64,000 nucleotides of DNA from NCBI GenBank assembly GCA_964016885.1, contig OZ024740.1, positions 395,064,001-395,128,000 on the forward strand. Reading direction: 5' to 3'. The notes below the pieces were generated by a model. It saw only the letters and a list, made by a program, of their open reading frames with translations, searched no databases and was not told the origin of the DNA. Origin of the DNA: Eledone cirrhosa. Taxonomy: Eukaryota. The first letter of the stretch is position 1, and each line of letters starts with the position of its first letter. The position numbers and the translations under genes are program-made. Positions 1 through 64,000 of the stretch are shown in pieces.

Positions 1-1658
1 TTGACAGAAGACAATACTATTATTTGAGGCACGCATTATGCCTATAATTTACGTTCTGATAATAATTTACATAAAATTGTTGGATTATTAGATATTATAC
101 ACACCATTTCATGGAACATTGTAGACGTCAGAGTCCCCTGAAATTTTGAAGTAGAAAATGTTCACAAATTAAATAAAATCCCTAAATTTAAACTTGATTA
201 CATGAGCTTTATGAAAGAGAAAATTTCATTCAATTGGAAATCATTTTTGCTTCAGAAAAATTGTCGGTATGTTATTACCCAATTTGGATTTTTTCATATT
301 GGACCCACAGTACAAATATTGGCAGTTCACTACAACAAATAAATGTGTGTGTGTGTACACATATATATCAACAAAGTGTAGTGGAAAAAAATTCATATAA
401 TGTATACATGCAAATAATATCACAGTCTAATTTCCTTTTTCATCAAAAGAGCAAATGGTCCAATCCGGTTGATGTAAACTGGAGCAAGGCATGATGATTG
501 ACAGTATTAGATAAAAAAACAAAAGGTAATGTATGTATGTGTTACCTTTGCCCGACCTTTCGTAAACAATTTCCATTCAGCTGATTTCTGGATGAGATTG
601 AACATCCTTCTTGCAAACTCACCCCATTTCCTCTGGAGATCTCTCCTAACTCCAATTACCTTAATCTATATTTATTATTGTACCTGGGAAGCCATCTCTG
701 AATGATATATATATAGAAAATAGTGCTGACTGGTACAACCCATGTCCTGGGGAGGGCATTATCAATTTAGATACGTTGCAGAGGCATTTACTCTTGTTTG
801 TGCCCTTGTGGCATCATTTGTATGGCATTTGATTATAAAATGTGTATATTATCAAATTTTGCCTCGGGTGCCAGGCTGACACTTGACATGATATGGGAAA
901 GAAGCAGAATTCAAAGGAAGTTTCAAATAATAATAAGGTAAAATAGAATTTGAATTATATTGCTACATTGAGATCTCATCTCAAATAATATCACCATTCT
1001 CTTGCTAACCTCTTCTCTCAAATAATATTGCCATTTTCTTTTAAAGAAATAGGTTATGACATAAAAACAGCTGCTTCTATCATGAAAAGAGGTGAAAAAA
1101 TTGTCATGTTTCCCAAAATCTCTTTAAAAGTTATGGTGTTGCTAAAGATTAAAGGAAGCTTAGAAATATTTCTATATTATGCAATTAGAATAAAATCAAT
1201 CTGTATTACTCAATATCCTGAGAATATTATATTGATGTTTTAATATTTCACACAGCTTCAGCCTCTATGAATTTGTTGTCTTCTTAAAATTAATTTATTA
1301 TTTTTATTATTACTATTATTATTCTATTTTTAGTAGCAAAAAAGAACACACATAATCACGCACTTTCAAACTTGCTAACACACATACAACTTACAACTTA
1401 CAAAAATAAAACGTGACAATTTTTTTTTATGTTCTCCACATTTGTGTAAGGTGTGAGCATGTGTATATGTATTAATACATACACCCTTTCTAACACAAAT
1501 AAGCATGTATATACATATATATATATCACAATCATCAATTTACATCTGTTTTCCCAACTTCCAAAGGTTGGACTATATGTGTGTGTGAGTTCTGAGTTCA
1601 ATTGGGGGTAACAACAGTAAGTAAGGTACTCAATGCATTAGTTGTGTGTAAACATCAT

Positions 1659-1785
1659 GTTTAATATAGAAATGGCTTCTACAGGACTAGAACTGTTTCA
1701 TTCAAAAGAAATCATCAGGAAAGCCCATATGATTTCTTTTGAATGAAACAGTTTTAGTCCTGTAGAAGCCATTTCTATATTAAAC
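1659..1785. repeat. Near-perfect 57-bp inverted repeat (fold-back) containing a degenerate minus-strand hammerhead motif
   Basis: Arms 1659-1715 and 1729-1785 are reverse complements with one mismatch and a 13-nt loop. The minus strand reads CTGATGA-tttc-tttt-gaat-GAAA-cagttctag-TC; stem I pairing is disrupted. Confidence 0.75.
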
Positions 1786-2544
1786 AGATATATATATATT
1801 AAAGCATGATATAATATATATATATATATGTATATATATATTAGAGCATGATATAATATATATATATTAGAGCATGATATATGATATATATATAATATAT
1901 ATATATGCTCTAACAACTCTGCCAGAAATGTAATCTATTGTGAGGGATTATTTTTAATAAACATGCAATATTAACCTGACTGTAAAAAATAATGAAAATG
2001 GTTGCAGCAGAAGTTTTATATCTCCCAAGGCAGAAAAGATAGTTTCTAATTTTGTTAAGCCTTCAGGCAGAAAAATAATACCCATCTTCTATCCACGAAA
2101 AGACTAGTAGCTTATAGTGAATTATGAATGAATTAATTAATGGTATATTTGACACTAGGAAGGGCATCCAGCTGTAGAAACCAAGCCAAAATCAGTTCTG
2201 TATGAGCATGACATGGTCACATGATCTAGCATTGCTCACAATAGGATAACTCGTCTAACCCATGCTAGCGTGGAAAAATGGAAGTTAAACAGTGATGATG
2301 ATATCAATATGCACACTGTAATGAAAATTAGACAGACCAGTTGAGCTGGATCCTAGTTTGTATACCTTATAAATATCTCCTATAAATTAATAATCTTTTT
2401 GTGGATGGATATTCTTTGTCTGTTGAAGCTCTAAGAAGAATAGAAAATAAGACCTCCTTCTTTGTTTGTAGTTAGTTTTTCCAAGTATAAATTTACCTCT
2501 GCTTTTACTTACTATTTTATTTAATGATCTGATATTTTGAATGA

Positions 2545-2765
2545 ATAATGGTTTCTGAGTTAGACACAAGGCCAACAATTTGGGGGGAGGGGAAAGTCGA
2601 TTAAATCGACGTCAGTGTGTTACAAGTACTTTATTTTATCGACACCGTAAGGACGAAAAGCAAAGCTCACTTCGGCAGGATTTGAACTCAGAACGTAAAG
2701 GGATGTAACTCTATGCTACAAAGCATGGTGTCTGATGCTCTAATGATACTGTCAATCCAATGCCT
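2545..2765 (-). mobile_element. tRNA-derived SINE family A, diverged copy
   Basis: Matches the family A blocks (cacaaggcc...actttattttatcgac...gtaagga.gaaa.gcaaag...ggatttgaactcag). Confidence 0.75.
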
Positions 2766-3228
2766 AATGAAATAAAGACTTAAAAAAACTTTGCTATATG
2801 TAATGAATATTCAATAATTATTAATCAATTTTGTAGGAATTGCACAGTTAATCAATTTAACAGTAACAGAAACTGTAACAGAAGCTATATCAACACCTTC
2901 TTCCTAAATCAGATATTATATATTTATGTCAATTAGCAAATGAGGATAAAAACTTTTTAACTCTTTATATTATTACATTTTTAAAATGTTCACCCATTTC
3001 ATCGGTAATTACCTCCAAATTTATTTCACATTTTTTAACGATAATATAATTAATGAATTGTATGTAAGAAAGATATATTCAAAATAAGATCTAATTATTT
3101 CAAATAATATAAAAATTACAGTTGTTTAACTAAAAACCAAATAATATATTCTCTTGTTTCCTCCAGTAACCTAAGAGAGTACATTTCTTTTAGTACATGG
3201 GGAATATATATATATATATTATACCAGC

Positions 3229-3640
3229 AATAATGGTCTCTAATTCAGGCACAAAGCCAACAATTTTGGGGGGGTGGGGTAGGTCAATAAAATCGACCCC
3301 AGCGCATTACTAGTGCTTTATTATATCGACCCTGTAAGGATGAAAGGCAAAGCAAACCGGAATGTAAAGGGCCATAACTCTATGCCGCAATGCATTTGTC
3401 TGATGCTCTACCAATACTGCCAATCAACTGCCCTTATATTACCAGTAATAATTGTTTCTACTTTTGGCACAAGGCCAGCAATTACCCAGTGTATTACTGG
3501 TACTTTATTTCATCGACCCCATGAGGATTAAAGGCAAAGTTAACCTCGGCGAGATTTGAACTGAGAATGGCAAGGACCGTAACTCTATGCGTCAAAGCAT
3601 GGCGTTCAACCCTCTACCAATACTGCCAATCCACCGCCCT
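3229..3640 (-). mobile_element. Two adjacent SINE family A copies
   Basis: Two copies of the consensus. The second is flanked by the direct repeat TATATTACCAGTAATAAT. Confidence 0.8.
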
Positions 3641-3874
3641 TTTTATTATATTATATTACCAGTAATAATGAAAGTTTTAATCCACTAAAGAGATCTAGCC
3701 AACATAACTTGTTAATATAAATGCACCTTTTTTAGGTTGTTAACAGTTTACAAGAATAGAATTCACTCGTTTGTTTTGGTGCTACCAATTATTTCAGTTG
3801 AGACCATCATTGAGACCCTTATCGAAATTACAGAAAACTCTAATGGAAATAGGCATGTTTCTTTATCATTGTCA

Positions 3875-4330
3875 TTACAAAAAGCCGGTTATATGATGTC
3901 TGTGTGAGGAGCGTGATGCTGCATGGTAGTGAGACATGGGCAGCAACTGCAGAGGATATGCTGGAGAGAAATGAGGCAAACATGCTCCATTGGATGTGCA
4001 GTGATCAATGTGCATGAACGACCGAGCATGGATGTGTTGAGAAACTGTGTCTGAGAGGGATAGATTGTAGTGTGCGAGAGAGGAGACTGCGATGGTATGG
4101 ACATGTGATGCGTGTGGAGAATGACCGATGGTTGAAGAAGTGCCACGAAATGCCAGTTGTAGGAAGACATGGTAGAGGTAGATCACGAAAAACATGGGCG
4201 GAGATGGTGAGAGCAGACCTCAGATCGCTGAAGCTCACAGTGGAGATGATGAAGGACCGTGACAAGTGGAGAGATGCTGTGCCACCCTTGCAAACAGGGA
4301 AAAACGGACGTAAAATGATGATGATGATGA
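3875..4330 (+). mobile_element. RTE-clade LINE 3' fragment (ORF2 C-terminus plus tail)
   Basis: Translates to ERRLRWYGHVMR...GRGRSRKTWAEMVRADL...DRDKWR, followed by the tail CCACCCTTGCAAACAGGGAAAAACGGACGTAAAA(TGA)n. Confidence 0.85.
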
Positions 4331-4764
4331 TTATAATCATGATGCCTGTTGGACCTCTGTTTGATCAACAAAACAACCTGCCTGTAAAGTTAATATGCAA
4401 GCAGCTGAACATTCCACAGATACCTGTACCTTTAACAATATTTCCCAGGAGATTCAGTGGGATACTATGCAGCAAAGCTTGCCTTTTTAGTAACAGATAC
4501 AACTAAATTTTGGCTGCTAAGTGAACTGAACAAGAACACAACACACCAATGGTAATTCAGCTCATGATCTTACAATTGTAAGCAGAACACATTAATGTTT
4601 AAGCCACATACCTTCATTAAGGTCAGTAGAATGGCAGAATCCATGGTATTAATTATGCCCTTTTACAATATGAGGTCAAATTCACTTATATATAATTGGT
4701 CAATAAAGTAAATTACCAGTCGTGCAATGAAGTTGATTTAATTGACTATACCCACCTAACAAAA

Positions 4765-5690
4765 AGCAGGTGGAAGTGAGTTTAATGACGAATTCAAGGT
4801 ACAGATTGGAGTGCATCAGGGATCATTCATATGGTTCTTATAACTGAATCCCTGGAAGAGTTAAATAATTGTTTCTACTTTTCGGCACAAGGCCAGCAAT
4901 TACCGAGTGCATTACTGGTACTTTATTTTATCGACCCCGTAAGGATGAAAGGCAAAGTCAACCTCGGCGGGATTTGAACTCAGATCGTAAAGGAAAGCAT
5001 GGCGTCCGACCCTCCACCGATACTGCCAATCCACCGCCCCTGGAAGAGTTAAATAATAAGATCTGACTGTAGAAACAGAACTTAGAATCAAAAGGGTTGA
5101 GAGTAAACTTGGTGAAAACTAAAGTGTTAGTAAGTAGGGAATAAGACAGAGCCCTGATTCCGAGAGGGAAGTGGCCCTGTTCAATATATAGAAAATTCTA
5201 CATGATGCACACACTGTTAATCTTGGGTACACGAGTGGTGTCATGAGATAGCATGCAGACAAATAGGAAAGCAAGACTGTATGCAACAGATGTACATGGA
5301 TAATTGATAGTAAGAGTATCAGAGATATAAACCTTTTCCAGTCCCAGGAAGGATCCATAGAAGTGGTTAATAGCTTCTACTACCTAGGTAATCTAATTAG
5401 CAGTGGAGGAGGGTATTCCATAAACATGGTAGCTAGAATAAGGGCAGGATAAAAGAGGGTTACGGAGCTACTACTTCTGCTGACAACCATAATGTTCTCC
5501 CTATGAATGAAAGGCCAGCTGTATGATGCCTGTATACAAAGTGCAATGTTAAATAGTAGAAAATGCTGAAGATATGTGAAGGGTGGAGAGAAAGAAAATA
5601 AGCATGCTTCAATGGATGTGCAATGTTAATGTGCATAAGTGACAAAGCATGTATTAACTGAGAGAAAAAATGTATAAAAGGATCATGTGT
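4765..5690 (+). mobile_element. Degenerate RTE LINE RT-region fragment, interrupted by a SINE
   Basis: Remnant motifs VQIGVHQGS, LESKGLRVNLVKTKVL, YLGNLISSGGG and MLQWMC; similar to 11900-12400. Confidence 0.7.
4864..5037 (-). mobile_element. SINE family A with 20-bp target-site duplication
   Basis: On the minus strand: A-box-like TGGCAGTATCGG, B-box GAGTTCAAATCC and an ATT tail. CCCTGGAAGAGTTAAATAAT is duplicated at 4850-4869 and 5038-5057. Confidence 0.9.
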
Positions 5691-6229
5691 GAATATATAT
5701 ATATTTTTTTTTTATCTTTCTGCCTATGTATCTGTTTTTTTGTTAATCTATCCATCCATCCATCTACTTGTCTGTCTATCAATCTATCTATCTATTTATC
5801 TGTTTGTCTGTCTATTTAGACAACCATCTACATGTCTATCTTTCTATTTGTGTATCTGTCTATCTTCTGCTTCAATGAATTTTTCAAATGACAGTGAATT
5901 GATGAGAAGTGTGCCAGTGAACACATAACTTCAGCTTTCTCCAAATAAATTTGTTTTCTGTGATATTTCATTACTGATCAGATTTCATTCTAATTTATTA
6001 AGGTTTAGATATCTTGAAGAATTCCAATTAGATCAAATGCATTTCAATATATTTCCACTTTCATGATTGCATAAGGAAATATTAAGTTCTGTTCATTCTT
6101 TCCAAATACCACCACCACCACCAGCACAATTAACATACCCACCACTGTCATCATCACTATTACCATCACAACTAACTAGCATACATACATAAATACATAC
6201 ATAAATACATACATACATACATACATACA

Positions 6230-6278
<49 letters not shown>

Positions 6279-6591
6279 TCATTTATTTATGATGATTGCT
6301 TCCTATCAGATGATAGCCATCTCATTTTTCATTGTTCAGTAAAACTCTTTCCACTATCTATTCTCTAAAGTGACTATCAAAACCAGTTGAGGATTTTATA
6401 AGGTCTAGAGCAAACATAACATCAACACTCAACATCTCTAAAGGATTGATTGAGTGTTTCTGTAAAATGACATTCTAGTGCTTATGACTTTACAATCCAA
6501 GTTTGGATGTATGTACTTTTTAGTAGTATTTTACAAATGTGGAGGTCAGAGATTTGTATTTATAAGTGTGTGTGTGATTTGATGTGTTTAA

Positions 6592-6809
6592 CCCTTTAGC
6601 ATTTACATTACTCTATATATACTATTGTATTTTCATAGTAAAGGCATTACCTCACATAATATCTCATATAATATCGAATCTATGAGATTTTGATATTATT
6701 TATTTTGAGAACAATACCTTAATATTAGTATGAGTGACTAGTTACAGCTGGTTTGAACAGAAAAGTGAGAGAATTCTGGCCAGATACGGTCAGTTTAAAT
6801 GCTAAAGGG
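6592..6809. mobile_element. piggyBac-type MITE
   Basis: TTAA on both sides and 14-bp TIRs CCCTTTAGCATTTA / TAAATGCTAAAGGG. Other copies at 45236 and 48856. Confidence 0.85.
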
Positions 6810-9498
6810 TTAATATAACTTATTTTCAAAAGAAGAACATAACAGTATAACACTTTTAGATCTTCACCAGACTCCAACAGAGTGATGCCAGTAAAAGTAT
6901 TACATTAAAAGTATTTATATCTTTTCCTTTGTGTTTTAGATTCAGAATTCTATCAATATATTCTATCAATATAGCAAAGGAGCTTGTTATCAGATTAAGT
7001 AGGGTAGATGAAACCTTTTTGACCTCATTTCGGAACAGTTTACAAAGTGCTGGAGCCTTGCATGCATTGATCTCCTTAAATGCCAGAACCATATATACAT
7101 ACACACACACACACATGATATATATAGATATATATATACACACACATGTGTGCACATACACACATGTTTAGTGTTAATTTAAAGAGTTGCCAGTTAAAAA
7201 TGATTTAGAGAAGAGTTGTCATTAACTGAAGCAGCACTTTATTACTATAAATAAAATTAACAATTTCCTATAAGCTTGCCAAAATAACAATAATAAAAAT
7301 TGAACAGAGATATATAATGTTGAGTACAATCGAAGAAAATGATATTTATAACAACATTCACTGAAGGAAAACAGATTATGATACAAGTTATTAAGTGACT
7401 TCAATTGTTTGGCAAATGTCTTTACATAGAAAAATATTAATATTAGCATTTAAATATCTCAGTCTGAGTTAAGCTTAAATTATTTGGGAAATATGTGTGT
7501 GTAATAAAATGATGTGAGTTTAGATACATGAGAACAAACTTAATCAAAAATACACAAACTTCATATGAGGACCACAAATCAAAGTGAGAAGAGTTCTGCT
7601 AGAAAACAAGATGTTTTGTGTACATATGTTCTTATTGATCAAAATGTTCTCTGTAGTTGACTGACTTTCTCTTATCCTATCTTTCTATACCTATCCTTTT
7701 TCCTACCTATATACCCCTCTCTAATCTACATTTATTCCCTCTCTCTATTTCCTACTAACTATTTGCTTATCCAAGTGTCTCCCTTATCTTATATCTCTCT
7801 CTTACACACAATCCTCTCTACAATATAGCACCTAGAGCTATAAGATTTTAGATTAAAATTGAAGGTCTATATTTGGAAGAAATGAATTTTATATGCAATG
7901 ACAGCAACCTGTCTAGGAGAGCAGTAATTCTGAATAAAATTATATAGAGGAAGCATCATGTAAAGACACACCTGCCTAAGAAGACAATAATTGAATGAAA
8001 ATTGCTAGTTTAGAGGGAACACTTCAATCATGGGAGACAATCCCTTTAATGTTGGTGATATGATAAACAGATGCAATCCACTGTGTAAAGTGGTTGGTAG
8101 TAAAAAGTGTATTAAAAGAGTAAATCCATGCCAAAGTATGAAAGAGAACATAAAAATGAATAAGCTTTACTGTGTAAACAGAGCTAATGCTAACCATGTT
8201 TGTAGTGGGGTTGACTGGCATAACTGTCTGTTGACTCTCCTAATTTCATCCACCCTTTCATAGTTTTATTTTTCATAAAATTACAGCCCTCATTAAGCTG
8301 GCTAGGAAGGTTGCTGAGTTGCCAATGCCAAACCATGCAAAAGTTTGTACCAGGTTACATGTTACCAATATGTACATACACCTTCACTATCTGAGAACAG
8401 GATATAGCAACTCAATATAAAACCAGAATTTATCCATATTTTAAATACTGTGGAATATTCCAATAAAAACAGTAATCTTGAGCAAACACAACAAACCTGC
8501 TATTTTTCTATGGGACGGGAAATAAAAATTATGCATTGTGCTAGAGGCTAGCTGCCCAATGGATGAGAATGTATCATCTAAGGTTGACAATAGAAAGAAC
8601 ATCTATAGTAAACTAATATAGAATGTACAGCACATTTGTCTTGACTATATATCCACATTTGCACCTATTATCATAGGTTCAGTGAACAATGTTACTACAG
8701 ATTTGAATAATTGCCTGGAAATGCTTACATCCCACAAATCTAATGGACTCATTGTACAGTTAAGATCTGCAAGGTATTTCAAAGATTCTCAATTTTAGTG
8801 TCCTGGAATGAATATATGAATGCAACTACATGCATGTATATGCCAAACACACATATTCACACACACAAAGTGTAAGCAAGCACATAGACATACACACACA
8901 AATATTTGTATACTAAAGTGACACATCCACTCATGAGTGCAAGAAGACACCCATACATATATGCAAACACTAACTCTCATTTGCAAATCCCTGGAACAGT
9001 CTTGACTCCAATAAAATTACAAGATTTTTATGTGCGTGTGTGTGACTGGCTTCAATTTCGTAATGAACTTAAATTTCCAAGAAAAATACATACATATCCT
9101 ATCCCATTACACTAACGTTTCACACTAGACCACCACCAAATATAAACATATCAATTATTGATTCTTATCAGTCTTTTTCTAAATGATCTTCTATATCTAT
9201 TCTGACAAGTCATATTGTTATTGGTCATAAACAACAAAGTAATTGCACTAACTAACAATATTAGTCTAATATTCCCTTACATTTTATTATCAAATACAAA
9301 TATTTCTCAACTTTCCTTTCATCTTTTATCTAATCGGATCTTGACTTTTTTTTAACTTCTTACTTTTATTACTTTTATTATTTTTTTTTAATATCTTTTT
9401 GGTTTACGGTCACATTTTTTAATGTTTCTCAGTTTTTTTTTACTTTTATTCCTTAAAATTAGTTCATATTTCATACATACACAAACACACATGTTTGT

Positions 9499-9848
9499 AT
9501 CATCATCATCATCATCATTTTACGTCCACTTTTCCCTGCTTGCAAGGGTGGGATGGGAACAGATTCTGGCTTGATTTCTACAGCTGGATGCCCTTCCTAA
9601 CACCAACCTCATTTACAGTGAGTGCTGGGTGCTTTTTTGCCATGGCAGTTCCACGACCACTTTGCAGTGGAATGATATGAACCCCAGTCCCTATCATCTC
9701 ATTTCTACAGCTGAGTAAACTGGAGCAATGTGAAATAAAGTGTCTTGCCCAAGAAAACAACACACCACCCGGTCTGAGAATTGAACTCACAACCTTTCGA
9801 TTGCAAGGCCAATGCTAAGCCATGCTAAGCCACTAAACCATGTGCCTC
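9499..9848 (-). mobile_element. SINE family B (tRNA head, conserved core, RTE-derived tail)
   Basis: Reverse-complement match to the full-length copy at 39643-39976; ends in (GAT)n. Confidence 0.85.
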
Positions 9849-9880
<32 letters not shown>

Positions 9881-9899
9881 TTGAGTATATATATATATG

Positions 9900-12405
9900 A
9901 TGGCTGCAACTCGATTTCAAGTAATGCCACCGCTTGATACTTAAGCATGGGCATCACGGACGTGGCTTTTTAGTTCTGCTAGGGACTTGCCTATGGCCAG
10001 CAATACTATGCATTGCAAAAAATGTCACATATCAAGTGATGCCTATGCATGAAGCTTTTTAAGTGAGGAAAGGCTTTGCATAGGGCCAATCCCACTCTCT
10101 GAACATTGAATGCAGGACTAGTCTACATCATTGGATGCTAACAAAGTCGCAAATTTTATATCAGAGTGACCTTCTCCTAGAGAGATGTCTTAATGAAGAC
10201 TAGTTTTCTCTTCAGCGATACAGGTAACATGTAACCCAGTACAATCTCTGCATGGTCGGGTCATCAGTAAATACACGAACCCCACCAAGCTTGCTTGGTG
10301 GCAGGTGAATTTGGACACCCTGTGGGAGGAAAAACAAAACCCATCAAAGGGCAGAGGAACTCAAGAGAGCCAATGGCCATTCAATAAAGTTTTTTTTCAT
10401 GGAGCAAGATATATATATATATATATATACATATATATATAATGTATATATATATATTATGGGATACATCGTGCATATGGGTTTGGTGCAAGAAATGAAG
10501 AAGGATCCAAACCCCTTGAATTCTATGATGATAATGAACTGACAATCTATAATACTAACTTCAAAAAAACCTGACAACTACTTGATCACCTATAAATCAG
10601 GTGAGCACACCAGCCAAATAGATTTCATCCTCACCAGAAAGTGAGATAGTGATGGCCGTACACACAACGTCCCTCCCGGGTGAGGAATGCACCTCCCAGC
10701 ATAACCTATTTGAGAGTGACTTGCTAATTAGAGCTAGATAAACCCAGAGATGGAGGGCAACCTGGAGGAGGAGGATATGGAAACTGAAGGAACCCTCAGC
10801 TTGCAACAAATTTAAGGATATCTTATTTGATGCTTTTGAAAATAAGGAAGAAGAAATAGTGACATACGATATAGAGGAACAGTGTTCTGAGAGACAATCT
10901 ACTGAAGACCACAAATGAGGTATGTGGCAAGTGCAGGGGTCCAGGGAGTAGAAGAGTGACTTGGTGGAGGAATAGTAGGGTAGATGAAACACTTAAGACC
11001 AAGAGACAGGCATGAAATGAATAGCAGATAGATTTACCAAGTGACCCAGAGAGAGGCAAGGTGGCACCTGTACTTTACAAGGAGGGAAGTGGAAAGTAAA
11101 GAATTTATGCATGTTATGCAGCATGATGGCCAAAAATACGAGGTATTCAGAATCACAAGGCAGTGTGTCAGGGAAAACTGTGATGTTGTGGCATTATGAT
11201 AATGGTGCACTTGCCACTCACTGAAACCAAAAAGACGGTAGCATGAAAGTGTCATTATGGCAGACTGATGAATGTGGAGGATGTGTGGGAGGAAGATAGC
11301 CTGAAGCATGTGGACCTTAAAAAGGGACCAGCAGTATAAGTCAGCAGCAGTGTAGTAAGTAAGGCAATTAAGGAGATGAAAACAGGCAAAGTAGCGGGGT
11401 CATCGAGAATAGTTGCTCAGATACTAAAAGCATCTGGGATAGTAGGACACACCATAACTACCTATATTGTTAACCAAGTGATTCAAAATGATGCCATACC
11501 CAATGACTGGTGTATTGGAATCTTTGTCAACTGCTACAAGGGCAAAGGTGATGCACAAGCAGAGGGAACTATCATGGCATCAAACTGATGGACCAGGTCA
11601 TGAAAGTTACAGAAATAATCATTGAACAACTGATTAGGGAGCAAATTAACCTGGATGAGATGCAGTTTGGATTTGTGCAAGAAAATAGCACCAACGATGC
11701 TTTCTTTCTTGTGAGGTGACTGCAGGAGAAATATCTAACTAAAAGCAAACTTTTCTACTTAGCATTTGTCGACCTAGAGAAGGCTTTTGACAGGGTCCTC
11801 CATTCTGTAATCTGGTGGGCTTGTAGGAAATTTGGAGTAGACAAGTGGCTAGTGAGGGCAGTAAAGCTACAGACAGAGGTGTTGTCAGCAAGGTTAAATT
11901 TAATAATCACTATAACAAGGAGTTTAGTGTACAAGTTGGGATCCACTAAGGTTCCGTCCTTTGCTTTCTCCTGTTTATTATTGTCCTCCAGACTATAACA
12001 AAAGAGTTTAAAACAGGATGTCCATGAGAACTCCTGTATGCTGATGATCTAATGCTCGTAGCAGAATCTATGACAGAACTAGAGAAAAATTCCTGGCTTG
12101 GAAGCATAACCTGGAATCAGAAGGTCTTAAAGTCAACTTGACGAAGACCAAAGTTCTAGTAAGTAGTAATAAAAACAAGGTCCTGATCCCTTCTGGGAAA
12201 TGGTCCTACTCAGGTTTTAGGAAAGGAGTGGGTAAAAATTCCATCCTCTGACCCTAAGGCAATCTATGTTGTGGGATCTCATGCAGGTTAGCTAAGAAGA
12301 TAGGTTTTACTTCTGGCTCTTCTGGCCACAGTACAGGAGTAACAAACACTCACAGGAAACAAGTGCTATCAAATTCTTGGGAGGTTCCATAGAAGCAGTT
12401 GACAG
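9900..12405 (+). mobile_element. Large degenerate RTE LINE (APE endonuclease C-terminus plus reverse transcriptase)
   Basis: Frameshifted motifs SGEHTSQIDFILTR, MKTGKVAGSSRIVAQILK, YKGKGDA, QFGF, AFVDLEKAFDRV, LLYADDL and GLKVNLTKTK. The 5' boundary is uncertain. Confidence 0.85.
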
Positions 12406-13799
12406 GGAAAAAAACATATTGTAGTTAGTCCTCCATATTTATATATTATTATAGTTCATTTGCAGTCAATGACGTCATTAGGAAAAAAACCCCACAAAAC
12501 TGCAAGCTATAGACATTAGTCATATTTCAGGGAGATGCATACAAATTGCTGAACAAGATTTTGAAAAATGTCTCATGGGAAAGAATGAGACAAAAAAAGA
12601 AAGAAAAGTGATAGAGAACAGGTAACTTTGGTATGAAACTTGTAAATTTCAAACTGACATTTTACTTAGATTTTACTTCTGTGTTTGATTGAAATGTTCT
12701 TTTGAGAAATGGTATAGACCTGTGTTGCTTCTGACATTGAGTATTCCAATTGTTCAATCAACAGAACAGCTTGCTCATGAAATTAACGTGTGACTGAGCA
12801 TTCCAGACATGTGTATGCTTAATGTATTTCTTGGAGACTTAGTGAGACAATATGTGACAGGGTGGCCCTGTGAATTACAGTTATGGTTCATTCAATAGGC
12901 TTCCAAACAATTTTCATCTACCCAATTTTATACACAAAGCTTGGCCTATCTGAGGTTATTAAAAATGACATGCAGTGGGATCGAACCAAGGACCTAATGA
13001 TTGCAAAATGAACTTCTAAACCATTTGGCCATGTTAAAATGAAAAGGTTCTTTTATAAAATAATGATAAAAAAATTCTAGTGACATGCTGCAATTATCAT
13101 CTTCATCAGGAGAAACATCTCAAACAATTAGTGAACTTCATTTCAAGGATATCTGTACTGTTAAGTATGTGTTTATATTTAGTACAATATTTAAACCAAT
13201 AACATAAGACTCTGGTGTAAAAATACCAAGCTATCTGATGGCATAACCTGGCAATTATTCAAAAGGTGTAATGTCATTTCTCAAAACAACATATCAGTTA
13301 AAAGTAGTTGATCAATCATTCAATAATGTTTACCAAGGAAAAGTATTAATTGATATAAATGGAACAAATAGTGGCAATAGACCTAAGCTCTCTTGGGTTC
13401 ACACCAGGCACTGAAATGTTCTGTTTCATTCTTGCTTTCTTTCTCCTTCTCTGCATTTACATACCTTACAATTTGTCTGTCCATAACTCTCTCTTTCTCC
13501 CCCTCTCTTTGTCTCTGTCCATCTGTAAGTCTTTCTGGAATTGGAAAATGTGAATATTTGCCAATATCATTGTTAACAATAACCAATATATTTGGTGCAC
13601 CAGTTGTGCTTTGTGCAGAAAATTATAGCACCAGCACATATTATATATTTATATATATATGAGTATGTTAACATACACACTCACATATACATAAACAAAC
13701 CCATACATAAAGATAGATATGCACACACACACACATACATTTATATGTGTGCGTATGTATACACACATACACATACATCTACACAAGAAGTGAGATCAA

Positions 13800-14350
13800 A
13801 GCTATGCTAACAGAGAAAAGTGTGTGGCAGATGCACATAGGTAGTTATTCTTCCCAATCATAGTAGTTGATAATTTTTGGTGACCAAATTAGCAATGGTA
13901 CTATGATAACATAGTCGCCAGATTAGGAGGTGGTAAAAGTTCAAGGAACTACTACATCTACAGGCATCAATGAGCAAAGGGCAGATAATATGAGCAAAGA
14001 GTAGATTATATGACGCCTGCATGCAAAGAGGGATGTTGCATGTTAGTGGGATATGGGCACTGAATGCAAACGATTTGCGGTGGTTAAATGAAATGAGACT
14101 AGCATGATCTGCTTGATGTGTAATGTACATGAACGTTGAAGCACAAATGAGGGGAATGTAAACTGGGCATAAAAGGAATCGGGAGTAGTAAACAGGAGAA
14201 ATGATGATGCTTGTATGGGTATGTGATGTGTATGGATGTTGATAACTGGGTGACAACATGTCAAGAGTTTGAAGTGGAAGGAAACTGCCGAAAAGGAAGA
14301 CCAAAGAAAAATTGGGGAAAGTTAATAAAAGCTGATCTCAGGACACTGAA
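13800..14350 (+). mobile_element. RTE LINE ORF2 C-terminal relic
   Basis: Degenerate KFKELL, LYDAC and LVWVCDV (WYGHV-like) segments, and a GRP-like segment; homologous to 5200-5690. Confidence 0.65.
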
Positions 14351-14539
14351 TTCCACAGAAACGTATTTGTGTTTGTACATATTCTTTTAGTTATGGACAC
14401 TAATATACAAATATATGAATACAAGCAATGCATTAGCAGAATCATTTGAGCATTGAAAAGAAAATGGCATATGGAATTTGTTCTAGATTTTTAAGTTCTG
14501 TATTCAAATCAACTTTGTCATTCATCTTTCAGGGATTAA

Positions 14540-14878
14540 TCATCATCATCATCATTTTACGTCTGCTTTTCCCTGCTTGCAAGGGTGGGACGGGAACTAA
14601 TTCTGGCTTGATTTCTACAGCTGGATGCCCTTCCTAACGCCAACCTCATTTACAGTGAGTGCTGGGTGCTTTTTTGCCGTGACACCTCCACAACCACTTT
14701 GCAGTGGAATGATAGGGACCCCAGTCCCTATCATCTCATTTCTACAGCTGAGTAAACTGGAGCAATGTGAAATAAAATGTCTTGCTCAAGGAAACAACAC
14801 ATCACCAGGTCTGAGAATTGAACTCACAACCTTTCGATTGCAAGGCCAATGCTCTAACCACTAAGCCATGTGCCTCCA
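14540..14878 (-). mobile_element. SINE family B, full length
   Basis: Near-identical reverse complement of 39643-39976. Confidence 0.9.
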
Positions 14879-15644
14879 TATAATAACATATAAAAAATAT
14901 AAGTAGGATATATGTTTCCTCTCCTCAGAATTCTGGGTTTGTGTTTATGAGAGACATTGATATACAATTATATTAAACCAGTCTATAGCAAACCTTTTAT
15001 ATGATTGTTAGAGCTGTTAGGAAAGCATTCAAATCTTTCCCTAGTACCTTAAAAAGAAAATATACATTAGCTAATATATTCCTAGGTGTGTTATGTCTGA
15101 CTAAGAAACAGTCTGGTCATGGTCACATTTGATCATAGGTCTGTTGGAATATGAGCTGAAGAATAACGAAGCAACATGTCTTTAACAATTTCACATTTTT
15201 TATACTCCCTGGAGTTGACAGAGTAGCAACTAAGTAGATAGTGAAGAAGAGTTAATTGACTTTTCTCTTTATCTACATTTGTAAATATTTTTTTTTGCCT
15301 AATTTAAAAATCAATGTTTAAGCATTATCACTAACATAAATATGATTTATTAACTGGGTGATATCAACGATGATTTATCATGTGAGTGACATCTTAACTT
15401 TATCAAATTCTAGTTTTTTTTCTCCTACTAAACAAATATACAATACTACATATTTACTTAATGTTTTTTACATTAACACTTCAACATTCATTACAGAGGA
15501 ATCATAATATGTGCAAAGCACATCAGCAGATTTTACTTATATAATTTTTTTTTAATTACTGGGTGTAAGCAGAATCATGTGGTTAAGAAGTTCATTTCAC
15601 TACAATGTGGTTCTAGATTTCATTCCACTGCACAACACATTGAC

Positions 15645-15828
15645 TGGATTGGCAGTATCGGTGGAGGGTCGGACGCCGTGCTTTCCAGCATAGTTACGTC
15701 CCTTTACGATCTGAGTTCAAATCCAGCCGAGGTTGACTTTGCCTTTCATCCTTACGGGGTCGATAAAATGAAGTACCAGTAATGCACTGGGTAATTGCTG
15801 GCCTTGTGCCTAAAGTAGAAACAATTAT
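15645..15828 (+). mobile_element. SINE family A
   Basis: GGATTGGCAGTATCGG...GAGTTCAAATCC...AGTAGAAACAATTATT. Confidence 0.85.
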
Positions 15829-15869
15829 TGCCTAAGGCCAAATATTGTTATGTGGGTGAAATTTGTTTA

Positions 15870-15966
15870 GGAAAAAGAAGTTGAAAATGCAATTGGAGTC
15901 TTTAATGAAGTTTATTTACATTTATAACTTTACTGGTTTCACAAGTTTTATGATTTTCAAAAATTA
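15870..15966 (-). ncRNA. Degenerate U3-A8 hammerhead-like motif plus shared tail (same family as 37985-38085)
   Basis: Minus strand TTGAAAA-tcataaaacttgt-GAAA-ccag-TA-aag, followed by the tail GACTCCAATTGCATTTTCAAC also seen near 17860 and 37990. Stem II pairs poorly. Confidence 0.4.
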
Positions 15967-16384
15967 ACAGAGATGTGTGGCTATGCCATCTTGTAACTCA
16001 CATTTAACTGATGTTGGGAATTTCTATCTGTTTTTATGCAAAATAAAGTGACTCAGATTGTTATATGTTTGAAGTAAAATTTGAAGATCACATGATTAGG
16101 CATCAAATTGTTTGGTAATTTCACATAAAAAACTAGGAGTGTTATAGTTCTTTTCATGCAGAAAACTGGCTCTAATTTGAAATATAATTTGGTAGGCTGA
16201 GGACCATCATGTGATTAAGCATTGAATTTGGTGGTAGTTTCACACCAAAAAACGGGAGTATTGTGCATTAGTGAACAGTAGGAATTCGTGCCTATTTTTC
16301 ATGTGTTAAAAAGTCAAGGGAAGTTGGTATTGTTTTTCTGGAAGTCTTCAAAATACAAAAGTACAGGAATTTTATTTGTTTATG

Positions 16385-17221
16385 TATGCTCCGCTGGATG
16401 TGTAATAGTAATATACGTGAACGGCTAAGCATAAACGAACTAAGGAAAAAATTAGAAATAAGAAGGATCGGATGTTGTTTACTCGAGAGAAGGCTACGTT
16501 GGTATGGTCACGTGATGCGCATGAAAGACGACAGCTGTATAACAAAGTGCAGGGCAATAAAGATAGACGGTAGCCACGGAATAGGCAGACCTAGAAAAAC
16601 CTGGGACGAGCTGATAAACTCCGACCTCACACACTTACACCTCTCCAAGACAATGTCACTGGACCGAGACCTTTGGCGGTACTCAGTAATAGAGAAGACC
16701 CGCCTTACCTAAATACAAAGTAAAACCTACTACAGTCAGTAGGCATCTCTAACAAAATACACCCCGTCCCACCACCCCCACCCCATCCACACCGCCCCTT
16801 TCAATGTAAAGTTATGTTGGTGCCACAACATCCAGGCCGAAACAAATGAGATCGTGTAGGTGTCACGACAAAAAAACACACAGTTCACGCTGTAATGTGG
16901 CCGTGTAGGCAACACGGTAAAAACCTCCCAGCCCCACACTGTAAATGTGGTTGGTGTTAGGAAGGGCATCCAGCTGTAGAAAACCCGCCAGACAGTCCAC
17001 GCTGTAATGTGGCCGTGTAGGCAACACGGTAAAAACCTCCCAGCCCCACACTGTAAATGTGGTTGGTGTTAGAAAGGGCATCCAGCTGTAGAAAACCCGC
17101 CAGACAGTCCTATGCGAGCAAGACAATCACTCTTGCCTCAAGTGGGAAAACCCCCGTCCAAACCCATGCAAGCGTGGAACACGGACGTTAAACGTTGATG
17201 ATGATGATGATGATGATGATG
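16385..17221 (+). mobile_element. RTE LINE 3' segment (108-aa ORF2 C-terminus plus 3' UTR with a 112-bp tandem duplication)
   Basis: MLRWMC...ERRLRWYGHVMR...GRPRKTWDE...DRDLWR. Duplication units start at 16881 and 16993; (GAT)n tail. Confidence 0.9.
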
Positions 17222-17328
17222 TGCTTGTGTGTGTAGCTAGATTTTTGTTTCCTGGTACGTCTGAATAACAATAACAAAAAAGCAATAATAATTATTATCA
17301 TCAACATCACAATCGCAATGAGAACTAT

Positions 17329-17522
17329 AATAATTGTTTCTACTTTTGGCACAAGGCCAGCAATTACCCAGTGCATTACTGGTACTTTATTTTATCAACC
17401 CCGTAAGGATGAAAGGCAAAGTTAACCTCGGCGGGATTTGAACTCAGAATGGCAAGGGCCGTAACTCTCTATGTCAAAACATAGCATCCGACCTTCTACC
17501 AATACTGCCAATCCACTGCCCT
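17329..17522 (-). mobile_element. SINE family A
   Basis: Matches the family A consensus. Confidence 0.85.
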
Positions 17523-19117
17523 CTTGCCAATAATAATGATCCAATTGGCAAAATGAACAAAAATTGTACATGACTCTGTGTGTATGTGTGTGTAGCAATA
17601 GCAATTCATTCTCTTTTCTGTTCGGGTACAGAGATCATGTGATAACATAATAATGGCAACAACAATAGCAATAATAATTATGATAATTCCATAATCAAGG
17701 GTCACCTGAATCGGTGAACTTACATTAATCTCATTGAAAACAATCTAAATAAATTTAAATCAGAACAAACAGTGAAGTTATAAATAATTGCAAGTGGCAG
17801 TGCCCCAGCATTGCCTCAGCCCTGCAGCTGGAATACGTAATTGAGTAAACCTCCTTAAAGACTCCAATTTCATTTTCAACTTCTTTTTCCGATATTTTTA
17901 CCTTATTTTCGAATATATATAAAAGTATGTGTAAGAGACATGGTAAAAAGGCTCCCAGTCCACACTGTAAATGTGGTTGGTGTTAGGAAGGGCATCCAGC
18001 CATAGAAAACTTGCCAGTTATAGTCCTATATGAGCAAGACACGGTCACCTAAACAATCTTGCCTAAAGTGGGACAATTCCCGTCTAACCCATGCTAGCAG
18101 GGAAGATAGACATTAAACGACGATGCCAACAATGACTGTATATATATATTCCTTAACCAAACAGAGACAATGTAAAGTAGAAAAAACTTAGTCCTTCAGG
18201 AATCATGGCAATCTTTCTGGTGCTTGTCCTACAATGAAATGCTCAACAATGTACTCTGTAAAGTAGTTGTTTTTAGGAAGGGCATTAAACCATGAAAATT
18301 ATACATAAAATGGAATGTAGGAATGATATCAACAACCCTGAATATGAACTGACTTGGACTATGATGTCCTATGCAATAAATTCCAACTAGGAAGAGGACT
18401 TAAAATGATGGGAACTTCAGAAGCCAATACAACTTGACATCAGAGTCATTACAGATGACTGTAATGAGCTGGAACAATACTGCTAGACATTTTCTTCAAT
18501 GTTCTAATAATTCACTAGTACACAACACTTGACTGCTACTTTAATTTACTTAATCCCACCCATCCTGCCAAAGGAATAAAGAGCAAAGTTTGATCTTGAG
18601 ATTTGAACTCAGAACATAAAGAGCTGGAACAAATACTGCAAGGCATTTTTGCTAATCCAATGCCTTAACAGTAAAGTTACATGAAATATATTGTAAATAA
18701 TTAATTCTGAAACTGTTGTAAAAACAGCAATAAAATAATGAAATAAAAACAACAAACATCGATTAATTCATTAAATCGATCATCAAAGTAATTTATATTC
18801 ATCTCTTTGATAGCATTCAATTAACATGGTTTGCTGTGGTTTTACTTTTCAATTTAATATTTTCTGGCATGAATATGCTGTTGATACTACAATGTCACCA
18901 CCACCAAACACTACTACTAGTCTTATTAGTCAATAAGGGAGGCTCTATGTGGTCTTTCGATCTGCTAGAAACAGCAGCCTAACTATCTTCATACCACTAC
19001 ATATATTAGAACAAAAAATTGAATAATGTGGTCTTGGATTCCCTGCATATATGAAAAAGAAGAAAATGTCACAGCTAGTGTGATTTTGATTGTAGTTCTG
19101 CTCAACCAGATCTGAGC

Positions 19118-19275
19118 TAGGGCTAACTACAATAATTGTTTCTAGTTTAAGCACAAGGCCAGCAATTACCCAGTACATTACTGGTACTTTATTTTATCGA
19201 GTACCAGTAATGTACTGGGTAATTGCTGGCCTTGTGCCTAAAGTAGAAACAATTATTAGGGCTAACTACAATAAT
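19118..19275. mobile_element. Inverted (tails-out) dimer of SINE A 3' ends inside one 19-bp TSD
   Basis: Arms 19131-19188 and 19200-19257. TAGGGCTAACTACAATAAT occurs at 19118-19136 and 19257-19275. Confidence 0.85.
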
Positions 19276-20496
19276 GATATTAGTAATAATTATAATTTCT
19301 ACTTTAGGCATAGTGTCAGCAATTTGGGGTGGGATAATTAGATTACATTGACCCGAGTATTTAACTGGTAGTTCATTTTTTCAACCCTGGAAAATAAAAG
19401 ACAAAGTTGACCTTGATGAAATTTGAAATCAGAATGTACAAAAACATAATTAGATACGTCAAAGCATTAATGGCTTCTACTTTTGAACAAAGTTTCACAT
19501 AGTGGAAAAGAGAATAGCCAATTTAATGAACCCCCAATACTTGACATGTAGTTATTTTATCAATCCCAAAATGATTAACTGCCAAGTCAGCCTCAGCAGG
19601 ATTTGAACTCAGAATGTGAAGAGATATTAACTAATATTCCAATACCTTTAGCTTGGTTCTCTTCTGATTCTTCAGTTCACTCTGCATATATAATAATAAT
19701 TACTACCTGTCATGAGAATTTTTGAAATCTGGCTGCCTAAAATAGTTATATATGGCAAAGATTAAGAAATCGTTCAAGGTGTGCTATTAACCTCTGGCCT
19801 AATTGAAGCAACTAGCAATAGACTGATAACTCTATTACAGAATCTCTTCAGAGAGTCTCCTACTTTGAAAAGAAATACGTGATCCCAAGGGAAAAAAAAA
19901 CAAAAGAGATGGTTATCAATAATTACAATTAAGGTAAGGAATGAGCAGCCATGATTTCATTTGTCAATGTGGCCCTGCATTTGGCCTTATTTTTCATCAA
20001 TGAGGAGGAAAGAGGGATGCCATCACCTGATTATTATTTCTACATCAATCATAATTTCTTCCATTAATATCGAAACTACAAATTTATAAGGATCAAATGT
20101 AGTTGATCAAATTGAAACCAATATAACTTTCAGACAGAAGCAAATTGGCAAATTGGTTAAAACATTGGATAAAATGCTTTACAGTATTTATTCTGACTCT
20201 TTATGCTCTTAATGCCATTTCTGCTAAAGACAACTTTGCATTTTATCCTTCCAAAAATCAATAGATAAGGTATCCATCCATCCAGGCCAGTGAATTGGCA
20301 GAATTGTTAGGGCATTGTCAAAATTTTAAATTTATAAATAAAAGATGTTATTGATCAAATTACGAGTATTTAGTTCATCAACCCCACTTTTGTTACCATA
20401 TTTCTTGTGAACTAAACTATCTATGTGTATGGTGAAAATTTGAATTTAAGGAAATTTATTAGGCTGATGATGTTTAAAACATTAGCTAAGAAAAAT

Positions 20497-20842
20497 TCCT
20501 TAAATAAGATTATAATTGTTTCTAACTTTTTCACAAGGCCAACAATAACCCAGTGCATTACTGGTACTTTATTTGATCGACCCCATGAGGATGAAAAGTA
20601 AAGTTAACCTCGGCGGGATTTGAACTCAAACCATAAAGGGCCGTAACTCTATGCTGCAAAGCATGGTGTCTGACTCTCTACCGATACTGCCAATCCACCA
20701 TCCTTAAATAAGATTATAATTGTTTCTACTTTAGGCACAAGGCCTGCAATTATCCCAGTGCATTACTGGTACTTTATTTTATCGACCCCGTAAGGATGAA
20801 AGGCAAAGTCAACCTCGGCGGGATTTGAAATAAGATTATAAT
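20497..20842 (-). mobile_element. Two SINE A copies inserted serially at one target
   Basis: The target (TCCTT)AAATAAGATTATAAT occurs three times (20497, 20701, 20828), separating two SINE copies. Confidence 0.85.
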
Positions 20843-23800
20843 GGAAGGTTTTGATATAAGTAGGAACAAATTCAAATAAGCAGTTGTGTATCATAAAACC
20901 AGGGTGGTTTCAAGCAGGTTTTATGAGTTAAGGAGGTAAATTGGTAGGTGTCATTAGATCATTGAATAGAGTGCCTTATGGTATATGTGCTAGATCTAAG
21001 TACTTTAAACTCAAAGCCTAGTAAGTTAAACTATCACCTTAAGGAAGTGATTTGGTGCAGTTATTATAGCATTAGATGTGATTCCTTGCAGTATATGTTT
21101 TAGTTCTTTATGTTCAAATTCCATCTACCATCATCAACCACCTCATAACACGAAAAATGGGTCCATTAAGATCTAGCTAATTGTGATAGGCCTCCAGACA
21201 AAATGATACATCCATTGGAGCAGCACCTTGGTTGCACCAATATGCTAAGACAGAAAAAAACCCCAAAGATGTGAAAGGCAAAGTATACAGATATAACTAC
21301 ACACACCAAGTCATTTAATATAGTTTTCTATCATCTCTGCCATTTGTTTTCATAACATTGTTGTTTAACAAGGGAATAAAGCCACAACATTTGGCAACAG
21401 ATATAGTCAATGTTATTCAATCTAAAAATAGACTGCTACTTCCAAGGAAAGATAAAAAGCAAAGTCACATCAACCTTGCCAGGAATTGAACTTGAATATA
21501 AAGGGGCACAACTAAATATTACAAGGCATTTAATCCATACTCTATCACTCTCATCTTTTGTATAAAGATATCAGCAAAAGAAATAGGAAAACACACACGA
21601 GTAAAAACGAATCTTGTTCAAAGACTATTTTAACATTTTTTCTCTATTTTTCCATTTTCATTGAATAAACACCATATATGCTTTTTTTTCTCACTTCAGA
21701 AATTGCATTAAAATATCCTTACAATACTTTAAGTCTGTTTATGTTTAACAAATTTTATGATGTTTAAGTAAAATTGTCCAGGAAGCCATTTTGGTAAGAT
21801 TCAAAAAGCAAATTTCTGTCACAAAGATTTTGTGTATTTTTCATTCAACTTTTATTGGTTTATTTTATTTTTTTTTTTTTTAACCGTAAAAGCTTTAGAT
21901 ATGGTAAATGTAACATGAAAATCTAACAAGCAAATAAACAGAACATTCAGGATGTTTTAACCTGTTCCACTTTTTATGATGTTTGTGTGAAATTGTCCAT
22001 GTAAATGCATAACTAAACATTTTATGGAAAAGATGAAACAAACACAAGAAATAAAAAACAAATAAAAGAATTATACAGTTGAAAGGATATTGATAGTGAA
22101 GCAGTTTAACGTAATTTGGCAGAAAATTAAAAGGAAATTTATTTGAACGAAATAAAATGATTTTGTTGTCAGTGAATGACTCAACTGTTTGTTTCTTTCA
22201 ACTTCCTTTTTTTTTTAGTTTTAGGTCTGAAATGAAAAGGAAATTTTAAAAGGATTATACTCTCAGACATAGCAGTGTGGTTAAGAAGTTTGTTCTCCAT
22301 CTATGAGGTTCCAGATTTCAATCTCAATATGCAGCACCTTTGACAAGTGTCTTCTATATCTTTGGGTTAATTAATACCTTGTGAATAGAAGTTTAGACAT
22401 TCTGTGTGTATACATGCATGTTTCATGTTTACAATGGTCTAAAAGCCAGTGTTGTTTATGTTATGTGCATCTACATCTTCTAGCCTTGTAGTTTACCAAA
22501 CAGTGATCGATAAAATAAGTATCAGACTTAGATAAGTGCTCCCCACATGTCCACAATCTAACAGAAACCAGTAAAAGAAAGAATATTTTTTAGTTTGGGA
22601 GTTTCAAACTCAAGGACTCAGAAAAGCCATTCTGTTCTGGAAGAAAAGTGCAGCAGGCCAAAAGTGAGATGGATGGGAGAGTGATTGCTTCCAGTTATAA
22701 TGCTAATCTGCAATACAGCTGATAGGCTACTATTTTCTTTTCCAAAATGAATATGAATATGATAGTAAGTGGGATGTGTGAATTAGTATAAAATCTAGGG
22801 GAAAATTCTTTCTCAATTCTATTTTTACTTTTGGTAAATTCCCTTTTGATAATTACCGTTTTTTTTTAATTGTATTTCATGGGTAAATTGCAATGAATTT
22901 TACTGGAAATATTATTAAAACAAGGAAAACAAAGGCAAAATGTCAAATCTACTCTTTCTCACATTATGAAACCATAACATTTTCTGAAGATCTGGTGTGT
23001 GAGTTAGTTTTCTATAATTTCAGTTACCCCTCCACCACAATAGGTCTTTGAAACAAGCCCATGTAGATTTCACTAACGTTCTTATTAAGAATGTTTTTTA
23101 AATGTATATAAAATACTACTTTTCATTTTTGATCTTGAAGTGAAAGCGACTGAAATATTAAACTACATTCTACTCTGGGGAGAAACATGATTAGACTCTA
23201 GCTGATCTTAAAATTGTCTGTTTGCATTAGGTTAGCAGGTCAAGCTTAATACTGCTGCTGCTGCATTAAGGGACAAATTACTAAGTTTTAGTAAAACATT
23301 AGTCATGAAAATTGTTCAGTCATTAACCATAAAAAAGTGAGTTTGTGAGCTGCATGTTTGAGACCCCTTTTTCAGTTGAACCAGGCAAAATACTAAGGTA
23401 CCATGAGAGGAAAGTGACAGAAGGACAGAAGAAAATATTTAGCTCAAGGTATGAGGGAAGAAAGGATAGAGAGGGAGTGTGGTGGGATGCAAGGATATAT
23501 AAAAAGGGACAAAAATTTAAGAAGAAAAAGGGATACTGCTTACGAAGCTGAAACTTTATATAAATACAAAGGTGCATTTGTTATGGTACAAAGAATTACA
23601 TAAACAAAAAAGTTATACTGAAAACATTGTAGAATTTTGAATTTTATAATATTAATAGTAAGCCCCAAACATCACTGATACTTATTTTGAGTTTCATGGT
23701 TCTGATCTTCAGACAGAAGTAAAATTTGGAACGAGTACAAACAAAAGAAAAGAAAAAAATGAAAATTTCCAAATATAATGGTAGGACTAGATTGATATTC

Positions 23801-25639
23801 TTATATTTTGCACATGATGTTTAGTTGTATAATATGTATTTTGTGTTGCAATTCTACAAAACAGTTGTATAAAAATATAAAAGTGGGAAAATACACACTA
23901 AAATATTATATGTATTATATATATATAACTAAAACCTGTTTGAAAGTAAGATTTTGATAAGATGTGTATTAAAAAACATGGAAGAATAATGTTATCTCCT
24001 AGTAGTGGCCATGAATTGAGCTGATTGACAGTAAATAAAGGATAAATGGTAATTGCTGATAAACGTTAAAAGATAATGTAGATGACAAAAACGTTTTAGT
24101 ACATCCGATTACAAAATGTGATAAAAAATGATATTACATAATGTACATTTTGAAAATATAGAAGTTAAAATTTAACAAATTAATGAGGAAAAATATTTTT
24201 AAAAGGTATTAGAAGCGAAATGGGTTAAAAAAGATAATGGTAAAATGGATTATAAAATTAGCCACAGTAAAGCAAAGTGAATCAATCTAGAGTAGAGAGG
24301 ATTGGTGTTAAGGGAGTATTGATCTGGCAGCCTAAAGCAATGAGGTGTGGCTTGAGTGAATTTGCCCAGTAACTGGAAGTGATAAGCATTCTTTAATATT
24401 TACAAAAGTTAAAGATGGCTGTAAAGATTAATGTTTTTTTTTCTTTCAGCCAAAGCAAAAATGATATTATATGTTGAATTAATTGATACCGGAACAGAAT
24501 ATGTTTTGGTAAATGTTTGTAGGATGTTAATATCTCTGGACCGTAATTTAAGCAGTTAGAATTTTGTTACAAGATGAGCATTTTCTTATTTTAAGATATG
24601 GAGTCTTTACAAGGCGTTTCCATGGCTGCACGCAATTCTGAACATATATCAGTAGCCAGTTCTACTTTTATAATGCAGTCAAGTTAACAAAATAACTCTT
24701 TCTTAACCAGAGTCAACACAGTTGCAGGTAAGTGCAGTATTTGAATTGCGTTATTATTTTCAGCAATCTTCTCAGTGTTGTCACTTCTAGTGAGAGCTGT
24801 GAAGATTTTACATGTAAGGTATAGCTTACTTTGACAATGTTCCTGTTAAATAGTTTTTCTTTTTATCTCTCTTTTGTGCATTTATATTTGTATATATTAT
24901 ATGTTTGTCTTTTCGTTCTTTATTATATTTTTATACAACTGTGAATAACATCAATATCTGTAGTTCAATGAGAAACAGCAAGGCATCAGCATGAATAAAT
25001 CCTTGACTATGTTTGTCTTTACTAAATACAAGCCTATGTTATATGATTCCACATTTTCTACATTTATAATATCAAATTATTGATGTTCGTCACATATTTT
25101 ATTTCTTCAGTAACAATGCTGTTTTTATTACTACTTTATAGAGCTGCACGTAATCTAATCAATAGAAAATCCAGGTATTTACCTACATATGCTGAGTAGG
25201 TGATTGTAACATTTAGTTATATAAAACAGCCGTTTATTGGGTTTATAATTAAAAGTTCTTTGTGTTGAAGTTTAAAGTAGTAGTGTCCAAATTAATTATG
25301 TCCTTCCTAAATCTTTCAAGCTTGCCTTCGATCACATTTTTTATATCAACAACCTGTCGTTTCTGTAAATTCCACCCCTGATGATAGGGAAATATTCAGG
25401 ATGTAAAGTGACTGTGGAGGAACTTATCATTTCGATAAAAAATATATGATGAATTTTCTCGTGTGCATAGTTATATCGATGTCAGATTCATTGATTGGTG
25501 TGATGTTGTTAGCAAAATTTAGAGCATTGTTTAGAAGATACTAAATAGCTTTGAAATATGTAAATTTGCAGTTCTGCTTGCTTTCAATACCACAGAATTA
25601 TTTTAATATTTCCATAATAATACACCATTATAGGCTACG

Positions 25640-26400
25640 TTGGAGCTGACTCATCCTGGTGTGGAGAAACAAGAGGCTGTCCCAGCAACAGATCTCCATA
25701 TCACTCTGTCCCTGACAGTTTTGCATATTTTACTTTCTTGAGTTGGATGCCATAACTAAATCAACCAACAATATGCTTCATATAGCTTAGTTTCAGTCTG
25801 CCTCTGCTTCTTTTCCCATGTTGTGGGAAGTATATACGGTATTGCTGAAGTAAATCTTCCTTGAAATAATAATAATAACAATAACAAAGTCCAATGGATG
25901 ATGACTGCCGATAAATTACCGTGTTAACTAATAGGCTGGTACTTATTTGCTCGTATACATGATCTGTTCTGCTGAGTTTTAAAGTAACATGATCTGTTCT
26001 GCTGAGTTTTAAAGGCATCAAATTTTTTCCTTTGTCATTTTGTAATGGTGTACAACACAGTTGCATAAAGAAGAACACACAGAACTGATACATTAAAAGA
26101 GATACTGGCACTCAATTTCCAAGTATTTTGCTTTTTTCATTTTCCAAAAGGCTTTCCAAGTTTTTGAGCTTCTGCATTTGAAATGTTTCATGGCACCGTT
26201 GACAAAAGACCCTAGATGCTGAAGATTTATCAACGGTCTCAGGTGCTTTTCCATCTCGAGTTATATTACCACAGTCAATATTTGTCCCCGTGGCTTTAGT
26301 CTTGTCTATGTTAATTAACACACCTAACTTCTTTAGCTGATGTTTAGAGATGTCTTGTTTCCTAATTTCATAATAAGGATTTTTTAGCTGAGTCACTCAA
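25640..26400 (-). mobile_element. Degenerate RTE-like LINE 3' relic
   Basis: LGVLINIDKTK and PQHGKRSRGRLKLSYMKHI segments resemble the RTE ORF2 C-terminus. Confidence 0.55.
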
Positions 26401-27519
26401 CCCAAATTTAAGGTTAGTTGTATAATTTGGTTTATCCTCCTTTAACAGGATTACACTCTCTGCGATTAGTCAAATATTTGACCCGATCTTCTCTGTCTCG
26501 TCTTGAGATGATTTCTTTAGTTTCTATGTTAATGTATGCGCTCATGTCCGCACAAGATTTTTTTTAATACACAATGGTTATGTTGTTTTAAGTGTCCATA
26601 CAGTATAGGATTTTCTTCTTGAAATATGCTAAAAATTACTAGCTTCATTTTAGGCTACTTGCAATAATGTCACTGTAAAGAATTCACGTCTAGGCTTAAG
26701 CGAGAAAATTTCTTTGCAACAAAATTCCAACTGCTTAAATCTAAAGTTCAGAGCTATCAAATTCTTGCAAACACATGCCAAAGTACCTTTTAGCTTGCCA
26801 TAAACCGATTTACTACATCTCACCAGTTTTGCTCGGGCTAGATAACAATTGTTGCTAATTCTAGCATAAGACCAGCAGTTTTTAGGGGAAGGGGAATGTC
26901 AATTATATCAGTCCCAGTACTTCACTTCTACTTTATTTTATCGACCTCGGAAGTATGAAAGTCAAAGTTGAATCTAGAATTTAAAGAGTATTTGTCAGAA
27001 GAAGAAGATTGTGAAACTTTACAGCCATTTTTGTTAACTTTCATACACACATTTCAGATGAACTCTAGTCAATTCCAGTTACTCTGCACATCCAAGCAGC
27101 CCCTTCTGATTTACTTTGTACTTTTTGGGCATGCTCTATTAACGCCAGTTACACCCAATTAACCTAACATCCCGTTTTTTGTCATTTTTTATTCATTTTA
27201 CTTTCATCTTTTTTAATCAGTTTTTTCAATTTTATATTTAAATTTCTTTAATTGGAAATCTAAATTTTATAAGTTTATAATTTTTTTACCCATTTTCATA
27301 GGATAAAGAGGAAATGTTTTTATCATCTATCTTAACATCAATCAATAATTACCACTTATTTTTATGCACCAGACAACCAGCTAAATTCATTGCTCCAATC
27401 ACCTTAATGTAATATATCATTCTTCCTGGTTCTATAATAGGCATGGTTCTTTCAAATTCTTACATATTTTTCAAATATATTTTTCACACATATATTTTAA
27501 TATTTATTTTTAGCAACAA

Positions 27520-28160
27520 AGGAAAACTGTATGATATGCCTACTTTGAATGTAGGTGTTGGATTCCACCAAGGATGAATACTGTCACCACTCTTGTTCAT
27601 AATCTTCATGAACAGGATTGGCATGCACAACCAGGTTGAAAATGATAACAAAACTGGTAGATGAAGGATCAGTTGGCTAAAATTTGCTGAGGACATGGTA
27701 CTACTTAACTTGCAAAAAAGTGATTGCCAGCATGCACTTGAGAGGTTTGTTACTGAGAGCTGCATGACAGGAATGAAAATCAGTGCTACAAAGATTGTGC
27801 AGTGCACTCTACATGTGAGTGGAGTTCCATTGAAGCAGGTGCAGAAGTTAAAGTATCTTGGGGTCATTTTCATAAGCATTGGAAGGCAAGAGTCTGAATT
27901 AAGTGCAGTAATGTGCCATCTCCAGGATTTGGCCATCAGAAGAAGGAGGGTGGGTGTAAAAGCCAAGCTTACTATCTTCAATTTGGTATTCACAAATACA
28001 AACAGGTGAAATGGGGTTTATCAAAAGGGTCTTTAGGGTAATGTTACTTGATAGAGAGCATAGCCAAGTGATCAGGGAGTCACTCCAGGTAGATCCACTT
28101 CTTCAAAATGAGAGATAACAGCTTTGACACTATTGGCATGTGGTCAGAATGTCTAAGGAA
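27520..28160 (+). mobile_element. Degenerate RTE-clade RT fragment
   Basis: VGVGFHQG*ILSPLLFIIFMNRI, FAEDMVLL (FADD-like), GMKISATK and KYLGVIF. Confidence 0.75.
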
Positions 28161-29469
28161 ATAATCACTGGACAGATTTTACAGGCAAAACAAACCAGCA
28201 GATAACCCTGGTTAGATAACATCCATGAGCTAGGCCAGTCAGGTCTGTGGATCCAGTCGGATCATTTAGAGACAGTTGCTTCTGACAGGACCTGCTGGAA
28301 GGTATGCTTGAGGACTCTGCCTCCAACAACCTTTCCAGTAATAATTGAGCAAAGAAGAAAAAAAGATCAATGTCCCAATTTGAAAGCAACACTGATTTGC
28401 AGTTTATTGCTGACAGCTTGTGGGCTAGCGCATGTGGAATATCAACATAGCCAATGAGAGGATCCATGTAAGTCTCTTCCACTTTCTTAGACAAATGTTG
28501 TCGTCCTTAAATTAACATATAAGCTCCCAAGTACTCCACAAGCATGTGCAACCTTAGCCCTTGCGCAGAATCAGGGTGATACAATGTCCTGGTAAAACCA
28601 TTGAATTATAGATACAATCCATCTATTGGATTTCGTCATAGTTTTCATCTACTCAATTTTACTCTGTCTTGTGAGTACTCAAGCTGTGGTAAAAGATGGC
28701 AAAAGATATCATCCAATGGGTTCAAGCCTATAAGCTAATGATTGTAAAGCAAACTTCCTAACTACTCAGCTGTGCCTTACTGAACCACTTTGATGGCAAT
28801 ATATCCAGGACCATTAAACTACCTTTCAATTACACTTTAATGGCGAGGGCTTTCTTTATTTTGCTTTGATTTTTCAACCTCGCATTGTAAACCTTTTTCC
28901 AATGGGAAAGAGTAAAACCCCAAATTCATGATTATTTAACAAAAGAGTGCAAACAGCATGTGAATCTAGTCATGTTACTGGCTCAATCAGAAGAAAAAAC
29001 AAGAGCAATAGAAGTTAAATAAGAAAGACAGAGAAAGAATGATAATTTCTTTAAGAAGAGGTGGAAATATAATGAGGAAGGAGGAAGCAGACAGTAGGAG
29101 AACCAAACAAAGTGGAAAGATAAAGATAAATAAATCAAATACCATAGTATCAAAATTCATCTGAATCCAAATAATTGAGAGATCAAGAACAGGCTAAAAT
29201 TTGATTTTCAATTGTTCCATGACTTTTCTTTTCTTTCTCTCTCTTTCAACCTTTTTTCCCACCCTCATCACTCTCTTTTCACTCCTTCACCACCCTGCCC
29301 ACCCTCCATTCATTTCTCCTTATGTTCTTTGTGTATTGAAATGAATGTGTTACTGTTTTTCTCCAAGCACATAAAGATTAAACAAAATTGGTAAATTACA
29401 AATGGTGCCTTGCTCGCAGTAATGGTTACACTTTTAGTTCCATCTGTTTGAAATCAATATATGTGTCTT

Positions 29470-29526
<57 letters not shown>

Positions 29527-30318
29527 TCATCATTTTACATCTGCTTTTCCCTGCTTGCATATATATATATATATATATATTTATATACATATATATTATA
29601 TAATTATACATATATTATATATATAATAGATACATATATGCATATATATATATATAATATATACATATATGCATATATATATAATATATACATATATGCA
29701 TATATATATTATAGATACATATATGCATATATATATATATGATGATGATATAGTAGATACATATATGCATATATATAGTAGATACAGTAGATATATAAAT
29801 GCATATATATATTATAGATACACATATGCATATATATATTATAGATAGGCTCACGCACACATATATACACACACATACGTATGTATGTGTGTGTATATGT
29901 ATATGGGCGTATATATTTATATGTGCGTGTATATATATAATTTCACTATCTTATGATTTATGCTAGAAAGATAGCACTTACTACATCATTATGGTATCTT
30001 CTTTCCTGCCAAGTAAGGACTATAATAATTGACTCAAGCATCTCTAGGCTCTTGTCTTTCAAATTTTTATTTGTTATTGTTTATTATTATCATTATTGAT
30101 ATTATATCATTATCATTAATGTTATTATATTATTATTTTTATTATTATTATTGCTGTCTTTATATTGGATTGAGTTTCATTTTGTGTATATTTGATATTT
30201 TCTACACAAAAATTAGCACTTGTTTTGAAAGTACTCCACCATCACTACTTTTAAATCTCAGCCAATCGCCACAGTGTACATATGCACACAACCCATGTAC
30301 AAAAGTAATAATAATAAT

Positions 30319-30352
<34 letters not shown>

Positions 30353-30919
30353 TAGATTAGAATAAGAAAAAAAATCCACAATGCCAAATATCTTCTGCTG
30401 TTCTGATCTAAATATAAGACCATTGTAATTAAGGAAGAATCTGCTTCAAGTTATATTCTAAACCATGGTTCTGTATCATTTAGTTCTTTCTTCCTGTCTT
30501 TTTTTCATTTTTTTGCACTGATAAGAATTCTGCTCAAATTTTTTCTGACCTTGTCTAGTATGTCTACTACTAATAGTATAGTGCTTTACTGTTGTCTAAC
30601 AATTAAATACTAACTCCTCGCATTTTCTTTGAAATACAATGGAAGCCAAGCCATTTATTGTGATCACTTTTTAGATGGAGTTTTTTAGATAGCAATAACC
30701 AGCTGATATCATTAAGCAGCCAATAGAAGAAAAATATTATGAGTATATACGCCCATAATTTTGATAATAATTACCATTTGATAATATTATCCACCATTGT
30801 TATACATCGGTGATGTATATAACCATGTTGGTTAAGATCTTGGCTACATGTACATACCTGTTTTAACATGAGTTAGTCATGAGTTATTGTTGTTTATGTA
30901 CAGACATGTTTATAAATTC

Positions 30920-31765
30920 TGTATGTTTGCGATGCAGGTAAATATCAAACAACAGTATGCAATCAAATTTTGTGTGAAACTCAACAAATCTGTCACCAAA
31001 ACAATTAATTCTTTAGCACAAGCTTATGGAGATGCAACTATATCAAACATTAACGTTTTTAAGTGGCACAAAGCTTTCAAAGAGGGCCAAGAAAGTTTTG
31101 AAGAAGAACCTCATTCTGGAGGACCAATCTCATCTACAAATAAACAAAATGTGGAAGTGGTGCAAGCAGTGATGGCGAAAGATTGTCGATTAAGTGTTAG
31201 GATGATTGCAAACAAACAGGCTTGGATAAAAATGGAGTTCACAAAATTTTAACAGACAATTTGCACATGTGGAAAATTTGAGCAAAACTAATGCCCACAC
31301 ACTTGTCTGTGAAGCAAAAAATGAACTGAATGGAAATTTGTCAGGATTTGCTAGAAATCTCAAAATTGAGCCAAATATCTTGGATAAAGTAATAACAGGA
31401 GATGAATCATGGAGTATGGTCCAGAGAAAAATGGCAAAATGAGGAGTGGTGCATGAAATATTCTCCTTGTCTGAAGAAAGCATGCATCAGCAGATCCAAG
31501 ATAAAAACAATGATTTTACTTGACAGCCATGACATTCTTCACAAAGCATTTTAAACTCCAGGGCCGACGCTTAATTCACCTTCTCCAAAGATGTCCTGGA
31601 ACAACTTTGAAAATGGGTCCAACAAGTCTGAAAAGACATTGCAGGAGATTGGGTATGGCACCATGATAACATACCTGCTGCCACAGTACTTTCAATTAGA
31701 GTATTTCTATCAAAGAAAAGCATTTCCACTCTTCCACATCTTCTCTACAGTACAGATCTAGCTTT
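30920..31765 (+). pseudogene. Mariner (Tc1/mariner) transposase pseudogene
   Basis: QQYAIKFCVKLNKS...AYGDA...FKWHKAFKEG...PHSGGP HTH region, then ITGDESW, HHDN and YSTDLA (YSPDLA-like), with stops and frameshifts. Confidence 0.9.
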
Positions 31766-31963
31766 ATATACACATATCTAATGTGTGGGCATGTAAACAT
31801 GCCAGAAAATATGGATTTCCCTGTAAATATATTTATACACATTGGTACAGTTTCAGTTAGTTTCAAACTCTGTATTTATACAGATATAACTTCATCATAC
31901 ACTTCGGCTGCTAGCACACTTGTAACTATATATCTTAGTATATATATAACTATATACATATAT

Positions 31964-32011
<48 letters not shown>

Positions 32012-32338
32012 TCATCATCATCATTGTTTAATATCCATATTCCACGCTAGCCTGGGTTAGACGGGTTTATCCCATTTAGAGGCAAATTGGGTTGGGTGAC
32101 CGTGTCTCGCTCATATAGGACTGTTTCTAGCTGGTTTTCTATGGCTAAATGCCCTTCCTAGTGCCAACCACATTTATAGTGTGTGCTGGGTGCTTTTTGC
32201 TGTGTCTTTTACACAACCAATTTACAGTGTGGGCTGCATGTTTTGTGGTACCAACATAACATATATATATATATTGAAATGTCATACATTTTCATATTAC
32301 CCACTCTACTACCCTAAGTATTGAGTACTCTGATGCAT

Positions 32339-33041
32339 TATGCTCCTTTGGATGTGTAATAGTAATATACGTGAACGGCAAAGCATAAATGAACTAAGTG
32401 AGAAATTAGGAATAAGAGGGATCAGATGCTGTTTACTCGAGAGAAGACTACATTGGTATGGCGACTTGATGCACATGAAAGACGACAGCAGTATAAAAAA
32501 GTGCAGGGTGATCAAAATTGATGGATGTTATGGAGTAGGTAGACCCAGAAAAACCTGCGACGATCTGATAAATTCCGACCTCACACACTTAGACCTCTCC
32601 AAGACAATGTCACTGGACCGAGATCTTTGGCGCTACGCAGTAATACAGAAGACCCGCCTTGCCTATGTACAAAGCGAAACCTACAGTCAGTAGGCACCTC
32701 TTAACCAAATATACACCCCAATCTACTACCCCTACCCTATCCTCCCACTCCCACCAACAGCACGAGAAAATGAGATCGAGTTCGTGTAGGTGTCACAACA
32801 AAAAAAAAACACACACACAGTCCACGCTGTAATGTGGCCGTGTAGGTAGCACGGTAAAAAGTTCCCAGTTCCACACTGTAAATGTGGTTGGTGTTAGGAA
32901 GGGCATCCAGCCATAGAAAACCTGCCAGATAGTCCTATATGAGTGAGACACGGTCACCCGACCAGCCTTGCCTCAAGTGGGACAACTCCCGTCTAACCCA
33001 TGCTAGCGGGGAAAGTGGATGTTAAACGAGGATGATGATGA
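32339..33041 (+). mobile_element. RTE LINE 3' segment, paralogue of 16385-17221
   Basis: MLLWMC...ERRLHWYG...GRPRKT...DRDLWR plus the same 3' UTR and (GAT)n tail. Confidence 0.9.
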
Positions 33042-33055
33042 TATATATATATATA

Positions 33056-33240
33056 CCATGAACTACCACAACCTAAACCCAAACCCAACATGAGTCAAAG
33101 GGAATGGGAGATTATCCATGAACTAAAAAACAATACGGACATTTTAATTAAGGAAGCGGACAAGGGAAGTACTGTTGTCATTATGGATGCTGAAAAATAT
33201 AAAAATTCTATGTTCTCTCTCTTACAAAATACACTGCCCA
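33056..33240 (+). mobile_element. Penelope-like element RT N-terminal fragment
   Basis: Manual translation: PKPNMSQREWEIIHELKNNTDILIKEADKGSTVVIMDAEKYKNSM, containing the PLE-typical K.ADKG..VV.MD..Y motif. Confidence 0.8.
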
Positions 33241-33617
33241 CAATGAGACAACCCATCTAACCCATGCTAGCATGGAAGAACGGTCGTACACACACACACA
33301 AATATATATTTGAAAGGTATGCATCCCAATGCAAATAACCATAATAATTGATAACTATCAATAATATAGAGAAAAGTAGATAGAGGGGCCTGTAAGGAAT
33401 CGAACTCTACAACTCTCAGATGCCAGGTGAATGTGTTAACCATTATACTTAAGAGCTGCTGGCCACCACTTCTGAAATCTTTAGAATAATTTAAGCTTGT
33501 AGCTTGATGTTTAAACAACGTGGTTAACTTAAGAATTGGGAAAATTTGAAATGTGTACAACCCAGGGGTACTTTACCCAATTTTCCCAACTAATATTTAT
33601 AGTGACCAACCATTTTC

Positions 33618-33776
33618 AGTATCGGTAGAAGGTCAGACGCTATGCTTTCCAGCATAGAACTCAAATCCTGCCGAGGTTAACTTTGCCTTTCATCCTTATG
33701 GGGTTGATAAAATAAAGTAGGAGTAATGTACTGAATAATTTCTGGCCTTGTGCCAAAAGTAGAAACAATTATTATT
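33618..33776 (+). mobile_element. SINE family A, partial
   Basis: CAGTATCGGTAGA...CCGAGGTTAACTTTGCC...AGTAGAAACAATTATT. Confidence 0.8.
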
Positions 33777-36700
33777 GAGCACACCCAGTTTTAGATTCCC
33801 ATGACATGCTGTATGTCACAATGGCCTACTTTTAACTCTCAGCGCATCTCCCTTACCATCCTCCGGGGAAACACCTTCTCCATTCTGCATGCCGCAGCTA
33901 TGGGGTGGCCAGCACATGGGACCCCATTTGCTCATAATACAGTGAGATGGGGAGTGTGAGAGAAATGGAGGTGATGACTGGGAGTTCAGACCTTCCGTGT
34001 TCAGACATCTTTGTTGGGAGGTTTCTTGGGTGTTTTAATTGTTGTCATATATTGTCCCAATCTTTCCTATGAATTAGTCAAGGCTGTTGTTTAGCCATAG
34101 TTCTATACTGGCAGAGTAGAACTATAAAATATTTGTTGTTGTTTATCCTCAAATCTGATGGAGCAGACCTATAATTAAAAGTATTCTAATCCTGACCACC
34201 CTATCTTTTTCTTATGTGTATGGGATATTTAGCTGCTATTTCTAGTAGATTGTGTGACTACATAAAGAGTCAGTTTTGATCATTGTGGTTGTGGTGTTGT
34301 TTAGTCCTATAACAGCCCTCATTGAGCAGACCTAGGATCAAAACTGTTACAACCAGGACCATCCTTCCTTATAGCATATTCATAATATTCTTATTCTATA
34401 TGACCTTCATTTAAGTTGTGTTTTGGGAGAGATTTGTCTGTTATTTCTAACAAGTCAATTGACTGTAAAGAAACTCCCACATTGACTTACCCATGGCAGA
34501 GTCAATTTATTTGGTAATGATGTTAGTATTGTTATTTTGCATAGGTGATGCTGTTCAGGATGTTGATGTATTTTCGGAATCATTTGGCTAACTTTTTTAC
34601 ACCCGGGATCATGTAAATTCATCCTTATCAAGAGAGAGAGAGAAAGAAAGTAGCAAAAAGAGTGTGAGTACCAATAAAAGAGAAAAACAAGTTTCATATG
34701 CACTTTGTGATATTACAGTCAACTGTAATATGATTGTATGCAATAATTTGCAAACATGGGTCTACAACGAGACATTGTAAAGTGACAGACCACTGTGATC
34801 AATATTACCACAAATGAAAGCTACCAAATTAATTTCTTGCATCTTTAAAGAATCTGCTGTATGAGATCAGACTTAAAAGTATGTCTTCAATGTTTCACAA
34901 ACTGATGAAGGAAGATATTATATCAACTTACAAGAGTATAGAAGTAAGCTTTAAAAAAAACAAAAACAACACAATATCTTAGAATTTCGTCTGCCATCAA
35001 TATATTACTGAAGTGATGCAGCAAGTTAATAAGATAGAAAAAAAAACTTTCTCAAACACCATCTGTATAAACCAGAATTTCATAAACAAGACAAGTTGTT
35101 AAGTCAAAGACAAAGAAACAATTTAACAACAGACTTAATAAATACTGTAAGAAGGAGAAAATTTGAAATATCTCTCTTCTAAGTAGAAAGGTTATATTAT
35201 AAACAAGTTAGCATTTATAGGTTGCATCGAAACATTTATAATCATCATCATCATTACTTTACATTTGCTTCCCTATGTTGGCATGTTGTTGTTTAACCTA
35301 AGTGATGGTGATCATTATATACCGGATAAATAAGTCTGCATTACTGAGACTAGAGACACCACAAATCAAGGGAGAACTCTATGCATGGGAAGAAGCAGAG
35401 TGGGTATAGAGGAAGGTAAAAACCCAACGGCACCCAACCCACTCTATAGAATAGTAGTATAAGTTCCACAATGAAAAATATTCAGTCCATTCTATAAAAT
35501 GGTAGTCCTGGAGATAATAAAATTCTCCCAGTGATTGGTGTTGGAAAAGGCATCCAGCCATAGAAACCAGGCCAAAATGGAGTTTACAAGGAGAATGTGA
35601 TCATCTGACCAGTCTGACCCCCCCCCCCCCACACACACACACAACAACCCATCTAACTCATGTGTGTATGGAGAATATATGTTAAAACTCTGAGGACGTG
35701 TGTGTCTTCCATGCTAACAAGAGTTAAACAAGTCTTCACAGATCAAATCAGTACTCAAGTGGAGCTACTAATCTCTCAGAACGGCTCACATAACATTCCC
35801 ATGCTCTACTAAATGTATTTTATCGTGGGACCAGCACAAGGAGGGTTGTCATGATTTTGACAGATCTGGAGAGTTCTTCCAACACTTGCAGAGTGTATTG
35901 AGTGCATTTATCATATAGATCACAAACATTAGGAAGTCATAAAATATAAAGGTCAATAAAGTCATTGCACACCAGTTGTGAAAGCTGATTTTAAGATGCT
36001 GAACCTCACAAAGAAGATAACAAATGAATGCAACAAATAGTGAAGAACAATGTTAAAGTGAGCTCGTGCAACTCATGCAAGCATGGAAAAATGAGGTAAT
36101 GATGATAATAGTGATGATCCAAACAATGAGCTGAAATTATGCTAGTAAAGTCGATAGATTAATGAAAAATAGAGAGCTTTCTTGTGTGTATTGTGCTTCC
36201 ATTGCTGTGCCTGTATCTATAAAATAATTATAAACAACAGCAAATAGTTTCTGTAAATAATCTAACTAAATCAAGCAGAGACAAAACTTTTGATTTTTAT
36301 CAGTATTTTGTTGATCAGCTTCCAATCCAGAAGAGATTCTTTGTCTCTGCTTAACATAACAGAAACCAGATTTAAGCACCATGCTATCTATTGTGCCTAC
36401 TGTTTAGGATAAAAAAAATTAGCTAAATAATGAGTTTAAAAACCTTTGGTTATATTTAGTTGGTACCAATTAAATAGGAATCTGTTTGGTTTTATAATTA
36501 TTATTTGTATATTTGGTGGCTTAAGGAAAGTTTATTTCATGATATGAATAATAAATTTAACTTCAAACCAAACACACAGTCAGAAAACCAATATCTATCA
36601 TGTGAAATCTTCCCTAATATATAAAGCATTCAGCTCTTTTTCTAAAGATTATTATACCCATTTTGAACAACTTCTCATGCTAACAAATACATACTTCAAT

Positions 36701-37025
36701 TTAGAGGTTATAGTTTTACAGTATCAATCATTCACTCTCTCTCAACAGATATCTATATCTGATCAGACTAATAATAATGTAGCTCCATTGAAATAACAAC
36801 AAAATTCATGTGTGGAATGACTAGTAAATATATAGAGAGATTTTAATTCCACATCACATAAATGTATATGAATATATCTATATGTGTATATGTATAAAAA
36901 TGTATATATATATATGAATATGTATGAATAGTATGTCACTTTTCCCTTGACCTACCAGGTTCGGTGGGGGTACTGCAGTGTGTATTCTATGCAAATACTG
37001 TTTAGTGGAACCTATACCTCTCTTA

Positions 37026-37080
<55 letters not shown>

Positions 37081-38040
37081 CATATAGCAAGAAAATATTT
37101 GATCACGAGTACCTGCAGTTTCTGCTTGTCACTTCACATGCCACAACTTTGGTAAGGGATACACTGCTATAGGAATTTTGAAGGGTAAACAATAATAACA
37201 TTTTTATAGCAGTTTATACCTTTTAAGACATTATTGCCATTTCACATAGATGCATTGACATGCAATGTTGGTTTGAGCTAAGAACCTGGATGGCTATCAC
37301 AGCCCCAATGGTGCCATGCAAACTGTGTTGCTGACATTAAACTAATGTTTTTTTATGTTTTGTATCTTTTTGGGGTGGGAGGGGCTGCAATAAGCTGTAA
37401 TTTATTGCATCACTTATTAACCCTTGGCATAAGTCTGGTTGCTGTCAAACATTTATAACCCCTGTATCCATTCCTACTAGCCCACAATACAAAGCATTGT
37501 ATGGGTGAACATACAGTGGTAATGGCATGATGGGTGTAGCATGGCTAGATGGCTAGCCCAAGCAGCTTCTGTATCATTGACTTTTTTAAAATATATTTTG
37601 CTGTGCCCCAGTAACAATTACTCATCTAAATCTGTTATGTTCTTGCTATTTGATGGCATAGCCGATTGTTTTGCATTATGGTCTGATGGCGTAAAATGAC
37701 CACAGAAATACATATTATGTAACAATAAAGTAAGTTATTGGAATCCGGACTTATCATATTTTCATTAAGTATTTAACTCTGTTCCTGGATCAACAATGAG
37801 ATACCACATCTATGATGAAGGATACACATAATGTCAAGTGTTTTTGCTTAATGCATCACAGTCTACTAATTGGAATGACTGGATCATAAACCCCCATTCA
37901 TATTAGTTAAATCATACAATGTAAAAGAAATATATATATATATATATTTCTTTTATATATATATATATATAAAGAAAAAAAGATGAAATCGAAAATGCAA
38001 CTGGAGTCTTATTTTTAAAAAAAATATATATATTTATTTG

Positions 38041-38085
38041 GTTCCTTTACCGGTTTCGCAGTTCTTCTGCTTTTCAAAAGTAGAG
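38041..38085 (-). ncRNA. Minimal type I hammerhead ribozyme, U3-A8 core variant
   Basis: Minus strand ctt-TTGAAAA-GCAG-aagaa-CTGC-GAAA-CCGG-TA^-aag. Stem II is 4 bp, stem III is the palindrome ACCGGT, and the GUA site cuts at 38048/38047. Stem I is only 3 bp. Confidence 0.6.
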
Positions 38086-38401
38086 TTGAGATGGAGGGTC
38101 TGTGGTTTTTCTCACATCTGAGATATATATATATGTTTGTTCGTGTGTGTGTTAGTTAGGTGTGTAACTAAAGTTACAGGTGGTGTGCCATTCGAAGCAC
38201 TCAATGCTTTTATGAGGTCCGTATTGTTTGGGTTGTATTCCAATGTTACGGCTGTAGTGTGCAGAGTGTAATTAGATTTAAAAGAGTTGAAGTCAGTGCT
38301 GCAGTATAGGTACAAACTTTATTTACATAATACAATTGTTTCAATATCGACCAGCTCAAGGTGCAATCAAGTTTAGATGTGTCTGTGCACATATAAGCTC
38401 A

Positions 38402-38489
38402 CATATCTGACGAGATGTCAAAAAAAGAATCGGGCCTCGTCACCTTGATTGTACCCTCAACTGATCAATATTGAAACTATTGTAATATG
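38402..38489 (+). ncRNA. Type I hammerhead ribozyme with long stem II insert
   Basis: CATAT-CTGACGA-gatgt...atatt-GAAA-CTATTG-TA^-ATATG. Stem I is 5 bp and cleavage is predicted after 38484. The inverted copy retains the palindromic ACAATTGT. Confidence 0.65.
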
Positions 38490-38558
38490 CCAATAAAGTT
38501 TGTACATATGCTGCAACACTGACTTTGATTCTCTCACTCTCTCTCTCTCTCTCTCTTA

Positions 38559-38593
<35 letters not shown>

Positions 38594-38596
<3 letters not shown>

Positions 38597-38878
38597 TGGA
38601 GTCATATGGCCTAGTAGTAAGAGTGTTGGACTTACGATCATAATGTTGTGGGCTAGATTCCTGGGTTGCGTGTTGTGTTTTTGAACAAAACACTTCATTT
38701 CCTGTTGCTCCAGTATACTCAGCTGAAAATGAGTACCAGCAATAGCTGGGGGTTTAACCCTGCGATGGACTGGCGTCCTGTCCAGTGGGGAGTCTTGTAC
38801 TCTGAGTCGCTTCACGCCATGAAACCGGTATAAACGCCGGCCAAATGAGCCTTCTTGCTTAAGACAGACTTTAGACTT
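38594..38878 (+). mobile_element. tRNA-derived SINE sharing the family B core but with a different (V/Meta-SINE-like) 3' part
   Basis: tRNA-like head, TTGCTCCAGT..ACTCAGCTG core, then AACCCTGCGATGGACTGGCGTCCTGTCCAG. Confidence 0.65.
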
Positions 38879-39642
38879 TTTTTAGATATATATATATAAT
38901 TGTGTACGTGTGTTTGTATGTATATAAACATTGTGTGTAGATCTCTGTATTTCTTAAAAGATAAATAGAAGAGTAGGCATCATGAAGGGCATCCGGTCAT
39001 AAAAATCTAACTCTGAAAATCTATTCAGCCCATGCCAGCATAGAAAATAAACATAAAAACAATGATTATAATTGTGTGTAAGTCTACATAGGTATGAGTC
39101 TTTGCAATTATATGTGTATACATGTATTTGTCTATCACTGTTGGTTGGTCTATCTACATTTAAGTGACTGAGTGTTTATGTGACTTGAATGTAGTTCTAC
39201 ATCTTTTTATCAATAGTTTCAGATTTTCTCTCCTCATTAGCTGGGCATTTGGCCAACTTTCTATCATTTTCAGTATTAAAAATAAGGAAAAAACTTCTTT
39301 TTAAGCATTTTTCCTTTTTATATGTTTTTTTAGCCAAATACTTCTTTTCTAATTCTGTACTCCAATCTCTGGCTGTTGAACATGGGTGGAAGGGAGGGTT
39401 AACATAAAAATAATGGAACTTTTTGGCCACAATCAATCTAATTTACTACTGTTTTCTCACCAAAATAATCAAACAAGTTTTGTGCTAAAGAACTATATAT
39501 ACATGTGTGTGTTTATACTTATGCATGTATCTATGTATGTGTGTGTGTGTGTGTGTGTATTTGAATATGTACAACATATGTATATGTATGCATTTATATA
39601 TATATATATACATGCATATATATAAACTATATATGCATATTA

Positions 39643-39976
39643 TGGAGGCACATGGCTTAGTGGTTAGAGCATTGGCCTTGCAATTGAAAGGTTGTGAGTT
39701 CAATTCTCAGACCGGGTGATGTGTTGTTTCCTTGAGCAAGACACTTTATTTCACATTGCTCCAGTTTACTCAGCTGTAGAAATGAGATGATAGGGACTGG
39801 GGTCCATATCATTCCACTGCAAAGTGGTCGTGCAGGTGCCACGGCAAAAAAGCACCCAGCACTCACTGTAAATGAGGTTGGTGTTAGGAAGGGCATCCAG
39901 CTGTAGAAATCAAGCCAAAATCAGTTCCCGTCCCACCCTTGCAAGCAGGGAAAAAGCGGACGTAAAATGATGATGA
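39643..39976 (+). mobile_element. SINE family B, full-length reference copy
   Basis: A box TGGCTTAGTGG, B box GAGTTCAATTC, core TCCTTGAGCAAGACACTT, RTE-type tail GTTAGGAAGGGCATCCAGC...GGACGTAAAA(TGA)n. Confidence 0.9.
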
Positions 39977-40147
39977 TATATGTATATGTGTGTGCATGTG
40001 TATATGTGTATATATCATCATCATTGTTTAACGTCTATCTTCCACGCTAGGATAGGCATATACATGTATATATATGCTTGTATATATATATGCATATATA
40101 TATATATATATAAACTTATATATATATATAAGTTTATATACGTATAC

Positions 40148-40478
40148 ATATGCAACAAATTCAAAATATAAAGCCATTACAAGATGTGCAATGATAAATT
40201 CTATTTTGCTTTAAAATTTGAACGAAATCGGTGGCAAAATGGGGGAGCTAGAGCCCAAAATCTTATTTTTCAAAACCTAAAAAAAGGTGACCCCCCTATC
40301 GATTTTTATCTGCAGAATGACCCCGGAATAATAAAAAACGATACGCTGATATATAGAAAAAACTCCCTGATGACTAATCTATGAGCCTGTAAAGTTTCAT
40401 GAAAATCGGTCGTAAGATGTAGGCCCCTATAGGTAATACACACACACACACACACACATACTTAATTTTATATATATA
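40148..40478 (+). mobile_element. Possible non-autonomous Helitron-like element
   Basis: Repeated AAA(G)TTT..(A)CGAAATCGG/GAAAATCGG motif, internal (CA)n and a TTTTATATATA end, resembling Lep1/DINE-type elements. Similarity judged by eye only. Confidence 0.4.
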
Positions 40479-40663
40479 CATATATATATACACACACACA
40501 CACATGCATACAGATTGAGAGAGAGAGAGAGAGAGTTAGTTAGTTAGTTCCACAACAGATTAGCAAACCATACTTGACGCTCGTTTCACCAAATGGATTT
40601 TCAACCCAGCCTTATGCATTCCTTCCTCTTATCACTCTTTACTTACTATTTATTTTCTTTTTC

Positions 40664-40704
40664 TATCTTCTGATGAAGGACTAGTGTCCGATACATTAAG
40701 ACTC
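40664..40704 (+). ncRNA. Degenerate minimal hammerhead motif
   Basis: CTGATGA-a-GGAC-tagt-GTCC-GATAC. Stem II is intact, but GAAA is mutated to GATA and stems I and III are poor. Confidence 0.4.
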
Positions 40705-41240
40705 TCTTCCTGCTATTTCATGCATTAAACTAATATATTTATTCATGTACTGTGTCATTTGTTTTGTTATTTCTGTTTATCCTTTACATACATATGTATA
40801 TATATATATGTGTGTGTGTGCATATATATTTAATAGATATGATATTCCTGTTAAGTTAATCGAAACAGTCATCAATCAATTAAATGATTTAATTTAATCC
40901 TGGTTACTTTTTTATTCATTTATATATATGCTCTGTGATATTGTAAAACTACTGTGATTGAAAATGTATTGATTGAGTTAAACTCTGAATTTTACTGATC
41001 TTTCTGTGGACTATAAAATCACATTTGAGCTTTGAATTATTCATTGCCTTTATAAGGTTGTATTATCAACTCGTCTAAACTCATTTATATGTAAATATAT
41101 ATATATGCAGAGGTTATATTTAATTTATTGGGGTTCAACAAGCTTAAACATTTTTATAACTGATATAAAGCACTCAACAGTTTAGTGGAGTAAATACACG
41201 ATATATTAATAAATGGAAACTATATTTATAAAACAATATT

Positions 41241-41306
41241 TATTTTATTACATATATTTCAAGGGCAACCAAAGCAAATTATGGTGCGCTTTCATCAGAT
41301 AAAATA
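41241..41306 (-). ncRNA. Type I hammerhead ribozyme
   Basis: Minus strand TATTTTAT-CTGATGA-aagcgcacca...tggttgccctt-GAAA-TATATG-TA^-ATAAAATA. Stem I is 8 bp, stem II is paired, stem III is quasi-palindromic, and the cut is at 41249/41248. Confidence 0.75.
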
Positions 41307-41483
41307 CAGATTTGTTTTATTAATAAATATTGATATACCCGGAAAAACGACAACCTTAACGGTTGGAGTTTCCTGGATAGTTAAGGTTGTCTTTTTTCTG
41401 GGTATGTCAATATTTATAAAATAAATATGGTTATAATAAAATAAATATGGTTTTATAAATATAGTTTCCATTTATTAATATAT

Positions 41484-41519
<36 letters not shown>

Positions 41520-42767
41520 ATATATACACAATATATACACAATATATATATATGTATGTCTAAACCCATGCTAGGTGGAAGGTAGACGTTAAACATTGAT
41601 GATGATGATGATGGATGAATGTATGTGTAAAACTCAAATGTAGAAAGGTAAGTAAAATTCAGAGTAAATATATATATATATACAAATATATCTTTTCCTT
41701 TTTCACCCACTTAATCCAGGGAGGGTCATGGGAGAAGAGCCCTCAAACACTCCTTCCAGCAAGTCCTGTCAGAAGGAACCATTTCTTTCAGCATCGTTAA
41801 CATCAAGTGGCAATGCTACCTCCATCCACCCAAGAAGGGATACTCTGTGCTGTTGTTTAATCTAGATATAGCAGCCAAATCCCCTTCAAATCATACCTTA
41901 CTGTCAGTAAAAATTAGTACATGTTAGAAAGTATAGTTTAGATACTCCTAAAAAGCAGAATAGACATGGCTGGTATTAAGGCTGACCTGGGCTAAACCTT
42001 TCATTAGCTTGAGCCAATAAGTTGTAGCAAAATATCATTCAGGTGGGCTCCCTTTGTTCTCAGAATGCTAAGCTGTGAGTTTGATTACTTTATTCCTCTG
42101 ATTTCTCAGAAATAACTCTATCATTTCATCTTTCACTGCTGTAACTCATGCACTAACATCATCTCAACTTTTAATACTTGACACAATAAACACAGTATAC
42201 GTAGGTTCATAGGACTATATCTAACAAAGTTTACCACATCTACAACGTCCTTAAGAACAAATTTGAATGATGGAGGCTGTCTTCAAACATAATACATAAT
42301 CATACAGAGCATGTTCTTGACAACTGAAATTACATTTGACACTATTACTAAGGAACCAGATCGACCATTCAAGTTGTGCAGCTAACAAGAAAAAAAACTT
42401 AATTTTTTTGCAAAGAAATGAGATACAACTTCATATATGTCTTCTTTTTTCATTGTACTTTCCAAGTATTTACATAAAAGAAACGTATTCTTCTTTGAAA
42501 TCTAGGAACTTAATGTATCTTATGCAGCTGGCGATAGTCAATTTGATCATCTCCAGTACTTTGTTGGTAGTTATATAATCGTTTGTGGAAGGAAGAACTT
42601 ACAAAGATTGACCATAATAGGATTTAGACTCAAATTATAATTGTGTTACTCATGTACCCATTTTTAATATAAGAAGAAAATATATTTGATTTAATTGATA
42701 CTAAGTAGTTTGATTGACTCCAAAGTGATAAATAGTAAAGTCACCTGCAGTAAAATTTAAGCTCATA

Positions 42768-43570
42768 ATGTACTAACCTTGCACAACTACAAACTGGCCA
42801 CTCCAATCTTCTAATCTTTCTTCCAGAACAAACTCAGGCCACAGACTACTGACCTTGTAAAGTTAAGAATTCAAGTAACTTCATTCTATTACTAACTCTG
42901 TAAGTTTATAAATTCAGACAGACCTCTCAAATTTACAGACTCTGTAACATTACAAATTCAGGCCTTTCCAATTTACTGGTCTTGCATAACTACAAATTAT
43001 GGCCATTCCAGTCGTCTGGCCCTTGTTCATCATCATCATCATCATTTCATTTTACGTCCGCTTTTTCCCTGCTTGCAAGGGTGGGACGGGAACTGATTCT
43101 GGCTTGATTTCTACAGTTGGATGCCCTTCCTAACACCAACCTCATTTACAGTGAGTGCTGGGTGCTTTTTTGCCGTGGCACCTCCACGACCACTTTGCAG
43201 TGGAATGATAGGGACCCCAGTCCCTATCATCTCATTTCTACAGCTGAGTAAACTGGAGCAATGTGAAATAAAGTGTCTTGCTCAAAATCAAGTCACATCA
43301 ATCAAGTCACATCAAGTCACATCAATCTACTGACCTTAGAAGGCTACAAACCGTGGTCACTGCAATATACAGTTCCTGGAAAACTATAAATCGAAGCAAC
43401 TCCAATCTTCTGAGCTTGTAAACTTATAAACTCAGTGTACTCCAACTTTTTGATTGATGTGTGACAAGAAATCTTGGTCACTTCACTCTACTGGCTCATG
43501 TGTGACTATAGATTCAGCTTACCCAGTAACCTTATAATGTTACAAATTAAAGCTATTTCAATCTACAGGA
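42768..43570. repeat. Old degenerate ~40-bp minisatellite interrupted by a SINE
   Basis: Recurring unit like ACTCCAATCTACTGACCTTGTAAAACTACAAATTCAGGCC, with 40-bp spacing on both sides of the SINE. Confidence 0.6.
43028..43285 (-). mobile_element. SINE family B, 5'-truncated
   Basis: Tail and core match 39643-39976; the head is missing. Confidence 0.9.
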
Positions 43571-44838
43571 ACTTGAGGAAAATGAACTACAGGAAAATGA
43601 GAAATTCAGACTATAAGGAAAATAAATAAACGAAAAACTGTATTAAAATAAGACATTTATAAGGCAAGTGTCTGCTTGTGTCAGGTTGGAGGAGAGTTGT
43701 ATAAGATTGTTCAATAATATCTCTTGGTGCAGCTGTGAGTTATATCAATGACAGTTACAGACAACAGACTTTCAAAGATTTCTGAAGTCTTCATAAGGAT
43801 GAAAACGGCTTCTATTGATTTTCATTTCAAGATGAAACTTTAATAAAACGTGTGTGTTTGAATGAGTGTGTGTTTATATATATATATATATTTGTATGTG
43901 TGTGTATACATACATACATACATACATACATACAAAGAGGGAAAGAAAGAGAGAGAGATTAATAGTAAATAGAAAAAAGAAGATAGAAGAAAAGGAACCA
44001 GAAGAGAACTGAGAGGAAAGCTAAAAAAAATGAAGGATCAGAGGAAAATGAATAAAAGAAGCAGGGGAAAAGGGAAAAGAGACAAAATGATTAAAAATAA
44101 GAGAGAACAAAAAGTGAAAATGACACAAAACAGAAAAAAAAGTTGATGTAATAATCTTTGGTGAAAATGTTCAAAGAAGAGCAATTATTTCCAAGGTCAG
44201 CAAAAAGTAAATAAGCAAATAGCCCAAAGAGAAGGTAGATTTGTAATTAAAACTGACTAAGCAAATGTTTGGAGTTACCATTATACATGCTGCTTATTTT
44301 AGCAAAATATCAGAAGAGCAAGGAAATTTTTATTAAAAGGATGGGAATATATAAATAACAGCAAATCAAATTGAAAAGTGATCTGTGTGTCTATACATAT
44401 GTATTTTATGTGTGTGTTCATGCATACACACACATATATATATATATCATCATCATCATCATCACTGTTTAACATCCATTTTTCTATGCTAGCATGAGTT
44501 GTCCTGTTGTGAGATAGGCCAAGTCAGATGACCAAGTCTTGCTCATATAGAACTGATTTTGGTTTGGTTCTATGGCTGGATGCCCTTCTTAACAACGCCA
44601 ACCACATTCACAATGTGTATTGGGTGCTTTTGTTGCGACACAACATGACCACTTTACAATGTGTGCTGGGGATATATATATATATATACTGGCCAATCTG
44701 CTGATATGCAAATCTGGCTGATCAGTGGATGTGCTTATATGCAGATCTGACTAATCAGCTAATCTGCTAATATGCAAATCAGGCTGATCAGTCACTGTAT
44801 ATTTTAGAAAATATCATATATTTTCACTAGCTCTGACA

Positions 44839-44920
44839 GTTGGCAGGTGAACAGTGAACTGTACTGATGAAGGGTTATACCCAGAAACATTAGTGTCTGC
44901 AGTTCTGTTTACAAGCCAAC
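44839..44920 (+). ncRNA. Type I hammerhead ribozyme with extended stem I
   Basis: GAACTGTA-CTGATGA-a-GGGT-tat-ACCC-a-GAAA-CA-ttag-TG-TC^-TGCAGTTC. Stem I extends through GTGAACAG/CTGTTTAC and GTTGGC/GCCAAC; GUC cut after 44897. Confidence 0.85.
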
Positions 44921-45235
44921 ACAAGAGCAAGAATGAGGGGCCATTCTACTGTCATGGCTTTTAAAATGAGGCTTGTTTGCATAATTGCAAATGAATCGAA
45001 TATTATTATTAATATTCGAAAAACTCAGATTACATTTATTATATATATATATATCCCCATTATCATTTTATGTCTGCTTTTCATGAAAGCATGGGTTGGA
45101 TGAGATTGTTTTTTCTATGCTCGGAAACCCTTTTTGATGGCAATCTATACATTATAAGTATGGCATACAATGCTTATCTTTGACAAACTGCTATATTGTT
45201 TTTGTGAGACAAACAAATGTTACTGCTTGCTTTAA

Positions 45236-45357
45236 CCCTTTAGTATTTACATTACTCTATATATACTATTGTATTTTCATGATAAAGGTTTTACTTCACA
45301 TAATTATCTCACATAATAGCGAATCTATGAAATTTTTATATTATTTATTTTGAGAAC
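45236..45357. mobile_element. piggyBac-type MITE, truncated
   Basis: TTAA plus left TIR and internal similarity to 6592-6715. Confidence 0.75.
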
Positions 45358-46224
45358 AAAGCTTACAGACAAATCAACATTCTCAATACTTCAGAAAATA
45401 GAATGTGCAATATACTTTATTCATATCCTTGTTTTACAAAATTATTTCTGTTTTGATTGACACGGGGCCTGATCACAGACTGGAGAAACAATTTATTCTA
45501 AGTATGAAATTGGAGATGTGTTTGTGTGTTCAGTAAGGTTAGTCAAATACATACCTTGAATGCATAGATGTCTTAGTGTTGCTGTAGTTGTATGTCCCTT
45601 TAGAGATAGACACATACATATTCAGATTTGACTTCTAATACTTTTAAATTGGTCTATGTATGGCTCAAATTTATTTTCATATAGGTTTTGTTTCATCAAG
45701 CCTGTATCAGAGTTAGCCAAACAAGTGGGGATTGGGCATCCATATTTCAGATACCTTTGTTAAAGTTATCTGTGGATTCTCATTGGTGGCTATACATAAT
45801 GATTTATACTTTAAACACAAAGCTATTAACTTTGTAGGCAGGGAGTCAGTTAAATTAACCAGTACTTGACTGGTACTTTATTTTATTGACTCCGAAAAGA
45901 TGAAAGGCAAAGTTGACCATGGTGGGATTTAAACTCAAAATGTAAAGAATCATAACTAAATGCCTTAAAGCCTGTCATCCAATAATCTAATGATTTTGCC
46001 AATCCACCACCCTTTGGTGGTTATACATAACATGGTTCAAATACAGCGGAGAGTTAGCTGAAGTGTCATCTGTCACATGTTTTCTTTTAATTTGTGTGCA
46101 TATAAGTTATTTTCAGGGCATGTAAGTACATTCATTCTGACAAAGTGACATTTCAATTTTCAAGAAATAACTAAATGACCAAGAATAAAAGATTGTATTA
46201 TCTAATATACCATTTTACAGGCTT

Positions 46225-47030
46225 TTTGTACTCAAAGAGCTAGTAGCAGAATCTTCTCGGTGATACTGCTAATCCAATTTCTGTGGGAATTGTAGGGAGT
46301 GGTAGGACTAATAGCAGTTCTATATTCATGAAAAGTGGTTAAATGACCAGATAGAAAGATATAATGGTAGTATCTGAAAAACCATACTACTGACTCTCCA
46401 AGGTGATTTACTGATGTCATCAGACAGTAACTGTTTAACTTCTGATTCTATAAAACTTGTGTTGCTTCACTTTTAAAGCTATAGACTTCATGTTAGGGTG
46501 ACAGATTATCAAATAGCACTGAGTGAGGGACTTTCATCATTGCATATGGTAAAAAGATGGTCAAACATCTCTGAATTGGATATCTATATTGGAATATTGG
46601 TTTATAATATCTTCTATGATTATAACATCTGAGCATAAATCCTGGAGGGATATAAGTCATGCTTTGTGATATTTGTGAGAGCTGAGGGTAATATTGATTA
46701 TAACAGGACAATAAGAGACAAGTGATGGATAGAAGCCATTGACATACTCCTATTAATGGTTGTGAGCTTCCATTTGTGTTACATGTATGGGATTTACAAA
46801 GCTTAGCTTACTGCCAGTATCAAGAAAGACATCTAATATTTAATTTCAGCCTGTACTACATTTCTTGATAGCTGATGGTTGCAAAAAAAGAAAGCTTTAG
46901 CTGATGTGGGTTTCTGGCTAGTCCTACAAATTTTGGCTCAGTGTCCTATCATGTTACATCTTGCCACTTTAATGAGGCATTTCTATAGAGGACCTGTGAG
47001 GCTGCAAAAGAACCATATAAGCTCTAAAAT
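46225..47030 (-). mobile_element. Ty3/Gypsy LTR-retrotransposon relic (gag knuckle, protease, RT start, integrase piece)
   Basis: Manual translation of the minus strand: FFCS...RCNMIGH*AKICR, FLDTGSKLSFV, LCSDVIIIEDII, LFDNLSP, FIESEVKQLLSDDI-SKSPWR, TTPYNSH...LLLAL. Confidence 0.75.
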
Positions 47031-47799
47031 AGTCTTTATTATAGAATATGAGTCTTTCATCTCTGCTATATAATGTATTATAGGTACAGTCATGGCTGTG
47101 TAGTCAAAAAATTCATTTTGCAACCACATGGTTTTGAAATTTATCCCACTGCATGATATCTACTATTGACACAAGGCTCAGATGAAATTACTTTTGAATT
47201 ACTTCAATATCTAGTAATAATTCTATAAAAACTTTAAATTGACTTTTACCTATACAGAAACCATGCTAAGTATCATTTAGAAATTTATATTTCTTTATAA
47301 ACTTTTATGGTTTCTTCCTCATACTTCATTCCATGACTTTTTCATGTCTAAAGTAGAAGAGATAGGCCTGTAATTCCATATATCTGCTCTGCTTCCTCCT
47401 TCTAGATTGAATATATTCACTCTTTCTATTGAAGTAGTAAAAATGTAGCTGAAGTTGTTTAACTAGAGCTGATATCGTAAGGAAACCATCAAAGCATACT
47501 CATGAATTCAGAATCATTTTATTTGTGGCAGATATTGCATCTTTTATATCAATGTAATAGATGGTTTCTACACCAATATGCAAAGCTGCCATGTTGACGA
47601 ACTCATCTGTCTCCTCTATTTACATATATAGTAACAAGATAGTGAAATCACTGTTTAATTGCCAATAAGGGAACATCTCCCTAAATGCTTAATCTGCTTT
47701 TAAAAGCAAATTTCTCTCAAAACTTATATTTCACAAAAGAAAAGGACACATTAAGTTATATAGTTCAGAATAAAATACAGGATAATCTAGCTGGTAGTT

Positions 47800-48200
47800 A
47801 ATTTGACCATCTGATGGTTAATTTCTGTAGAGAAAAGATATATGGTGAGGGTCTTTCAACTAGTGGTTTGTGTAAACTGTTCAGAGCAGAATCTTGAATG
47901 GGAGAAACATGGTAGGTGTGATGGTCTTCTTTTGAATGTGCTAAAGAATGTTTTTATGTGTGGTTATGTAGCAGTAGCCCTGCTCTAGATACGCAAGCAA
48001 TATTCCAATGTGGCTCTTATTTAAATGTTATAGAGGGTGTGCAGATGGGAAGGACCAAAGACTTGGATATAAATTTAGCAATATGTGAGATCATAAAAAA
48101 TGGTAAAACCTAGCAGGACATTAATTACATGCTGTTCATATGTAGGGAATATATAGTAGAAAAATATTTTCTTGATATGGAATTATCAATAAACTTCAGT
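47800..48200 (-). mobile_element. Possible CR1/L2-type LINE relic
   Basis: Minus strand LYNI*IRATLEYC resembles the CR1 LY...RP.LEYC motif; very degenerate. Confidence 0.35.
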
Positions 48201-48855
48201 TATTTATATTAGCTTACTTCCATGAAAACTATCATGCATTTTTTTATGTAGCTATGAGCTGTTCTTCTCTCAGTTTCATACACAAGATAGTCATCTGAAA
48301 TCAAATATGGATCAATGGTCCTAAAACTAGACAGTTTGTGCTATTAAGAACTTAGAGTATAAACGCATGATCTTCTACAATAAAATTAGATATTGTTATT
48401 AATGCCTAACATGTTGTACCATGTGAAAGCATATTAGCAAGACATTCTTAAAAAGTACAAAACTACACTTTGACTGCATCACATTAAAAATTTAAAGGTT
48501 TTACTTAAGTTTCCCAACAAATTTTCACAGCTATCTTTCCATCAGTAATGATATTATAAGCATTTGAATTAACAAACTCATTTTTAAACATTTTCTACTA
48601 AACCATTACTAAGAGTTAAACATATATATGTGTATCATCATCATATGTTCATATTCTATGCTAGCATAAATTGGATGGGTTGTTACAGTACAAGAGTTCG
48701 TATTTAGAGAGTAAATATGCACTCACACATATTTCATTATATTGAATTTTACTGATTCTGATTTTATGCTGTTTGGTGAGGTTATTAGAATGATTTATAT
48801 GAATTTATGGAAAATAAATTAATACTTAATGAGCCATCAAAAATGTTTCTCTTAA

Positions 48856-49060
48856 CCCTTTAGCATTTAACCAGCCGAATCTGGCCAGAATTCTCTGTTC
48901 AAACCGGCAGTAACCAGCTGCTCATACTGATGTTAAGGTATTCTTAAAATAAATAATATCAAAATCTCATAGATTCGATATTATATGAGATATTATGTGG
49001 GATAAAGCCTTCACCACAAAAATATAATAGTATATATAGAGTAATGTAAATGCTAAAGGG
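48856..49060. mobile_element. piggyBac-type MITE, opposite orientation to 6592-6809
   Basis: TTAA flanks, the same TIRs, and an internal reverse-complement match. Confidence 0.85.
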
Positions 49061-49865
49061 TTAAATCACATCACACCATTTTTAAAGAGAATGAGTCACT
49101 GAATATTGTAATCTGAAGTGAATTATGTTTGAAAGAGAGGTTGGCCAAGGCTTGAATCTATTTGATCATAGGAGTGCTTGATCAAAACTGACCAGAGCAT
49201 AAACAACAATAACCACATAATTGGAGAGTCATAGGTAGAAAACACTCACTACATATGTTAATTGGTGATTGAAGAAGGAAAGGAGAAATTAAGAAAGGAT
49301 AAAATGAGGAAAGGATAGAATGAAAGGAAAAGGCTGGAAAGAGAAAGTGGAAATATGAAAGAACAAAAAAAAGTAAGTAGAAAGGAAAAAGAAAAGGAAA
49401 GAAGAAAGTGAAGTCAGGAAAGAAAAAATGAAAGAAAGTTATAAAGACAGAAAAGAAGAAATGAAAATGAAAAAAGGAAAAAAGAATTTGGAGGAAAACA
49501 ATAAGAAATGGAAGTGAAGCAAAGGAAGAAGACTTAAAGAATGAAGGAAAGAAAGGAAGAAAGATCGAATGAAATAAATAAATGAAAGAAAGATTGAAAG
49601 AAAGAAATATGAAAAAGAAATAAATGAAAGAAAGAGAGCAATTCAAAAATCCAATGTGACAGGAATAGACATTTATTCCATATGAGATGTTTTATGAAAG
49701 AGTGAGATTTACAGTTTTATTCCTTTTTTGTATTGAGGAAGAACTTGTTATTAAAATGGTCAACAATTCACCACTCTCTCTCTCTTTCTCTCACTAAGTA
49801 CCCATATCACAGACAATATGTCTAGAGGGGCTGGGACACACAGACATTGGATAAAATAAGTACAT

Positions 49866-50540
49866 TAATGATGATGATGATGATGATAGTGGTGGTGGTT
49901 TGAGGGGTGATGGTTGGAAGGTGAGGGGGTAATGATGGATGGTGGTGGAGGGGTGATGGTGATGATACTGGTGGTGGGTGGAAGGATGATGATGATGGTG
50001 ATGATGATGGTGGTGGTTAGAGTGGTGATGGTGGTGGTGGTGGGTGGAGGGGTGATGATGGTGGTGGTTAGAGTGGTGATGGTGGTGGTGGGTGGAGGGG
50101 TGATGATGATGATAGTGATGGTGGTTGTGGGTGGATGAGTGATGATGATGGTGGTGGTGGTGATGGTTGCAGTTGTGGTGGTGGTGATGGTGGCTGCAGT
50201 TGTGGTGGTGGCGGTACTGGTGGTGGTGGTTGCAGTTGTGGTGGTGGTGGTGGTGGTACTGGTGGTGGTGGTGGCAGTTGTGGTGGTGGTACTGGTGGTG
50301 GTGGTACTGGTGGTGGTGGTTGCAGTTGTGGTGGTAGTGGTGGTACTGGTGGTGGTGGTTGCAGTTGTGGTGGTGGTGGTGGTACTGGTGGTGGTGGTTG
50401 CAGTTGTGGCAGTAGTGGTGGTACTGGTGGTGGTGGTGGTTGCAGTTGTGGTAGTGGTGGTGGTACTGGTGGTGGTGGTTGCCGTTGTGGTGGTACTGGT
50501 GGTGGTGGTTGCAGTTGTGGTGGTGGTGGTGGTGGTGATA
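49866..50540. repeat. (GGT/GAT)n-based compound microsatellite
   Basis: GGT runs punctuated by TGCAGTTGT and TACT; explains the poly-T/V/G ORFs. Confidence 0.9.
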
Positions 50541-50842
50541 AAGTAATTGTTGCTGATGATGTTGATAGGGATCATCATCATCATCATCATCATCCTCATT
50601 TAATGTCTATCTACCACACAAGCATGGGTAGGTAAAAGTGTAGCAGCCGTAGTAGTAATAGTAGTGGTGGTGGTGGTAGTAGTAGTGGTAGTGGTAGTAG
50701 TAGTGGTTGGGGTGATGGTGGCAATTGAGCTGAAAGTAATTGTTGCAGTTGGTGGTGATGATGATGGTCTTAGATATAGAACATTGGTGGTAGTAGTAAT
50801 AGTTGTTGTTGTTATTGTAATACTAGTAAATAGTGATTATTG

Positions 50843-50997
50843 GTATTTGCAGCAAAGAGTTACGGCCCTTTATGATCTGAGTTCAAATCCCGCCGAGGTT
50901 AACTTTGCCTTTCATCCTTACAGGGTCGATAAAATAAAGTACCAGTAATACACTGGGTTAATTGCTGGCCTGGTGCCAAAAGTAGAAACAATTATTA
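50843..50997 (+). mobile_element. SINE family A, 5'-truncated
   Basis: GAGTTCAAATCCCGCCGAGGTTAAC...AGTAGAAACAATTATT. Confidence 0.85.
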
Positions 50998-50999
50998 CT

Positions 51000-51450
51000 T
51001 TCTCCAGCCGTAACCTGGTGCAGTCTGCGACTAACCCAGGTTCTGCTGCATCAGGTCGCGCTGAGGAGGCCAAACTCTTCAAATACCGGTCACTCTCCCA
51101 GGTTTGCCATCGTACTCTTGGCAGTGGAGACTTCTGGTATCCTCGGCTCTAGGGCTACCTCTCTATTCACCACCTTAGGTGCTGAGCTGGCTACCTGTAG
51201 CAGTGGAGACTTCTGGTATCCTTGGCCCTAGGGCTACCTCTCTATTCACCACCTTAGGTGCTGAGCTGGCTACCTGTAGCAGTGGAGACTTCTGGTGTCC
51301 TTGGCCCTAGGGTTACCTCTCTATTCACCACCATAGGAACTGAGCTGGCCAGCCACAGGTGTGGGTCTCGCGAGCTGGAATGGCTCTTCCAGCGTACCTG
51401 CCTTGTCGTCCTCCGGGGAAACGCCTTCTCCATTCTGTCCACCATGTCAT
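51000..51450 (+). mobile_element. CRE-like non-LTR retrotransposon C-terminal (restriction-like endonuclease) fragment with a 79-bp triplication
   Basis: RAEEAKLFKY...PVAVETSGVLGPR...REL.WLFQR..LVVLRGNAFSIL. Repeat units start at 51121, 51200 and 51279; a related piece lies near 33830-33900. Confidence 0.7.
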
Positions 51451-51629
51451 TTTATCAGTCAGTAAACAATAGTACGCCAGTTTAGCTAGTAATTATTGGT
51501 ATTGGTGTGATGCTGGTAGTTAGTGGTGGCAACTACTGTTGTTCAGGGGAAGATGTAACATTGGTGGTAATAGAACTAAAATGTTTGGTTTTGTTGTATT
51601 TTGGTGATAATGGGGATACTAATAATGGC

Positions 51630-52815
51630 AGTGGTGGTGGAGGTGTAGTTAGTATGGTGGTGGTGGTGGAGGTGTAGTTAGTATGGTGGTGGTAGTGGTG
51701 GTGGAGGTGGTGTAATTAGTATGGTGGTGGTGGAGGTGTAGTTAGTATGGTGGTGGTGGTGGAGGTGTAGTTAGTATGGTGGTGGTAGTGGTGGTGGAGG
51801 TGGTGTAATTAGTATGGTGGTGGTGGAGGTGTAGTTAGTATGGTGGTGGTGGTGGAGGTGTAGTTAGTATGGTGGTGGTAGTGGTGGTGGAGGTGGTGTA
51901 ATTAGTATGGTGGTGGTGGAGGTGTAGTTAGTATGGTGGTGGTGGTGGAGGTGTAGTTAGTATGGTGGTGGTAGTGATGGTGGAGGTGGTGTAATTAGTA
52001 TGGTGGTGGTGGAGGTGTAGTTAGTATGGTGGTGGTGGTGGAGGTGTAGTTAGTATGGTGGTGGTAGTGGTGGTGGAGGTGGTGTAATTAGTATGGTGGT
52101 GGTGGAGGTGTAGTTAGTATGGTGGTGGTGGTGGAGGTGTAGTTAGTATGGTGGTGGTAGTGGTGGTGGAGGTGGTGTAATTAGTATGGTGGTGGTGGAG
52201 GTGTAGTTAGTATGGTGGTGGTGGTGGAGGTGTAGTTAGTATGGTGGTGGTAGTGGTGGTGGAGGTGGTGTAATTAGTATGGTGGTGGTGGAGGTGTAGT
52301 TAGTATGGTGGTGGTGGTGGAGGTGTAGTTAGTATGGTGGTGGTAGTGATGGTGGAGGTGGTGTAATTAGTATGGTGGTGGTGGAGGTGTAGTTAGTATG
52401 GTGGTGGTGGTGGAGGTGTAGTTAGTATGGTGGTGGTAGTGGTGGTGGAGGTGGTGTAATTAGTATGGTGGTGGTGGAGGTGTAGTTAGTATGGTGGTGG
52501 TGGTGGTGGAGTTAGTGTGGTGGTGGTTGTGGTGGAGTTGTAGTTATTATGGTGGTGGTGGTGGTGGTGGTGGTGGAGGTGGTGTAAGTGTGGTGGTGGT
52601 GTAGTTAGTATGTTGGTGGTGGTGGAGGTGTAGTTAGTATGGTGGTTGGGGTAGAGGTGTAGTTAATATGGTGGTGGTTGTGGTGGAGGTGTAGTTAGTA
52701 TGGTGGTGGTTGTGGTGGTGGAGGCGGTGTAAGTATGGTGTAGTTAGTATGGTGGTGGAGGTGTAGTTAGTATGGTGGTGGAGGTGTAGTTAGTATGGTG
52801 GTGGAGGTGTAGTTA
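51630..52815. repeat. G-rich minisatellite with a 93-bp higher-order unit
   Basis: Sub-units of 26, 29 and 38 bp built on TATGGTGGTGGTGGAGGTGTAGTTAG cycle with a 93-bp period (e.g. 51721, 51814). Confidence 0.9.
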
Positions 52816-53596
52816 GTATAGTGGTGGAATGGTGATGATAGTGAAGATCATTGTGGTAATGAGACTGAGGGGTGCGAAGAAAGAGAAGAATGACAAAGAA
52901 GATGATTGTAGTGGTGATAATGGTGGCAAAGGTAAGTGTGGTAGAAGTGATGGGTGTTCATAATGATGATGTTGGTGGAGGCAGTGGCAGAGGTGGAGGA
53001 GGTACCAACAGTGGGTGAGGATGTCAGTAGTAGAGGCGGAGGTGATGAGAGTTTCTAGTTTGAGTTTGTCTCTCTTTCTCCTCCCTCTGTTCATTGCAGA
53101 CACTATGGTTACCTAGTGGTGTCTGAAAATAATGTCTGCAATTTCCTCTTCAATCAATTATTATGGTATCTGGGAGCACTTACTACTTTTTTTTTCTTTG
53201 TTCGTTTATTTTCCTCACCTTCAACATTATATCAACATCTTTAAAACTATACCCCACCCCACCTGGTTGCTTCCCTCCAATTTACCATTCACACAACCCT
53301 TCAACTTAGCTCACTCAGCTTTCTACTCTACTCTACTCACCCTCAGCTCCATAGCTCTCTGCACTCTTCAATTTTGCTTTGTCCATATATGTATGTATTT
53401 CTAAATATACATATATCATCATCTCATCATTATCTTCATTTAACGTCCATTTTCCACGCTAGCATGGGTTAGACGAGAGTTGTCCCGCTTGAGGCAAGGC
53501 TGGTCGTATATACGTATATATATATATACATATGTATATGTGTGTGTGTGTGTATGTGTGTGTATCTATCTACCCCTCTATATATATATATGTATC

Positions 53597-53629
<33 letters not shown>

Positions 53630-54249
53630 TCACATAATTATATATATGTATATGACTGCGTGTGTGTGTGGCAGTAAAAAGTGCTAATGGAGAGCACTCA
53701 ATGGAACCAGTTAATTGTGGGTTTTAGAAACATACACCAAATGTTGTGTACAATAAATTCTCAATTTATTAAAATGAGGTTCTCAGATGGAAATCAAAAA
53801 CCTAGTGGCAATGTTTAGCAACTTTAAAGCAGGATGCAAGATAATTTGAAGAATTAAGAATAAATTAATACGAGGTGATCTTTCTTTTGAAAGCAAAAGA
53901 CTTGTTTTGGTCTGAACTGTAACAGGAAAAGATATGTATTGGTCTGAACTTTGACCTAATCTTTATCGTAGTTCTCAGGGAGATTCAGCGTGACATAGTA
54001 TGTAACAAGACTGGCTCATTGAATTACAGGTACAATGTGAGATAAAGTACTTTGTTCATAGTCATAACATTTCACCAGGAATTAAACTTACAACCTTACA
54101 ATCATAAGCTTAAAACCCCTAACCACTAGGCCATGTGCCACATATATATATATGTGTGGCCACTGCCTTCGGTCATTTTTCTTGTAGTCACACTTTTTAA
54201 CTGTTGTCTTTACTCTGGATGATAATGTATTAACTTTGAGCTCCATTGA

Positions 54250-54547
54250 GCTGGATGCCCTTCCTAACACCAACCTCATTTACAGTGAGTGCTGGGTGCT
54301 TTTTTGTCATGACACCTACATGACCACTTTGCAGTGGGAGGAGTTGAGGGAATATTGTCTATATGCTTCGGCTTGTTCCCATGGTGAGTCGGGTTCTCTG
54401 TATTACTGCGTGACGCCAGAGGTCATGGTCCTGTGTCATCACCGTTGAGAGGTACAATTGGGCAAGGTCCCCTTTTATCACCTCGTCCCAGGTCTTCTTG
54501 GGTCTCCCCACTCCATGGCTTCCATCAACCTTTAGTGCTCTGCACCT
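54250..54547 (-). mobile_element. RTE 3' fragment with tail
   Basis: Minus strand GRPKKTWDE, plus the GTTAGGAAGGGCATCCAGC tail motif. Confidence 0.7.
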
Positions 54548-55451
54548 TTATATATATATATATATATGTATATGTGTGTGTATGTGTGTGTGTGCACACA
54601 CACACATACATGAGGTTGAGTCATTAATTGTAATACAATAATTTCTGTTCTATCAGTAGGAAAATAAGTCATGTGCTCATCACTAGACATGATCTCTCTC
54701 TAGTCATTATAGAGCTGGTTTGAACATAAAATATCAATTAAGTTGTCGTTATTGTTATTACATTAACCAAAGCATTCAGGGATCTGTTTTATGTGGATTG
54801 AATGTGTATAAATAAATTGAACCCTGAATTATAAATATGTATTGTTTTTCATTTTTCCTTGTTTTCGTTTGTTGTTTCATCCTTCCTTTGTTAATTTTCC
54901 TACATTTTTCATTACTAATCTGTGATGGACGTCTTCTCTCTTCTCCCCATTAATTTCAATGGCTCACGTTTTTAACACGATTTCTTACTTTTTTCTTTTT
55001 GATTTTTTTCTTCCTTTTTTTCCTTTGTTTTATTCATGACTCCCCTGCTATAACTTATAGTATAAGACGCCACACATATTCCCTGACATCACATAAAATT
55101 CTATGTGTACTTATTGTAGCTTAATTGCTATAAATTAATGTTTTGTCTCTTGTTTCTTACTCCACTAGACATCATTTGGCTTGTGTCAGGCATTGTTACA
55201 TTGGGTGGACCAGCAGTACTGTTGGTAGGGGTCGAAACTGTCTAAGTCCATTTCAACAACGGCCGGTGGTCATCTAGTTCTGTGTCCTTCATTTGTATTT
55301 TTATTTTTTTTTTATTATTTTTTGAAGGTTTCCCCTTAAAACATTGTTTTTTTTTTTGTTTTGCCTTCTTTTTATCATTGTCTTGTCCTCTCTTTGTTAA
55401 TTTTCTTAAGTATGTATATATGTATGTGTGTGTGTGTGTGTGTGTATGATG

Positions 55452-55555
<104 letters not shown>

Positions 55556-55753
55556 TGTGGCTGACTGGTTAGCGAATTGGATTACCAATCGTGAGGTTAT
55601 GAATTTGATTCTCGGACCGGGCAATGCATTATGTTCTTGGGTATTTCACATTGCTCCTTTGGATTTGTGACCGATAGATAGTTTAAGCAATTAGAAAGGC
55701 CAATGGAAACATTGTTTCTTTGGTCCGATTTGAATAAAGTCGATCGACTGTTG

Positions 55754-55785
<32 letters not shown>

Positions 55786-55907
55786 TTATAATTTTCTTAT
55801 TTTACGTCTCTCATATTATTGTCCTGCAACCCCATGCATTGAACCACAAAGTTACTAAGACAAACCTATATATATACACATATATACATATATATATACA
55901 TATACAC

Positions 55908-55938
<31 letters not shown>

Positions 55939-55955
55939 TATATATATATATATAT

Positions 55956-56150
<195 letters not shown>

Positions 56151-56312
56151 TATATATATAAACACACACACATATATATATATATATTCATTAGTTAAGC
56201 AAAACAAGACCACAAACTTCACAAGGAAGACATTATTAAAAGATTGTCAACATATTTTAGTTTGATGTAAGGAATGTAGAGAATAATAATAATAATATTA
56301 ATAATAATAATG

Positions 56313-56447
56313 TCCGTTTACAATTGTTTCGCTACTCCATATAATATTTCTGGATCAGATGACTATATATCATAATTGATCTGGTTCAGTTGAAAATAAT
56401 AATTAACATATTTAAAAGACAGAGCGGCTCATCGGAACTTCAAAGGA
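56313..56447 (-). ncRNA. Type I hammerhead (U4C core, ~95-nt stem II) in the PLE terminal repeat
   Basis: Minus strand gtt-CCGATGA-gccgctct...ggagtagc-GAAA-CAATTG-TA^-aac, with palindromic stem III ACAATTGT. Confidence 0.7.
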
Positions 56448-56813
56448 ATATAAATTAAAATAATGGGATAATGTTAAATATTATAATGTTCCATATATTG
56501 GTTTTTACTATGGTGTTTTGGTTGCATCAGCTGTCAGCCATAATCCAGCAGTATTCATCTGTCGAGGCTGCATTGTGTGAGATCTGCCTATGGGTAACAA
56601 GATGGCTGCCAAAGGGCATATTTACCTTACTAATTAGAGGGTGGTTTCAGGGGAAGTAACTTCTCGAGAAATTAGAGATTGTGAGTATTTATAGTTAAGT
56701 GCTAGTTTTTAAATTTTTTAATTGAGAGACAATGTAGGGGAGGTAACTTATCATTATCGAGTTGTTCATAGCAATTTAACTTATTAGCTACAAGTAGAAA
56801 TGGGGCTACATGA

Positions 56814-57696
56814 CTAAGTTGGGTCAAAAACTCTATTGGCGAAGGAATTAGCCCTTCGATGTTGACAGCTAATGGTTACCTCCGTTCTATCGTTAATCGG
56901 TAGAGGTCGTGATAGAGTTATGTAATATGCTTCCGTAACACAGAGATCACAAGATTTTCTTCGTCCATTGAACGGTTGGGCCCTAGCCACGATATCCCAT
57001 TTTAGTGAGTGTTGAACGTTGTTTAATTTAAGGTTTTTAATGAGCCTAGCTAGCGATGTCGAACATCTGTTGCTAGGGTCTCGGAAGGAAAAAGAGTGCA
57101 CGTTATAGCGTACCTTAAAAGGGTTAGAGGTAGACCCGATATAATAGCTGGTATTCGAAGCAGTCTCAACCGTACACCTATAGACTATGTTGGGTGTCAG
57201 GCAGTGTCCATTTAATGGACATGCAATGGGGTAACGGCAGTTGCAGTTGCTTCTGCGGTTAGTGAGAGTAGGGTTGTTTAACCTAAGCGGTCAGTGTTAG
57301 AAGGATTAGATGGGGGATGTGTGCTACTAGAGTAATTATTGGTGTAGTGGCGTGGTGTATTTGATAGGGGTGGTGGTATCACGGTGTGGGAGTTATACTG
57401 TCTTAGCTTATGATGGTTACTGAACGCGATGTGGCTAGCTAGGTTAGGTGTTGTGGAGAATGATATTTTAATGTTATTTTTATTAAAGAGTTTGTAATAT
57501 CTATGGTTGGGGGTAAGTGTTTGGATAGGATAGAGAAGTGTTTGGGGATATTAGTGGCTAGATTAGATGAGAATGGTGGGTTGAGCCAGGTGATATTTCT
57601 AGGTCTATTCCTTCTAGGGGTTCTAGTGGAGTTGGTAGGGGCCTTCCTAGGGTTATTATTACCTGGAGATTTGTTATTTGTCATCCCATTTCTCAT
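56814..57696 (-). pseudogene. PLE GIY-YIG endonuclease, frameshifted
   Basis: NITWLNPPFSSNLATNI, YKLFNKNNIKISFS, CNCRYPIACPLNGHCLTPNIVYRC...YYIGSTSNPFKVRYNVHSFSF...LKWDIV...CDLCVTE...INDRTE...CQH. Confidence 0.85.
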
Positions 57697-57951
57697 TCCT
57701 ATTCTAGTGTTGATTTTTAGTTTGCTACTTGGAATAGGGAGCAGGCCGCTGCCACCATTAAAGTTCCCGGTATAGGTGCTGTTACTGCTAAAATTCCGGC
57801 GAATCTGGCTATATGCTAAGGTATTTCTAGTTCTAGTGTTAAGTTTATTATGGTGAGTTGCTGTGTTATGGCATTTAGGTATGTAATAAATTGATTGGAA
57901 TTATTATGGAACATTATATTATGTAACATTATCCCATTATTTTAATTTATA

Positions 57952-58083
57952 TTCCTTTGAGTTCCGATGAGCCACTCTGTTTTTTAAATATGTTAATTAT
58001 TTTCAACTGAACCAGATCAATTATGATATATAGTCATCTGATCCAGAAATATTATATGGAGTAGTGAAACAATTGTAAACGGA
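57952..58083 (+). ncRNA. Second copy of the PLE hammerhead (inverted repeat)
   Basis: gtt-CCGATGA(57964-57970)-gccactct...ggagtagt-GAAA(58066-58069)-CAATTG-TA^-aac; cut after 58077. Confidence 0.65.
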
Positions 58084-58379
58084 CATTATTATTATTAATA
58101 TTATTATTATTATTCTCTACATTCCTTACATCAAACTAAAATATGTTGACAATCTTTTAATAATGTCTTCCTTGTGAAGTATGTGGTCTTGTTTTGCTTA
58201 ACAAATGAATATTTCCAGCTCTGCACACCTAACTTCTGCATGAACCCAGCCACCTAGCTGCTTTCTACTGCATATTGCACATTGAGCACATGCCTTTACG
58301 CTTTGGCTTCTAACTAACTCACCAATCTTTCCTCTCATATCTCCTTTACTATCTCCATCTCTCTCTTTAAGATTGGTTA

Positions 58380-61468
<3,089 letters not shown>

Positions 61469-61659
61469 AAAAACAGTCTTGGCGCAAAATCAACTTTTTA
61501 CATTCACATGACCTCTACCGACCAATCAAAATTGTTTTGACCACAAGCATTTTTGCAACACAAAAATAACGCTGGAGCCACTTTTTTAACATAAAAACAG
61601 GTAGAATTCCCAAAAATAATCAGATCAGAGCAAACAGCACGGACACTCTATCTCAAAAT

Positions 61660-61700
61660 TATTTTTGAAAAGCATTTAGAAATGCGCAACCGGTAAAAAC
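61660..61700 (+). ncRNA. U3-A8 hammerhead motif with a mutated GAAA
   Basis: ttt-TTGAAAA-GCATT-taga-AATGC-GCAA-CCGG-TA^-aaa. Same ACCGGT stem III as 38041-38085; the A13C change is probably inactivating. Confidence 0.55.
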
Positions 61701-61859
61701 TTAAAAACTTAAAACCACAACTGAATACTAACCCATACAATCACTAATACTCTTTTATTCCTAATTAAACCATTTTTCAACTGTGAACAATTTGTCAGCA
61801 TTTTCTATTCCGTTTACCAATATATGTATATATATATATTTATTAAAATAACAGATTAA

Positions 61860-61910
61860 AGTTTAAGCAAAGAATCGCTGCTTTCACCCTTAACGGGATC
61901 TTCTAAAACT
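61860..61910 (-). ncRNA. Hammerhead-shaped motif with atypical core
   Basis: Minus strand AGTTT-TAGAAGA-t-CCC-gttaa-GGG-t-GAAA-GCA...TGC-TT-AAACT. All three stems form, but core positions 3-4 deviate. Confidence 0.4.
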
Positions 61911-62633
61911 AACAAAGTCAATCTGTAAACACAGAAGTGGATATTTCAAAAAACGTTGCAACCGGAGGAAGACAGGAAGACGATACTTTGGTTCGTGGAA
62001 ACGTTCGCTGGCAAAGAACGGGAAAAAAATAATGTAATACGTCATTAATAGGTGCGGTGAAAAACAATTATGCGCAAAGACAGAACCACGTTTATGGTAT
62101 AAAAGAAGTCGTAGACTAATGTTCTCTTAGGTGGTTCATAGAGACGTTGTCTGGCAATGAACGGAAAAAACGAAGATAATACGTCATATGTGGAGCGTGG
62201 AGAACAATTGCATGCAAAGACAAACTCACGTAAATGGTATAGCTGAAGTCGTAGACTAAAATTCTCACTAGGAAACCGAATGAATCTCTGCTTCAGAGTT
62301 AAGAATAAAGTAAATATAATACAAATCGAGCCCTCTTTGGATTTTAGTCTTCAAATTTATTATTATTACTATATATGTATATATATATGTATATATATAT
62401 GTATATATATATGTATATATATATGTATATATATATGTATATATATATATGTATATATATATATAATAGGATATGTGTTCCTTCACGCATAAGGCGCTAA
62501 GGGACGCATGTATTGTCCAACCAAATGCCAATGTGGTTCAATGGCAGGTTAATAAATTAACGAGCCAGAACATATATAAACAAGGTTTAGCAAATAATGA
62601 AAAAGTTTCAAAATAAATTTTAAAAAATTGACT

Positions 62634-62975
62634 TTACCTACTATAGTTACCTTTACCGATCGGTTTCGAATCCCAAAAATAAACGGAGACCATACGGCCT
62701 TCGTTGCAAAGAAAGATTCTCGTCAGAAGGTTCTTTTCATTCGAAGAATATAAAATTCTTGAATTTAAATTACGAACTAGCGCTATCCAAAACTGTTCCT
62801 GAGATGAGAGTGAATGAAGTGGAATCAATTTTTTCAAGGGCCGAAGTAAAGATAGAGGCAGAGGGAGGTAGGTCAAACCGGCCGCAACTATCACTAGCAG
62901 CAGTCGGAACAACCCAATTTGTCTCTCAACAATAGCGGAGAGTAGTAATAATAGGATATGTGTTCCTTCACGCAT
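62634..62975 (-). CDS. Hypothetical 113-aa ORF in the repeat unit (identical copy at 63119-63460); coding status unproven
   Basis: ATG-initiated, on the same strand as the ribozyme, overlapping it and crossing the cleavage site. Hydrophobic N-terminal half; no family recognised. Confidence 0.25.
   Translation of the reverse strand: MREGTHILLLLLSAIVERQIGLFRLLLVIVAAGLTYLPLPLSLLRPLKKLIPLHSLSSQEQFWIALVRNLNSRILYSSNEKNLLTRIFLCNEGRMVSVYFWDSKPIGKGNYSR
62649..62731 (-). ncRNA. Type I hammerhead ribozyme, copy 1
   Basis: Minus strand ACCTT-CTGACGA-GAATCTT...GGGATTC-GAAA-CCGATCGG-TA^-AAGGT. Canonical core, 5-bp stem I, extended stem II, palindromic stem III; cut at 62654/62653. Confidence 0.9.
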
Positions 62976-63133
62976 AAGGCGCTAAGGGACGCATGTATTG
63001 TCCAACCAAATGCCAATGTGGTTCAATGGCAGGTTAATAAATTAACGAGCCAGAACATATATAAACAAGGTTTAGCAAATAATGAAAAAGTTTCAAAATA
63101 AATTTTAAAAAATTGACTTTACCTACTATAGTT

Positions 63134-63216
63134 ACCTTTACCGATCGGTTTCGAATCCCAAAAATAAACGGAGACCATACGGCCTTCGTTGCAAAGAAAG
63201 ATTCTCGTCAGAAGGT
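63134..63216 (-). ncRNA. Type I hammerhead ribozyme, copy 2
   Basis: Identical to copy 1, 485 bp away; cut at 63139/63138. Confidence 0.9.
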
Positions 63217-63775
63217 TCTTTTCATTCGAAGAATATAAAATTCTTGAATTTAAATTACGAACTAGCGCTATCCAAAACTGTTCCTGAGATGAGAGTGAAT
63301 GAAGTGGAATCAATTTTTTCAAGGGCCGAAGTAAAGATAGAGGCAGAGGGAGGTAGGTCAAACCGGCCGCAACTATCACTAGCAGCAGTCGGAACAACCC
63401 AATTTGTCTCTCAACAATAGCGGAGAGTAGTAATAATAGGATATGTGTTCCTTCACGCATAAGGCGCTAAGGGACGCATGTATTGTCCAACCAAATGCCA
63501 ATGTGGTTCAATGGCAGGTTAATAAATTAACGAGCCAGAACATATATAAACAAGGTTTAGCAAATAATGAAAAAGTTTCAAAATAAATTTTAAAAAATTG
63601 ACTTTACCTACTATAGTTACCTATATATATATGTATATATATATGTGTATATATATATGTATATATATGTGTATATATATATGTATATATATATATATAT
63701 GTATATATATATTTATATATATATATATGTATATATATATGTATATATATATGTATATATATATATATGTATATA

Positions 63776-63807
<32 letters not shown>

Positions 63808-64000
63808 CATATATATATACATATATATATATATACATATATAGTAATAATAATAAATTTGAAGACTAAAATCCTGGATCCTCAGAACCGTCCAGTCGAG
63901 AGATTCCCACACCATTATTCTTCTCTTCTCTACTTTTGCCCGACCACACCTTCAATACTGTTGTCCACTGTGGTCTCCTTACACGAAACAAAGTATCATG

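Follow-up and report, generated by a model that had tools for sequence, protein, structure and literature searches.

Animal non-LTR retrozymes are non-coding tandem repeats of low GC content in which each unit carries one type I hammerhead ribozyme (HHR) and which share their genomes with Penelope-like elements (PLEs). Tandem cDNA synthesis on a circular template and mobilisation by PLEs have been proposed for them (Cervera & de la Pena 2020, PMC7229834; Li, Clavereau & Pollet 2026, bioRxiv 10.64898/2026.07.22.740005), the link with PLEs resting, in the Xenopus retrozymes, on sequence homology (bioRxiv 10.64898/2026.07.22.740005). PLEs of the Hydra clade target (TA)n, form tandem and inverted 5'-truncated structures, bear a tail at one end and contain an HHR (Craig et al. 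2021, PMC8557442), and antisense self-priming has been proposed for PLE inversions (PMC3846280). In vitro, the Poseidon PLE of Anolis starts at two internal sites downstream of its HHR, with both DNA strands cut and extended and a dimer predicted, and neither requires HHR cleavage nor uses different start sites on the two strands (Frangieh et al. 2024, PMC11167929). Both the way in which animal retrozymes re-enter the genome and the origin of the tandem and inverted structures and the tails of PLEs are treated as open questions in PMC7229834, in PMC8557442 and in the 2026 preprint.

The locus described here lies in a 64,000-nt stretch of the Eledone cirrhosa genome (hereafter, the window) and consists of a single minus-strand arm of a 485-nt unit (38% GC), an arm being a run of units in a single orientation, with 5' and 3' taken from the HHR strand. 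When units are numbered from the first base 3' of the predicted hammerhead cut (q1, window position 63138, minus strand), the array at 62463..63622 reads q2-485, q1-485 and q1-191. Tandem Repeats Finder reported 62463-63622 with a period of 485, 2.4 copies and 100% match, bounded by TA tracts (62370-62465 and 63622-63843), and comparison at a shift of 485 revealed zero mismatches within the array. These results bear out an earlier, sequence-only reading of the locus as about 2.4 identical head-to-tail units between (TA)n; of the span that it gave, 62464..63622, the end at 63622 stands and the other is really 62463 (q191). The target tracts extend over 63623..63843 on the 5' side and 62370..62462 on the 3' side and carry the same (TA)5TG 12-mer; a target-site duplication would be masked by the TA repeats. 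With its 5' end at q2, the array begins one base inside the predicted cleavage product, as had been noticed. Its 3' end uses the second of two start sites (q188-194; 62463..62470, minus strand), and the major reverse-transcription start site, q82 (UUUAUAUAU; 62572..62580, minus strand, repeated at 63057 and 63542), which has microhomology to the TA tract, is not an end in this copy.

With a type I HHR descriptor, two matches were obtained on the minus strand of the array (cleavage nucleotides 63139 and 62654) and none in 30 shuffled 64-kb windows. In hammerhead 1 (63134..63216, minus strand), stem I (63216-63212 with 63138-63134) is followed by CUGACGA (63211-63205), stem II (63204-63198 with 63159-63153) encloses a conserved hairpin and is followed by GAA, stem III occupies 63149-63140, and the cut is predicted between 63139 and 63138. 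Hammerhead 2 (62649..62731, minus strand) is identical, and its cut is predicted to fall between 62654 and 62653. Stems I-III consist throughout of standard base pairs (15 in all), and the claim of one type I HHR on the minus strand of each full unit was thus confirmed by descriptor and pairing. The Rfam/Infernal check proposed in the sequence-only reading returned no hammerhead match at E<=10 for the array; Rfam likewise reported no hammerhead family on two copies with a short loop II or on PLE pseudo-LTR regions, and its miRNA matches were rejected as TA-repeat noise. In the proposed folding check, stems I and II formed unforced in the circular minimum-energy fold, with the full HHR costing 7 kcal/mol to impose; the isolated HHR fold was no more stable than shuffles (z -1.1).

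Across 39 distinct family sequences (36 of 40 stretches picked by regular expression and 3 older copies), 97.5% of cells pair; the choice of stretches partly fixed stems I and III, and the relatedness of the sequences inflates the test. G-U to G-C changes occur in stem II and the loop-II hairpin, and 2 pairs are altered on both sides. Within the unit, variant rates are lowest in the HHR region (~0.01 versus 0.05-0.12 in mid-unit), part of which was fixed by ascertainment. Together, the low variant rate, the pairing and the changes in paired bases indicate that the predicted HHR is maintained by selection. The further suggestion that a palindromic stem III allows dimeric HHRs fared less well: it is weak because stem III comprises only 3 bp and a tetraloop and is not palindromic in older subfamilies (753 matches), and an obligate dimeric HHR was rejected for the latter reason. 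Elsewhere in the window, the descriptor had one further match, at 38407; this hammerhead-like motif of type I (38402-38490, plus strand) has no sequence relationship to the 485-nt unit and lies in an old dispersed repeat of imperfect inverted structure with 75-82% identity to its relatives.

To assess the distribution of the unit, we searched the genome (3.0 Gb, 1,796 contigs, one assembly). The exact 27-mer spanning the HHR cut matched 1,196 times, which extrapolates to ~560 loci, and the unit itself found 1,874 candidate places, many of the best 40, which were scored, being 100% identical on different chromosomes. Identical arrays of differing length, each with its own flanks, occur on at least seven chromosomes, and the older subfamilies, which contribute 753 further matches, are also 483-486-nt tandems. 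The claim that the copy is very young is supported. For the analysis of loci, the best 40 of the 1,874 candidates were combined with 40 loci required to have an exact junction match (40 of 45 further loci among the first 100 matches listed), so that all 80 were selected as best matches or for an exact junction and form a biased sample.

At these loci we found no LTR structure and, in or joined to the unit, no ORF with RT and GIY-YIG. The repeat is a dispersed multi-copy family that shares its genome with PLEs; its tandem units each carry a type I HHR (by descriptor and pairing, not by Rfam), with GC below 50%, and the unit size of 485 nt exceeds the 150-450 nt range of 2020, and slightly the 170-400 nt of the retrozymes in PMC7229834, and falls within the 51-972 nt range of 2026. 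With every testable feature of the class present and no ORF between the units of multi-unit loci, the 485-nt repeat appears to be a young, dispersed and new family of stand-alone non-LTR retrozymes, in keeping with the candidate retrozyme first proposed. A 113-codon frame running from q164 into the following unit as far as q17 (window 63460-63122, minus strand) spans the ligation junction; it has an ATG in only 15 of 60 loci, all of the youngest haplotype, and is broken in 26 of 60, and a coding role was rejected for this lack of conservation, the frame probably being due to chance. A strict pattern search of the unit detected no Pol III A or B box; it contains three T runs.

The signature of the family is its 3' end, with two fixed start sites primed in (TA)n. 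At the 80 loci, 109 of the 113 arms adjoin TA at their 3' ends; 72 end at q79-84 and 35 at q183-196 (together 107/113), and the 5' ends are scattered. The two sites, q82 and q~190, lie 109 nt apart, at the 3' edges of AU-rich linkers that are predicted to be unpaired. Single arms make up 51 insertions, 42 of which end at q82, 7 (including the window copy) at q~190 and 2 elsewhere. The 31 others are two-armed and head to head; the arms overlap by 0-9 nt in 27 of them, the remaining 4 have 1-19 extra bases, and in 8 of the 31 each arm exceeds one unit. Of these pairs, 25 combine q82 with q~190, one is 82+82, one is 190+190 and 4 involve another end; thus, 25 of 27 follow a rule of one site per arm (P 2.8e-6). 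The inner ends of paired arms are independent and uniformly spaced (31 pairs, KS P 0.59), which is evidence against fold-back self-priming of the kind proposed in PMC3846280 as the cause of the inversions.

Fixed internal 3' ends, a one-sided tail, an inverted 5'-truncated arm and a microsatellite target are features of PLE-type integration. From ORFs close to retrozyme loci we identified two intact, young and abundant families, PLE-A (3,578-nt unit, 785-aa frame; a first look gave 58,777 candidates, of which the best 124 were scored and had 99-100% identity) and PLE-B (3,258-nt unit, 713-aa frame). Their proteins, 39% identical to each other, contain RWK (RWR in PLE-B), DKT, CxCx5C, CxxC and CxH, with GIY-YIG in C-terminal position, and both families insert into (TA)n; Pfam had no match for PLE-A. 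By these motifs and the TA target, both would belong to the Hydra clade as characterised in section 11 of PMC8557442, with units, at 3.3-3.6 kb, slightly above the usual <3 kb of that account. Each has two 3' end sites, 119 nt apart in PLE-A, with one of each in 7/7 fully seen two-armed copies, and 87 nt apart in PLE-B, with one of each in 21/24, none with the same site twice and 3 unresolved. The 485-nt unit has no sequence similarity to these two Hydra-clade families (best BLAST E 0.06; local scores within those of shuffles), and homology evidence as used for the Xenopus retrozymes in the 2026 preprint is therefore absent here; instead, the link is one of footprint. The footprint common to PLE-A and PLE-B makes PLEs a well-supported candidate for the class of enzyme that mobilises the retrozyme, and the earlier proposal of PLEs as mobilisers is upheld on this basis, without sequence homology. 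The TA region of the window also holds a truncated two-armed PLE-B insertion (61836..62372; 61836-62323 on the minus strand, with its end at the first site, and 62325-62372 on the plus strand, with its end at the second) and, at 63842..63874 (minus strand), a ~30-nt PLE-B 3' end. The latter forms with 62325-62372 an inverted repeat round the array, which was rejected as a pair of transposon TIRs, being two PLE-B 3' ends.

The position of the window copy's 5' end at its own cut had been taken to mark an origin from a self-cleaved or circular RNA. The end is real, but only 4 of the 113 arms stop at q483-q2 once microhomology is allowed for, against 1.3 expected (P 0.044; P 0.14 without the window copy). 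Genome-wide, 12 of 30 loci end in q483-q2 within a 32-nt window (31 loci less the minisatellite L145, offsets read by eye; P 0.003 without the window copy, 0.014 for direct TA joins only). The excess is partly TA microhomology, the TA-like site q479 alone drawing 4-5 ends; it amounts to ~2-3-fold, with a stop rate of ~1-2% per pass. By contrast, 233 of 234 passes across the cut occur without an indel, and there are 1,196 read-through junctions genome-wide. Copy ends, whose clustering at the cut the sequence-only reading had proposed to test, thus show a modest excess there, and it is the 3' ends that are fixed, a feature which that reading had missed; a 5' end at the cut is a genuine but atypical, minority event.

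The evidence for a circular template comes instead from variants private to single loci. Such variants fill all units in 21 cases at 13 loci, versus 118 that are single-copy and 5 that are partial, and 10 of the 11 multi-copy ones visible in both arms are present in both. For example, 345T occurs at 11 places genome-wide, all within the two arms of locus L042, and the 5 places with the 247A context all belong to L063. Genome-unique variants in every unit of both arms imply repeated copying of a single monomer into both, for which two polymerases circling that monomer would be the simplest reading, and we count the seamless 233/234 junctions as support for a closed template. A circular origin is thus probable from the array-wide private variants and not from the 5' end at the cut. 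No clear A-to-G excess, as a signature of RNA editing, was seen among the 21 fixed variants.

The variants also bear on an alternative in which a PLE copies uncut or partly cut multimeric read-through transcripts of parent arrays, and unequal crossover or conversion later lengthens and homogenises the arrays in the DNA, as in the scenario for the birth of satellites given by Li et al. 2026 (bioRxiv 10.64898/2026.07.22.740005). Some arms exceed one unit and then end at the cut, namely the window copy and L040, L095, L106, L135, L138, L139 and L144; linear multimers that were partly cleaved explain these better than a circle does, and the excess of 5' ends near the cut points the same way. Moreover, PLEs themselves form partial tandems, 5 private variants are present in only part of the copies, and one array, L035, is a mosaic. 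However, a genome-unique variant fills 11 units in opposite orientations while adjacent single-unit changes did not spread, the assembly holds no parent of that length carrying 345T or 247A, and 21 private variants are fixed in all copies at their 13 loci. Parents with homogeneous variants could be absent from the single assembly studied, and homogenisation at the DNA level is a possible source of array-wide variants; overall, we regard linear templates as unlikely. The mosaic two-armed array L035 (G000:C4:249627323-249631581) is a candidate source locus, with single-unit variants that are array-wide at L043, L044 and L054. The combination 61C+98C has five places, namely one unit of L035, one of L044 and all 3 full units of L043, and the neighbouring change 460C, on the opposite side of the cut in L035, fills the array of L054 and is missing from L043, a split across the cut that would be expected were monomers bounded by the HHR inherited as units.

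End-to-end template jumping by the RT on one self-cleaved linear monomer, without ligation, would account for the single-template variants equally well, and also for the stops at the cut. Template jumps of the R2 RT usually leave added or lost bases at the junction, whereas 233 of 234 junctions here neither gained nor lost a base. Furthermore, the stop rate at the cut of ~1-2% per pass differs from what is seen at a real RNA end in PLE-B, where 9 of 67 arm ends fall within 5 nt, and we consider such jumping quite improbable. We hold it very unlikely that the unit is no more than a pseudo-LTR belonging to some still unseen full-length PLE and the arrays its truncated by-products: the Xenopus retrozymes do match PLE pseudo-LTRs (bioRxiv 2026.07.22.740005) and our comparison covered two PLE families of the genome, but every multi-unit locus has head-to-tail units without an intervening ORF, 40 of the 51 single arms pass directly into TA on the 5' side and the others share no upstream ORF, and the older subfamilies are likewise tandems. 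The loci thus appear to be stand-alone and not, as the sequence-only reading had allowed for, always terminal repeats of a PLE. Expansion of one unit by the assembler, which the complete identity of units within long TA tracts might suggest, is hardly credible given identical arrays of different lengths with their own flanks on at least seven chromosomes, rule-bound ends and locus-private variants.

We return to the circular template and propose, as the probable mechanism, that a single RNA circle is the template for twin rolling-circle target-primed reverse transcription, performed in trans by a Hydra-clade PLE. Tandem arrays would be transcribed, and the HHR would excise 485-nt monomers, which would be ligated to circles. 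A PLE RT/GIY-YIG complex, the presumed enzyme behind the observed footprint, would cut both strands of (TA)n, and the TA 3' ends would anneal to the two AU-rich, predicted unpaired sites, one end to each. Each RT would then, as the variants suggest, lap the same circle up to ~10 times, displacing earlier cDNA, and the two cDNAs would be joined head to head through the microhomology of 0-9 nt seen in the footprint; extension or retention of only one end would yield a single arm, as in the window copy. The role of the HHR would be to supply an endless template, with insertion ends set by it only in the few copies that stop at the cut. We give even chances to a more specific version, in which one PLE complex grips the 109-nt element on one circle and launches two RTs, one from each end of the cut TA tract and each at its own start site, twin priming on sense RNA is general among PLEs, and the retrozyme, as a circular RNA parasite, recruits the enzyme by shape and not by homology.

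L1 twin priming, in which one RNA is primed from two target ends, produces a head-to-head inversion whose second arm starts where the first ends. On our model the retrozyme resembles L1 in the priming of one RNA by two target ends and in the head-to-head product; unlike in L1, both starts are fixed, the inner ends are independent (KS P 0.59) and both arms may exceed one unit. It shares with Poseidon the two internal starts downstream of the HHR, and the cutting and extension of both strands and the predicted dimer of that element match our model (PMC11167929). The Poseidon start site, however, is not homologous to the target and shows no strand preference, whereas the retrozyme has TA microhomology and one site per arm, and its template appears to be circular, unlike that of Poseidon in vitro (PMC11167929). 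The dispensability of HHR cleavage for Poseidon in vitro, and the lack of a difference in start site between the strands, count against our model. All the features listed above for Hydra-clade PLEs recur in the retrozyme, which differs from them in the lack of an ORF, the up to ~10 laps and a tail of 109 nt versus 30-40 nt (PMC8557442). In the literature consulted, we found no account of this 485-nt family, of the one-site-per-arm rule or, for retrozymes, of strict (TA)n targeting, two internal start sites, head-to-head arrays or single-template variants; the supplements to PMC7229834, to PMC8557442 and to the 2026 preprint, as well as repeat libraries such as Repbase/Dfam, may hold one.

The route has so far only been proposed for such elements, and these copies give unusually direct genomic evidence bearing on it: the family is young enough for single-molecule variants to be followed, and they indicate that both arms repeatedly copy one monomer. 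The parts for an in vitro test are at hand: PLE ORFs that are intact and near-identical in this genome, a short template, two starts already mapped and a simple target. If the more specific version is true, the one-site-per-end rule seen in two autonomous families would put twin priming in the place of antisense self-priming as the explanation of PLE inversions and one-sided tails. An insertion route that begins with a small circular RNA, proceeds by rolling circle and targets microsatellites would also be of interest for genome writing.

Several minor observations concern the retrozyme and the PLE families themselves. The family and its variants are present in additional contigs of organism A, which may include the source sample, and its small shares in two other organisms constitute no evidence. 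The 19-bp minisatellite at L145:2075-3484 derives from the initial 22 bases of the unit. The clustered PLE-B 5' ends (positions 929-933 of the L161 tail) precede a hammerhead-like, non-canonical core and could reflect a transcription start, atypical self-cleavage or a 3' splice site; Rfam had no ribozyme match at this tail, and no canonical HHR was found in PLE-B. Two PLE-B copies (L103:2654-3787 and L129:1-626) lack tail positions 84-820, with GT...AG borders, and appear to be spliced forms beside the usual intron-retaining copies. In PLE-A, L123:5150-5250 contains a minimal hammerhead-like motif that lies upstream of both start sites, by ~115 and 235 nt; with its best stem I, a G would occupy the cleavage position. 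Finally, positions 56838-57511 of the window (minus strand) carry the remnant of a third Hydra-like PLE family, with 39-43% protein identity to PLE-A and PLE-B.
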